Shown: piece by piece, positions 1-64,000 of the stretch | Layout of the letters: every line of letters begins with the position of its first letter | Position numbering within the stretch: position 1 is the first letter of the stretch | NCBI GenBank assembly: GCA_001655205.1 | Contig: LPNZ01009306.1 | Span: forward strand, 1-64,000 | Direction of reading: 5' to 3' | Source: Lenisia limosa | Lineage: Eukaryota; Protista; Breviatea | DNA: 64,000 nt | Made by a program: the position numbers and the translations under genes | Notes under the pieces: model-generated | Told to the model about the DNA's origin: nothing | What the model saw: the letters and a program-made list of their open reading frames with translations, nothing else | Database searches by the model: none

Positions 1-60
1 TTTGTTTCATAAATTTCCCAAGGGGTGGCCTAGTATTTTGGTTAATTGTAATGTATTTAG

Positions 61-446
61 GTGGGTTGTTTCAAGTCTTGCTTGTCTTGGACGTTTGGAC
101 TGGATTGACCAGAAGAGTTTGGGCAAGTTCATCATTGAAGCACAAGTACTGTTTTCTTTTTTCTTGCTTACAACTAGGATGGTGAAGGAGGAGGCATATC
201 TGACAGACCAGGCGACATGGTTGATGTCTTTCACACCTTCTTCGGGTTATCTGGTGCGCCTTGTGGCTGAACTTCATGAACTGGGGAGGAACTCACGTTT
301 TAGGGTTGTCTCTTCTGGGCTTTCCTAATCTGAAGGCTATTGATCCCGCCTATGCTTTGCCTGTTGAAGTTATTCAAAAAGCTGGTGTTTCAAGGAAGTA
401 CCCAGAAAACACTATCACACAGAATTTCCCGCAGTCTGAAAGTTAA
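61..446 (+). CDS. RABGGTB: Rab geranylgeranyltransferase type II beta subunit, 3' part (gene starts upstream of window)
   Basis: Splicing introns 146-177 and 254-303 gives [59 protein letters not shown]...AIDPAYALP, the conserved Bet2/RABGGTB C-terminus. Confidence 0.93.
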
Positions 447-729
447 TGAGTTGAAAGTGTTAGTAGCAATCGACCCTTTAGGTCTTAGTTTGTTGTACTT
501 ATTTAGATTGGTCATGAATAACAATGTTCCCCACTTTACTAATAAGGCGAACAGGCGAACTATATATATGCTGTGTATCTGTATCTACGCAGCTACACCA
601 GGGATATGGTGATATGTGGGGTATGGTTCAAAATGCTGAGGGTCTGTGTTACCCCATGATATTTTGATTTTAAATGAAAATTTTCAATTCAAAACATTGT
701 CAAAACGTCAAAACACCCTTATTATCAAT

Positions 730-1266
730 ATGTCTGAAGAACTTAACTTATCTGAAGCCCAGGTTGCTATTGCCCGTGAAAAGTTCAGCACTTATGGTCT
801 GATTGTTTTTTTTCTTTCAACTAAACCCACTTTCTTCTCCCTTTGACCTTTTTAGACGTTGATAACAGTGGAGCTATTGACAAGCAAGAGCTTGAGGTGT
901 GAAAAAGACAAAATTCCTTATTTTATTGTTTTTGTTTTCATTTCTAACTTTTGTAGAAACTCGTTCTTGATTTAGAACCCAAGATGCCTGGTGTTATTCG
1001 CAAAGTATGTTACGGCTCTCTAAATTGGATAGTCCTGCTTTTACAAACAAGTTCATTTTGATATGCCATATTTGTCGTGACTTTTACAGCGCATGGTAAC
1101 AATCCACATGACTTCCAGCGACAAGAATGACGACGGTGTCATTGACTTTGATGAGGTTGGTCTACTTAATAAAACGTGTGCCTTCTTGACCTTCTAGTTC
1201 CTCGTCCTCTTCAAGAAGACCATGGTTGAGGCCAAGCTTCCCATTTCTTTCGGCCCTCGCTGTTAA
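730..1266 (+). CDS. Small two-EF-hand calcium-binding protein (~97 aa, 5 exons)
   Basis: Spliced product MSEELNLSEAQVAIAREKFSTY-DVDNSGAIDKQELE-KLVLDLEPKMPGVIRK-RMVTIHMTSS-DKNDDGVIDFDE-FLVLFKKTMVEAKLPISFGPRC*; two canonical EF-hand loops, GT-AG introns. Confidence 0.85.
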
Positions 1267-1367
1267 CTTTTTTCTTCAACAATGTATAATTATAACTATA
1301 ACAGCCCAGGTTAAGTTACAAAGAATAGATTATAATATTAGACTAGAAGACCATGGAAGGGACACGT

Positions 1368-3015
1368 TTACTGGAACATAGAGGCACGGGCAGCCATACG
1401 GGCGCGACCTTCAGCACGCTTGCGATCCTCCTCGTCCTTTTTGGCCTGAGCCTCTGCCTCTTCAACAGCCTTGGCAGCCTCGTACGCCTCACGTTCAGCA
1501 CGGGATTCAGCCTCACCTAGTATGTCAATACCCATGATAATTTAGCCTACCTTCTTCGATCTTGGCCTTCTCCTCGTCGAGTTGCCTCTTCTTCTCCTCA
1601 GCTTCCAGGGCAGCAGCTTCTGCCTCAGCCTAAAGCGTCAATGGGATGCTTGAAAAGAAGCTATTGATGAGTGTTGAAAGTTTTACCGCCAGTCTTCTAC
1701 CCACCTTTTCAGCAGCAGCTTTTTCAGCCTCAGCAGCAGCCTTCTCAGCCTCAACAAGAGCTTCGGCTGCAGCCTTCTCTGCAGCCTTCTTCTCACGGCG
1801 TTGGCGTGCTTCTTCTTGAATACGACGGCGATTGTCTTCCAGAGAGTCACCAGAGTCAACAGCAGCATCTGCAATGTCAAAACGCATCAGGAAAGTGAAA
1901 TCAGTTTTCCCGCACCGAAACCTCTTCTCAAAAAGCAGCCCAAGCCAACACTTGAAGAAAGCAGCAGCACCCTTGACACCATCACCAGAGAGCTCAGCAG
2001 AACGCTTTTCCTCAGCCTCCTTTTCGGCCTTCTCCTACCATGTCAGCTCTGTCCATGCCATGTATACATTAAAGAAATAGCAAACCTCAGCAGCCTTCTT
2101 GGCCTCTTGCTCTGCCTTAGTAGCCTCAAGCTGCTCAGCAGCTTCACGCTCCTCAGCCTCCTTGGCCGCCTTTTCCTAAAGAGTCACCAAGATGTGATAA
2201 GTCCAAAAAAACATTTCTTATTCATACCTCAAGAGCCTTCTCTTCCATGGCCTTCTTCTCAGCCTCAAGTTCCTTGACCTTCTTGTATTCAGCCTCAGCC
2301 TCGGCAGCAGCCTACATCGACGGTCAAATTGGTTCTTGGATAAAACACACGGACCTCAAGAGCCTTGCGGAGCTCCTCTTCATCAACCTTCGATGTCCAG
2401 AGGTCATCCCAGTTGGTCTTGAAGTAGGCTACAGACTAATGTGTTAGATCTTCGATGATTCAAAGAATGACACATTAAATATATCGAGGAATACCACTGA
2501 TACAGACAGACGTTGCCCCCACACACCCATTCGAGGAAGGCAAGGGTACGGTTGCGATCCCTAAACAAATTAATTCAAGCAAATAAAAAAGAATGCTCCA
2601 GAAGTGAAGTGTTCCAGACATACTTGTCAACCTCCTAAAAAAAGTAAAAAATAAAGGGAGGGAGTAAAGAGCACATACGTTAATCATCTGACGCAATTCA
2701 ACAAATGTCTTGGTTTCACCACGGTCCTCAAGAAGACGCATGGCAGCATCTTCTTCAAGCTCACCAAGAGCATTGGAGTCGTAGCGAAGGAAGTCATCAC
2801 GCAGATCAACAACCAACTTACGGTCAAGGCTCGCGTTCTTAAGGAGGAAGAACTCGCTGCAGTGGTCAAAGAAGTAGAAAGAAAGGTACCCATAAATCTT
2901 CTTCAAATGATGATTTCCCATAAAACCTTAACTCTTATAAGCCAAAAAATCCGCAACTAACCAACCATTGAGCGTAAGGGGTAGGGTACTTCTCTTGCCA
3001 GTTTTCGAAAGACAT
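1368..3015 (-). CDS. EF-hand protein with long Glu/Ala/Lys coiled-coil tail (resembles the ABP34/'TolA-like' Ca-regulated actin-bundling or swiprosin-type proteins)
   Basis: Exons give ...FLRYDSNALGELEEDAAMRLLEDRGETKTFVELRQMIN...DRNRTLAFLEW...YFKTNWDDLW, then EAEKAAAE-type repeats, ending RARMAARASMFQ*. First-intron boundaries uncertain. Confidence 0.65.
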
Positions 3016-3490
3016 TTTGTGATTTATAAAGGTTTGATATAGCAATACTATGTTAACTTATTGTTAATTAGGGGAAAAATCTTTTTTGTGAAACAAAAAG
3101 GGAAATGGTTTTATCGATAAATATCGACATGGATGGATGTTTAATTTATTTTGTAGAATGACATATTTCTTTCATGATTTCTATCAATTCAAAGCCTTTA
3201 TAAGTAACATGATGGCTCCTAAAATGTATCAATCAATTCAAACTTGCATTGCACAAGAAGGTCTACTTGTTTATCGCTCACCAGAACAACTTCTGAATAC
3301 AAACTGTGGGTTGTGTTTTCTTATGGATTCAACACAAGTATTCTTGTATCTATAATCTTGATATAATAAGCTTTAGTGCTATATTATTTGACTTCTATTA
3401 TATTTCCATCCTTCATGTCATCTTCTATTCTCTCTTTCTAATGGTAATAGATCCGCTTAGAAGCTTTGAAGAACCGTTTGACGTTCCATA

Positions 3491-5396
3491 ATGGCGTCAG
3501 AATCCAAATTATGCAACAATCGCGTTGTAGTTGACTCAACTGGACACTTCTGGTCTGGTATCAGTGACCCTCTTGCGCAACAACAAATCTACAAGAATTA
3601 TTTCGTGGTATTTGGAGATTTTGAAGCTTTCGGCTGCTTTCTCTCCTTCTTTCTGTCAAGTGGATATGTATTGTCTCACCTTTTAGTCTGAAACTGCCAA
3701 GCTGAAACAATGGGACTTCAAGTCGTTCTATTTTTCAAAATACCGCGCTCTTCTTTATCACTGGTGAGTACTGGCGTTTGATTCGTGATGGTGGAGGGAA
3801 TCAATTTTAACATCTTAGGATTTCAAGAGATGTTGCAAGAGATGTTCGTGAAAGGCCCGAAAATTTCCAAGTGTAGGTTCTTCAAGTCGAATATTCTTTC
3901 TTATTTTTCCAGGGCTATGATGCTTTTAGACAATTTCACCGCTGTTGCCAACCCAATTGATGACCACCTTAACCTGTACTCTCTTGCCTGTACTTGGATT
4001 GCCTGTAAGCTTGGTTCCCATTCGTTCCCCTTTTTGATAATTCTTCGGATTCGGTTGACTATATAGGCAAGACCAATGTCAAACTTACTGCTGTCCCATC
4101 TATGGGCTTTGTTGTCGAGACTCTTGGCCAGCGCTTCACCCCTGCCGAGATCCAAACCGCAGAGTTTCGAGTCTGTCAGTACCTGGAATGGGATGTAAGT
4201 GGGGGAGAGAATTTTACTGAACCACAAGTTTTATGTCACAATCTCATTCTCGAAGATTACTGTTCTTCCCCCTCTCGCCATCGTCCCCTACATTCTCCCT
4301 GCTGCATTCGACACCTGGGAAGATAACGTCAAGCCCAGTGGCGTCATCATGTCTACCCTCGAAATCCTCACCAGCCTTACACATCAAGGTTAGCGGTAAC
4401 ATCCTTTTGCTCTCTTCGTTTTATTGGCCCTATTTGACCTTTTTAGAAGCCCATTATGCCCAATTTGGTAGTTGCCGTATTGCTGCTATTGCTGTTGCAG
4501 CCCTCAGGTAAGAAACAACTAACCCTGTTGTCCAATTATGTCCCTGTTGGCTTATCTAACACCTCAGAATTATCTGTGGTCTTCCCCTGTGGTCCACTAC
4601 TCTTACCAAGCACACTTTCTTTGAGTACGACGAAATTGCTGCCATTGCCTTCGACGTCTTATCGTATGAACTGGGTGGCAATGAAAGGCTTCACTCCGCA
4701 TTACTGAGAATTACTGAGAACATCTCTTTACCCTCTTAGGCGCTACAACGAGCTTGACATGCTTGACCACCGCAACTCTAAGATCTACGTTCTCCGTCCA
4801 ATGACCGACAAGAATGGCGAGGCCTCTTCTGAGTCTGTTGTCGACGAGGAGTTCAAGAAGGCCTATCATGAGCCACTTGGTTCCCCCACCGACATCTGCG
4901 ACCACATCAAGAACCTCGACATCTTCGAGTGGGTTGAAGCTTGGGTGTGTCGCTCCTTGTCTTTATTGCAACATTATTATTATTAATCTCCAACTTACCT
5001 CTCAGGAGCAAGCTCGACTCCAAGGCTGGTAAGTACAAGAAGATTCCACGCAAACTCGCATCCCTTCAACCTTCGGAAATTGCTCAAGTCTGTCTTCACG
5101 CCACTCTGAGAAAGGAGCAGTATGGCGCCAAGATTCCCGACTCCGTCCCAACCTTTGAACCCATCGACCCGCCCAACACTGAAGGCTTCACCCCGGGCCT
5201 CCCTCGTCCCCGCGCAGGCCCCTTCTTCCAGGCCACTCGCCACAAGCGTCAGGTCACTTCCGTCATCTCGCCGAATCCGCCACGCAAGTCCCGCAAGCAG
5301 CGTGAGGAGGAGCGCATTGAGCGCGCCAAGGCTCGGCGTGACAAGAACAAGAAGTCCGCCATTGACGGGGTTCGTGTGTCAGTTAGGTCGTGTTGA
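3491..5396 (+). CDS. Divergent cyclin with basic C-terminal extension
   Basis: Cyclin-box-like YFSKYRALFIT...AMMLLDNF...LNLYSLACTWIACKL and TPAEIQTAEFRVCQYLEWD; a phase-2 intron from 4929 joins the strongly coding 3' exon ending at 5396. Start codon uncertain. Confidence 0.7.
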
Positions 5397-5721
5397 GGCT
5401 ATGGTGCTATGTTTTCGTTTCTTTTGGCTAGTCTAGTTCTATTTTCTAATTGTTTCTTGAGGTATCATGATCTGGTAGATCATTCAATTCATTTGGCAGT
5501 GCAATGCATCATTATTTAATTCCCTTACCTGGCAAATCTGTTTTCATCGTATTATTGCTATGTCAGGTAAAAAGCTGACCGTTGTGTTTATTATATTGGA
5601 GGTGGGGAAATTATTAGAACATCAAAGCAACCATATTTTGTCTTATTTCATATAAAAGTGAAACATCCCCAACACAGAAGAATGGGACGTGGAGAACTGT
5701 ATCCAGCACTATTTCAACCAT

Positions 5722-8700
5722 CTACAGATCTAAGATCTGAACTCCAGTCTTCTTGCCTTTTTTCTTCCTTCTCTTAGTGCTAACCCCCCCGTCGACACTT
5801 TGAGCCTCGGCCCGACTCAGAGCCAAAGCTTCCTGCAGGTCTGCGTCATAATCAGAGTTATGGCCAGGCACATCGTGGGCTTCTAGTGGCCGTGGCCCTG
5901 ACCGTCTCACAATGCGGAAGGCTCCCTAAGGTGTCACTGCTTTCCCAATGCAAAAGGTTGGGATGATATGTATGATTTATGACGTATTAAGATTCAGACA
6001 TCATTGGACTTGAGAGGCAAGGCGCCTTGAGGGGTGTGGAAGGAGGGTTTGGAGGCTTTCAGCTTCGGCTTGCTTGACCACGCTGATGCTGAAGACTGCT
6101 GCGGGGGGGGGGGGTAAAANNNNNNNNNNNNNNNNNNNNNNNNNNNNNNNNNNNNNNNNNNNNNNNNNNNNNNNNNNNNNNNNNNNNNNNNNNNNNNNNN
6201 NNNNNNNNNNNNNTCTATACAGCAAACTTCACAATTTATTTTTGTTAAACACGTAAACATAAAGAATTACTCATTTGAATAAAATCATACCTCAAAAAAG
6301 TTGGAAAAATAAAGCTCATAAGAGAAAAACGTCATACCGGTTCAGCTGGAGCTGGGGGCGAGGGAGTTCGCGGAGGGGGGACTTCGCCTCCTTTAACTGA
6401 TGTCTGGGGGATGAATTGATAAACAGCGTTGTCGGTTCATTTAAGAAAAGACCAAGTATATACATACCTTTGCAGTGGAGTTGGAGTGTAAAGAGAGAAG
6501 TGCACTTCGTTTGGCTCGATTGGGGAGAAGAGATACCTAATTATAAGAGGGAACGAATCAGAGAAACTCGTAACCCACACAGCTTGAATACTACTCTAAA
6601 TAACACAACTCCTTACCAAATCGGCAAAAAGTGTCTCATCAGGAATGCTCAGCGTTCGGTACAAGGCATAGTAAGATTCACCAGACATTTCGTCTGAATT
6701 GGTGAGATTCCAGGAAACAAATAATTTTCATTATTCATGTATTTTGGGAAATCTCAATTGTACTTGCCGTATAATATACCTTTAAGGAAGGAGTGACTAG
6801 CAGAGCGGAACTCTTGGAATTGTGTGTGAGAAATCTGCTTTCGAAGGCGATTCATTACCTCACGGTTGCGACTAGATGGTCAGGACCATTCAGTTAGTCA
6901 CAGGTTATCAACAGGCTCCCACCTGGCCAATTCTTCTTTTGAGATTTGGGGCGAGGGGGGAGGTTGGAAGGTCATTGTTTGAGGCGACGCTGTTCGAGGA
7001 GGAACTGGAGAGTTATGGATATGAATATCCAAGGACAGCGCGGAGTTTATGGTAACTATGTTTTATGGTATGTGAATTCTTGTTCTCAAAAAAGCAGTGC
7101 ACGTTTCAATAGCCTACGGGAATCCGGAATGGAGGGAACGGGGACGGAGGGTTTCGGAATAAAAGGCACGGTAAGTACAGAGGAGGAGCATTTGGCGGGT
7201 TCTGCCTGGGGCTTCTTGGTCTTCTTGCGTGACTTGGCTACAATGGTTAGAATGGATGATTTAATTCTCTTTTCTTTGAATCGCAAACTGAAACCACTTT
7301 AAGGTAAAGATCCCCCTACATTTCTGCTGTTTAGGTTCCAGCTGATGCGGAGCTTGTGGGGGCTGGGTGAGTCTCGAGTAGTCGGCAGTTGGTGGTTGGG
7401 GTGCAGTCCATCTCGGCTGTGTCTAATAATAATAAGGGGAACCATGCTGCCGTCAACCATACCGGTTGTTCAGAGATACCGAGCGACGGGAAGCCAGTAT
7501 CCAGCTGGATGCCCGAGCTACTGTGGAACCCTGGCTCCGGTGCAAGAACTGAAGAGATAAATCAAAGGCCCATAGTAGTCTTACTGAACCATAGCAAACC
7601 TGGAACGCGGTCCATTGCTTTTTGTCTCCGCTTAGCCTTGCCTCGGGCCTTCGCAATTCGAATATCATTTGAACCTAGGGTTGTTACTACCACTGAGTCC
7701 TCCAATGATAAACGTGAGCAACCACCAGAACAGGACTTAGTAGATATAACAAAACATCGAATCAAGCGAGAATCAGTATCAGCATACCTCTTTCTGGTAG
7801 CCAAGAGGGCTGTTGCTGAACTGGAGTTGAAGACCCGCCTAAGGATGGGAACTGATCTTCTGACATTGAACGCTTATTCCCTTATACATAAGAAAGAGCA
7901 GAGTCTGGCTCACATTCAGCTGCTGAGTGTTGTGTAGTTGAAGGTTGGGGGGCCGACGGCTGTGTCGGCACGTCCTTGCGAACCGGCTCAGGAAAATCCG
8001 CTCCAGAAGGCTCAGAAACTAGCTGCTCAGGAATCTGGCGAGTGAGAAGGAATTTCTTCTTATCCATGCGTTTGAAGGCAACCCACATGCTCTTCTCTTT
8101 CCGGGCTTGCATCACGGTTTCTGTTGTTTCGTCCACCTCTCGCTAAAATGTAAGTTGAATTGAAGGATAAATGAATACCCACCAGATTGATAAGTGAAAC
8201 CAGCTTCCATTGCAAGACCCGCTTGGCTCATTTTGACTTTGTGGGCTCTTTTCTGCGGGAGATTATGTCAAGAACACATGACAGGACCCTGATAAACTTG
8301 CCTCTGCATACCATATGTGCAGCGAGTTCAAGCTTAGTCTTGTAAACACCTTCGAAGGGATTTTCAATACACTCCTCAACTTGACAAACAAAGTGATGAT
8401 GCTCTTGATGAGAGACCTGCAAAGTGAACACTGTACCGAAAGCAGAAAACTCCCTACCAGGTCACTTGCGTTTCTGTAAAACTTGTTTCTCACTCCAGAT
8501 GACTCGCAAACATAACAGTTGAAGTGTTGCTTGTTGAGATGAGCCTGAAGCATCTCGGCATCAAAGAACTACACAGGGTTAACCAATTTCCAGGTTGTGT
8601 TCGCTCAGAAGAACGGGATATCTTACCTGTGTTTTACAAAACTGGCACATTGGATGTCCTTTGAAGGTGACATCGTCAAGTTGGCACTTTGATTTTTCTA

Positions 8701-10260
8701 AGGGGTCACTTTCTCTTCAACAATACTAAAAAGTAATTTGCTATTACAAACCATCAAGGTGTTTTTGGAGTTCTTTGAAGGTGTAAGGAATCTGTTCGTG
8801 CATGAAGACCTTGCGGTGCTCAAGGCAAATAGGGCTAAAAAGTAAGTGAAAAAATACATCCATTTCAAAGAAAAGCCAACCCACCAAAACTTCAAATTAT
8901 GGTCATTCTTCAAATGCTTTCCGAGGTTGATCAGGCTAGTAGCAACAACAACATCCTAAAGAATGAGCAATGGGATTATAAGGGTAACAAGCATCATCTT
9001 CCTCACCTCCTCCATGCATGCTCCGCTTTTGCAGCTTGTGTAACAGGAAGGGCAACGGAGAGAAAGCAGCGAAAGAGCCTCTGATTTCACTTGTGCATTG
9101 GGGAAATACATATCTAGATGAATAAACAATGCTCATAACTATGTTAGCTCAAGCAAAATAAAACAGATCTAAGACTGAAAAAAAAGGGAGGGGGGGGGGA
9201 ATGAAAAGACCANNNNNNNNNNNNNNNNNNNNNNNNNNNNNNNNNNNNNNNNNNNNNNNNNNNNNNNNNNNNNNNNNNNNNNNNNNNNNNNNNNNNGCAT
9301 TTTGAAGATAGTACCGAGTATGATTCTTCAGTTGGAGGCGTAATGATGATAGTCTCCGACTTAGCCTGAAACGTTACACTTATCCCTTCAATCCACAATA
9401 AAAAATGCCAGGCTCTCACCTTGCACATACAGCACGCTTTGTCATCGAAAAGAATCCGCTGCTTCATATGGCAACAATGGCAGACGTCTTTATGCCCACA
9501 GGGCCCAATACCAATCATTTCAATTTCTTCACAGCAAACAATACAAGTTTCCTAAAAAAATAAAAAAGCCCTTTGGAAAGGAAACACCAACCTTTCCTCC
9601 AAATAAATCATCGTCATCCTCTGCCTTAGTTGTAGCGGGAGATAAGTGACTCAAAGACTGCTGTTTTGGTTGATGGTGATGATGAGTACGCTGTTGGTGG
9701 CGAGGTTTAAAGAAAGGACGAGGTTTTGTACCTAGATTGTCATGTGATTTGGAGAGAGAAAGCACTAAATCATTCATTGCAACAAAACAAACTTTCGTCA
9801 GGAGCCTCATGAGTTTTGCCACTTTCCTGAGAGACTGAGTTCTACAATGTCAAATACTCATCACTTATGAACAGACAGAAATCCACTCAACCACCTGCTT
9901 ATATGACTTCGTTTTTGGCTTATGCGGAGCAGATACGTGTTGTGGGTTGGACCGGGGGGTGTGGCCACGCCCCCTTCCGCTTGGTGGCGGAGGCTCTTCC
10001 ATCTGATAGATAAATAAGTCCGAAGAGCAATAGCAGACAAACCGTCTTAGGTTTTAGCCTGGGAGGAGACGAGGAGCCAAGCAAAAAGGACGAAGATCAC
10101 TCTCACTGGCAGGTAACGCAGGCTCCCGTGTTGGCTTTTTTATTTGCCGATACGTATTTCGTGTTCTTGGTCTTGATTCACCCTGGTGGTCCTTAATATT
10201 GTGATTTTCAGGACAATCAATTTGGGATGACTGGAGATCAGATTTCATGGGAATGGACAT
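5722..10260 (-). CDS. ZNF598: E3 ubiquitin ligase ZNF598/Hel2 (RING + C2H2 fingers, C-terminal helical domain, UIM-like motif, Lys-rich tail)
   Basis: RING ETCIVCCEEIEMIGIGPCGHKDVCHCCHMKQRILFDDKACCMCK; C2H2 segments HLNKQHFNCYVC and HHFVCQVEEC; DADLQEALALSRAE; tail RRKKKGKKTGVQILDL*. Two N gaps inside. Confidence 0.88.
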
Positions 10261-10559
10261 ACTCAGGTGCAAGGGAATAGTGAGTGTTTTTCAAAAGGGA
10301 ATAAATAAACAAGTTATATTATTGAAAAAAGTTTAAATGAACACCATACAGAAAGGGAAGGGACCTCAGGCGAGTGGCTCAGTACGTCAAATAGTAGAAG
10401 AGTGAGAAGCTTCAAACTCCGTTCATTCAGTAATATTTGACAAATTATTAACAGCAGCTTGATTAAATTAATAAACTCTAAACATTGAACTTTTGAAGAA
10501 ACTTTAATGTATCAAATAATCTGGGGGTATGTTCACCCTAGAAACAACAGAGTCTACGA

Positions 10560-13500
10560 TTGTGCATGAGGAGTCCCGAAAACCCTCAACCTCACACAAA
10601 CACACAAACCCTCCAGGGGTTATATACAAACAATATACAACATAAAAACTACAAACAAAAACAGCAAGACGCTTCATTGCCTCACGGGCTTCACGTTGAC
10701 TCCGTACTGCTTTTGATTTTTCCTTCCTTCCTCCTCCCTCTTATCGTCGTCACCATAATAGTAGAAAGAAATCTTCTTCTTCTCCTTCAGCTCGTCGTCG
10801 TCGTTCTCTTTCTTCTCTTTCTTCATCCATATACTCTCTCTTCTCCTCCTGTCTTCTTTTCCATTCCTCTTCTTTTCACTACCACTTCTCTCAGCGGCTT
10901 CTTCTCAACTGCAGCCTTCTTCCATCTTCTTCTCATTTCTTTCTACACATTAACTTCCTCATTGCTTCTTCACCTTGCTTGTCAATATGCGGAAAACTTC
11001 TCCTGTCCCTTCTATGCCTACTTCATTCATCTTCTTTCTTACTTCCTTCATCCATTCATTATCTTCTTTCATCATATCTTCTGCTACTTCTTCTGCGCGT
11101 CCTCCGTTCTTCTTCAGTCTTCTTATCAGCCTCACCTTCTTCAACAGTGTCCTCATATCTTCATCCATTCTTTTCGTCTCCATCCTTATCGCTTCTTCTG
11201 GTATACTTCTTCCTAATCTCAAAACTCTTCTTCATATCCTCATCTCACTCTTTTCTGCCTCCTTACTTTTCCTCTTCATCATCTCCCAACCGTATTCCCT
11301 TCCATCAATCATACATACCGCAAACAACTTTCTTCTCCATTCACTAACTCCTTCTTTTTCCATTGCTGTAAGCTCCTTCTGTATCCTTCCTTCTGTCATC
11401 TTCCATTTCTTCTTCATGTGTGCTTCTTTTCTCTTTGCGAATATCAGGGTGTCATCAGTGTACTTCAGTGTTACAAATCTTTCTTCTTCCTCCTCGTTTT
11501 CCTCATCCTCTCCTCTTATCTCTTCCTCCAAGTCGTCCGTGTAAATATTGAATAGTCGTGGCGATATCACTCCCCCTTGTCTTACTCCTCTTCTTACTCT
11601 TATCCAGTCCTTAGCGTCTTTCACTCCTGCATAGCTTCCTCTTATCCACACTTCTACTCTTCTCTTCAATCTTCCTTCTACTTCTCTTTTCTTCAATCTT
11701 CACACTAACTCGTCATGGTCCACATGGTCATATGCCTTGGATATGTCGACTGACATAACCTTAACCTCTTCTCCTCTTCTTCTCTTTCGTCTTATCTCTT
11801 CCTTCATACATGCCACTGCCATTATCGTATCCCTTCCTGGAACAAACCCAAATTGGTCGTCCCCTCCTTCCTTACCTATCTTCTCTCTCAGCTTCTTCTC
11901 CAGAATCTTCTCATAAATCTTTCCTCCTGTCGTTCCTCCTCCTATCATCCTCCAATTTCTTCCTTCAGGCCTTTTCCCTTTTCCTTTGAAAATCGGGGTC
12001 ATCCTACACTTCTTCCATTCTTCAGGCATCTCTTCTTCTCCTGACATCATAAGAATGGAAGAAGTGACAGGAGCCATTAGAAAGCTGAATAAAAGAAAAG
12101 TAGCCTGCCTAAAAACCCGACACAACAGAAGAACACAAGAGGACGAAGAAATGCCTGAAGAAAATCAAGAGGAGGATGATGACGAAAGTGAAGAGGAGGA
12201 GGAAGAAGGAGAAGAAAGAGAGATCAATTCGAAAAAAACCGGTGGAATATCGATTGTTTTCGGGGATTTATCGAGAGAAATTCAGTCTTTTTTCAAACCA
12301 AAGTGAAGCCCTAGGTATAACCAAGTTACACAGCACACAGCGTATTGATATTTTCAGAAATAAATATTGTTTGTCAAACTCTGAGTGACCCCCCCCCCCT
12401 CTTTGTTCTCCATTTCTTCTCCGTACAGTTCCCTCATCATCTTCTTGAACACTTCATACGGCTTCATCTCTACCTTTTCATGGATCATCACATCCGGCCA
12501 CTTCTTGTTCTCCTTTTCTTCCATGCTTCCTTCGGGTCTGCCTCCTCCTTGTCTTCTCCCAGCATATTCTTCTGTCTTCTTCTAATTCATCCTTTCTCCT
12601 TCTTCTCATTTTGTTCAATAGGTCTAAGCACTCTTCCCTATTATCCTTGCTTCTTTCTCTTCCTTTCTTTTTCGTCCTTTCTCTCCTTTACCTCCTCCAT
12701 TCTGTTAGAAACTCCTTGTCTTCTTTCTTATTGGCCATTTTTCTTTCTTTCATCTTCTTCCTTGCTTCGGCCTTTCCTTCAGCTATCATGTCCTTTATTG
12801 TCCTTTGATCCATTCCTCTTCTACACATGATGTGTTCTTTTCTTATTTCTCCTTCTCTCCTTCTCTCAGTCTTATGTCATCTCTTCTTTCTTTTTCGCAC
12901 TTCTTTCTTACCTTCGCTTTTTCTTCCACATTTCCCTTTTCTGCTACTTCTTTGAGTATCTTCATTCTTTCTTCCTTTCTTCTTTGAATTGCTGCATCTC
13001 CCTTCTTCCATGCTTCTTCATTCTTCTCCATCCTTTTCTTTGCCTTCTTATATCTTTCTTTACAACCTTCCTCATCTTTTCTGACATCTTCTTCCTTCTC
13101 ATCCAGCTTTTGTATCAGTTCCTTAACTGACTCTTGCATTTCGTGGATCTTTCCTTCGAATTGTTCCTGGACCTCTTTCACATTTTCATTATCATTACCA
13201 TACACGTCTTCCTTTATCTTCTCCATTTCTTTCTTCATCTCCTTCATCACTTGCCTTCCTCTTTCTTTCTCTATTATCAGCTCGGTTGGGTCTTTTCTTC
13301 TCCTCTCATCTACTTGCTTCTTCTCTTTTCTTATCTCTGCTTGATTCTCTGCATTTTTCTGTGTCTTCTTCTGTCTAGTGATGATTGACTCCATTTCTTT
13401 CATTTCTTCCTTCATCTTCTCTCTTTCTTCTTGCAACATTGACACAATGGATCTTAATTCCCTTGATGCTTCCTCTTCTTCTGAATCTCCTCTGCATTTT

Positions 13501-13760
13501 TTCTCTTATTGTGTTTATCTCCCCTTTTACTTCATCATATACTTCCCTTTTTCTCTCATAAACTTCCTCATTATATTATCTTCTTTCTTCATTTTCATCA
13601 ACCTCTCTCTCTCCCTCTTCTTCTTCATCATCTCCTACTGTGTGCTTCCTCCTTCTCTTACCTTCTGGGGTTCTTTTCTCCTGTGATGACGGCGCTGTCT
13701 CGTTGGTCTTTTTTCCTATCGTGAGGTTGAGTCGGGTGGTCGTCCTTGTCGCCACCATTA
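10560..13760 (-). mobile_element. Decayed non-LTR (LINE-type) retrotransposon: coiled-coil ORF followed by reverse transcriptase; internally inverted, deleted and interrupted by stops
   Basis: RT motifs PEEWKK..TPIFKGKG, QFGFVPGRDT, DISKAYDHV, GVRQGGVISPRLFN, YTDD (11451-11462); intronless; strongly purine-rich minus strand unlike flanking genes; upstream Glu/Lys/Arg coiled-coil ORF 12843-13760 with TAA and frameshifts. Ends approximate, no TSD found. Confidence 0.9.
10950..12045 (-). pseudogene. Reverse transcriptase reading frame of the LINE, interrupted by three in-frame TGA codons
   Basis: ORFs 11700-12125, 11232-11696 and 10959-11222 are one frame separated only by TGA at 11700, 11232 and 10959; TAA follows at 10950. 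Confidence 0.85.
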
Positions 13761-14446
13761 TGACAAGACAATTTATTACAAGGCAAAAGAGTCACTTGAA
13801 TGCTTGAATGCTTACTAGAAGGAAGGGGAAGAGGATGAGGGAACGTCGAAATACCAACACTATACATACACAACTGGAAAGAGGAACAATCTGATCAGTG
13901 CAGTCCTGCATCAAAAATTCGCCAAACAATTTATATTTATAGGTAGGGATGACACCAATCAGTGACTTCATCAAGCTTCTATATCACATATTCCTGTGTT
14001 GCTATAAACGGTTTTTCTTTATTTTTTACCAAATAAATAGATTCAACCACAGGAACCGGACAATAAAGCACAGACCTTCACTTACCATTTCGGATGGTTT
14101 TTCAGATTTCCAAATTTTGTAAACACATTTGCCTTATGGTGGGGGAGGTGGCAAAATTTCTTCAATACACTAATAAAGTTTTAAAGCAACAGTTTTATGA
14201 CTGATACGGTTGTTTTGAGGGAAAAGAACACAATCAGACTTGCCTTTTACAGCACACGGCTCAGTCCTCCCTTTTTATTGGGAAATCCAGCTTTTTAGTG
14301 ACTGTTTAAATATATATATTACCTAGTGTTACGTTATCAAAGCAGTTTCCTGCTAATTAACTTTTATTGTAGTTGAATTTATCCCCAACTCGTCCCCATC
14401 CAGCTTTCCTACTCCCCTTTCCCACTTAAAGCCTTTCTAACAAGGC

Positions 14447-16640
14447 ATGAGTGAATCCCCCGCCTTTGAAGAAGGATCCCTATGGATCCTGGGCGCTGTC
14501 ATTGCTTTCATTGGAAATGTGATTATCAATCTTGGAACGAATTTAATGAAGCTTGCGCACATTAAAGTAGCTTCAATGAATCGGCCTATCCCTGCAACAC
14601 GTCATCCGTTATGGATTGGAGGTTAGTTGGATATATTTGCAGTGTGTTCTTTGTTTCCAAAAAATGGTTGTCCAAATTCGGAATTTCGGCTGGTTACCAC
14701 TATAAATGCATATTCAACTGGTTGATAGGAAGATGGCGATAGAATTTAGGGTGTAATTTGAAGATATTTGAGAATATATTTGCTTCATAAGTTTTATACA
14801 AAAGACTTTATTTTCATTATTTTTCGTGTTTCCAAAATTGTACCTGTCACATGACAGATGGGTATTAGGATGGTTCTTCTGTAATACATCGCAGGTCTCA
14901 CTCTCTTCGCGATTGGCAACGTTGGAAACTTTATAGCTCTCAGTTTAGCAGCCCAAAGTCTCCTAGCAGCAATGGGTTCAATTCAGTTTGTCAGGTGCGT
15001 GGGTACCATCGTACCATGGGTCAATGTCAAAATTTTCAAGGATTGTTTTTGGCATCCTCCCCCTTCTTTTCCCGTTTTCTCGCTTTTATTATTTTTTCTT
15101 CTTTATGTAGCAAATAAAAATTTCAATATTTTTCATTGATATTCCATTATTTTGTCATGATAAATACATTCGCGTTTTCTGCTTTTGTCACTGTTCAGTA
15201 ATGCGATATTCGGACATCTTCTCCTTGGTGAGACCATTTCATGGAAAGGCATCTATGCCACCATCAGCATTATCATCGCCAATGTCTTTCTCATTTTCTT
15301 CTCTCCCCACAGCACAAAAGGTTTGCTGTCAGATTATTTTCCAACAATTTTATTTCAACATTACATCTTTATTGACTGATTAGAATACACCGCGGATCAA
15401 CTTGTTGAGCTGTACTATGAGACGCCTTACATTGTTTTCCTTGCTATTGAAGCTGTTGTTGGCCTCTCTGTGTTACTCTTCTACTATTTCAACTTCTCGT
15501 CTATCCCTCTTTCGAGGTGAGTCTCGTGACACGCATGACATATGTTGCGACTTCCAAAATGTAATTGCTTATAGTTTTAGGTCATCTTCGGCTCAGTTGA
15601 AGGAGGCTTCCTGGAGAAGCAAGTTACTTCCTCTTTGCTACGCGTTGCTCTCGGCTATTGTTGGAACTCACTCTGTCATGTTTGCCAAGTCAATGTGCGC
15701 GGCTTGATTATTGCTGTGTACTTTTACTAAAATTGTGGCCTTAATGACAACTGTAGTTCATCGCTCCTGCGTGTAACTTCTGATGGTGACAACCAGTTTA
15801 CCGAAGAGTACACTTACATCGTCATCGTCGTCTGGGCAATGACAATGTTTTTTTGGGTAGGCTGGGAAAAATATTCCGCTTTGGCTTGGATGCTACATGG
15901 GCTTTTATTTTTCCTTTTGTCAGTTACTGACTGTGTAGATGAGACGGCTGAACATTGGGCTGGCTCGATTCGAAGCCGTCGTCATTGTTCCGATTCTTCA
16001 GATTGTCTGGGTCACTCTTTCTGTTGTTGAAGGTGAGTGTCGTCTAATTGTTGCTGCTAAAAGTTAAGTTGAGAGTCTGACATTTCAGGAACCATTTACT
16101 TTGAAGAGTATCTCCAAATGCGCACTATTGACTACCTTGGATTTTCCATTGCGTTCTTGGTAATGATTGTCAGCATGTACTTCCTGGCACCTGAGAAGAA
16201 AAGTGAGTGGTTCTTCAAAATCCAAACATTTCCCTCACGCACTCTAACCATCCAGAAGAACGGCCTGATGCTTTCGACGACATTGAGCCGCACGGCATCA
16301 CTCTGGGTGAGCCCACCACACCCATCCCACAGACCGTCCCCGCTGTTGGACAGCTGGTCCCGACAATCTTCAATCACAGTCCATCTCCTGCTATCGACTT
16401 GGAAGCCGGAAACAACCACACAAAAAGTAAGCTAGTCACGCCATCCTGTTCCTCCCAAGAGCGCCCTCTAACTGAATAGTGCCGCCGCCGCCGCTGCCAT
16501 ACCCCTCGCAGCTCTATGAACTTCCGGAGTCTCTGACCACTATCGGCGAGAAGGTGCCTCGGAGCCTGTCAATGGGGGAACTCAGCTCGTCATCCTGCAG
16601 CAGTGTTGGGAGTGACACCAATCTCTTGAAGAAGTCATAG
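14447..16640 (+). CDS. NIPA-family (DMT superfamily) magnesium transporter
   Basis: WILGAVIAFIGNVIINLGTNLMKLAH...GNVGNFIALSLAAQSLLAAMGSIQFVS...LLPLCYALLSAIVGTHSVMFAKS; multiple TM segments, GT-AG introns. Confidence 0.88.
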
Positions 16641-16832
16641 AACCTGCCTCTTGACCCAATTCTACGGCTGAATGCTAAGCCGATGCACGTCCTAACCTGT
16701 GGATGGCTTGTTTTTGGAGTGCAAACTGTTTCTGCTATGTTGTGATAGCTATTTCTTCTGTATCATTTATCAATGTAATCTTACCGTGTTATTTTGTGAG
16801 GATCCTGTGGAAGATAGAAGAAACATATTAAA

Positions 16833-19800
16833 TTAAGAAACAAGATTATAAGGCTCCTCAAGGAAGTTACGCTGAGTAATTGGGCAGATCGACTTTTCTT
16901 TGAAGCAACTGAAATGAACAACCTGACCACTACAAACGTTAAGAAACACGCACAAGGACAAGGCCTACTTGGGGAATCGTGCAATGACCATATCACCAAG
17001 ACGCTTGCCACAATGCGCACAAGTCCTCGCACTGTCAACATAGGTGCCAGCACTTCGCGCTGCGTGGTACTGTTCACTCACCTGAGTCGTCAAAAAAAAA
17101 TACAAGACTAAAGATAGCTGTGTTACACATGAGGATTATTAGACTAAAGATAGCTGTGTTACACAGTCCGCAAACCATTCGGTGTTCAGCTCGAGCTAGC
17201 GATGCCAGCACTGAGCCTTCTCTTTGGCGGAATAGTGTATCGGAAATACTCTAAATCATAAGGGGGGTACAACGCAATGTGCCCACCTTTTGAAGGAATC
17301 CTTTGATGGAAGATATAGACCAATCTTGTGGTAACCATTGCATGACCTACACAATGAGAGACGAACTAACACAACCTGTACAAACCTTGTCAACATCCAT
17401 GTCAGTTCCATATGTTTCGAGGAGCCAATGGATGCGGTCATCAGGCCGGCCGTCGGGAGAGTGAAGCAATGTGTCCAAGAGAGCAAGCAAGCGGATGGAC
17501 TGTTTGTTACACTGCCGACTTGCAAAAAACTCAACGATCGAAATGTATACAATAGGAGGAACCATATACGAGCATGTACGAGCTTATGATATCATGATGC
17601 TTACTTTGGTGTTTGGAAGAGCGGGGTCAATTTCGCCAGCAACACGACGGTGGTTGGTGCAGTAAACCTCAGCCAGTTGTGGATCATCCAGCTTGTGTAC
17701 GATCACACTGCAAGGTCAGATACATGTAAGGAGCTAAACTGCAGTTGGAATAAAAAGGTTTCCTTGTATTTTCGGATAACTCACGTGAGAGCATTTCCAT
17801 GGTGACCAGCCTTGGCTTCGGCAACCGCCCATTCCTCCATCAGAACAGATTCTCGGAGGCGAGATAGCACTGCGTTCACATCATAGTCACGTGACACTCG
17901 GAGGAATGACAGCAGCTTAGAAGTTAACCGGTAAATACTTGAGTTCGTCAACAGAATATCTTGGATTATGATGAACATTGTCGAAAAATTAACTCATATT
18001 GTAAAAGAAACGAAACAATATCGTTTTGCCAGTAGCCAAATTGGCTGCATACTTTCTTCCTGACTTCACCCAAGATTCCAGCCTCCTCTCCAGCCTGGGC
18101 TCTGTTCGGGCCTGTTTGACGGTTCGGATTTTCCTTCACATCCATTGGCTGTGAAGGTAACAAAAGCGTCCAAATTTACAGCGAGAGCTACCACAGGTCT
18201 GCGTTAAAAATGTCCACAGAGTGCAGAGACAAAGGTACATCCATTCCAACCTTGAGAGTGAGAGCAGTGTCCAGATAGTGCATCGCCAGCTGGGTGTGGA
18301 GGATAGGGTCTCGAACTCCACCCATTCTAACAACTACCCATTCAAGATACTCAATTTCAGCTGAACGGCTCCCAACACGATGAAGGAACTGACAAAAGGT
18401 GAAAGCGTTTTACAACACCATTGTTACTGTATTTTACATAACTATACTCGCACTGGCAACAGACAATAGCACCAACGCCTCTCACATCAAGGGCCTTGTT
18501 GTGGTCAAGAGGAGTCGTCCGCTCAGTGAAGATAGTGAGCGCCTTCTGAGGCTGCGGACCGAACACCCATCCTCTGTGTTGTTATACCATACGTTGAGTA
18601 TCTGTTCCAAGTCGTGAACATCATGATGCAAGGGGTATAATACACTGTATTAGGACACTACAAATTATTGAGAAATTAATGTGGAAAATTAAAGTTGCCA
18701 CTTTTATTCAAATTATGTCAATTTCTTCAAAAAAAAAATAATACACAAACCAAATTTGTATCAGTTCAAGAGATAAAAACAAAAAACGAATATTTCAATA
18801 ATAAAAAGCCAATCGAGTATGCGAGTACATCATCTCTTTATTAGGAACTTATTCTGCCACTAAATTATGTTTAGATTGGTTGCACGAGAAAGTCAGCAAA
18901 AGACCTACGCGAAAGCGAGGACAAGGTCAATTTGAGGAGTGGTCTTGAGGAAGGCAATGGTCTCTTCTGATCCATCACAAACATGGCCGCCAACTGTTGG
19001 TCCCTTATCCTTCAACTGTGGAGGGTAAGAATAATAATCGGTTTACGCATAGCATCGCATGAGAAAAGAAGGATATATGCTATCATATAGTATATTTGAA
19101 GGTGCTGATACCTCAGTGTGGTCAATTATATCACAAACCTGGCCCTGGCCCAATTTGCGCCAGATTTCCAATGCTGGACGTGGTCGCCCTGCAGACTGAA
19201 ACGTCAGATTCGTGTAGACGGAAATGCAAGGCACAAGGGAAGTTGAAGTGAGTAAGGTTACAGCCCCTCAAACCAAAAGCAGAAGTGCGTAAGCATTATG
19301 CCGCTCCATGTCAATAAGAAGCTCCTTGAGATCCTCAACATCGACTCGAGGGGGCTGTAATGTTAAATCAACACAAAGCAGAAGAGTATTTGTTTGGACC
19401 TACCGCATTTCCCTCTTGAAGCGCATTGAGTAAATGGTCCAATTGGGGTGATCTAAGATGGCAATAGGCTTTTGCAAGAGCAGTGTCGATGGCATGGCCT
19501 TCGTCATATTCAACCTGTTGAATGAGATTTTACAAATCAAATCAACGTTATAGCGACCGCTGTTTGTAGTTATCATGAAACGAAAACTAAAAGCCAGAAA
19601 TGATCAAGGCACAAACCTTGGATCGACGGTCTTCAAGGTAGACCACTAAATGCCTAGACCAGTGAATATTGCCAACTTCATTCTCAACAAAAGTTGTATG
19701 CTTTAAAAATAAATTTATCACTCCAAACAGAACACAAACTTCAAAACTAATTTGGATAAGCACCCACTCTAAAGCTGAGGTCAGTTCTCGAGATGCCATT

Positions 19801-22120
19801 TTGGAGTTTGGGTGCTTCAATGCTATCATATCACTGATTGTCTAAATCGAAGGTAAGAAGTATAAATCTCACAATAAAAGGCACGAAGCTTACGGAGTCT
19901 AGGGGATTGGAAGGCTCAAAGGTGGAAAGGGAGGGGAGGAACCCTGGAAACATGGAAATAAGTTCGCGCGCGTCCATTGAGGTGCCCGCTACAATCCGTA
20001 AGTACACTCTTTTGTTGTCATTTGTTTTATCTACCAGAACAGTTATTTAGTGTCACTCGACCTTATTGACCTCCCTCACCTCTGCAGAAGAGCGGAATCG
20101 CCCTGTCAAAAGCTAAATCGGACCAAAGAGCATAGCCGGCTGATGCGCAAAGTTCAGCCTCTCCTTGAGCCTGGTCCATCAATAAGAAGGGGACGGATGA
20201 TAGCCATCACATACATAATTGGGATCTCGGCTGTGGGTTGCTTTGTAAAGGTCAAACGCTTCGGCAATTTGTTTGCGGTTAATCAGCTCGTTCAACTTGA
20301 GAGTTAAAAAAGAAGCAAAATTTTGCTCTTTCCTCCATGATACAGACCTGAACAGCCACTGCTACTGGTTCCAGGACGGAAATGCCATTTGCCTGCGAGA
20401 CAAAGACATTGGCTGCGGAATCGTTCCCAGTCTGACTGTATACGCGTGACTGGGCAAGAGAAACTCCCTAAATAGTGAGCCGCTTCGTAGACTTTTCACG
20501 CAGTGACATTCTTGATAGAACCAGTTGTTTACCTTGGCAAAACGGATTCTCTGAACTATCTTATGTTCGACTTCACTGTAAACTTCGATACTACTTTGGT
20601 GCAGAGCCACGGCGTGGGGATAGGTGTAGCCTGGAAGGGTGACCTCATTACAAACACCAAACTATGCTGTAACAAGAGTCATATCGCCACCCTCACTAAT
20701 TGAAAGCGGATGTGAGGACCACGTGATCGGTTTTGACGTGTCCTTAGTACCTACATGATCCACAAATCGACACACTGGTTCCTGTGGATAGTTAATACCG
20801 TATTCGCACAAAAGCAGGAGCTCAGACACAAGACTTACATGAGTCATTTTGACAAGGAATGCGGCTTTTTGACCGGGACGGACAATGACGTTGGTCATGG
20901 GTCGACCTCCCTTTTTATCATATTTCTCGTTGGTGCAAATGTCTGAAAAGGTAAGAAAAATAGAAGGATTTACACCAATACACCAAACAAACAAAAAAAT
21001 AACAGTTGTAAATAGGGTAGCCGTCAAATATATATTAGATAAGTTTTCCCGTGGAAGGAGTCTCGCCAGAGACCACTCGAATATATCATCATATACATAA
21101 TGGGTTATGGGTAAGGGGGTACAATATATATGATATGATATAATATATCCTAGCTATATCATATCATATAATATATATATGATACTATTTATTTATCGAT
21201 ATATATATATGAATATATACTACATACATATTCCTTTTGTTAGTTGCTGAAATCCAAGATTTGATAAAATATCCTCTTCTGGTTGATTCATATGAGGAAG
21301 CCACCAATTAGTAATATTTTTTTGGTCTTTTTTGTTTTTTTAAACAGTTTTTTTTATATTAGACGACCTATTATATATCGATATACGTACTCACCAGTGA
21401 TTGCCCCGGAGCTGGGGTCAAGAAGATTGTACTCTCTTTTGAAAGCTAAACAAAGAGCCTGTCCACACCATGATGCGTCGAGACAGGTATCAGGAATCAC
21501 AAACTCCTTCAGAAGTGAGAATCCAGAAAGAAAGAAAAAAGAAGCAACATACCTTCACCGTCTTGAGTCCTTGCTTAGCAGTGGCCAAAATGAGCTTCTT
21601 CTTTTGTGTGATCAAGAAATGAGACGACCCATGCGCACGATCTGGAGCAAGCATGTTACAACCCTTCAGCTGGGCGCCTCCAGAAGGCTCTTCAAGAGAG
21701 ATGGCATTGAGAAGACGAACAACTCCATCTGAAGCAATCAGCTTAATTGACAAGGGCTTACCTGCCAAAGTGGCCACTGAGTTTCTTGTCAGAATACATA
21801 CGGAATCGATTTTCTTGGAAGAGACCTGCTTCTGCTTTTCAAGCCTGGTTCGATACTTGGTCTGAATGTCAAATCAAAGAGGGAAACAAGGAACAAACCT
21901 GGTGGTCATCCGTTTCAACTTTTTGATAAGAATAGTGCAATAAATAGCCTTCAGCAGTTCCAAGATAGAGATGTCCAGCTTAAAGAATGAAAAATGAAAC
22001 GTAGAATCCTTAATTGTCTTGTCCTATAAGATTAAACATACCAATAACGTCTAAACACTCGACTTTCTTATCCAGATTCTCCAAAACTGGGATCAAGTCA
22101 AACGTTCCTCGTTGGGTCAT
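16833..22120 (-). CDS. Vps39/Vam6/TGFBRAP1-like HOPS/CORVET subunit (CNH domain, clathrin-like repeat, C-terminal Zn finger)
   Basis: N-terminus MTQRGTFDLIPVLENLDKKVECLDVIAGHLYLGTAEG; CNH segments LIASDGVVRLL, KGCNMLA, QKKKLIL; C-terminus CAHCGKRLGDMVIARFPNGQVVHFSCF...CPIT (Vps39_2-type). Vps39 versus Vps3/TGFBRAP1 not resolved. Confidence 0.88.
17105..17165. repeat. 25-nt direct repeat (agactaaagatagctgtgttacaca x2) inside an intron
   Basis: Two identical copies starting near 17105 and 17141. Confidence 0.9.
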
Positions 22121-23018
22121 CCTTTTTACTGCCTTGCAAAAGCTTTAAATATTCACAAAACACTCTATTTTACCCATTCATGATGACTTTTTCGCTGGAT
22201 TTTGTGGGTAGGTTTCCAGGCACTCCCTTTAAAGTTGGACCAGTGTTTTTATATCAGATAGGTTGGCGGGGGGAAAACTCAAAAACGCAAAAACCTTGTC
22301 TACACTTCGACACTTCAACTAGTTCAACAGGTTGGGGGGGGGGGTGAAGTACTCCTCCCTCCTCCAGTCCTTGGTAAATTGGTAAAAAAAATAATGGTTC
22401 ACAGTTCACATTCACATTCACCACCACAACCACAAAGTGTTCAAAATCAAAACGCACAAACTATTGTCTTGAGATTCTCTTGTTGCTTCTTTCTGGTAGT
22501 GTGCAAGTGTAGGGACTTGTTTCTTGTTTACCCTAACGGATGATGGATAAGCGTCTTGCAGTCTTCTTGTTTTTTTTAAAAAAAAAACTGTAAAACTGTG
22601 TCCATTTGTCATTATTACTTCAAACCAACTAAACAACAACAAAAAAAAACAATCCCCAAAAATACCCTTGGGAAATANNNNNNNNNNNNNNNNNNNNNNN
22701 NNNNNNNNNNNNNNNNNNNNNNNNNNNNNNNNNNNNNNNNNNNNNNNNNNNNNNNNNNNNNNNNNNNNNNNNNNNNNNNNNNNNNNNNNNNNNNCCAACC
22801 AGTGGCAATTAAACGAGCTAATTGTAATTGAATTGTAAAGCTCACTAGGTGGCATGGAACCAACATTGCGTATCATTTTTGTAAAATCCACAAGTTTCCA
22901 ACTTGGATGAAATGCACAAAAGAATGGAAGAAATGCATTGGCTAAGATCAGCCTGAAAATGAAAGTGCGAAAAGGGCACCTTTGCCCCAAAAAAAAAAAG
23001 AAGCCAAACACCATATCA

Positions 23019-24772
23019 CTACTCAGCAACTTTCCAACCATCGTCTACTTCCTTTTGGGAGAGAACCTGCTGTATTAAAAAAAATGTAATTCTCCAGAAC
23101 AAGCAATGAATGCTACAATTATCCATCAAACAAACCGGAGCAACAATTTCGTCACTATGCTGTTTTAAGGCAACCTTCTTCAAATCCTCTTGGAATTGGT
23201 CTCTTAAGTTAGACAGTTCTACAAAGTCATCAACAATACCGAGTACTTCGAAAAAAACTACCATTATCAATCCCCTCAAACGGCTGTCCTCCTTTTGGTT
23301 GACCTGGAATTTGTAGAAGTCGTCAAGATACATGGGGGTGCGTTTCTTCTTCTTCCATCCAAAGCGCTTGGCTCTCTTTTCTTTGTAATCTTCTAAGGTG
23401 AAGGACTTCTAAAATTGATCAGCACAACTAAATAGAAATCTTAGAGGTTATGCGAAAAAAAACTTTGTCCTGTAAACTTTATGCTGTAAACCGTGTGCAA
23501 GTTTCTTTTGGAAAGTTTTCTGCTGGTATTGGAGTTTAGGTTATGCGGATTGTTTCCCCAACTCTGGACCATTTATACACATAATGTTGTTTCTGGATAC
23601 AAGATGAAAATTAATTTTCCGCAAATAAAGACTTGTAAGAAGAGGAGAATAGATATTTTGACAGAGGAAGAACACTTGGAGATGCGGATGTCTTTTCTAA
23701 ATCCCCTTATTGTTTCTTCAACCAGGCATTATTTTGCATGGTTTTTCTAAATTTTTCGTGTGGTCATTTNNNNNNNNNNNNNNNNNNNNNNNNNNNNNNN
23801 NNNNNNNNNNNNNNNNNNNNNNNNNNNNNNNNNNNNNNNNNNNNNNNNNNNNNNNNNNNNNNNNNNATGACATTGTGATTAAAAAAATACTCGAAAAATA
23901 AAAATATAAAAAAAGGGGGCAAGGCCATTTTCAACCAAGCGAACCTTCTTTTTCTTCGCCTCGGCTTGGCTGATTAAACTGTCAATGGCTTCGACATCAG
24001 CTTGGTTTGCTGACACACCTGATGAGTCAATAAAGCCATCTCAAGACTAATACAGTCAAGAAATCCTTGATAGGGAAAGCATCTTACGAACCAAATAGCA
24101 CCCACCCTTGAAAAAACACAATAATTCGTTTCAGGCAATTTCTGAATAACAATAATATTTTTGTATAGCAGTTTAATAATATGCACCCCTGTATGTCCCG
24201 GCTTAGTTTTTCTCCCCAAACTTTCCGACACCGGTCCATCTGTTGGCTTTCTCTTCAGTCGGGCAATCTTGTCTAAAGAGGGTGATGTCACAAGAGGGTG
24301 TGCCTACTCTCTGAGCCAAGATATCTGTCCTTCAAAAGGATAGCATGATTCTGAGCCTTTCCGGTCTTTGCAACATCGATAAGCTGGAACACATCTTGGG
24401 AAGACCTATAAATGACACGGGCATAGCCATTAGCTCCAGTGGTTCCCGCACGCGCCGTCAGTGTTGAGAATGACCCAACTTCAGCGCTGACCACCTGAGT
24501 ATGTTACTACTCCCTTTATCGAAGAATTGTTCATTTTGACAGCCACAATGTAACTGATCTAAACCCCGCTTCCCTCCCCCCACTGATCCAAACTGAGAAA
24601 AGAAGCTCTTCACTCCATTTTCTGGAGTGTAGGGGGGGCAATTGGTAACGAAAAGAGCGCAAAGTGGCGTTCCAGAATCGTTTTTCTTCTTCAAAACCTT
24701 TGATTTGATGTAGAGATAGCGATGAAATGGGGAGTTTGGAGTTGTGAGAGCAAGCTCGATGCTGTCCTCCAT
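23019..24772 (-). CDS. RRP7A: Ribosomal RNA-processing protein 7
   Basis: N-terminal RRM LFVTNCPPY...KSFFSQFGSV; C-terminal KKKKRTPMYLDDFYKFQ...LSNLRDQFQEDLKKV. Middle exons and exact 3' end uncertain (N gap). Confidence 0.82.
23441..23713. mobile_element. Intronic interspersed repeat, copy 1 (MITE-like, in RRP7 intron)
   Basis: Collinear blocks shared with 51571-51824: agaggtWatgcgaaaaaa, gtgcaagttt, aataaagactt, agaagaggagaa, tagatatttt, ttctaaatccccttattgt. Confidence 0.7.
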
Positions 24773-24945
24773 GTTTAGATAAATTTAATATTTATATTTC
24801 TGCAATTTACTAAGGTATATGGGCTAGAAAAAGGGAAAAAAACTTGGAGGGACAATTTCCTCATAATACTATTCCGGCGGCGAGTTATGTCAGTGGAGTT
24901 TTTAATATATTTTTTTCAGCCTTTTTGTGCGCTGATTACGAGTAA

Positions 24946-26232
24946 ATGGTACAAGATAAACCGTCACACTTTTATGTGCTGGCAAATGGTCAGATTGAAG
25001 GAGCAGAGGTGAGTAGTCCTACTGTTTATAACATTTTCCTCACCTTTTCAGTTTGAAGGTGCAGAAAACCTCTTTTGCAAGTTCATATTCACCCATGGAC
25101 CGGATTGGAGCGTCATGCATGTTGGCTAACGGTTTCCATATCTCACCTCTCACCTCTTATTTGTTAGTAAAGTGTTCTCACTGCTTCAGGGAGTTGAACA
25201 GGGGGTCACACAAATTGCTGATCGAATGACGACTGGAGATCCAATATTCACATGGAACTTCCCAATTGATGTTTCTTTCAAAGTGTGGCGATGTATAATC
25301 TTCTTCTCCAACGATGTTTCTAACCATTAGACAACAAACGTATACGGATGGCCACAACTTGTAATGGCAGTGTATGGTGTTGACTCGTTTGGCCATGATG
25401 TAATAAGAGGGTAGGATGGGCTTCAATCAAAGTGTTCAGAAATTCGGCAAGCTACGTTTTATAAACTATATTTTCTTGTTTAAAAAAATAACAAGTTGGC
25501 TCTCTTTTTTCATTCTGTTTAAATAATATTACAAAAGGATCAGAAGTTTATTCTATTTGTTTCCACGAAAATGTGGTCAGGAAGAGAGTAGTCGTGATAA
25601 CAGGAAAACAGACTTTTTAATTTTATGAGATGATGCCCAAATTTTACATTTATATATAATCTTCTCTTTTTTCCTTTTTTGAAGATTATATTACATCAAA
25701 TTATACCTTATGAAAAAGCCAGTGGATTCAGCTAGTGAACATTTCAGTTATGCATCAATGACACTCCCACTTGTTGGCGGGCGATATAAAAGGGAAGTCA
25801 GGTAAGCATTGCGGCTATTCAACGACTATCCCACTCCGTTTTCTATATAATTGATCATGCAGACTCTTTGTTCCAGACAGCTCTTCTCGCCTGCAACGAA
25901 TGATTGGCTGGATGACAGGAATGCGACCGGAGTTCATTGACACCGTGTTTCCTGCAAAGAGCGAAGGCCGAGACGGTGAGTTCATCTTAGATGACAAGAT
26001 CCCTTTGAAGGAGCAAATACTTGATATTCAGAGGGCAAATTGACCGTTTAGTTGTTCGCACACACTCTAACGGTGTGGTGACAGTTACTATTGAGGTTGT
26101 CACGAGGCATATGAAGGACTGCGGATATTCAACGGTTTGTTTCAACAATTTGGAGTACGTATTACCCAACGCTGAATTATCATCTGATTGTTTCAGTCTC
26201 AGGGTGCATCATTGCAAACTCTTCGCATTTAG
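24946..26232 (+). CDS. B9D1: B9 domain-containing protein 1 (ciliary transition zone)
   Basis: NGQIEGAEF...LFCKFIFTHGPDW...TWNFPIDVSFKS...[23 protein letters not shown]...MTGMRPEFID...EGRD...VRTHSNGVVTV matches B9D1 along its length. Confidence 0.92.
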
Positions 26233-26870
26233 GTTCTTTTTTTTTTTGTTGTTGTTGTTTTCACAAGGTAGTCCATCAGGTTCTGTATAGTATTTGTAAG
26301 TTATTATGTAGATTTTTTTTTTGTCGTTATCCATATAACCAAGTTATAAGCACATAGAGTACCATACCGTAAATTTATCTTTCTTCATTTTTTTGCATAC
26401 TGAGGGGGTGATTAATTATTTTTTGTTCAAGCTACTATATATAGTCTTTTTTTATTATATACCCTTCAAAGATGTTTTTGGGTAATATTTTGTTTCACTT
26501 TTTATTTTTGCCTTCAAGAGTTAAGCACTTTTGCCTTTTTAATACATTGTTTGCGTTTTAATTATTTGGTATAGTATACTGGTTTTTACCTACATACTGC
26601 TTTGCTGTTTCCCTCTCTGCCCTTTGAGTTTCAAACTTGGGGTAATAATATTACCTCTTATCCTTTTCTTTCTTTACCAGCCCCTTAAAAATACATCCTA
26701 CATAGTCTATTCTTTTGTAGATATTGGACTGCTGGAATATAACACTGTATTATTTAATATCGTCACTACACAACCAAACTCTAAGAAGTCCAAAGGGGGC
26801 CGGCCATCCTAGAGTGTGAGTGCATATGATTAATTAATCAAGTCATCTTACCTTTTGGAAATTCACCCAG

Positions 26871-27222
26871 CTATCTATCAGCTGCACTTTGTGCGCGAGA
26901 GGCAAAACTTCCAGAAGGAATCTGAGTCAATGAGACAAAAGGTATTCAATTGGTATCACTAACATTTCCTCCTGAGTAGTGAGAAGATTGGGTAGACATA
27001 ATACGTCCCTTGTCGCCTTGAGATACATGGCCGTGACCTCCTACCATATATGAGATACAAGATGACAAGATGCATAAAGTGTGTTTTATTGAGACTGTGG
27101 CCCAGTTACCTCCGCTTTTGGCACCACCACCGCCACTCTTTCTGCCTCCTCCACCTTTACCCCCACTGCCGCTTCCTCCTCTGAAAGAATAAGAAAATTA
27201 GCCTCACCCACCCTTTTCCCAT
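26871..27222 (-). CDS. Gly-rich microprotein (~70 aa) with SMP/LEA-like 'GSFASRAQSAAD' motif
   Basis: Four exons with GT-AG introns give MGKGGGSGSGGKGGGGRKSGGGGAKSGGGHGHVSQGDKGRIMSTQSSHYSGGNIPSGSFASRAQSAADR*; missed by the ORF track. Confidence 0.75.
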
Positions 27223-27611
27223 TGAATTGACTTTGAAAAAAAAAAGCAAAAATCTGTCAATCTGAATTTAGCTACTGCCTCAGAAAATGTAGTTTACTGC
27301 TTTTATAAGCTCATTCTCTGCATTTTCCGTTCTTCTGCATTTTCCGCTTTGTCCGCTTGTCCGTTTTCGATACCATATAAGGCAAGCCACGAGGCTGCCA
27401 CGAGGGCAGTTGGTCGGCTCCTATCTTCCATCTATTAATTATTTATTTATGTCTGTGTGTGTTTATTTTACGAGTGGAGCAGCAGCGGAGAGAATGGAGA
27501 ACTAGGTGGGGGGGTGTCCACTCCAGAGAAAGGAACAAAAACAAAATCCAAAAAAACCGATTCCCCCTTTGCACTTTCCCTCCTCTACCTCCTTTGCACT
27601 CACTCTCCACC

Positions 27612-30520
27612 ATGGCACAAACTGCCGTTGATGTCTCCACCCTTGGTATGCAGTTTTTGTCTGAAGCTGATAAAAGCGATTTTATCTGCAGTATTATGGA
27701 AATTTAACCAATTAAATGGATTAGAAGCAGTTTTGGGGAAGGCTCACATTCTTAGGCAACCCCTCCCCTGTCCTGCATGTCCGTGCTCTCCACGACCACT
27801 GCTCTGAGCAGGTATTTCATGAACCTAAGTACAAAATGCTTTTATACTACTCACCTTCTTTAACACAGGATCCCATTTCCGCCTTCTTAACAAGGAAAAG
27901 GCGTAATTAAACAAAAATTAACGACTACAGGAGCTGCGGGCGGCCTTCTCCCACTTTGGAGCGATCAACCAAGTCCTTGTCCTTACCCACAAACGCCAGG
28001 CCCTGATTGAGATGGCCTCAATCCGCGAGGTAGTCGAGAGAAGGATGTTGCTGGCTTTATTTTATTGGGCCTGGGCTAATAATATGTAGGCTACCAGCGC
28101 CATCACTTTCGGAACCGGAAACCCCATCCAAGTTGGTCCTTCTTTCGCACTCATCAATTACTCACGCTCCACCGAGCTGAACAAAACCAACCGTAGGCGG
28201 CTGGAATATCCTCTGGAGTGGCAACATGTGTGCTTGGGATATCCTCTGGAGTGGCAACATGCTTGGTGTTGCTAAGACATTTAGGTCGTGACCAGCCTGC
28301 GGAGTCTGCCGTCCACAACGGCGAGCACACTGTATTCATGACCATCATGGTATGAACAATACCTTGCGTCCTTTCTTTCTTTCTTTTTTTTTTTTTTTCC
28401 CTTGCTTATTGTCCAGAATCCCCTCTACCCTATCACTGTGGACGTGCTGAATACCATTTTCAGTCCCTTCGGCGCAATCAACAGAATCGTCATTTTCCAC
28501 AAGCAAGGCATTCAGGTGAGAGTGGTGGTACATGGTACCGACCGAGTTGCACCAGAGCTGAATGCGGCGATGGGAAAGGATAGTTTAGTGTTCACCTGTT
28601 AGGCTCTGGTTGAGTTTACCAACGCCAACGCTGCGTTACAGTCACAAACCGCACTCAACGGCAAGGACATCTACGACGGATGCTGCACCCTCAAGATCGA
28701 GTTCTCAAAGGTAAAAAGAAGTTGAGTTGCTTCCGACTTATATGCCTACCAGTGCGTTTTCTGAGAATGATTATGGGGCAAAGCAGCATTAGCCATTTCA
28801 AAATGAAGTAGTAGAGCAAAAAAACGATACAAATCAAAAAGCCTCGTAAATATTGACACACATAGAGCTTAAGGTGAATCTATTTTCAAAAATCAATTTT
28901 TTAGATTGACACCCTCAATGTCCGGTTCAACTCTGAACTTACTCGTGATTTCACAGACCCCAGCCTTCCCACCCAGTCTTCCCAGCGTAAGCTTCCTTCC
29001 TGTCCAGTGTGCTTTTGTTGTTTGTAAATAGTTGGCTGACACATCAGACCCCCCTGCCCAGTTTACCCAACATCAACCTCCCCATCATCAACAGGCTCAA
29101 TTTGGCGGATACCAACAGGTTAGTTTGCCTGCCGGTTTTTGAGTTGCATCTTTCAATTTGCATACTTGCGGATTACCGGGTGTGGGTGTTGTTGTCAACC
29201 CAGTCTATTGAATGATGGAAACAGACCCAGTTTTCATAATTCCAGGCTCCCAACGGCCGCCCCTGCGTAATCATGTACAATTTGCCGACCGACCAGAGAC
29301 CTGAACTTGCTACTGAGCTCTACAACCTCATCACCCTCTATGGTGTCGTACAGAAAATCAAGTTCATCCAGAACAAGGTTTGCTGGGGCTGTTTTATTGC
29401 AGTGTCAAAGTCTGGCGGGTGCTCGTGATGGATTCGGATCAAAACAGAATACTCTGGAAATCCTTGTGAAATATATATATAAATGGGTTCCGTCATTGTC
29501 GGAGAAAAATTGTTTGTTAATAATTCTGTAGCCCGGTACGGCTTTGGTCCAATTCGCTGAACAGTCCATGGCTGACAAGTGCATGGAAATGTTAGACAAC
29601 ACTGTCATTGAAGGCGAAGCTATCCTTGTTCACAAGAGCCGCGTTGGGGGGGGGGGGGNNNNNNNNNNNNNNNNNNNNNNNNNNNNNNNNNNNNNNNNNN
29701 NNNNNNNNNNNNNNNNNNNNNNNNNNNNNNNNNNNNNNNNNNNNNNNNNNNNNNNNGCCCTCAGCACCCTGCTATTTCTCTAATTCACTCAGCACCCTGC
29801 TATTTCTGACTCTCGACCCTCTGAGAACGGTGAAACCTCCTTCTATGATACCGTCAGGTGAGCTGTCCGTCTTTGGGATAGGAAATGCCAACCCCAGGGC
29901 AATGGGAAAACGGAGACAATATAGTACAACACTCACCTTCTCATTCTGTAGCTTCGAGTCATACCGCAACTTCCGTCCCGACTTCAAGAACATGTCCAAG
30001 CCCACAAAGGTAGGAACCGCATTGATTTGCCAACCTAACTCCCAGGTTCTTTTCTTCAACAACACTCCCCCTGACACTGACGAGACTTCCTTCCCGAGCT
30101 ACATGGACGAACTTGACCTCCCTCGGTAAGCCAGGAATCCCGCTATGTTGTTTTAATCTTTATGATTTGACCATCTGACCCCTTCAGCCCGACGCACATC
30201 AAAATGCTGCCCAACAACGACCCATCCAAGACCAACCGTCGTGGTCTTATTGAGTTCGCTGACGTCGAAACCGCCACCAAGGTCTGTTGCCCTCAGGACT
30301 GCTGGCCTTTTTTTTGTTTGTGTCTCCCCCCCCCCCCCCNNNNNNNNNNNNNNNNNNNNNNNNNNNNNNNNNNNNNNNNNNNNNNNNNNNNNNNNNNNNN
30401 NNNNNNNNNNNNNNNNNNNNNNNNNNNNNNNNNATGCGTGCTAATAACGCCCGCGTTGGAGAGCGCAACACCCTTCGCCTCGCCTTCTCACGCCACATCC
30501 TCTCAGAAGAGTCTTCATAA
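27612..30520 (+). CDS. PTB: Polypyrimidine tract-binding protein / hnRNP L family (4 RRMs)
   Basis: PSPVLHVRAL; NPLYPITVDVLNTIFSPFG...QALVEF...LNGKDIYDGCCTLKIEFSK; LYNLITLYGVVQKIKF; SQVLFFNNTPP...GLIEF...LRLAFS. Confidence 0.9.
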
Positions 30521-30963
30521 TCGTTTTTCTTCCAATCGTTTCTGTTTCATGTATTCTATCGAAATATTCAAGAGGTCTGTGACAGTACTGGGTAGCACAA
30601 CTGTTCTCCAATTCTCTTGAGTGAATCTGTGCACGAATAATTAATAAATGATGATATAACTCCAGGTTGACTCCCAGTTGAGATTGCCAGTTGAACAGGA
30701 CAACACACAATAAGAAATCGGAATGTTCTAGAAGAGAATTTAACAAGGATCATCCATTGTTTTTACCTCAAATCTTTTCCCTAAAAACAGCACCAGCCTC
30801 TCTTGTTTTTCTTCATTGCAACATTTAGTTATTCTCTCATTGCACGCAAATAATACGCCGTTTTGACCCTCCCCTCGTGAGTTCTCCACGCCAACCTCTT
30901 CCATGCCAAGGCCAAGACCGTTGTTGTAAAAGCCGGGCTTTGCCATTGTGATCAACTGGCGTG

Positions 30964-33900
30964 ATGAAGTTTGAAGGGACGCTTGCGGCGTATTCGTCTC
31001 CAGAATGGCGTTCAGAGTACATTAATTATCCAAAACTGAACCAGCTCACCAAGGTTGCCCCCCCCCCCNNNNNNNNNNNNNNNNNNNNNNNNNNNNNNNN
31101 NNNNNNNNNNNNNNNNNNNTGCTGCTGTGAAGGGAGATGTCTCTTCTTTGTTTTCCGATGGTATGAAGTGAAGTTGTTTACTTATTCTTTAGAATTAAGT
31201 CCACTGCTCCAAGGCTCTCCCCTTCAACAGGTTTGTTGCTACCCAGAAAAAACAGATAGAAAAGATAAAAAGGGTTTATTTGATTACTATTTATGTATTC
31301 GAAATTCACCCTCTCCAGATTTACGATGTGTCTGAAGAGTTTCGAGTGAGCTGTGAGTCTGAGCTTTTCAAGGTTGACTCCTTTTTCCATTTCAAAAGTA
31401 GGCCTTTAAGGCATTCATCATTCATTATTATGTACTTCTCTCGCGTCGATTATGACTGCTTTGTTTGTAACCATTCAAGTTACAAACTTCCTCAAACGGC
31501 AGGAAGTCCTCTTCCACCAACTGGAGAGACTGCAGCAAAAAGAGGAGTGAGAATTGGATCGCTGGCATAACCCCTTCAGAGCAGCGGAATTGAACGCTTG
31601 GGAATTCAACAAGAAATGGAGGAAGTTACGAAAGGCTTTTATTGAACAATACCGAGGAATGGATTTGCTGATGAATTTTGCTACTATGAACCGTGGGTTT
31701 CTTACATCTTGTTTAACAGATTAACTTTATTCAGAATTAGGTTTTGTCAAAATGGTCAAAAAATACTCCAAATTTCTTTCCCATGCACCAGTGGTGTACC
31801 CTGAAATTGCAGAAAACCGTGTACCATCCCTTAATATCACATGCGAACCCGCAGTATGCTTATATTGTAATTCACCCACCCATCTTTGTTATGGTTCGAC
31901 AAATAGACAAGACAACGTGACCAATCATCTACATTTGCATGTGCACCTAACCCCCCCCCTCCGCAGCAGCTCTCACTTCCGAAGGACCGTGACCCTTGGG
32001 TGGAGGCGTTTAGTGACCTTCTCAGAGCCTCGCACGTCTTTTCAACTTACAGTCTTGAGGAAGCTCTCTCAGGAGCAGAAGTGGGTGCCATGATCCGACA
32101 ATTTATTATTACATACGAACCATGGGTAAAAATGTTGTATGTAAAGGATCAGATGAATTTTTCGCTAAACATAGGATATTATATAAAGTTGTAATTATTT
32201 GGACGCGTTACCAAATAGGACGTTATCAATGGCTACTTTGGTGTTGATGAGAAGTTTCGAACGCACCAGCGCAACAGCAAATTCATCCCCCAAAACTCGA
32301 CACTATTCGGCAGTAAGGGCACCGTGCTGCTGACATTGTAGTTATCTGGGTGTTGCTGGTCCTTTCTCTGTTCTTCCTCGTCTTCAACGATTGGTCTCAC
32401 CAGGAATTCCAAGAGAATATGGTAGCCGAGGGTATTGTTTTTAAGATAATTGTGATCATCCAAGCAATGCTATAACCAAGTAGCGATACCATGAGGCCGT
32501 CTATAGGTCATTCCGACCGCTCTTCCTTGGACAGACAATGTTCTTACTTTACGCCCTCAATGTAAGACCCAATATCCAGTGTTCATATTACGTTTCAGGG
32601 CCTGATTTGGACCTCAAAAAAAGTCAACTTTGTATTTATCTTCCAAGTGAGTATATTTACCCTCAGTCAATGGTAACCACCGCAGTTCAACCCTAGAGAC
32701 TACCTTACTCCATACCACATTCTTGAACTTGGCTGTGCAATGATTTCTTTGACTCTTGCCACAATCTATCTTTATCAAAGTGTTATTATTGGACGGATAA
32801 ATCCTCGTGAGTTACCCGAATAACGTAACATTGTAGCTTTTGGTTTCGAACCAACCACATACCCTCTACTTCTCATTGCTCTTCATTTTATTCTTCTTAT
32901 TTTGCCACTCCCAATCCTCCACCACCGCTCCCGCCTTTGGATTATCAAAATTATCACACGGATTGCAATGGCTCCTTTCAGACGGGTGCGTTTCCAGGTT
33001 TGCCGACTTCGGAGCCCTTTTGTTATCTCACACCTTAGGACTTTTGGGTAGCTGATCTCCTCACGTCCTTAACCCAAGCATTTGTTGACATGTTTTTCAT
33101 GACCTGTTTTGCTACCAGTGGACTCTACGCTTCAAATAAGGAGGAATTCCGTAAGCTGTGTGATTCTCTATCACGCCTCCAGCCCAACACAGTGTCTGCA
33201 GCACAAGCCCGAGTAGTTGGCCCTTAGTCCTTATCGGCGGTATGCGTTGCCTTTTTCTTGAGAAATTATGTTGCTGGTGATATCTCTCAAAATAAAGAGT
33301 TACCTTTTCTTCTTCCACGTGTCACATGATAGCTCTTCCCTACATCTGGCGATTCCTCCAATGTCTCAGAAGATATCACGATTCTAAAAAGGTCTGCATT
33401 ATCGTTGCCAATTACTGTATAGGCCTTCCCCCACCTTGTGAATGCGCTGAAATACTCTTCTGGAATTCTTGCTGCCATTTGCACTGCCGGTACGTTGCTG
33501 GAACCCTGGCCACTTTTATTTCGTCCAATGACTGTTGTAGCCTACGCAGCCAACGCAACTCCGGATGGCGATTGGTGGGGGGGGGGGTGCTCCTCCAAGA
33601 GAAGTTGGTTGCAGCAACTGACAATGTCGTAGGGATCGATACCGAGTTGCTTTCCTGCTGTCCAGTATTGTCAAAAGCGCTTTCGTCTACTCCTGGGATA
33701 TCTACATGGATTGGGGTCTTTTCTCAAGGTCAGGCCTTTGTTTATTGACAGACACAGACGACCCAGCCAGTCGCAGTTCGTGTTCTCCGCAAAGTCCATT
33801 TACGTCATCGCATGTTTCACGTTGGCTTCGTCCCTTTTACTTCTTCCAAATGACCATTTAGGAACTTGTTCCTGCGACTGACCTGGCTTGTTGGTATGGC

Positions 33901-35661
33901 AGTGGAGTTGAGTAACATTCTCCTTCGTCAACACCTTATAACAGTGGTGTCTGTATTGGAGATACTGAGACGCACTCAATGGTCCATTTATCGGTTTGCT
34001 GTTTTTCAGAATTATAAAGACATTGCGTTGCCTTAATTGTCTAGGCTTGAAAATGAACACACGAACAACGTTGGAAGCTTCCGTGCAGTCAACCTTGTCC
34101 CCCTTCCCTTCAGTCTCACGACCTGGGCCAAAGACTCTTCAGCCAGCGTGGGTCTTTTGTGCTTTTTCTTTATGCTTGATGGCTCCAGTCCAATACAATG
34201 GACAATAGATTGTTTTTAATTAATACTCGCATTCTTTATTTCAAAGAGTAAGTGTCACCCCTCAGGTGTGCCAGAAGTGCCCAACCGTGTTTACCCTTTT
34301 TCGCCGCCGTCACCACTGCCGCCGCTGCGGAAAAATTTTCTGCATCAAGTTGGCTCTGATGTTAAGATACCACCCCTTGTCAGTAGTACATAACCCCCCC
34401 AGATGCGCGAGTAAGAAAACCACTGTTTCTGAAGTTGGAGGGAGGAGTCATGCTGGAGGGGAGGAGTCATGCTGGAGGGAGGAGTCATGCTGGAGGGAGG
34501 AGTCATGCTGGAGGGNNNNNNNNNNNNNNNNNNNNNNNNNNNNNNNNNNNNNNNNNNNNNNNNNNNNNNNNNNNNNNNNNNNNNNNNNNNNNNNNNNNNN
34601 NNNNNNNNNNNNNNNNNNNNNNNNNNNNNNNNNNNNNNNNNNNNNNNNNNNNNNNNNNNNGAGTCATGTAATGTGAGATGAACAAATGCCAACATTCTGT
34701 TGAAGAAATACATTTGACCCTTTCAGCTTGGGGGAGACGCAGTGCGGGTGTGTGATGCCTGTTTCGATATTGAAGAGTCGAGGCCTTCACGCCCACTTGC
34801 TCCTTGCCATCGAATGCTGCATAAAAGCCAGACCCCGTATGGCATGTTGACATATGTGGCCCTTTCCGACCCCTTCATCCGCACTCCCAATGATGACGGT
34901 TATCTTCCCGAATCCATGATGCAGGAAACTGACTACTCTGACGCCTACCCCGCCTCGCCTTACTCCTTCCATGTAAGCTTTTGTCAGGCGCATTATTGTG
35001 GTTTGAATTTGACTTTTAGGGTTCCCCGGACTACACATACCAAACCGCCACCCCAAGCGCCTCGGTGAATTACTCCGAAGTTTGTGGGAATATTCAGTCG
35101 ACGAAGTCTGGTGACGCCGTTCTGCTTCTGAGCAAAGCCTCTGTTACTCCCTCCTCCAGCAGGCTCTGGGAATTTTTTTTTACCCTTCCTCAGAAATCTG
35201 AGCCGTCGATACACGGCTCAGACGTTCAAACCCCCGTCATCGTGCTTCCTCTCGACACTGCCTCGTCACACTCCGACATGGCGCCACGCAGTCCTTTGCG
35301 CCAATGCAGCCCAGACCGACCCCACATCACAACATCCGTAACCTCCAATGATGGTGAGTGGGGGGGATGGGGGTCTCGCAGAACATAGTTCACATAATAT
35401 AAAAAAACATAATATGATATGATGTACTGACAATTTCAATTTGGTTTACATTTCATATTTCTACCTATTACCATCATATTCCATGTTGCAGAAAACCGAC
35501 TTGGCGTTCTAGGAAGCTTGCCAAAGTCACATTCTATCGACGATTTATACTGCACCAGCCCCATGTCCATTCGTGATGGTCGCGGAGGTAAGCCCTACTA
35601 TCAATTGATCTGTTCAGGCGAGACAACAATCACTCTTGCTGATTCCGATCAAGATGAATAA
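30964..35661 (+). CDS. XPR1: SPX-EXS phosphate exporter (XPR1/SYG1/PHO1 family) with C-terminal FYVE zinc finger and Ser/Pro-rich tail
   Basis: MKFEGTL...PEWRSEYINYPKL (SPX); FRRVRFQ...FADF..ADLLTS, LPYIWRFLQCLRRYHD, NALKYSS, RLENEHTNNVGSFRAV (EXS); then WAKDSSAS|VCQKC...RRRHHCRRCGKIFCIK|CAS...|RVCDACF (FYVE). Confidence 0.88.
34434..34667. repeat. 18-nt G-rich minisatellite (gaggagtcatgctggagg)n in the intron splitting the FYVE domain; runs into an N gap
   Basis: At least four visible units before the gap and a partial unit after it. Confidence 0.9.
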
Positions 35662-35770
35662 AACTATCTTGATGAATTTTTCTGATTTCAATCCCCATGA
35701 CCCATGAGTGACGTAAATTATCCAATAATCTACGAAAACACTCGTTCAATTATACCTAGTGGAGGGGGAG

Positions 35771-38700
35771 TTAGCAAGGCTGACAAACTCTGTCTGCTGT
35801 GTTTGTGCATTCAGTACCGATGCATTCGGCACACGTCTGGCAAGCTAAAGGAATAACAAGACAGCGCCAGCCACTTACCCGTGCAAACATCATTGGAACT
35901 CATAGCTCCAGTGCTCACATGAAAGTGGTTCGTCCTATACCATGATGCAACACAAGAGCCTTACGTGCAAGCGCCGCAAGTTTCACCATTTCCACCCGCA
36001 CGATTGAGAGTTGAACAATCACTGCAGCCTCTATCAGAGCTCGAAATGCAACTAGCAATTTGGTACTGAGAATCTGTGCAAGTGGTACATGCTAATAGAG
36101 ATAAGCGAAGAACTGTCCTCACCTTGGCATATTGACACCCCAGAGGTACTCTCACTGGGATTAAAATATCCAAATTTACACTCTCCACACAAGTAATATG
36201 AATCAAGGCCTTCTCTGTTGAGTTCAGCACATGAAACAGTGACTGTATTTTGGTTATCCTGGCACTCAGAAAGAATAGCCTTCTCATAACCACCCACTTC
36301 ACAATCTAAATATAATAAACAAATATCACGTGTGAGTCTCACCTGAACACACAGAAGAGGCAGCAATGTCTCCATTGATATTATTGTATTTACCAGCAGC
36401 ACACGATCCACAAGTCACACCATTGTTGTTGTACCTCCCAATGGAAAGGCATGAGATACATGTTCGGTCTGTTTGCCCAGAACATAGTGTGGCTTCGTAA
36501 TACAAGTTATCACACGGAGATGCACAGCCTAATCAGGTGAGTAAAATACCCTCTGCATTCAAACCTGAACAAGGGGTATTTGAATTGATATGTCCTGAGG
36601 TGGACTCATACATATTTGAGGAGCATGTCCCACAAATAACTCCATTATTTGAGTGCCGTCCAATAGCACTACAACCTGAGCAGACAGTATTGGACGTGGT
36701 TGTACAGAGTGTTGAAATGTAATGTGTTGCTGAACAAGAAGAGCAAGCTAGACAAGTTAGAAACAACAATGCCCCACCGTTACACGTTGTTGTAGCGGCT
36801 TCGTTACCGTCTCCTTCCCTCCAGTGGGTCGAAAGACAGGCGCCGCAAAGGTCTCCACTTTGGGAGCCTCGGTGAAGGTCACCAGAGCAGCTTCCGGTGT
36901 TGGTATTTGATATGCTTGTGCAGCTGTCAATGAGGTACTCATCTGCGTCGACTGTCGAGCAGGCTGGGGGTGTGAGGCAAGGCGGCTAACTTACCATAAC
37001 AGGAATTGGTTCCAAAAAGCCACCCCAAGATCGGAAAATAATATTCATCAGCACACTTTCCGCAAATGTCACCATCCCCATTGACTCGATGAATCGATTC
37101 ACAAGAGACACATTGGAGATTGGCTGTTTTGCTACAGTGTTATATTTGAGTAGAGCCTTTCAAACCTGCATTCAGCATCTCTGAAATGTGTATTGGCACA
37201 GGATGCCTTACAAACTGCAGCATTATCTTTCACAAACAAGACCTACTTGAGCACAGCGTATTAACACCGATGGTTCCTCCATCGCCAGACCGAAAGTAGT
37301 TGGTTGAACAAGTACCGCACGTGACCCGATTGTGGCCATCTCTGTGGAGAGACGCACAAGTTGCGCAAGTAGTCTGCGCTGTCAGCGTGCACGCTGTGAC
37401 TTCGTAGCTTGTCGTCAAACAGCCGACACATTCTGAGTAACATGAACAATGAATACAGTGAGTGGTACATACGTCCGCACATGGTGTTCGCTGAAATGTC
37501 GCCGTCGTCGGCCTTCCAGAATCCTGTACTGCATGTGCCACACGTGAAGCCATCTCCACCATTTCGGAACTTCGATGAACAGTCCGTGCATACAATGTCT
37601 GTTGTAAGTGTGCACGTCCCGGTTTTGAATTTGGAAGTTGGGCAAATTGTTCGACATTCTAGAGAATTATCAGAACGTAATCCAACCAGTGCATGGGAGA
37701 TTGCCGTCTGTGTCCCCTGCTGATGTCTCAAAGTAGCCAACATTGCATGAAGAGCACAAGTTTCCTTCCATGTGAAAAAAGGAGACACATTATCTTACCC
37801 CATTCGCCTCCTCTGTTGATGTCGATACACCATCCACATTGCATGTCGGAGGTGGTTGTGCATTCCGCCGACTTGTATTTACTGAATGTACATTCGGTTT
37901 CACAAGCTGACAATTAAAACAGAAAAAAACAAAAAAAACTAACCAAAACAGTTAGAATTGCTGTTAATACCGCCTGATGCAATGTTATAGTAACTAGGTG
38001 AACAATGGCCACATGTGATTCCGTTGTTAGAGTTTCTGAACTGAGCGGAACAGTCCCCACAGGTGGTATCAGAAGTCTACGGTAATTAGCAAAAACAGTC
38101 CTTACAAGAGTACAGGCGTTTGTGACATAATGTGTATTCGGACAAACGGTACAACCTTAAAACAGTTAAACATCGTTGTACAAACATACTCGTGCATTCA
38201 GACTTTCCTGAAATTGCTCCTTCTAAGAGGTGGTAGTAGGTGCTCTGGCAGGTTCCACAGAGGGTGCCGGCAAGCCCGTTGCGATGAAGGGATGTGCACG
38301 TTCCACAGACCTAATTGTCAATTTTAAGGTGACAAACAGTGTTAACATTGCTGCATGGGGTATGAAGATAATTTGAAAACTCAGCACATAATTGACAGTC
38401 TAAACAGTTATACAAAGAGTTCAACAAACATTGGCACATTGAAATGTAGCTTGGGAAATCCTCAGTTCCATGGTAATATCCTGGAAGACAGCTTCCACAC
38501 TTGTTTCCACTTTGATTTTCTCGAAATACATTTGAGCAGATTTCACACTGGGTGTCAACTTTGGGCTGACATGCAACCTTTAGGAAGGTGGTGTTTTCAT
38601 CGCAAAGATTACAGCCTAAATGATAAATATTTTTTGGGAATAGACTATTCGTAAGGCTTTGGGCAAAAATCCAACCCCAAACTGTTACATGTGTCAATTC

Positions 38701-40275
38701 GATCAGCGTCATTGTTGATATGCCAATACGTGGGCTAGAGGCTCATGAGAAGTGGCACAGCATACCAGACAAAGGCCACAGTTGTTCCCGACCATATCGA
38801 AGCGATGAACATCGACACAAAGGGCACATTCCGCCGACTTCACGTTTATCTCGCATTCATTAACCCGGTATGTGGACGCTCCTTCACACTTTGCACAATC
38901 TAGATGTCATTCTTACAATCCGCTGTCCCTACTAGCGTAACATTTGGCATCTCTTGACCAGCCTCCTAAAGAGTCACAATTGCTTTAATAAGTGTGTGTC
39001 AGTTTGAGAGGCACAAACAAACCGGAAGGACTGCATGTTAACGTCTCATCAATAAACGGCAAATCCATTGGATCGCAAACTCCCTATACAATGAAAGCAA
39101 ACAGCGAAACTCAGTTTGGCTACGGCCTCATAGTAACAGAGCCTCCATTGGAAAATTGTCCAAAATCCCCATTCTACCTCCAGATGGATGTCAGCGGAGT
39201 AGGGCCCGGTTCCTCGAGGTCTTTGGAAGTTGGATATTATTATGGACACCACAGGGTCGGATACAGGTCCAGTAAAGTCGCATATATGGTCTGTGGAAAT
39301 AGTCAATAATAGTTGGTTGGCAATTCAATCTAGGAGGAATATATATATACTACCTAAGATGTAGGTTCCATTTACCGGATTCAATTTTTTTTTTATCTTT
39401 TTCTTCTAAATCCAACTTTTTTAAAGGAGTTTCTTTTTTATCTCGAGAGAAACAGCATTTTTTACAGTCAGGCTTGGGTTTTAACTCATACCATTCAGCT
39501 GGAACAACAACTTCCTGTGAATAATATCACACTATAATAAACAAATTTGATTTGTTCTGTTTTCACGACCACGCCAGCTTTTCCAGCCGAAGAAATGACC
39601 ACAATGGGAAAAAACGAAAAAAATTCGAATTTTGGAATCTCAAAAAAATTCGGTACTTTTCGGTCTACCCAGTTTTTTTCTGACAACTTTTCACTGTAAG
39701 GGTTTTTTTTCATTTCTGTCTCGATAAAAATACCAGCTGATAAATTAATAAAAGTACAACTTAGGTCCCCATACTTTATATACTCCTCCTAGATTCAATC
39801 ACCCCCCCCCCTCACAAACCTGTGACTAAAGCTGAGAGTGAACTCTGAACAGGTTAATCGTCATAATATTTCTTACCTTGATGTCAGCAAAGTCTTGAAA
39901 CGCCACATTCTCGAGATTATCAACCTAAAGATGAGCCGAGAAAAGAGTTTCCAAATGATTATATTCGATTAGCATGGAAGAATTATCTGTATCCCACAAG
40001 CCCACCATGGTATCCACCGAATTTTTGGTCGAGACCGATGATATGTTTTGAAAAGTAGATTCATTGTGCAAAGATAATGTTTTGCTGTGTAACCTGAATG
40101 GTCAAATCTTTCGGCGCATAAGCGCATAATTCACCCGACAGATGAAACCCCTTTATTCATTTTAATTTCAAAACTAGAATTACTGTCTATATCATTGCTA
40201 TAATACAATAATATCAAACCTTAAGGACTCATTGACTGCGAAAAGAGCAGCAAAGAGAAGAACGAGAATAAACAT
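35771..40275 (-). CDS. Secreted cysteine-rich protein with about 13 TNFR/furin-like ~60-aa repeats, no transmembrane segment seen
   Basis: Signal peptide MFILVLLFAALFAVNESL; repeats of type CxxC...Y....CT.TSDT.C..C....R......CG.C...Y; ends TECTNTADRVCQPC*. Exons between 39050 and 39360 not fully resolved. Confidence 0.8.
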
Positions 40276-40831
40276 ATGATTGGAATGTGGACTTCAGATA
40301 TTTTCGTTATATTCCATTTTGGAGCAAGTTAGTTGGCTATAGTGCCCTTTCTTTATTTCTCCTTTTTTTTAACTTTTTTAACTGTCTGTCTGAGGGGCGG
40401 GGGGGGGGGGGNNNNNNNNNNNNNNNNNNNNNNNNNNNNNNNNNNNNNNNNNNNNNNNNNNNNNNNNNNNNNNNNNNNNNNNNNNNNNNNNNNNNNNNNN
40501 NNNNNNNNNNNNNGTCTTGCAGTTTCCCTTGTCTTCCTCTCCATCTCAAGATATAATATATTTATAATATGATTACAGTATGATATTATCCCTATGATCA
40601 GCCTATGATCACTCTCTGATAATATTTGTACGTTACTACGTTATACGTTACTAACACAGCTAACTTACGTTAAAACTTCAAGCTGCAGAGACATATCCAC
40701 TATTCACATTCATTCGACAATTTTTAGTGCTTAAACTAAAAGGTTTGTTGTTGAATCATTGTGAATATTAAATATGTTGATAATTTTTTTTTTTTTTTTG
40801 CAAAGTCTCTGATAACATCTTGCAGTGAAAG

Positions 40832-43800
40832 ATGAGTGAGTCTGATTCAGATTCTTCCTTTGCATTTTCCGTCAGAAAAAACCGACAGGTGGAAACGGTA
40901 AGCTGAACATAATGAAGGCTTTTCAAATTGGTACACTCCACTTTTTCATTGTCCATATTTTCAAGGCCCTCACACTTTAGTCTGGTACTTCCAGCAACTC
41001 CTTGTCGAACAGGTTCCAAAACAATGTACGTTCTTCATTTTGTTACGCATGTTTTTCTTCGGATGCGGGTTACAGTATTTTGTGAGTACGTGTTGTTTAG
41101 TTCCGACCTCACTGAACGCCAGCCAATCTAAAAGAGAATGAAATTTATTGAAAAGAAACAACAGCAGGGCTTTTTTACGGCAGCTTCTGACAAATACGAG
41201 AGAAATATCTCAATTCTGTCAGGTCTCTGTGAAAATAATCTAACAGTCAAAGCAATAAAAGATGTTTGACAAGCAGGTTGACGAGATCTTTTCGCAGCAG
41301 CATGCACGCAACGTTGCCGCCCTAGCCTCAACGGACAAGCTGGGCGAGGACCAGTGTTGGAACGCTTGGGTGGGCCCCTAAATGGGAAATGTGTTCGGTT
41401 TGCAAACCGCTCCGATATCACCTTTGACAAGGACATCCACACGGTACAAATTAATTTAGTGTGTTTGTTTTAAAGTAACACTGCAGCAAACGATGCACCC
41501 TTCTGTTCAGTCTCTTGTTGAGAGTTCATCAGAATCAAAGGTATGATTCTTATTATCAAATCACTTTATGTATCATTTTCACGTGTGTTACTATCATTTT
41601 TCACGCAGTGATGTGATACTTCATATACACACGTATGATAATTGTCAATGATAAGACACACTCGGGATGAACCTTCGTTCATCATTTTGACTCGAAGGTC
41701 AGTCATATGACCATATCATTAGTGGATATGGGTCAAGTTATCTTTGTACACGGTTTTATGAGACATTATGTTAAGTTGTCTTTCATACATGGTACATCAG
41801 CACATTCGCGTTCACCCCCAAGCTCCGGAATTCCATTGCCAAAGTCGTCTCCGCATCATCCCTCAAAGCCTCATCGCATGCCACTCTCCTGTCACACTCT
41901 CCTCCCAAACACCTGACAGTTCCCCTCACACAGTCTCGCGTACAGGCCACGTCCACAACATCCGTCCAAAAACCTGACCTTCCTCTCCAGAGTGACCTTT
42001 CATCTCTTGGGGCCAAAGAAAGCCCTCGTCAAGAGCCTGTTCCAAGGTCCCTTTCTCGCCCTGTTGCTAAGACTCCAACCGCGCCAGCTGTGACGCCAGC
42101 GCAACATTTCACGCCGCATTCACTGCCAACACTCAGCCCCCCTGTACTCAGCCCGATAGTCACCCACACCCAGAGCAGGGTTGCCTTCCGCCCAACACCG
42201 GAGCACTTTGGCAGTCTCCAATCCAGTCAGCTACCAAGGCCAGTCAGACAGTTCCACACTTCCTCAGTCCCCACGCACAACTATGTGTCACCATCGCCAT
42301 TCATCCCACAGCCCTACATTGCCACGCATACGAACAATTATTCGCAATACCCCCCTATTCCCCAACCAGTCCCCCAACAAACTCCCCAACTCTCAAATCT
42401 CCAATCCTCCGCTCCTCTTTTTAGCCCCCAAGAAAGACCGTCCCACCGAGCGGGCACTTCAGCTGACAATGTGTCTGCTCTGACTGCTCTCAAGGCGGTA
42501 GCAGCTGATGTCAGAGTCCTCACCGTGGGCCTTTTACTCAGGGTGCCTTTTCTGCTTATATGAGTCAAATAGAAATGATATACCCTCATTTCAAAGCATC
42601 ACCTCGATTTAGGATTGCGATTTTGAAATTATGTAGATATGAGTAATACTTCAAGTTAGCCCAACTGTAACGTTTTTTATGAATAATGTGTTATTTGCCC
42701 CATTTTTTTGTCTGCCTACAATGATACCCTCTAATACTGCAGACTGACGTGGTGAAGAAGCTGAGTCAATCCACTACCGCTTCATCTGAAGGCACTAAGG
42801 TCCACCAGAGCTCCAGCAGGGCGTTCCAGTCAGAACCGCAGTTTTCATTACCAAACAGATACACTGTTCCGAATAACCTTGAACACCGAACGTCTCTTCA
42901 GATGCCTGCCCTCAACCCCGACATTTCTGCCCCAAAAAGGGTAGGTCAGTATTCATCAACTTAGTTAATTGTAGCATTATGTTTGCCCCTCAAGCGACCC
43001 ATTTGTCCCCAAAGTAACTGCACCAGTCCAGCCCAAAGGCCAGCCCAAGTCTGTTATTTGTTTTGGGGTTGGAAGATTTCTGACCTTTTAGTTCTCCACC
43101 TTACAATGAGGCTGATAAGGCTTTAAAAGAGTTTCAATCAACATTAGACCCACAGCTTATACCGACATTCCATCACAAAAGAGATGAAATTTCAGCAGCC
43201 ATTAACAAGGTGAAATTGTGCTTCCTTTGTTGAAGGCTTACTATTGCAGATTCTTGAGAAGTCATCAGACAAGAAAACTCAGGAGCAAGATCATGTGAAA
43301 GTGTTGGAAGTCGCCTCTGAGCCAATTGAGTCAAAAGTGGTCAGAGAAGATAAACCAGAAGACTTACCAAATTATTCAGCCACTTACCTTCCTCCTCACT
43401 CCACGACATACGAACCTGTTTGAAGGGATATGAGCGCCTTCCCTATTATACTCTTTCACTATCTCTTCTTCTTTTTTTTTTTTTTNNNNNNNNNNNNNNN
43501 NNNNNNNNNNNNNNNNNNNNNNTATTTTACATTCCACAGGATCCAATAGCCTTCAGACGGAACGACATCAGTCAAGACCCTGAAGCACTGTTAGCTTTGC
43601 TCCAAGCCAAAATGGCCGAAAAGAAACAGAAGGAGGCTGAACTTGGTCTTTTAAGTATGCATCTGGAACTGAATTTTATCAGCTCGTCTCAAAATAGGGT
43701 GGTATTTTCTAGCAAAAATTACCCCCCTCCCCACTATTCTTTTACAAACATTGTCACTTTTACCTCTTTTGAAATAAAATCTCTCAAAATTACCACCAGT

Positions 43801-44217
43801 CTCCCAACGTCTCCATGGCACACCAAGCCTGGGTAACAGGAAAATGGACGGACAAATCAAGAACACTAAGTCGAAAAGACCTCGAAAGTATGATGATAAT
43901 GTCATGAATAGATTTCGTCCCCACTGCACCAGCGATAACTTTTCAGGTCTACAAATGCAAAAACCAAAAGGCTTCAGTTCCAAGTAGGTGTCATTGGGCT
44001 TCCTTGTGTGGTTGTTTACCTTTATTAACGTCTAAAGAACGTGGAAGAGTATTCAAGTCAACGGCTTACAAGAGGAAAAGAGGTCTTTCCAAGGCAACCA
44101 CGGTAAGCTGAGTCTTTGACCGACCTTTTTCATTGACTCTGGACTTGATCTTGACACTACAGCTCATATGCCACTGATAGTATTATGTGGAAGGCTAACC
44201 GCTGCCCATCACATTAG
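40832..44217 (+). CDS. Uncharacterised Pro/Ser/Gln-rich protein, N-terminus possibly STIL-like
   Basis: Long coding exons at about 41800-42500, 42740-42940, 43080-43420, 43540-43650, 43840-43980; weak motif DEPSFIILTRSGYGSSYLCTRFYET. 5' exons, start and stop are uncertain. Confidence 0.55.
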
Positions 44218-44332
44218 GACGAGAGGTCTGTGTATTTATCTAAGTATTTTTCTATGGTGCCCGGAGTATTATTTATTTATCTCAATGTTCAATTACCACT
44301 TGAGATACGGGGTGATGGTGTATTGTATGACA

Positions 44333-46080
44333 TTACCTCTTAATGGCAGCAAGTTCGTTGATTCTGGACATTTCAATGGTTTCAGTTCCGTCCTTCCGAA
44401 GAGCAGCATTCTCAATCATTGCTTGGTCGTCAGTAATGGCAGTTTTCGAGACAGTTACAGGGATACTTACATAGAATATTTATTCTTTATGATATCTTTT
44501 GCCTGAAGCCACTCCTCCAAAAAAAAGTGTGGAGTATTCCACGTCATAGGTGAACTTATGATTTTCTCTGGATTGTGGTTGAAGTCCAGACCTACCCTGT
44601 CCAACATCAGCAACATCAATCATGCTGCCCTTAGTCCAGCTCTTCGGGAAGATTCCGAGAGTCAGAGCATATGTTCGCTCGAAAAAACGAAACTCTGGTC
44701 TCTCTCGAGCATTCAGTAATCCGGGGCGGAAGATGCTGGAAAGTGACACGAATTCAAGAATGAATTGTGAAAATATTGATATTCCGTTTCTGGCCAGATG
44801 CATTTGTCCATATTTGTGTCAAGGCTTACGCAGCACTTGGGAAATTTATTGCTGCGACCTTCTTCTCGACAGTTCCCTTGACACGCATGTAAAAGAAGTT
44901 GCTTTGAGGATGCGCCTTAGTTGACGACACCAAACTGAAGTGTTTTGCCTGTATCTATTAGTGATTCCACTTTGAGAGGCAAGGCATAATCACGATATTA
45001 TGTGTTCTATGATGATGTCACAAAGTGCCAAATGTACAAACCCCAGCGTTTTTTGCGGCTTCTGCAGCAGTGAGGACGAAGTCATGGTCAACTCTCAGCT
45101 GCCCCTGGTGGCACAAACAGTAAGGAAAGATAGTTTGGTTGAAGCTCAGTCCAAATTAGGGATTGCGTTCAGTGATAAAAGAACTTTTGATTCCCAAGAT
45201 GGTCATTCAATTAGAACACAGCTGGAAAGAAACTAGGTACCTCCTCCTCACACCTCTTTACCCGCTGCACCTCGGGTGGTGCCTAAACAACAATACACCT
45301 CATCTGACTCTTGCAGACAGCCCACGAGATCTGTGAATGATGGACCTGAGGTGTGAATTGCGTTTATATAGTATCCGTATTATATAAGATATGATATGCA
45401 TTGTTGGGGTTAATGTGAATCGTGTATAGACTATATCATCATATGTATACATATCACCAAGGATATGGAGAAAGGAGCAAAAGGAGGACAAACCCCCCAA
45501 ATTCCTCCATATAGTAATGGGGAGGGACCACTTTAACTTCAAACTTCCCTCAAACCTCTGGCGCTTAGCCTTTCATCCTCTGTCTTTCCTGGCTCTCCTG
45601 CTGCGTCTTCAAAATCCACTTTCTGTCAAGGGAAGGAATGTGAGGCTAGAATGCCAAAATTGCCCCCCCACCCTAACGGAGACCCACAAACCACAAAGGA
45701 CAACTTTTCATTTTCAATTCCCTCAATTGGTCGTCTTCCTAAAACGAGAACCTAAATTGTCACCCCCTCTTCATCAGCTTGAAATATATGAGTGATTTGG
45801 GTTGGAAGGAGGAAACAAAAACGATACGATACCCACGATGATCTTGCTTATTGCCGAGTAAATGTCCATAAAACTTGCTAATCTCATTTCCCCCAAGCAT
45901 AGCATGCAAATCAGAGAGGTTACCTTGGAGTATTCAGTTCTGGCAAGGAGGTTGGAAACTAGTGGCTTCCCAATAGCCCCAGTAGCTCCTATAATCAATA
46001 AACTAAAGCAAAGGACATCAAGTGAATAACATAAGAGCGGCAATTAGAATTGGATATTGATGACAGATAATGCGCTCTCA
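44333..46080 (-). CDS. HTATIP2: HTATIP2/TIP30-like NAD(P)-binding oxidoreductase
   Basis: LIIGATGAIGK...GRR...VDFE...VYCCLGTTRGAAGKE...VDHDFVLTAAEAAKNAG...SIFRPGLL...DVADVGQAMIENA. Start approximate. Confidence 0.88.
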
Positions 46081-46463
46081 TTCCCACCAAATACAGCAGC
46101 TGTTGGCATTTTGGTGGTTCTGGCAGTTCTGTTTTTGCGTTGCTTCTTTTGGAAAAAAAAACACTCAAATTATAATTATTAATTTAATGAACCAAAAAAA
46201 AAAAGGGGGGGGGGATGGTCAAGCCAAGGGGCGGNNNNNNNNNNNNNNNNNNNNNNNNNNNNNNNNNNNNNNNNNNNNNNNNNNNNNNNNNNNNNNNNNN
46301 NNNNNNNNNNNNNNNNNNNNNNNNNNNNNNNNNNNNNNNNNNNNNNCCTCGTGAGCGGGCTAGTTTATATCAGCTGGCGATCCTTAATTATTAAAAAATA
46401 CAAAAAATCTACAATGCCCCCTTTTCCTGAATTCCCTAAAAAACCTAAACTTGTAACACAACT

Positions 46464-49400
46464 CTAGCTTTCGCTTTTTAATAATTTAAATAAAAAACCC
46501 TCTGATCCCTGATCAATAAAATCCCCTTTGAAACTAATGTTATCACACATCTCAAGTAGTACATTAAGAAACAAATGTGTCAAAACAATAAATAGGGCTT
46601 TATCTGTCGTAACCCTTGACATGCCACCGAATAGCGTCCAACAGATGGCTGTTGATGGGGCTTTCACCAAGATGGAGTTTGGTTTGAACGTCTCGAACCT
46701 GAGGGGGATGTTAGTTACTCACAACAAAAGGATAATTGCATTGATTCAAAAAAAAAAAGCATGATCAAGAATCAATCAAGAGCAGATAAGCAAAAAGTCA
46801 CGCTTTCACCTACTTTAGCCATTCCGTAGTGAGACACCATTGCGAACAGTGCGTTTGGAATACAGGGTGGTACTCTTCCAGGTCCGTACTATATCGTCAA
46901 ATAATTGTGCGGTATTGGATGCTAAGCTTTAGATGATATCATTCTTTGAAGGGCTCACATTGTCTATGACCTGTTTGAGGAAGTTGTGGGCGCAACTCAG
47001 TGTATCGTTGAGTCTCCCAGATTTGTAAATGGTGGTCATCAGAGCCGTCCTTTGTTGTGAGCGTTATGTACCTGGATTTACATATATACATGTATCAAAA
47101 AGTGTGCATAATATATCATATTCTATGTACAAAATCTACTCACCAGGCTGGGAGGTAGAATGAAGTGGCTACGGCGGCCCTCCAAGCGTCTTCTGCCCGG
47201 TCCGGCTCAAACATCCGTGTAGCCAAGTTGGCCAAAAGGTGCCATTCATGAGACGTACGGTCGCATCGTTTCTGAGTGTTTCGGTACGGCCTATTTGCGA
47301 ATTATTCAAAAAGTCACCAATCAGTATGAAACTATTGTAATTATTATGAGCTGTTTTGATAGAGAGAGCAACTTGACTCGTGTAGCATACTCATCAACAT
47401 TCTGCCAGTGAACGAAAGTGCGTACATCCTGGAAAGCAGCCTGAAAACACTGGTCCAACCATCTAAATGATCAGCCATGGTCAAAGCTACACCAATATCG
47501 CAGAATGCCATTGCTGCGACACGTCAGCGTCGCTTACTGGCTGCAAAACACTTTTCCTCCCTCAGTGCCGTCGTCAAAAACGGAAAGGGTCTTGGCTTCC
47601 AGTGGCGTGGTCAAGTGCGTCTTCGATGCTGGCCTAAGGGGTTACAAGTTGGGATATGGTCCGAAAAGATCGGTATCGATATTTACTATTTATTTATCAA
47701 AAAAAAAGCCTCATTTGAGACCGAAGGTGAACCCTGGTAGGAAACAGTGACACGACCCACGTTGCAAGATCTGATGTGTCCAAAGTCGGCGACGGTTTTG
47801 GAGAAGGTTCAGATGGTGTGTCTGAACTTGTCAAAAAGGTCTGCAGCGATACAACAAGAGAAAGTAACCAATAAATGAGGCAAACCGTTGATAGGTTGTG
47901 TGGGAGTGTCATTGGAAGGGGGTGTGGATGGCTCAGCTTCAGGGGAAAGCTCTTTCTCTATTGTTGCCTCAACATCTGTAGGTTCCTGAGGGATTGACTC
48001 CTGAAAAGAGTCATAATTGAAAAAGAGATCAAACGGTTTTGGGAGTTGACTCTGACTCAGAAGTAACTGCTTCTTTGGGGCTTTCCTTGGGTGTGTCGGT
48101 GCCGGGAGCTTCCGTGGTTTGAGTGGGATTAGGGACTTTGGATGGAGTGGATCTGTTAAGTTAAATGTGGTGAAAACTGCCTTTCACTTAAAAAATGACA
48201 CTTACGGCTGGTGAACAGGGGTTGGTGGTACTGCGTTTTCAGACTGCATTACAAAGATCTCGGCTCTTAGCTTTAACAATAAGTATAAACAAGAAATAGT
48301 GTGAGAACAATGTTAGATTGCAACTAACTTTTAGACTCTCTGTCCATCCTTTGCCTTTAACACTGTTTGTGACCACCATATACGCGGCCTTAAGAGGTTA
48401 GCATTGTAAAACGCTTCAGTATGTTTCACGAAGCTTATAAAGTGACCAAATTCTCGCATACCTTGAACAAATCGTTAACGTCATCAGCAAGGAGGTTTTT
48501 CACAATAGAGTTTGGAGGAAGAGGGGTCTTAAAATGTCAGCGAAATGTCAAGGAAAACAAAAGCGAACTGGATCTTCCTGAGGGTAGAGTAGGTCTCTCA
48601 TGATAGAGCATTTTGAAGAGACGGAGTGCTCAACTTTACCAGGCTTTGTGAGTCGACCTTAACCGTCATAAACTAAGATGCCCTTTCATGTTAAACGATG
48701 GTGAACTCGCAACATGTAACATACAACACCTGGACCCTACCAGGCGGGTGATGGACGTCGGCATTGTGAAGTACTCTAGAGAACCTCTTGGCTCGGTTCA
48801 GATGGAAGAGGGCCTGTGGTCAGAAGTGCCAATAGTAGTATAACATAACAGCTTTACACTTTCACCTACATGTTTGTAGTCACCAAGCTCAACGTGGCAC
48901 TGGGCAACGATGAGGTACGGCCGCACCCCTTCAGTGTTGAGGCTGAGGGCTTCGTTGCAAGCTTGAAGAGCTATGTCGTAAGCCAAAAAAAAGAGTTGAG
49001 GCTGAAAAAGAGTCCCACAAACCCTGGTCATAATTGCAAGACTGATAGTAAATGTCAGCCATTTCAACCAAAAGGCTATAGCGATACTCTGATGCAAACT
49101 CCTCCTCCGGCTTCAGAGCTTGGATGGCTAAAATCAGACGCTGAAATGGTGAAGTTCAACATGTATTTACATATGATATAGCAGAGGGAAAGATTTCTAA
49201 ATTGAATAATTTACAGAGAATTCCTCAAGTAACATTGAGTTTACCCCCTCGACTACCTCAAGAGCAGGACCGTGCTCCTTTTGGCCAACAAGGAGCCATG
49301 CAATAGGGATTTGCATCACTGGGTGCGATTTCTTAAGAGTCATTAACCAATATATGAGTATCCCAACAAGCGATTTCATCTAAAAGACCTACCAGAAGGG

Positions 49401-50650
49401 GCTGGAAGAAGTTCAGTCCAACTTCAACCCTACAAGTGTCCAAAAAATGCTTCACCTATATCCAGCGTCAATGAAAACTAGTTGAGCTTTCATAAATCCA
49501 TAAGAATGATTAGCTCACAAGGATTTTGGACATGTAATTGACGGCCATGTTAGGACGGACGCTCTTGTCACTCCACCCTAGAGACGACGCCTTGTCCCAC
49601 AGCTTCTGCGCCAGCTTTAAGCCTGCTACCTCAGCTTCAGGTGATCTGAGCATGAGCATTTCGTGCAAATTGCAGACCACAAAAGATAAATACCTTTTCA
49701 TATTCCCCAAGAAAAGGCATACCTGAAGACGGGTAGAGATTTGAGGGCCGGGCGTGGAACGGCGGGTCCATCCAGGGCCCTCAGCATCGAGGACAGTCCA
49801 ATTTCGTCCCATTCGGCCTCGCACATCTCACCACTGCTGTGTAAGATCTTTTTTTCGCTGGAATAATAACTCACATTTTGCCGCTTGAGTCCACAGTGTC
49901 AACTTTAATGGATCCTGTGTTGTTAGAAAAAGAGGGGAAGTTGGGATCGGGAATGAGCTAAACAAACCAGGGAAGGAAACTTCACAACGGACATCATGGT
50001 TTCTGAATGGTCACAATCTAAGAATACCCACACCATGAAACCACACACATATTAACGTTACCAAAGAAAATCCATCATACCTGAACGGATTATAAGTTCT
50101 GTAGATACCGTTTTTGATTCTGTATTGCCCAGAGCCGTACCAGGAAGCTGACTCGTGCATTGATACAAGCTGATGGTAATATGTTGTCAGTGAACTCAAT
50201 TCAAGAAAATAAATGTAGTAAAAAAGTAATTACCTTACCTCTGAAAAATAAGCAGCCATGGAAGCAGGAGAGGAGACGTCCACACCAAGAACCCTATGAC
50301 GTGAAAAAGGGAAACAATGGAAATTCGAGGAATTCGCATCAAATTTGTGGATAGGCACATCTCAGCTTGACGGAATCGCATTACCAGTGATAGTAGCCAG
50401 CATCTTGGACCTTAGGCCGCATAAACTTTGGGAGGCTAGGCCTGTCGTGGACTTTCGTGAAATGGACTAAATCGGGAGGTCCCAGTCCTGTCCAAATTAG
50501 CCTCCTCATTATACCCAAAATCATTTAAAATTACTAAATTGGGCACAAACCTGATTGGAAAGCAGCAAGAGCAGAATCACGACAGGCATGGGACTCATTA
50601 AGATGATACTCTACTACCTCAGGAGTTCCATATATCACTTCAGACGCCAT
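46464..50650 (-). CDS. ChAP-family protein (exomer cargo adaptor, Bch1/Bud7-like) with TPR region and Pro/Thr-rich insert
   Basis: MASEVIYGTPEVVEYHLNES...FQSGLGPPDLVHFTK (50461-50488); DIALQACNEALSL...VAQCHVELGDYKHALFHLN; EWHLLANLA. Confidence 0.82.
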
Positions 50651-50893
50651 TTTTCTGTCTGAGGATGTCACCAGTCCATTAAGACTCGGACGATCTTTCG
50701 CTTTTGTGAGCGGCTGCTTCGCAACTTTTGCTTAAATATTTGTTGTGTGTTGTTACTATCTCACTATCTCAAATATCTTGCCTCCCTCTGGGAGAGCAAA
50801 ACGGGGAAAAGAGGCAAAATATGGTTCTGCGTTCCCCTTTGATTTAAAACTATTAACCGCGACCGTTTACTTGTGTGTTTACAAAGCTTCAAT

Positions 50894-52641
50894 ATGTTGC
50901 TCCGAGCGGTGTTTAACCAAGCTTCGGGAACCATTAATCAGCTAATAGGCAGGGCTGCTCATAAGGTGAGTTTTTTCTTCTTCACAAAGTTCAAAGAAAC
51001 AGCCTTATCTTCTAACTCTTAAGGTCATCACTCAGAATCTTGCTGAAAGTGTAGCATTTCAAAGATTTGCAGTGAGGTCACATAAGCAGGCAACCACCAC
51101 TGCCAAAGAAGGTGGGTTTCTGGTCTTCAGTCTTTAGGCGGATTATCCAAAGCCGTTTTTACTCCCTTTCTATTCGCATTTCACTCGTATTTTGTTTTAA
51201 AATTTCGCATTTTCCTTGTATTATTAGTTGTCTTGTATTTTAGATGATATAATTATGCTGACATTTTGCGCATATTCCTCACATTTATCAACATTAATGA
51301 ACTCATCAACTATTAAAATAGCCATGGACTAGTCATTGATTGATCTAGCTCTACTTTCAATTGAATATGACCTCTTTCTTGGTTCTTTTTGGTTCTTTTT
51401 GTTGTCATCCTCTTTTTTTTACCATGTAGCTACCAAAGCCTATAATCATCATAGCCAACAGATGGCCGGAAAGGTAGGAATTATCCTTTCATAATTGTTC
51501 ATGATACAGTGGTGAAATTTTCAATATTATACAGATTGTGAGAGTTGTTATGTCGTAGTTATGTACACATATAAGAGGTAATGCGAAAAAACAACTTTGT
51601 GCAAGTTTTATTTAGAGGGTTTTCTAGCCAGTTGTTGGTGTTGAGATTATGCGAAGACTTCTCCTCTGGGCCATTATACATAATATTTTTTGACTGGGTA
51701 CTTAATTTCCACGAATAAAGACTTATTAGAAGAGGAGAAAGTGAGGAGAGTAGATATTTTGATTGAGGAAAGAATTGTTCAGTTCGAGATGTCCTTCATT
51801 ACTGCTTCTAAATCCCCTTATTGTAATATTTTAATGTCAATGACGATGTTTGTGCTGAAGAGAGACTGCTGCCTTTTTTTCAAAAAAACTCGGCATAGCC
51901 CTTCAAAGGAAAAAAGGCATGCATATACAATAACAAATGATGTACAAATATTTGATGTCCAGTAACATTTGATTATTGGGACAACTCTAATACATCTGAG
52001 GACAATCCGAAGAGAAAGTTGTTTTCAAAATCAGCTTCTCAGAGACTCTCTTTATCAGAAGACTTCGGAAGCGGAAAGTTGTTACTTCCGAACATAGTTT
52101 ACGGGACAAAGTTATTTTTGCATCACCTCTATAATAGTATCTGGGTCTTTTTATGGGAAATAACACTAAAGTTAGACCTTGACTTGCCTTGTGTTAAATC
52201 TTCATTACCTTTCAGGTGACCGAGACACCAGCATTTCAAAGACTAGAGCAAGCTGCAGACATTGCGGTACATAGTTTGAGGGGTTTAGTTTTTTGCCTTC
52301 GACGTAACTTGGAAAACGGTCATTGTTTTTCTGTTTTGAAAGATATTTCATTTGTGTGAGATAACTAGCTCCTTATATTTTGAATGAATAGTATTTAATG
52401 ATTTTTGAACAACAGCTTTATGCTCAACTAAATTCTCCCCCCTTTTTTTTAACTTCGTAGATGTTGAGAAAGTTGGCAATATCCTTGAAGGCTTTGGTGA
52501 TGCTTTTACTCAGAAACTCTCAGAAGGAATAAACTCAGCAGAAGATGTAAGAGAGATTATTTGTTTGAAGCTTTTTATAACAGAAGGTATCTCTAACTGC
52601 TTTAGATAATCTCAGAGGCGAAGGACAAAACATACAGGTGA
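50894..52641 (+). CDS. Small NCBP2-AS2-like protein
   Basis: MLLRAVFNQASGTINQLIGRAAHKVITQNLAESVAFQRFAVRSH resembles the 'LANSxAFQRFAVRT' family; later exons less certain. Confidence 0.6.
51571..51824. mobile_element. Intronic interspersed repeat, copy 2 (MITE-like)
   Basis: Collinear similarity to 23441-23713; ends ataagagg...atccccttat form an imperfect inverted pair. Confidence 0.7.
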
Positions 52642-52793
52642 TATCTATTTTGACAATAATATGATAATCGATATATGATATATTATGACATAATTATTTC
52701 AGGGCTTTTCATTTCAAAATAAACTACATTATGTAATAATTACATTGCAACCTAACACAATAGTTACACTACAAGACCATACAATAAACACCT

Positions 52794-55700
52794 TCAATCC
52801 GAACATCCACAATCCATGTCACTCACTGGACCAATGCCAGGTTGTGACATATTTGATCGTTGACTTGAATTTAAGTCAGACGCACTTCCGGATTGCTGAC
52901 TATTGAGAGATCGAGATGATGACGAAAGTGCTGCAATTTCTTCATCTTTGTATTGACTCCTCATAAGCCTGTACATGAGATATTGAACACATCCAGGCAA
53001 CAAACCTCCTTGCAGTCACTGCAGCAGGAGCGTGGGACTTAGGGAGTTTAATTTCTGCCACTTGGTGCTGCAAGCCTGGTGAGCGCATTATCAGTGACGC
53101 CTGAAGAGTAAAGTACCAAGGAACAGGCCATACCTTCACCAATACTTCTTCCGCTGTTTCACGCTTGCTTTCAGACTCAGATATCCCCTTTTGGTAGTTA
53201 TGAATCTAAGAATTTAGTGAGACGGTGGGTCGCAGAGTCAAATCAAACAACGCCACCCCCACCAAAGTCCTAAACTCTTGAAGCTCATCATCTCTTCGCG
53301 CAGCAAGAACCTCCAGTCTTCGTCGCATAATAGCTGCCTCGGATTCAGCTGTCAAAGCATTGGCCGCAGCCTCTGCCATTTCCTTGACGGTCACTACAGT
53401 AATCCCGTTCAGTATCCCTTAAATGGGAAAAACCAAACTAAATGGTTGTGGTGATAAACAGCGAAAGAAAAAAAAACAAAGGGAGGGGGGAGTAAAACGA
53501 AGGAAATTTCGATGAAGAATATTGGCGNNNNNNNNNNNNNNNNNNNNNNNNNNNNNNNNNNNNNNNNNNNNNNNNNNNNNNNNNNNNNNNNNNNNNNNNN
53601 NNNNNNNNNNNNNNNNNNNNNNNNNNNNNNNNNNNNNNNNNNNNNNNNNNNNNNNNNNNNNNNNNNNNNNNNNNNNNNNNNNNNNNNNNNNNNNNNNNNN
53701 NNNNNNNNNNNNNNNNNNNNNNNNNNNNNNNNNNNNNNNNNNNNNNNNNNNNNNNNNNNNNNNNNNNNNNNNNNNNNNNNNNNNNNNNNNNNNNNNNNNN
53801 NNNNNNNNNNNNNNNNNNNNNNNNNNNNNNNNNNNNNNNNNNNNNNNNNNCAAAAACAAGCCCGAGAGAGCCTTTGAAGTGTCCTACCACCGCTCGATCA
53901 CCCAAACGTACCTGTAAGGCGTTAAAAAGTAAGGGAAATATTATTAACGGTCACAACCCAATCATAACGCTTAGAGCCGTCCCAAGCATACGACCCCCGA
54001 GGACAAAAAGATATATCACCTATCAGCGTCTCACCTCCTCTGCAGCTTTTTTGGCGAGACGGTTTCCTTTTACTTCTTTTCGGAGCAACTGCCTAGTTAG
54101 TGCATATTGCATGAAGAAAACTAACAATAGTTTCTCTTTCGAGATGTTTAAATGCGCTTTGGGCAGTTAGCGCTTCTGCCATTGCCATTTGAACTTGCTG
54201 CTCATTACTTAGGTCCTACTGTGGTCAAAGGAGAAGATATTTTCAAAGTGCAACAACTGCCATGCCCCATCTCACTGCAGTTTGTGTACCACAATGGGTT
54301 TGTCTAGTAGTTAATTTTGAGAGCAAGTGTTCACTTTCGTATCGAGAATCCTGAAACATCATCAAATATCACTTCTAAAGCTACCTCAATGTCCTTGTCA
54401 GCGAGATTCAACAGGGCGGTATGTGTCTGAGAAGTAAAAAAAAGAGAGAATTACATAAAAAAAAACCCTCTTCCATCCATTCGAACCTGTCGAAGCTCTT
54501 CCAAATGGCCTACTTCAAGAGTTAGGCTCTCAATCTACGCAATAAAAAATTATCTTAATCTCGATCCCGAACTCAGATCCAGAACAAACCTGAGATTTCA
54601 GTCTTTCCATGAGCCTTGAGTTTTCATCAGTTGTTGCCTCAAAATTTTTTTTCAACTAGAAGATTAGGTGTTGTGTACGGTAATAAGGCAAACTTGTTTT
54701 GAATATCTCTTTAATTTGTCTTTCTTAGCAGTCACAGAATTGAGTTGAAGACCCAATGTTTCATTCTGCATAATTAATGAAATAAACATATCATATTTAT
54801 ATGTATAAATAAATTTCATCAGAAACATTGAAAACAAAACAGACCTGACTGGCAAGTTTAGATACCTCATTGGTAAGCTGAACAATGGTGTCTTCTGAGC
54901 ATTTCTGTGCAGCATCAGCTTGAGATTGAAGTTCAATATGGTCAGTCCTCAAAGCCGCGACTCTTTCTGCTTCGCTGCCTGCTGCTGCTTCTAACTCAGA
55001 AATACGTGCACGGTAGAACGAAACCTCATCTTCAAGGGATTGTGTCTATTTCATGAGTTTCTTCTTAACCCAACACAACCTCAAGAAAAATGGTACAAAT
55101 CAAGTGTAATACAATATGCTATCGATATATTATATAATATGATCAAACACTGTTGTAAGAAATTGTTTTATTATTTTTTTAAAAATAAACCCCAAAGAAA
55201 AATAATAAGGAGTGAGACAAAACAAAATCGCCGAGTTGACTAGCCAACTTTTGCAGCATTGGCCAGAACTTGGCTTTCGGCTATGGTTGCTCTCATTTCA
55301 CTCTCTTCCAACTAAATATGCATGAGCAAGTTTATCTTTGTATACCGCTCACATCCAGATTGGTACGATTCAAGGCTGCGGCAAGAGAATCTGCTCTTGC
55401 TTGTACCTCTGAAAGACGGCCTGCACTTGCATTTGACTAAGTTGTTAAAAACAACACAGACAAACAGTGCCTTACCTTAACTCTCAATCCCGCCATTTCT
55501 CTTTCAGAGGCAACAAGAGCTGCATTTGCTTCGGCAGCTTTACGCCGACAATTCTCGGCTGAAAGATTCGTGAAACTTTGGAAAAGTCAACAAACCTTCA
55601 GTCATGGCTGCTCGTCTACTTGCAACTGATTCTCGCCTGCATGCATCCGACTTATCCGCTACAGGGGTGAAGTGAACTCTTGTCAATTCTTCAGTCTTAC

Positions 55701-56775
55701 CTGCAGCTTTGAAAGATTGAACTCTCTTGGCTTCCGCTCGGGCTTCTCCAATAGCAACATCTCTTCCAATGGCCATTTCCTGAACCTTGGCCATAAACAC
55801 TAAACAAAAAAACTGTTTTTTCACAATTATTCGATAATTGTCGAAACTGAAGAAGCAAACTTATTATAGATACCAAACAGGGAGCATTTTCCTACCTGAG
55901 CTTTAGCTGTTGCAGCATTGGCTCGAGAGACATTCAAAGCTGATGTCAACGCTTCAACCTACATGGTCACGTTTGCCTGACATTTCTGTCTTGAAGCTTT
56001 AGCCATACCTCCCGCGCCAAATTGCTGTTAGACTCGGACGCTATATCCAAGGCACGGGCAAGAGCAGCTAAATTGGCTGCCGGGTCCTGGAAGGTCAACA
56101 GAGTAATCAAATGAAAATCAAACAGCGAAGGAAGTCAAGAAATAGACTTCGGTGACATAAATAAGGCATACTTGTGAGGTGAGTTCCAATTGCATTAAAA
56201 GAGTTTGTCCAGATAAAACTGGTTGAATAGAAGACCTGAACTGGTTATTTCTCTTTAATATATTTTATCGTAAACAATGAAAATGGGACCGACCGCCTGC
56301 TCCAGGGACGTGGCGAAGGGGCCAAAAGGGACGATGATGATGATGAACGGCCAGTAGCTGCGATAGTCAGAAGCAAGGATTTTATAATATAATAAAAGGT
56401 CAGTTCACGATATCAGACCCCATAGGGGGTTACTCAATCACAGAAAAAAGGAAACAATCAAAACGAAGACTTACGTGGAGGGGATGAGAACTGGGGGCGG
56501 GGGGGAAGAGGGGACATGGGTGTGCTTCGCTGAAATATGAATATGTTTTTGTTTCCTACTTGCGACGATGGGGAGGCAGATCTACTGGACTGTACAGAGT
56601 CGGAGTAGGGTTGTCTGGACGATTACTTAAAACACAAATGTACCCACTCATCTTCCAACTCTGAAGCTAAAGCAGTTTTGGGGGACACTAAACGTAAGAT
56701 TAAATAAAGACATGACTCACCACAATTTTCCCAATGAAATTCTTCTGATTCTTGAACAGTGTCAAGAGAATCCAT
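52794..56775 (-). CDS. Large coiled-coil protein with a possible PDZ domain spanning the 53528-53850 gap
   Basis: Many short exons encoding Ala/Glu/Arg heptad-like sequence; KGSLGLVF before the gap and ILNGITVVTVKEMAEAA after it. Start uncertain. Confidence 0.6.
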
Positions 56776-57049
56776 TGTGTTGGAGCACTGCTGGGCTGAA
56801 GCTGTGATCCGATAAAAGTAAGCAGGCTAGGCCAAGCTGCTGTAAAGTTATGATAATTTTTTACCGTTCATCAACATTATTTCAATTTTCGAGCAGAAGA
56901 GAAAGGGGGGAAGAGGACAGGGTAAGGCAATGAACCTTAATGTATCAAAGATTTTTAAAATGAAACTGTCGTCAAACTGTGTCGCGATAAGAGATTAAGA
57001 GAGATATAGATAAAAGGAGCAGGGGCAGGAGAAAGGAGAAAAGTCCTGA

Positions 57050-57095
57050 GAGAAGTGCGCCGCAAAGGCCTGAAAGAAAAGTGCGCCGAAAAGTT
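57050..57095 (+). promoter_or_regulatory. Direct-repeat motif aagtgcgccg x2 upstream of RPS11 (candidate promoter element)
   Basis: Two copies about 120-160 nt upstream of the ATG in the divergent spacer; function inferred only. Confidence 0.3.
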
Positions 57096-57211
57096 GAAAC
57101 ATTAATTTCGTAATTTCTTCAATATGAACTGAACTACAGTCATCCAGTTTTTGTCCTTTTATTCGGGTTTTTTTCAGTTTTCCACCTCTTTTAACTCCCC
57201 CGAGAAGTAAA

Positions 57212-57990
57212 ATGTCTTCTAACGTTGGTGAGGTCCAGGTAGGTACTAGAAGTAACATAGAACATTGAAATAATGACCTAGGTCGAAAAGGCTTTCCAGA
57301 AGCAGCAATGCGTCTTCCTTAACAGCAAGAAGGCTCTTGGTAAGCTTGTAATGAAAAAGTAACATATTTGGCCTGTGTTTTTTTGTATGAAGTTGCTAAT
57401 GACTTATCTCATGCTTTCTAGCTAAGAAGACTGGCAAGAAGGCACGTTTCGTCAAGAAGGTTGGTCTTGGTTTCAAGACTCCCGCTACCGCTGTTGAGGG
57501 TACCTACATTGACAAGAAGTGCCCCTTCACTGGTATGTTATTCACATATGTTTAAGCAAAGCAGAACTTTTAGAATACATGAGATTTTTGATGGGGTGTT
57601 TATGACTTGCGTAGGCAACGTTTCCATCCGTGGCCGCATCCTTAAGGGTGTCGTTACCTCCACCAAGATGAAGCGCACTATTGTCATCCGTCGTGATTAC
57701 CTCCACTTCGTCCCCAAGTACCAACGGTGTGCTTTTAAAAAAAATTGGAGCCTAATTAACACATTTAGTTATGAGAAGCGCCACAAGAAGATCTCTTGCC
57801 ATTGCTCTCCTGCCTTCCCCAAGGTGAACGAAGGTGATATCGCCACCGTTGGCCAGTGCCGGTAAGCAAACTAATTTTTATTATTATTATTAACTCAATT
57901 AGTCCTCTTTCCAAGACTGTCCGTTTCAACGTTCTCAAGGTCGATTCCGTCACCAAGTTCGGTGCCAAGAAGCAGTTCCGTATGTTCTAA
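57212..57990 (+). CDS. RPS11: 40S ribosomal protein S11 (uS17)
   Basis: EKAFQKQ...VGLGFKTP...[23 protein letters not shown]...[26 protein letters not shown]...[17 protein letters not shown]...KQFRMF*; six exons. Confidence 0.97.
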
Positions 57991-58336
57991 GCATTTCCCA
58001 ATGCCCTTCTCAATGGAGTTCCCCACCCAACATTTGGCTCCTTTCTCTCCCTATATTAATGAAAGCACGTAATTATATGCGGATATCTTGGGGCTGTATT
58101 CACTTCCTTGTGCTTTCTCTTATTTCCGATAGCCCATGAAAGAAGTTAAATAAATATACATATTATTCGGTTGAAGATTTAAATGCAGATGGCATCATTT
58201 TCCTAGCTTTGCCTGAGATCATTTCGAGGTTAATGTTAGGCCAGCTTTTTGGGATGGGGATGGAGGGGAGTCGTGGAGCATCAAAGCTAAACAAATGAAT
58301 ATCTGGTCTGAAAACATTAAAGAACAATAACACAAA

Positions 58337-58954
58337 TCACACCACCAACACAATTCGAGATTCCTCGTATCTTCTTCCCGCCATGAACCCAACACCCATT
58401 GAGCTGCAAGCCAGCACCACGCTTGGCCTTTCTAAACAAGAGTCAAAAATACAAAAGACAATGAACATTATAATACCTCACCATACAAAGTGATTGTGAT
58501 ATGGTGTTTATATTTATAAACCTAGGACAATCTGAACGGAATATATTAAATTTAGCTTGTGACGCTGTATTGACATATCAACAGTCAACAGCTGGGATGA
58601 GATACATCACATGGATGTCATGCCAACCAGTCGCAAAATATTGGTTTTTGAAAGAAATATAAATTCACATAACAAACACAAGATTTTGATTTGATAAGAA
58701 ATTTCTGGATATATTAACATTAGAATACATGTCCCAAAAAGAAAAAGAACTGAGAATTCCAAAATAAAATGAAGTTTTTACCCGCACCCACTTGTAACCA
58801 AAAGGACACTAGCTCCAATCACTGCACCAACAGTCACGCCAATTACAGTTCTTGTCACCAAGTAATCAACTCGCTATAGACGGAATCAAGGAGAGAAAAA
58901 TGAACCATATAAAATACAATACAAAACCAATATATCAATGGTAAAGTGAACAAA

Positions 58955-59024
<70 letters not shown>

Positions 59025-59115
59025 TTTCCACTGAATACAAAAAACAAGTTTAGTATTGGGGCCTTTTTCTTTACTTTCTCACCTTTTCTGAATCAATGCA
59101 AGGGCTGACTGTCAT
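58337..59115 (-). CDS. MIC10: MICOS subunit Mic10 (MINOS1)-like, three exons
   Basis: Exons 59115-59083, 58873-58792, 58431-58337 give MTVSPCIDSEKRVDYLVTRTVIGVTVGAVIGASVLLVTKRPSVVLACSSMGVGFMAGRRYEESRIVLVV*: two Gly-rich TM segments around a KR loop. Missed by the ORF track. Confidence 0.7.
58960..59020. repeat. (GA)n microsatellite in the first Mic10 intron
   Basis: About 30 uninterrupted GA units. Confidence 0.97.
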
Positions 59116-60057
59116 TCTCTGAAAAAGGAAGGAAGGAAGGTCTGAGGGGTAAGTCTACAACACACTGGGGAAAAATACTATATCGTTATTTGGGGGGGGA
59201 CTGTGTTGCACCTGTATTGGCAATGTTGGGGTGTTGTTTGGGTTTTGTTTTGGGAAGAAAAGACAGAGGGGAGAGGGAGGAGGAGAAGAGAGACTGGGCT
59301 GAGACTGGGGGCACTGGGGGCGCCAACTGCATCAAAAGCAGCACAAGGGGGGTATATAATAGTCACGTGATTAATACTATTTAAATGTTGTTTTTTTAAA
59401 AAATAACCTTTTTCCAGGACAGTGTTGCCTATTTGGAGTATTCATTTGCCTCTTCATAGCGTGTCAAAACCTGGATAGATATTGGTGTATAATCTATTCT
59501 TTTGCTTTCTGAGCTTCTCTGCTCTAGTCTGTTGAGTAGTACCACCGAGATTTCCACCATTTACATGTTCCTTTCCTAAAACAAAAACAGCACATGACAA
59601 ATCTAACATCTTTCTTACCTGCTCTTCTTTTGACAGCTCTCTTGCTCCCTTCTGACTCTTCTTCTGTTTTGAAAGTGAAGGAGGAAGTTGCGTGCTGCCT
59701 CCTGTGATATCTTCACTTTTTCTTTTTCAGTCTCTTCTCCAAATGTAATCAAGGAGAAACTGACTGGAAACAGAGAAGCTGATAGTCAAAACAACATCAC
59801 ACAATCGTAAGCTCCGACAATAATATTTTTCATTTTCCAATCCATCGAGGTTATAAATTTTGTATATGCTTTCTTCCAGCTCCACACACCGAACTCACGA
59901 GAGTAAATAAATATTATGTTTATATGTTACTATAACATAACGCTAGTGCGAACGCCAATCAGTCAAACTTAAATTCTCGGTGAGAATTAGGGCTGAATAA
60001 ATAGAAACAACACATAATACTACAGTACTTTTTTGCGCTGTCCTGCGTTCTTTCTAA

Positions 60058-63000
60058 TCAGAGTACCCCGGCGCGCTTCTTCAGATATGCTACAACAGCA
60101 GACGGTGGTTTACCAAGAACAGGGCGCATTCGTCTAAAAGTTGTCGGGTTGGTTCCATTCCTACCTTAGCGGATTTCCATCCACAGCAACTGCCCTCAAG
60201 TTTGGCAGCCGGCCTAGCTCATTCGGCTAAAGTGTCACGTGGAATCGGCAAACTTACAAGGTCTGTGAGATCATTGTTTTCAAGGGAGAGGGAGGTTAGC
60301 GCTACGGCAGCGTCAGCAGGTGGAATTCGGCTCAATTGATTGTTGGCAAGATTCACCTCCTGAAAATTTGATAACATAAGTCATCCTGTATCAAAAAGTC
60401 CACTATTTACAAGCAAGATAAATCTGTCAAGAAACCCCCCAAGTCCACAAACTGTGAGATTTGGTAAGTCATCAAATAAGCAGCTTGGCAGGTCTCTGAT
60501 ACGACAGAATGACAGGTCAAGATGCCTGGAAGTGTGACAAAAATGGGTAAGCATATAATGTACGACCAAGCATGTTTTATTCAGCATGACCATACAAGAG
60601 GGTTTGAATTGGACGAAGATCGGGAGGAAGCATTACGGAGTTGTTGTGGCTCAAGTTCAAATGTTTTAGGCCTACGATGTCAAATTAATAAAAGCTATGT
60701 TTGCAATACATGCTAATACAATCAGGAAATGACTTAGAAATAAGGTTACATGGTGAGAGCTCACTTGGGGTGTTATTGAGGTCATGAAGCTCAGAAATAG
60801 AGTTGAACGCAGCTGAAAGAACGGATAAGTTTGGTAAGGACGGAAGGCGGAGGGCAGAGATTCGGTTACGATCTATTGTCAAAGAAGCCAAAGAAGCCTG
60901 GCATGCATCTAAATCTTGAGGAACCTGCGGGGAGGGGAGGGGGGTCAGGAGCTTTCAATTTTGCTGCATGACACCCAAATGGAAATGACTCAAATTATGC
61001 ATCAGAGACAGAATCACTTTGAACAAAAGTCATGGTTACCCACTTCAGTCAAACTCAGGTTTGTGAGACTCAATCTTTTCAGTTGATGCGTAAAGATGTC
61101 TTTTGGCACATCTGCTGCACTAAATCCATGGTCCTGTTAAATCAATGTGTTTAATACTAATAAGTTATAAAGATATATGCTTATTATTATGAGACCAAGC
61201 CGATTTGACCACACCTTTCCATCAATGCAGACTGTATCTGAAGGACTATTACGGGTGACTTGAGTGGCCACTTCTGATCGCTGTTCTTCCATTTCTGCAC
61301 AATCAGTACTATCAATTGCAAATTACGGAAATAATGTGTTCAAGGATTTTTTTTTTGGATATTTCGTGTTACGCATTATGATTAGAAAGGCCCTCCAATA
61401 AAACTCGAATGCTGTGTTAGTTGAGACCCAAGGAAATGCCCCAATAACAGCCCCAATCAGACAAGAAGTGATAACGAATCGCATCCCACCCAGTTGGTCA
61501 ATAGGCAGCCGATTCCTGAGCGTCTTGAGAACAGTTTGCGTTTGCCCCGATTGCAAGGCTGCTCTCAGTGACTTCAATGGGTTTCCACCCTGTAAACTAA
61601 GATAAAGCAAGGATAAATAATATAAAGGTTATTCTGATCCACCTTACACAAGAGAGCACATTGATAGTCATTACTAAAAAGTAAATAGGAGAATCAAATT
61701 GCATACCAAGTCCCAGTTCTGGTGGCAAGTCTCTCAAATCATTGTCGGTCTACATCGTAAGAAACTGAAAATTTTGCGCCCTTAACAGAAAACTATCCCT
61801 AATGCCTTTCCAATCCTTCAACAAGACCTACAAGATCTAATATTTTAAGACTCTTCATTTTGCGGCACCCTTCAGGTAGGAATTTTATTCTACATTATTA
61901 ACATTTGTTTTAAATAAATAGTTTTAATAACCCGAACCCAATTACTGATTTTTTCTGAAATCAACATGTGTCAAATTGGGCAAATTGTAAAGAGAATCTA
62001 AATATTAACACAATCACAACAAGAAACTTTCTGAAAAAGGCGAAGCCAAATGATTACTTACCAGAAACACTTTTGATGTAGTTGTGCCCTGCATGAAGTT
62101 CAATAAGGCCTTTGAGTGATCCAATATCTGAGGGTCTTGTGAGGAATGTAATGCCACCTTACAACAGTACAATTCACTAAAACTAAAAACAACACAATCT
62201 ATTATTATTTCTAACCGCTTAGAGTAGTAAGAAGATTATTTCCAAGGTGAAGATCTTTCACTTTCTCCAAGCCTTCAAAACCCTAAAAAAATGTCATCCA
62301 AGAATAAATTTGAATTTGTTTGGTGGGGCTCAAATCATTTGGAAAATAATTGTGATTGAGAGAAATACACTGTTGTGTAGCAATTTATCGATGAATGAAA
62401 GTATGAGAGGTACCTTTGGGAGATTGCGGATAGAATTATGACTCAGATTGACATAAGTGAGACTTGGCATTTCCCTGAGCCCTTCTATTGCGGAAAGTTC
62501 ACAGTGACTCAGATCCTGGAGGGTAAAGAATAATACAACTTATTGGATTTGGGAGCAACATACTAAGGTAACAAGCTTCGGAAAGGGTACAGAAAAGTCA
62601 GTAATGCTGGTATGTGACAGAATAAGCTCGGTTAAATCCTTCATATGCCTAGAATGTGAATCAAAGACTTATACACTACCATAGGACTAGATTCCTCCAA
62701 TCCAATCCTCTACCCTGCAAACAATATTGAACTCCAAACGCTATTCCTCAAGGGGTTGTAACTCGCATCCAAAGTACCTACCTATTGAATAAAAGAAAGA
62801 GAGTTAATAACCATATCAAAATACAGCAAAACGAAAATAGCCCACATTTGTCTGATTCAGGTCTTCTGGTAGGTTTTTGAGCTTGTTGTGGCCTAGGTTC
62901 AATGATTTAAGGAGTGTCAGATTTGACAGTCCTAAAGGCATTTCTGTCTGAAAAGGTCACAAGAACAACAGAAACTACCAAAATACAGACAAGTCAAAAA

Positions 63001-63375
63001 AAAATGCCAAACGATAATTTAGCTCACCAAATGATTGTGATCAACCTCCACAAGCTTCAAATCCAAAAGGTTGTCAAAAAGATTCGACGGCAGGTTTTGG
63101 AGACTGTTACGTCCCAACTTGAGAGCAACAACATCGCTGCAGCCCCACCTACAATGGTGAGTTTTTATTCGATGAATTTCTTTCATAAACCGTTCCAAGC
63201 TATCCCCACCATTGACCGCCAAAGTCTTCATTAACAATATTAGCAACCTCTTTCGGAACAGTGGTTAATTCGAACCCGGTCAGGTCAACAATGCCTAAAC
63301 CGTTACCACACCACCAATTGTACACTTACCTGTGTCCTTAGAACGCTGCAACCTCTTTTCAAGACGCTGGTCCAT
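60058..63375 (-). CDS. LRRC40: Leucine-rich repeat protein LRRC40-like
   Basis: KRLQRSKDTGIVDLTGFELTTVPKEV...GGQW; LRRs; internal GGNPLKSLRAALQSGQTQTVLKTLRNRL; terminal DLPNELGRLPNLRAVAVDGNPLRRMRPVLGKPPSAVVAYLKKRAGVL*. Confidence 0.82.
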
Positions 63376-64000
63376 TTCGAGGTTAAACAATTAGGGGAAA
63401 CTTGGTAGAGGAATGTTTTTAGGCCTTTAGGCCTAGAACCCCACAATAAATGAAAAATGACCTTGTGAAGACTAGGATTCATACCTTTTACCACTGCTTT
63501 CAAAATAGGCAAATCTTGAGTTTTATGTCGTGTCTAGGGGGTATATAAACTTGTTGTTGATTATGTTTAAAACCCTAGGTCGTGTCAAATGTGGAGATTC
63601 TTTGTCTTTGTCTATCGATGAAAATCACTTGGTAGGTACTTATCTGGTAATATCTGGGTAATATGCGAATTATGGTAATATATTGTTTTATTATAATATT
63701 AATATATTAATTGAATAATATAAGATAATAAGAGAGATAGGACGATAGGAAAGGGAAGAGAAAGGGAGAGGAGAAGGCTCGGAGGGGAGTGGATTTTGTC
63801 TGTTTGTTCTCTGTTTCTCCGTTTGTCTCCTACCCAATCCTACCGTCTAATTGTTTAGTAGTGACACCAGATTTGTGATTGGATTGTAGTTTCAAGAGCT
63901 CACTACCATCTCTTTGCCTTTTTACGGTGGCGGAGCACTACAGCGTGTCTTTCCACCAAGGTGTTTCGTCCAAGGTGTCTTTGAGCGTGTTTTAATTATT

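Follow-up and report, generated by a model that had tools for sequence, protein, structure and literature searches.

Phosphate exporters that combine an SPX and an EXS domain are described as the only proteins dedicated to phosphate export that are known in eukaryotes, and how their C-terminal tail gates them became clear only in 2024-2026. Their site of action is debated, the plasma membrane being set against Golgi, endosomal or storage organelles. Drosophila PXo, an XPR1 orthologue, is found on PXo bodies, an internal organelle that stores phosphate. For plant PHO1, which acts from membranes of the Golgi, TGN and endosomes, a model of vesicle loading has been put forward (PMC13521290). In the solved structures of XPR1, both the SPX domain and the C-terminal tail lie inside the cell, with the tail forming the intracellular gate (PMC11926068), and the phosphate-coordinating or gate residues of XPR1 have been given as D398, N401, R459, K482, Y483, D529, R570, W573, R603 and R604 (PMC11736019).

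The gene described here lies on the plus strand of the window, by which we mean the whole 64,000-nucleotide stretch of Lenisia limosa contig LPNZ01009306.1 that was analysed, and all features given below are on that strand. It encodes an SPX-EXS-FYVE protein. The coding region (30964-35661) runs from the ATG at 30964, which is the first ATG downstream of an in-frame stop at 30949, to the TAA at 35659-35661, and comprises about 30 exons encoding about 935 amino acids, or about 915 if the alternative acceptor at 31967 is used in place of the one at 31907. The model is a single ORF in which every intron is GT-AG. RNA contigs support part of it: the joints between 31053 and about 31366, those reaching from about 31523 into the exon that follows 31853, and those between 32876 and 35691. 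For 31367-31522 and 32082-32869 the model was based on GT-AG sites and homology.

In a polyA-RNA contig (run X2; 1322 nt, depth 9.5) spanning 33333-35691, one ORF extends from the middle of the EXS domain through the FYVE finger to the stop, confirming that one spliced mRNA joins an XPR1/PHO1-type phosphate exporter to a FYVE finger in frame. The joints 34147>34266, 34348>34403 and 34433>34727 of this contig are exactly the junctions of the original prediction; ten additional GT-AG joints are present, and RNA depth inside these introns was zero in run X2. The contig stops at 35691, in the stretch that holds the stop codon and the start of the 3' UTR (35659-35691), and RNA depth is zero from 35825 onwards.

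At the junction itself, the donor GT (34148-34149) directly follows a serine codon, AGC (34145-34147). The EXS-to-FYVE intron of 118 nt (34148-34265) ends in the acceptor AG at 34264-34265, and the next exon opens at 34266 with V-C-Q-K-C. The original prediction had argued for one gene because the WxxD half of the finger sits in the last EXS exon of the transporter and the FYVE exon has no ATG. Both observations hold: WxxD is encoded in that exon (residues 689-692), and no in-frame ATG for the FYVE exon was found back to the stop at 34221. With no start codon in the FYVE exon, WxxD placed in the EXS exon and a single RNA contig running through both, the presence of two separate genes can be ruled out. 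The positions it had given for the donor (34148), the acceptor (34265), the FYVE exons (34266-34348, 34403-34433 and from 34727 on) and the read-through stop (34219) were all correct.

A transcript reading through the donor to that stop, accompanied by a separate FYVE transcript, had been named as the outcome that would speak against a fusion, and RNA across 34147/34266 had been proposed as a check. According to translation, retention of the intron would add 23 residues and end at the TAA at 34217-34219. Of the RNA, the spliced fusion, which carries this joint, is the sole form that was assembled. We consider it most improbable that the fusion is not the main product, with intron 34148-34265 mostly retained, or that the finger does not read lipid, being vestigial or a purely structural zinc module. 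The transcript data are assembled contigs, from which rare variants are dropped, so minor FYVE-less isoforms could exist, and some FYVE-like domains do not bind PI3P. Yet intron depth is zero in the sole assembled form, the three PI3P signatures and eight cysteines of the finger are intact, its WxxD is encoded by the EXS exon and its next exon lacks a start codon of its own, and the reading frame is preserved through five more exons up to the stop.

The assembly contains two gaps within the gene. A misassembly at the one near the junction was ruled out, because it lies in an intron and an RNA contig as well as a DNA contig spans it. The EXS/FYVE junction (34045-34433) lies on one ungapped DNA contig spanning 30900-34465, and the N run (34516-34660) falls wholly within intron 34434-34726, where it adjoins an 18-nt tandem repeat (34436-34515, 4.4 copies) and affects no coding sequence. 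The RNA contig crosses 34433>34727 in frame, and an X1 DNA contig joins 34463>34661 over the tandem repeat. The second gap (31069-31119) hides the 17 nt upstream of 31120, which were supplied by an RNA contig.

Both ends of the N-terminal SPX domain are recognised by Pfam. Exon 1 (30964-31053), which encodes the SPX N-terminus (MKF..PEW..Y22), matches profile positions 1-26 (E=5e-5) and the exon at 31551-31721 matches positions 287-314 (E=2e-4), each being a fragment that scores below the whole-domain cut-off; exon 1 also aligns ungapped to residues 1-25/26 of human XPR1. The other SPX exons and the linker (31120-32125) were placed by RNA joints, Pfam SPX and motif search and comprise 31120-31160, 31193-31230, 31319-31397, 31480-31546, 31580-31692, 31735-31853 and 31907-32125. 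The motif search located the lysine cluster G-F-x-K-x-x-K-K-x-x-K at residues 151-161. Position 26 is Asn and not the usual conserved Lys of the phosphate-binding cluster.

The transmembrane/EXS exons occupy 32219-33993 (32219-32312, 32342-32421, 32484-32561, 32599-32646, 32686-32806, 32837-32997, 33039-33150, 33183-33239, 33333-33391, 33423-33489, 33541-33574, 33633-33728, 33758-33820 and 33862-33993). Three separate exon pieces pass the Pfam EXS cut-off (28.1-29.7 bits versus 25), exon pieces match residues 346-391, 393-418 and 515-537 of human XPR1 (SLC53A1) in the PDB, and the TM8 exon matches the structure of a SYG1 homologue. Over residues 286-700 the model shares about 32% identity with fungal SYG1, with few gaps (blastp 1e-50). 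In the tool alignments D398, D529, M532 and D533 of XPR1 are kept and N401 is replaced by Thr; for R459, R466, P475, K482, Y483, R570, W573, R603, R604 and R611 conservation follows from motif and spacing, the model having been read against the residue list in PMC11736019. No PDB match was obtained by phmmer for the exon at 33863-33991, and R570, W573, R603 and R604 are placed by the Pfam match and by reading the sequence. Nearly all phosphate-pathway residues of human XPR1 are retained.

The last EXS exon (34045-34147) encodes, as located by alignment and motif search, LENEH, the C-plug (N-N-V-G-S-F-R-A-V), VPLPF and then W-A-K-D, and it aligns to residues 612-629 of human XPR1 and to residues 756-778 of the 784 of Arabidopsis PHO1;H1. 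In the C-plug, G621, F623 and R624 are kept, and C620, E622 and R627 are replaced by Val, Ser and Asn. As far as can be judged from sequence, the best explanation is that the gene encodes a functional phosphate exporter of the XPR1/SYG1/PHO1 type, with SPX as the N-terminal sensor, EXS as a core of ten helices and a gate segment at the C-terminus. Given the changes at K26, E622 and R627, the canonical InsP8/SPX-tail mechanism may be altered.

The FYVE finger begins 4 residues past VPLPF, the motif with which the family naturally ends, and about 15 past the C-plug gate, with no flexible linker between them. Its first exon (34266-34348) encodes the first CxxC, the hydrophobic loop T-V-F-T-L-F and R-R-H-H-C-R-R-C-G; the second, of 31 nt (34403-34433), completes the third zinc Cys pair (C-I-K-C) and starts the variable loop; and the end of the finger (34727-34765) carries the fourth Cys pair in R-V-C-D-A-C-F. 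The 27-residue first exon on its own yields a Pfam FYVE match of E=1.1e-9 (38.7 bits, cut-off 27.8), which is far beyond chance, and its best matches among solved structures are the PI3P-binding FYVE domains of ZFYVE16, EEA1, Hrs and Vps27. All signature motifs are present (W-A-K-D at residues 689-692, R-R-H-H-C-R at 710-715 and R-V-C at 741-743), as are eight zinc cysteines within residues 689-750 (C698/C701, C714/C717, C722/C725 and C743/C746), and the finger is a complete canonical FYVE, predicted to be of the PI3P-binding type. It is followed by a C-terminal tail of 185 residues (34766-35658), delimited by RNA joints and composition and rich in Ser, Pro, Asp and Thr. The exons of this region (34727-34972, 35020-35079, 35194-35353, 35492-35587 and 35618-35658) gave no Pfam match to the tail, which holds no recognised domain.

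The fusion suggests that endosome-type membranes are where the exporter works or what switches it on. The reading that we prefer, and to which we give about even weight, is that the finger reads PI3P in cis on endosomal or phagosomal membranes and thereby retains and/or gates the exporter. Because the SPX domain and tail of XPR1 are intracellular, a FYVE on the tail would face the cytosolic leaflet, and with a cytosolic tail and so short a tether it would bind PI3P in the transporter's own membrane. Since XPR1 is dimeric in solved structures, two fingers per dimer could add avidity. The exporter would then be kept and/or active only at PI3P-rich membranes, for example those of early endosomes, phagosomes or vacuole-like compartments, and the SPX domain would go on reporting the phosphate status of the cytosol via inositol (pyro)phosphates. 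A putative dual control by inositol pyrophosphate and PI3P is plausible. An integral membrane protein does not depend on a FYVE to reach its membrane, so that mere targeting explains the fusion less well than regulation does.

Protrudin/ZFYVE27, described at contact sites, is a precedent for a FYVE on an integral membrane protein, and one could imagine an exporter in the plasma membrane or ER whose finger grips PI3P on another organelle at a contact site, with partners recruited by the disordered 185-residue tail. We regard such an arrangement as very unlikely, because the finger starts only 4 residues past the last conserved membrane-proximal motif, which excludes a reach across the cytosolic gap, and because the long flexible segment is C-terminal and not N-terminal to the FYVE.

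If PI3P is read in cis, as we prefer, the direction of transport has to be considered. In an endosomal membrane the protein would have the same polarity as in the plasma membrane, and canonical export would therefore run from the cytosol to the lumen, i.e. it would load the compartment and not empty it. With this polarity, surplus cytosolic phosphate would pass into the compartment lumen for storage or exocytic disposal, a proposal that resembles the vesicle-loading model of plant PHO1. The original prediction had favoured release of phosphate from an acidocalcisome, phagosome or vacuole, which is doubtful, as canonical polarity favours luminal loading. We consider it unlikely that the protein sits on one of these compartments and releases luminal phosphate into the cytosol, a role that would suit the host, presumably a phagotrophic breviate with phagosomes passing through a PI3P stage. 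The family is described as channel-like, so that transport could run in whichever direction the gradient dictates, and the EXS-only protein ERD1 is considered to carry phosphate out of the Golgi lumen into the cytosol (PMC13521290); for these reasons the direction of flux on the organelle is uncertain. Against release, the SPX/InsP8 logic of XPR1 opens the exporter at high cytosolic phosphate, the opposite of what uptake from a food vacuole would require, and the cytosolic SPX domain and tail fix the polarity.

We put forward more tentatively that the gate has PI3P as its second key, so that gating would take precedence over placement: docking would pull or hold the plug off the intracellular entrance, or clamp it shut. 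Endolysosomal channels such as TRPML1 and the TPCs are established to be gated by compartment-specific phosphoinositides and provide a precedent. Since the FYVE is fused to the C-plug without a linker, and begins 15 residues past the plug, PI3P docking could move the latter. In human XPR1, the gate opens on sequestration of the tail via an R627-E137 salt bridge and is closed by E622/F623 (PMC11926068); with R627 and E622 replaced here, next to a conserved G621, F623 and R624, part of the canonical latch is missing and could have been replaced. However, the same substitutions could be neutral, as PHO1;H1 has Ala/Lys at the positions of 620/622, and the idea is drawn purely from sequence. It overlaps with the explanation that we prefer. 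Possibly, though we would not count on it, the FYVE is a second pore lock, with phosphate flowing only where PI3P and the SPX inositol pyrophosphate signal coincide; the protein would then be a naturally occurring phosphate channel with coincidence gating and, within SLC53, the first to be gated by a lipid.

The original prediction knew of no architecture with SPX, EXS and a complete FYVE from model organisms, allowing that it might already be in databases, and we found this combination described neither in the literature, including the review PMC13521290, nor in database searches of low power. A protein-representative search with the 53-residue exon at 32839-32997 returned 4 matches, the protein itself not among them, the query being too short for ranking relatives and the host proteome lying outside the library, and a profile built from exon pieces aligned to a scaffold homologue matched only the scaffold's own family. 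The 120 matches listed for a fungal SYG1 relative all have SPX and EXS and none a FYVE, two of them carrying unrelated extra Pfam domains and the others SPX and EXS alone; all are ascomycetes and have little bearing on protists. Among JGI metagenome contigs, there were 0 matches to the exact 38-nt spliced junction and 0 to a degenerate pattern of ENEH, 37-47 codons and R-[RK]-H-H-C-R-x-C-G, which matches only if GAG encodes the first Glu, no intron intervenes and the spacing is unchanged. A 70-residue junction peptide found no candidate with three shared words among proteins of 39-122 residues, and the 34-residue junction exon as a query in the ESM Atlas gave noise only (scores <=0.65).

We believe that the natural fusion can serve as a 'Rosetta stone', as a PI3P reader on the gate segment argues that, in one lineage at least, PI3P-positive endomembranes are where the exporter works. 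As a compact construct it also makes phosphoinositide control of the XPR1 gate testable. Its value is limited in that it is a single gene from one poorly studied protist and that FYVE is a promiscuous domain.

Compared with known systems, the protein resembles human XPR1/SLC53A1 (8x5f, 9dvj) in its N-terminal SPX with Y22 and the lysine cluster, in the EXS exon pieces aligning to the four XPR1 segments given above, and in sharing D398, R459, R466, P475, K482, Y483, D529, M532, D533, R570, W573, R603, R604, R611, G621, F623 and R624. It differs from it in K26>N, N401>T, R472>K, C620>V, E622>S and R627>N, and whereas human XPR1 ends in a disordered, domain-free tail of about 65 residues, a FYVE and 185 residues are found here. 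The C-terminal LENEH..G.FRAV..VPLPF is nearly identical to that of Arabidopsis PHO1;H1 (9jf8), but PHO1;H1 terminates 6 residues past VPLPF, where the Lenisia protein runs on into the FYVE, and the PHO1 family has no described lipid-binding domain. To fungal SYG1 and S. pombe Xpr1 (9w0x) it is linked by the identity over the membrane domain, unlike them in its FYVE, which the 120 listed relatives lack. By description only, PXo likewise acts on an internal organelle but without a FYVE, and protrudin/ZFYVE27 is a membrane protein with an atypical FYVE but not a transporter. The finger itself is like those of EEA1 (1joc), Hrs (1dvp), Vps27 (1vfy) and ZFYVE16 (3t7l) in its WxxD, R(R/K)HHCR and RVC motifs, its eight normally spaced zinc cysteines and the hydrophobic loop ahead of the basic motif; those four proteins are soluble and recruited to endosomes, whereas in the Lenisia protein a polytopic transporter carries the finger directly on its gate segment.

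The plus-strand gene at 30964-35661, related to the XPR1/SYG1/PHO1 phosphate exporters, is transcribed across the junction that joins its EXS domain to a FYVE finger. Reading positions 33000-35600 of the window in three-frame translation, we found that the EXS exon ends in ...T-T-W-A-K-D-S-S-A-S at 34147, directly followed by GT, and that the acceptor AG (34264-34265) precedes V-C-Q-K-C...R-R-R-H-H-C-R-R-C-G-K-I-F-C-I-K (34266-34348). A 31-nt exon comes next (34403-34433), and L-G-G-D-A-V-R-V-C-D-A-C-F is encoded from 34727; when the first intron is kept, the frame ends at the TAA at 34217-34219. This is the exon and intron layout of the original prediction. Two public sequencing runs contain the region, a DNA-like run (X1, 0.95-0.99 of sampled words) and a polyA RNA library (X2), and contigs from both were placed on 30900-36800. 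One RNA contig of 1322 nt (depth 9.5) spans 33333-35691 with thirteen segments excised, 13 of 13 as GT...AG, including the joints 34147>34266, 34348>34403 and 34433>34727, so that the predicted splice across 34147/34266 is present in polyA RNA. RNA depth is zero inside the introns of this contig and, among the placed contigs, downstream of 35825, showing that the signal is not DNA carry-over. The spliced contig forms a single ORF that runs from mid-EXS through the FYVE finger and closes with ...D-S-D-Q-D-E and a stop codon; another RNA contig, 303 nt long, connects 32876-33239 to it, and others span much of the SPX exons.

An N run (34516-34660) sits within the 293-nt intron 34434-34726, adjoining an 18-nt tandem repeat (34436-34515; 4.4 copies, 96% matches). 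The RNA contig crosses this intron in frame, and an X1 DNA contig connects 34463 straight to 34661, which makes a repeat-collapse problem the most likely explanation of the gap; its length and the repeat copy number at 34436-34661 are probably assembly artefacts. The EXS-to-FYVE junction falls within a DNA contig free of gaps (30900-34465). X1 is possibly the sample behind the window assembly, so that independent evidence comes from the RNA and not from the DNA contigs. Several other N gaps are flanked by homopolymer G/C runs (29650-29660, 30330-30340 and 31060-31068, translated as GGGG or PPPP before the X run), suggesting that the assembly breaks at homopolymers and that these are not real structural features.

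The gene model rests on the RNA joints, with 31367-31522 and 32082-32869 taken from GT-AG sites and homology, and comprises 30 exons encoding 935 aa with no internal stops. It starts at ATG 30964, the first ATG past the in-frame stop at 30949, and ends at TAA 35659-35661; all 29 introns are GT-AG, with lengths of 29-293 nt, and several span only 29-33 nt. The N gap at 31069-31119 conceals coding sequence, as the RNA contig passes from 31053 through 17 letters absent from the window to 31120; these 17 nt of exon 2 are known only from RNA, and the exon 2 acceptor is also missing from the assembly. One acceptor is ambiguous: the exon following 31853 has two in frame, the AG before 31907 and the AG before 31967, which differ by 20 aa in the linker between SPX and membrane and give a product of 935 or 915 aa; the RNA contig extends just 44 nt into this exon. 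Fungal SYG1 proteins align with the model over aa 286-700 at ~32% identity with few gaps, supporting the exons outside RNA cover.

Pfam FYVE matches the lone 27-aa exon (E=1.1e-9, 38.7 bits, cut-off 27.8), EXS matches three separate exon pieces, each exceeding the cut-off, and SPX matches the first exon and a later one. Solved structures matching the FYVE exon come from PI3P binders, among them ZFYVE16, EEA1, Hrs and Vps27; those matching the EXS exons are human XPR1/SLC53A1 (residues 346-391, 393-418, 515-537 and 612-629), Arabidopsis PHO1;H1 and the SYG1 homologue from S. pombe. All three FYVE signatures are present, W-x-x-D at aa 689-692, R-R-H-H-C-R at 710-715 and R-V-C at 741-743, with eight finger cysteines arranged as four pairs. 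Together with the single RNA-backed ORF, these matches confirm the predicted combination of SPX, EXS and a complete FYVE domain.

Compared with the phosphate-coordinating residues enumerated for human XPR1 (PMC11736019), D398, D529, M532 and D533 are conserved and N401 is replaced by Thr. When the model is read by eye against this list, R459, R466, P475, K482, Y483, R570, W573, E600, R603, R604 and R611 are conserved at equal spacings; the exon carrying R570-R604 has a Pfam EXS match but no PDB match by phmmer. The SPX domain retains Y22 and the lysine cluster, but codon 26 (31039-31041) encodes Asn in place of Lys26, which in XPR1 and in most SPX domains belongs to the phosphate-binding cluster. 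The residue comparison indicates that the product is likely a working exporter, possibly with altered inositol-phosphate affinity.

Upstream, an RRM_5-like exon (29240-29422, plus strand; Pfam E=3.8e-5, slightly below cut-off) probably belongs to another gene of several exons, whose end lies before 30900. RRM_5 domains occur in PTB/hnRNP-L-like proteins, and N gaps at 29659-29756 and 30340-30433 interrupt this presumed gene. A minus-strand reverse-transcriptase fragment (11235-11696; Pfam RVT_1, 42.8 bits) is likely a decayed retroelement; it lies among ORFs of low complexity in a region (10000-14000) that is strongly skewed in both GC and AT. Downstream, a 175-aa minus-strand open frame (37264-37788) is rich in Cys-x-x-Cys and Cys-Gly-Thr-Cys spacings and has no Pfam match; RNA depth is zero downstream of 35825 as far as 36800, the limit of RNA placement.

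Our literature searches returned no paper combining SPX, EXS and FYVE, or 'EXS domain' with FYVE, and no precedent for a transporter bearing a C-terminal FYVE; papers pairing FYVE with XPR1 or with the SPX domain all dealt with unrelated matters. A review from 2026, which covers the PHO1 family in every eukaryotic supergroup, describes the SPX-EXS architecture as highly conserved and lists the known SPX and EXS recombinations with no mention of FYVE (PMC13521290). Database searches for the triple combination elsewhere were negative, a weak result given queries short of the whole spliced protein, and there is a real chance of unremarked copies in protist data. The value of the finding is limited in that it concerns a single lineage-restricted domain accretion, a fusion known here from sequence and RNA; it is nevertheless a clean, natural fusion backed by RNA, and it falls on the part of a much-studied transporter that is of greatest mechanistic interest.

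That part is the gate. In XPR1, the tail from His616 onward forms the intracellular gate, with a C-plug made up of C620, G621, E622 and F623; InsP8-bound SPX sequesters the tail via R627-E137, and residues 633-696 are disordered (PMC11926068). The homologous segment here is N-N-V-G-S-F-R-A-V-N, in which G621, F623 and R624 are conserved, with Ser in place of E622 and Asn in place of R627. The Trp of WxxD follows the family's terminal V-P-L-P-F by four residues, so the finger is attached to the gate without a linker; after it comes a long, flexible 185-aa tail, rich in Ser/Pro/Asp/Thr and with no Pfam match.

The architecture and intact signatures are established for the gene product, and homologues are the source for placing its tail on the cytosolic side. 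On a 4-residue tether the finger would reach only the cytosolic leaflet of its own membrane, which favours binding in cis over a trans contact site where it would grip PI3P on another membrane. Attachment of an integral membrane protein requires no FYVE domain; the finger could plausibly serve to retain the exporter in endosomal or phagosomal membranes rich in PI3P, to control the gate in response to PI3P, or both. We give roughly even chances to the reading that PI3P sensed in cis limits where the exporter resides or acts; direct gating by PI3P, as part of this, seems less likely. The original prediction, right about the architecture, had the exporter possibly releasing phosphate from an acidocalcisome, phagosome or vacuole. 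The description of the family as channel-like and the view that ERD1 works in the opposite direction would fit such release (PMC13521290), but canonical polarity and SPX logic (export at high cytosolic phosphate) predict loading of the lumen instead. Loading is consistent with an existing vesicle-loading model for PHO1 (PMC13521290), making release the less likely direction. Set against its relatives, the gene product differs at its C-terminus: Arabidopsis PHO1;H1 essentially stops at V-P-L-P-F (778/784) whereas this protein goes on into FYVE, and where XPR1 ends in a disordered tail, a FYVE finger takes its place.
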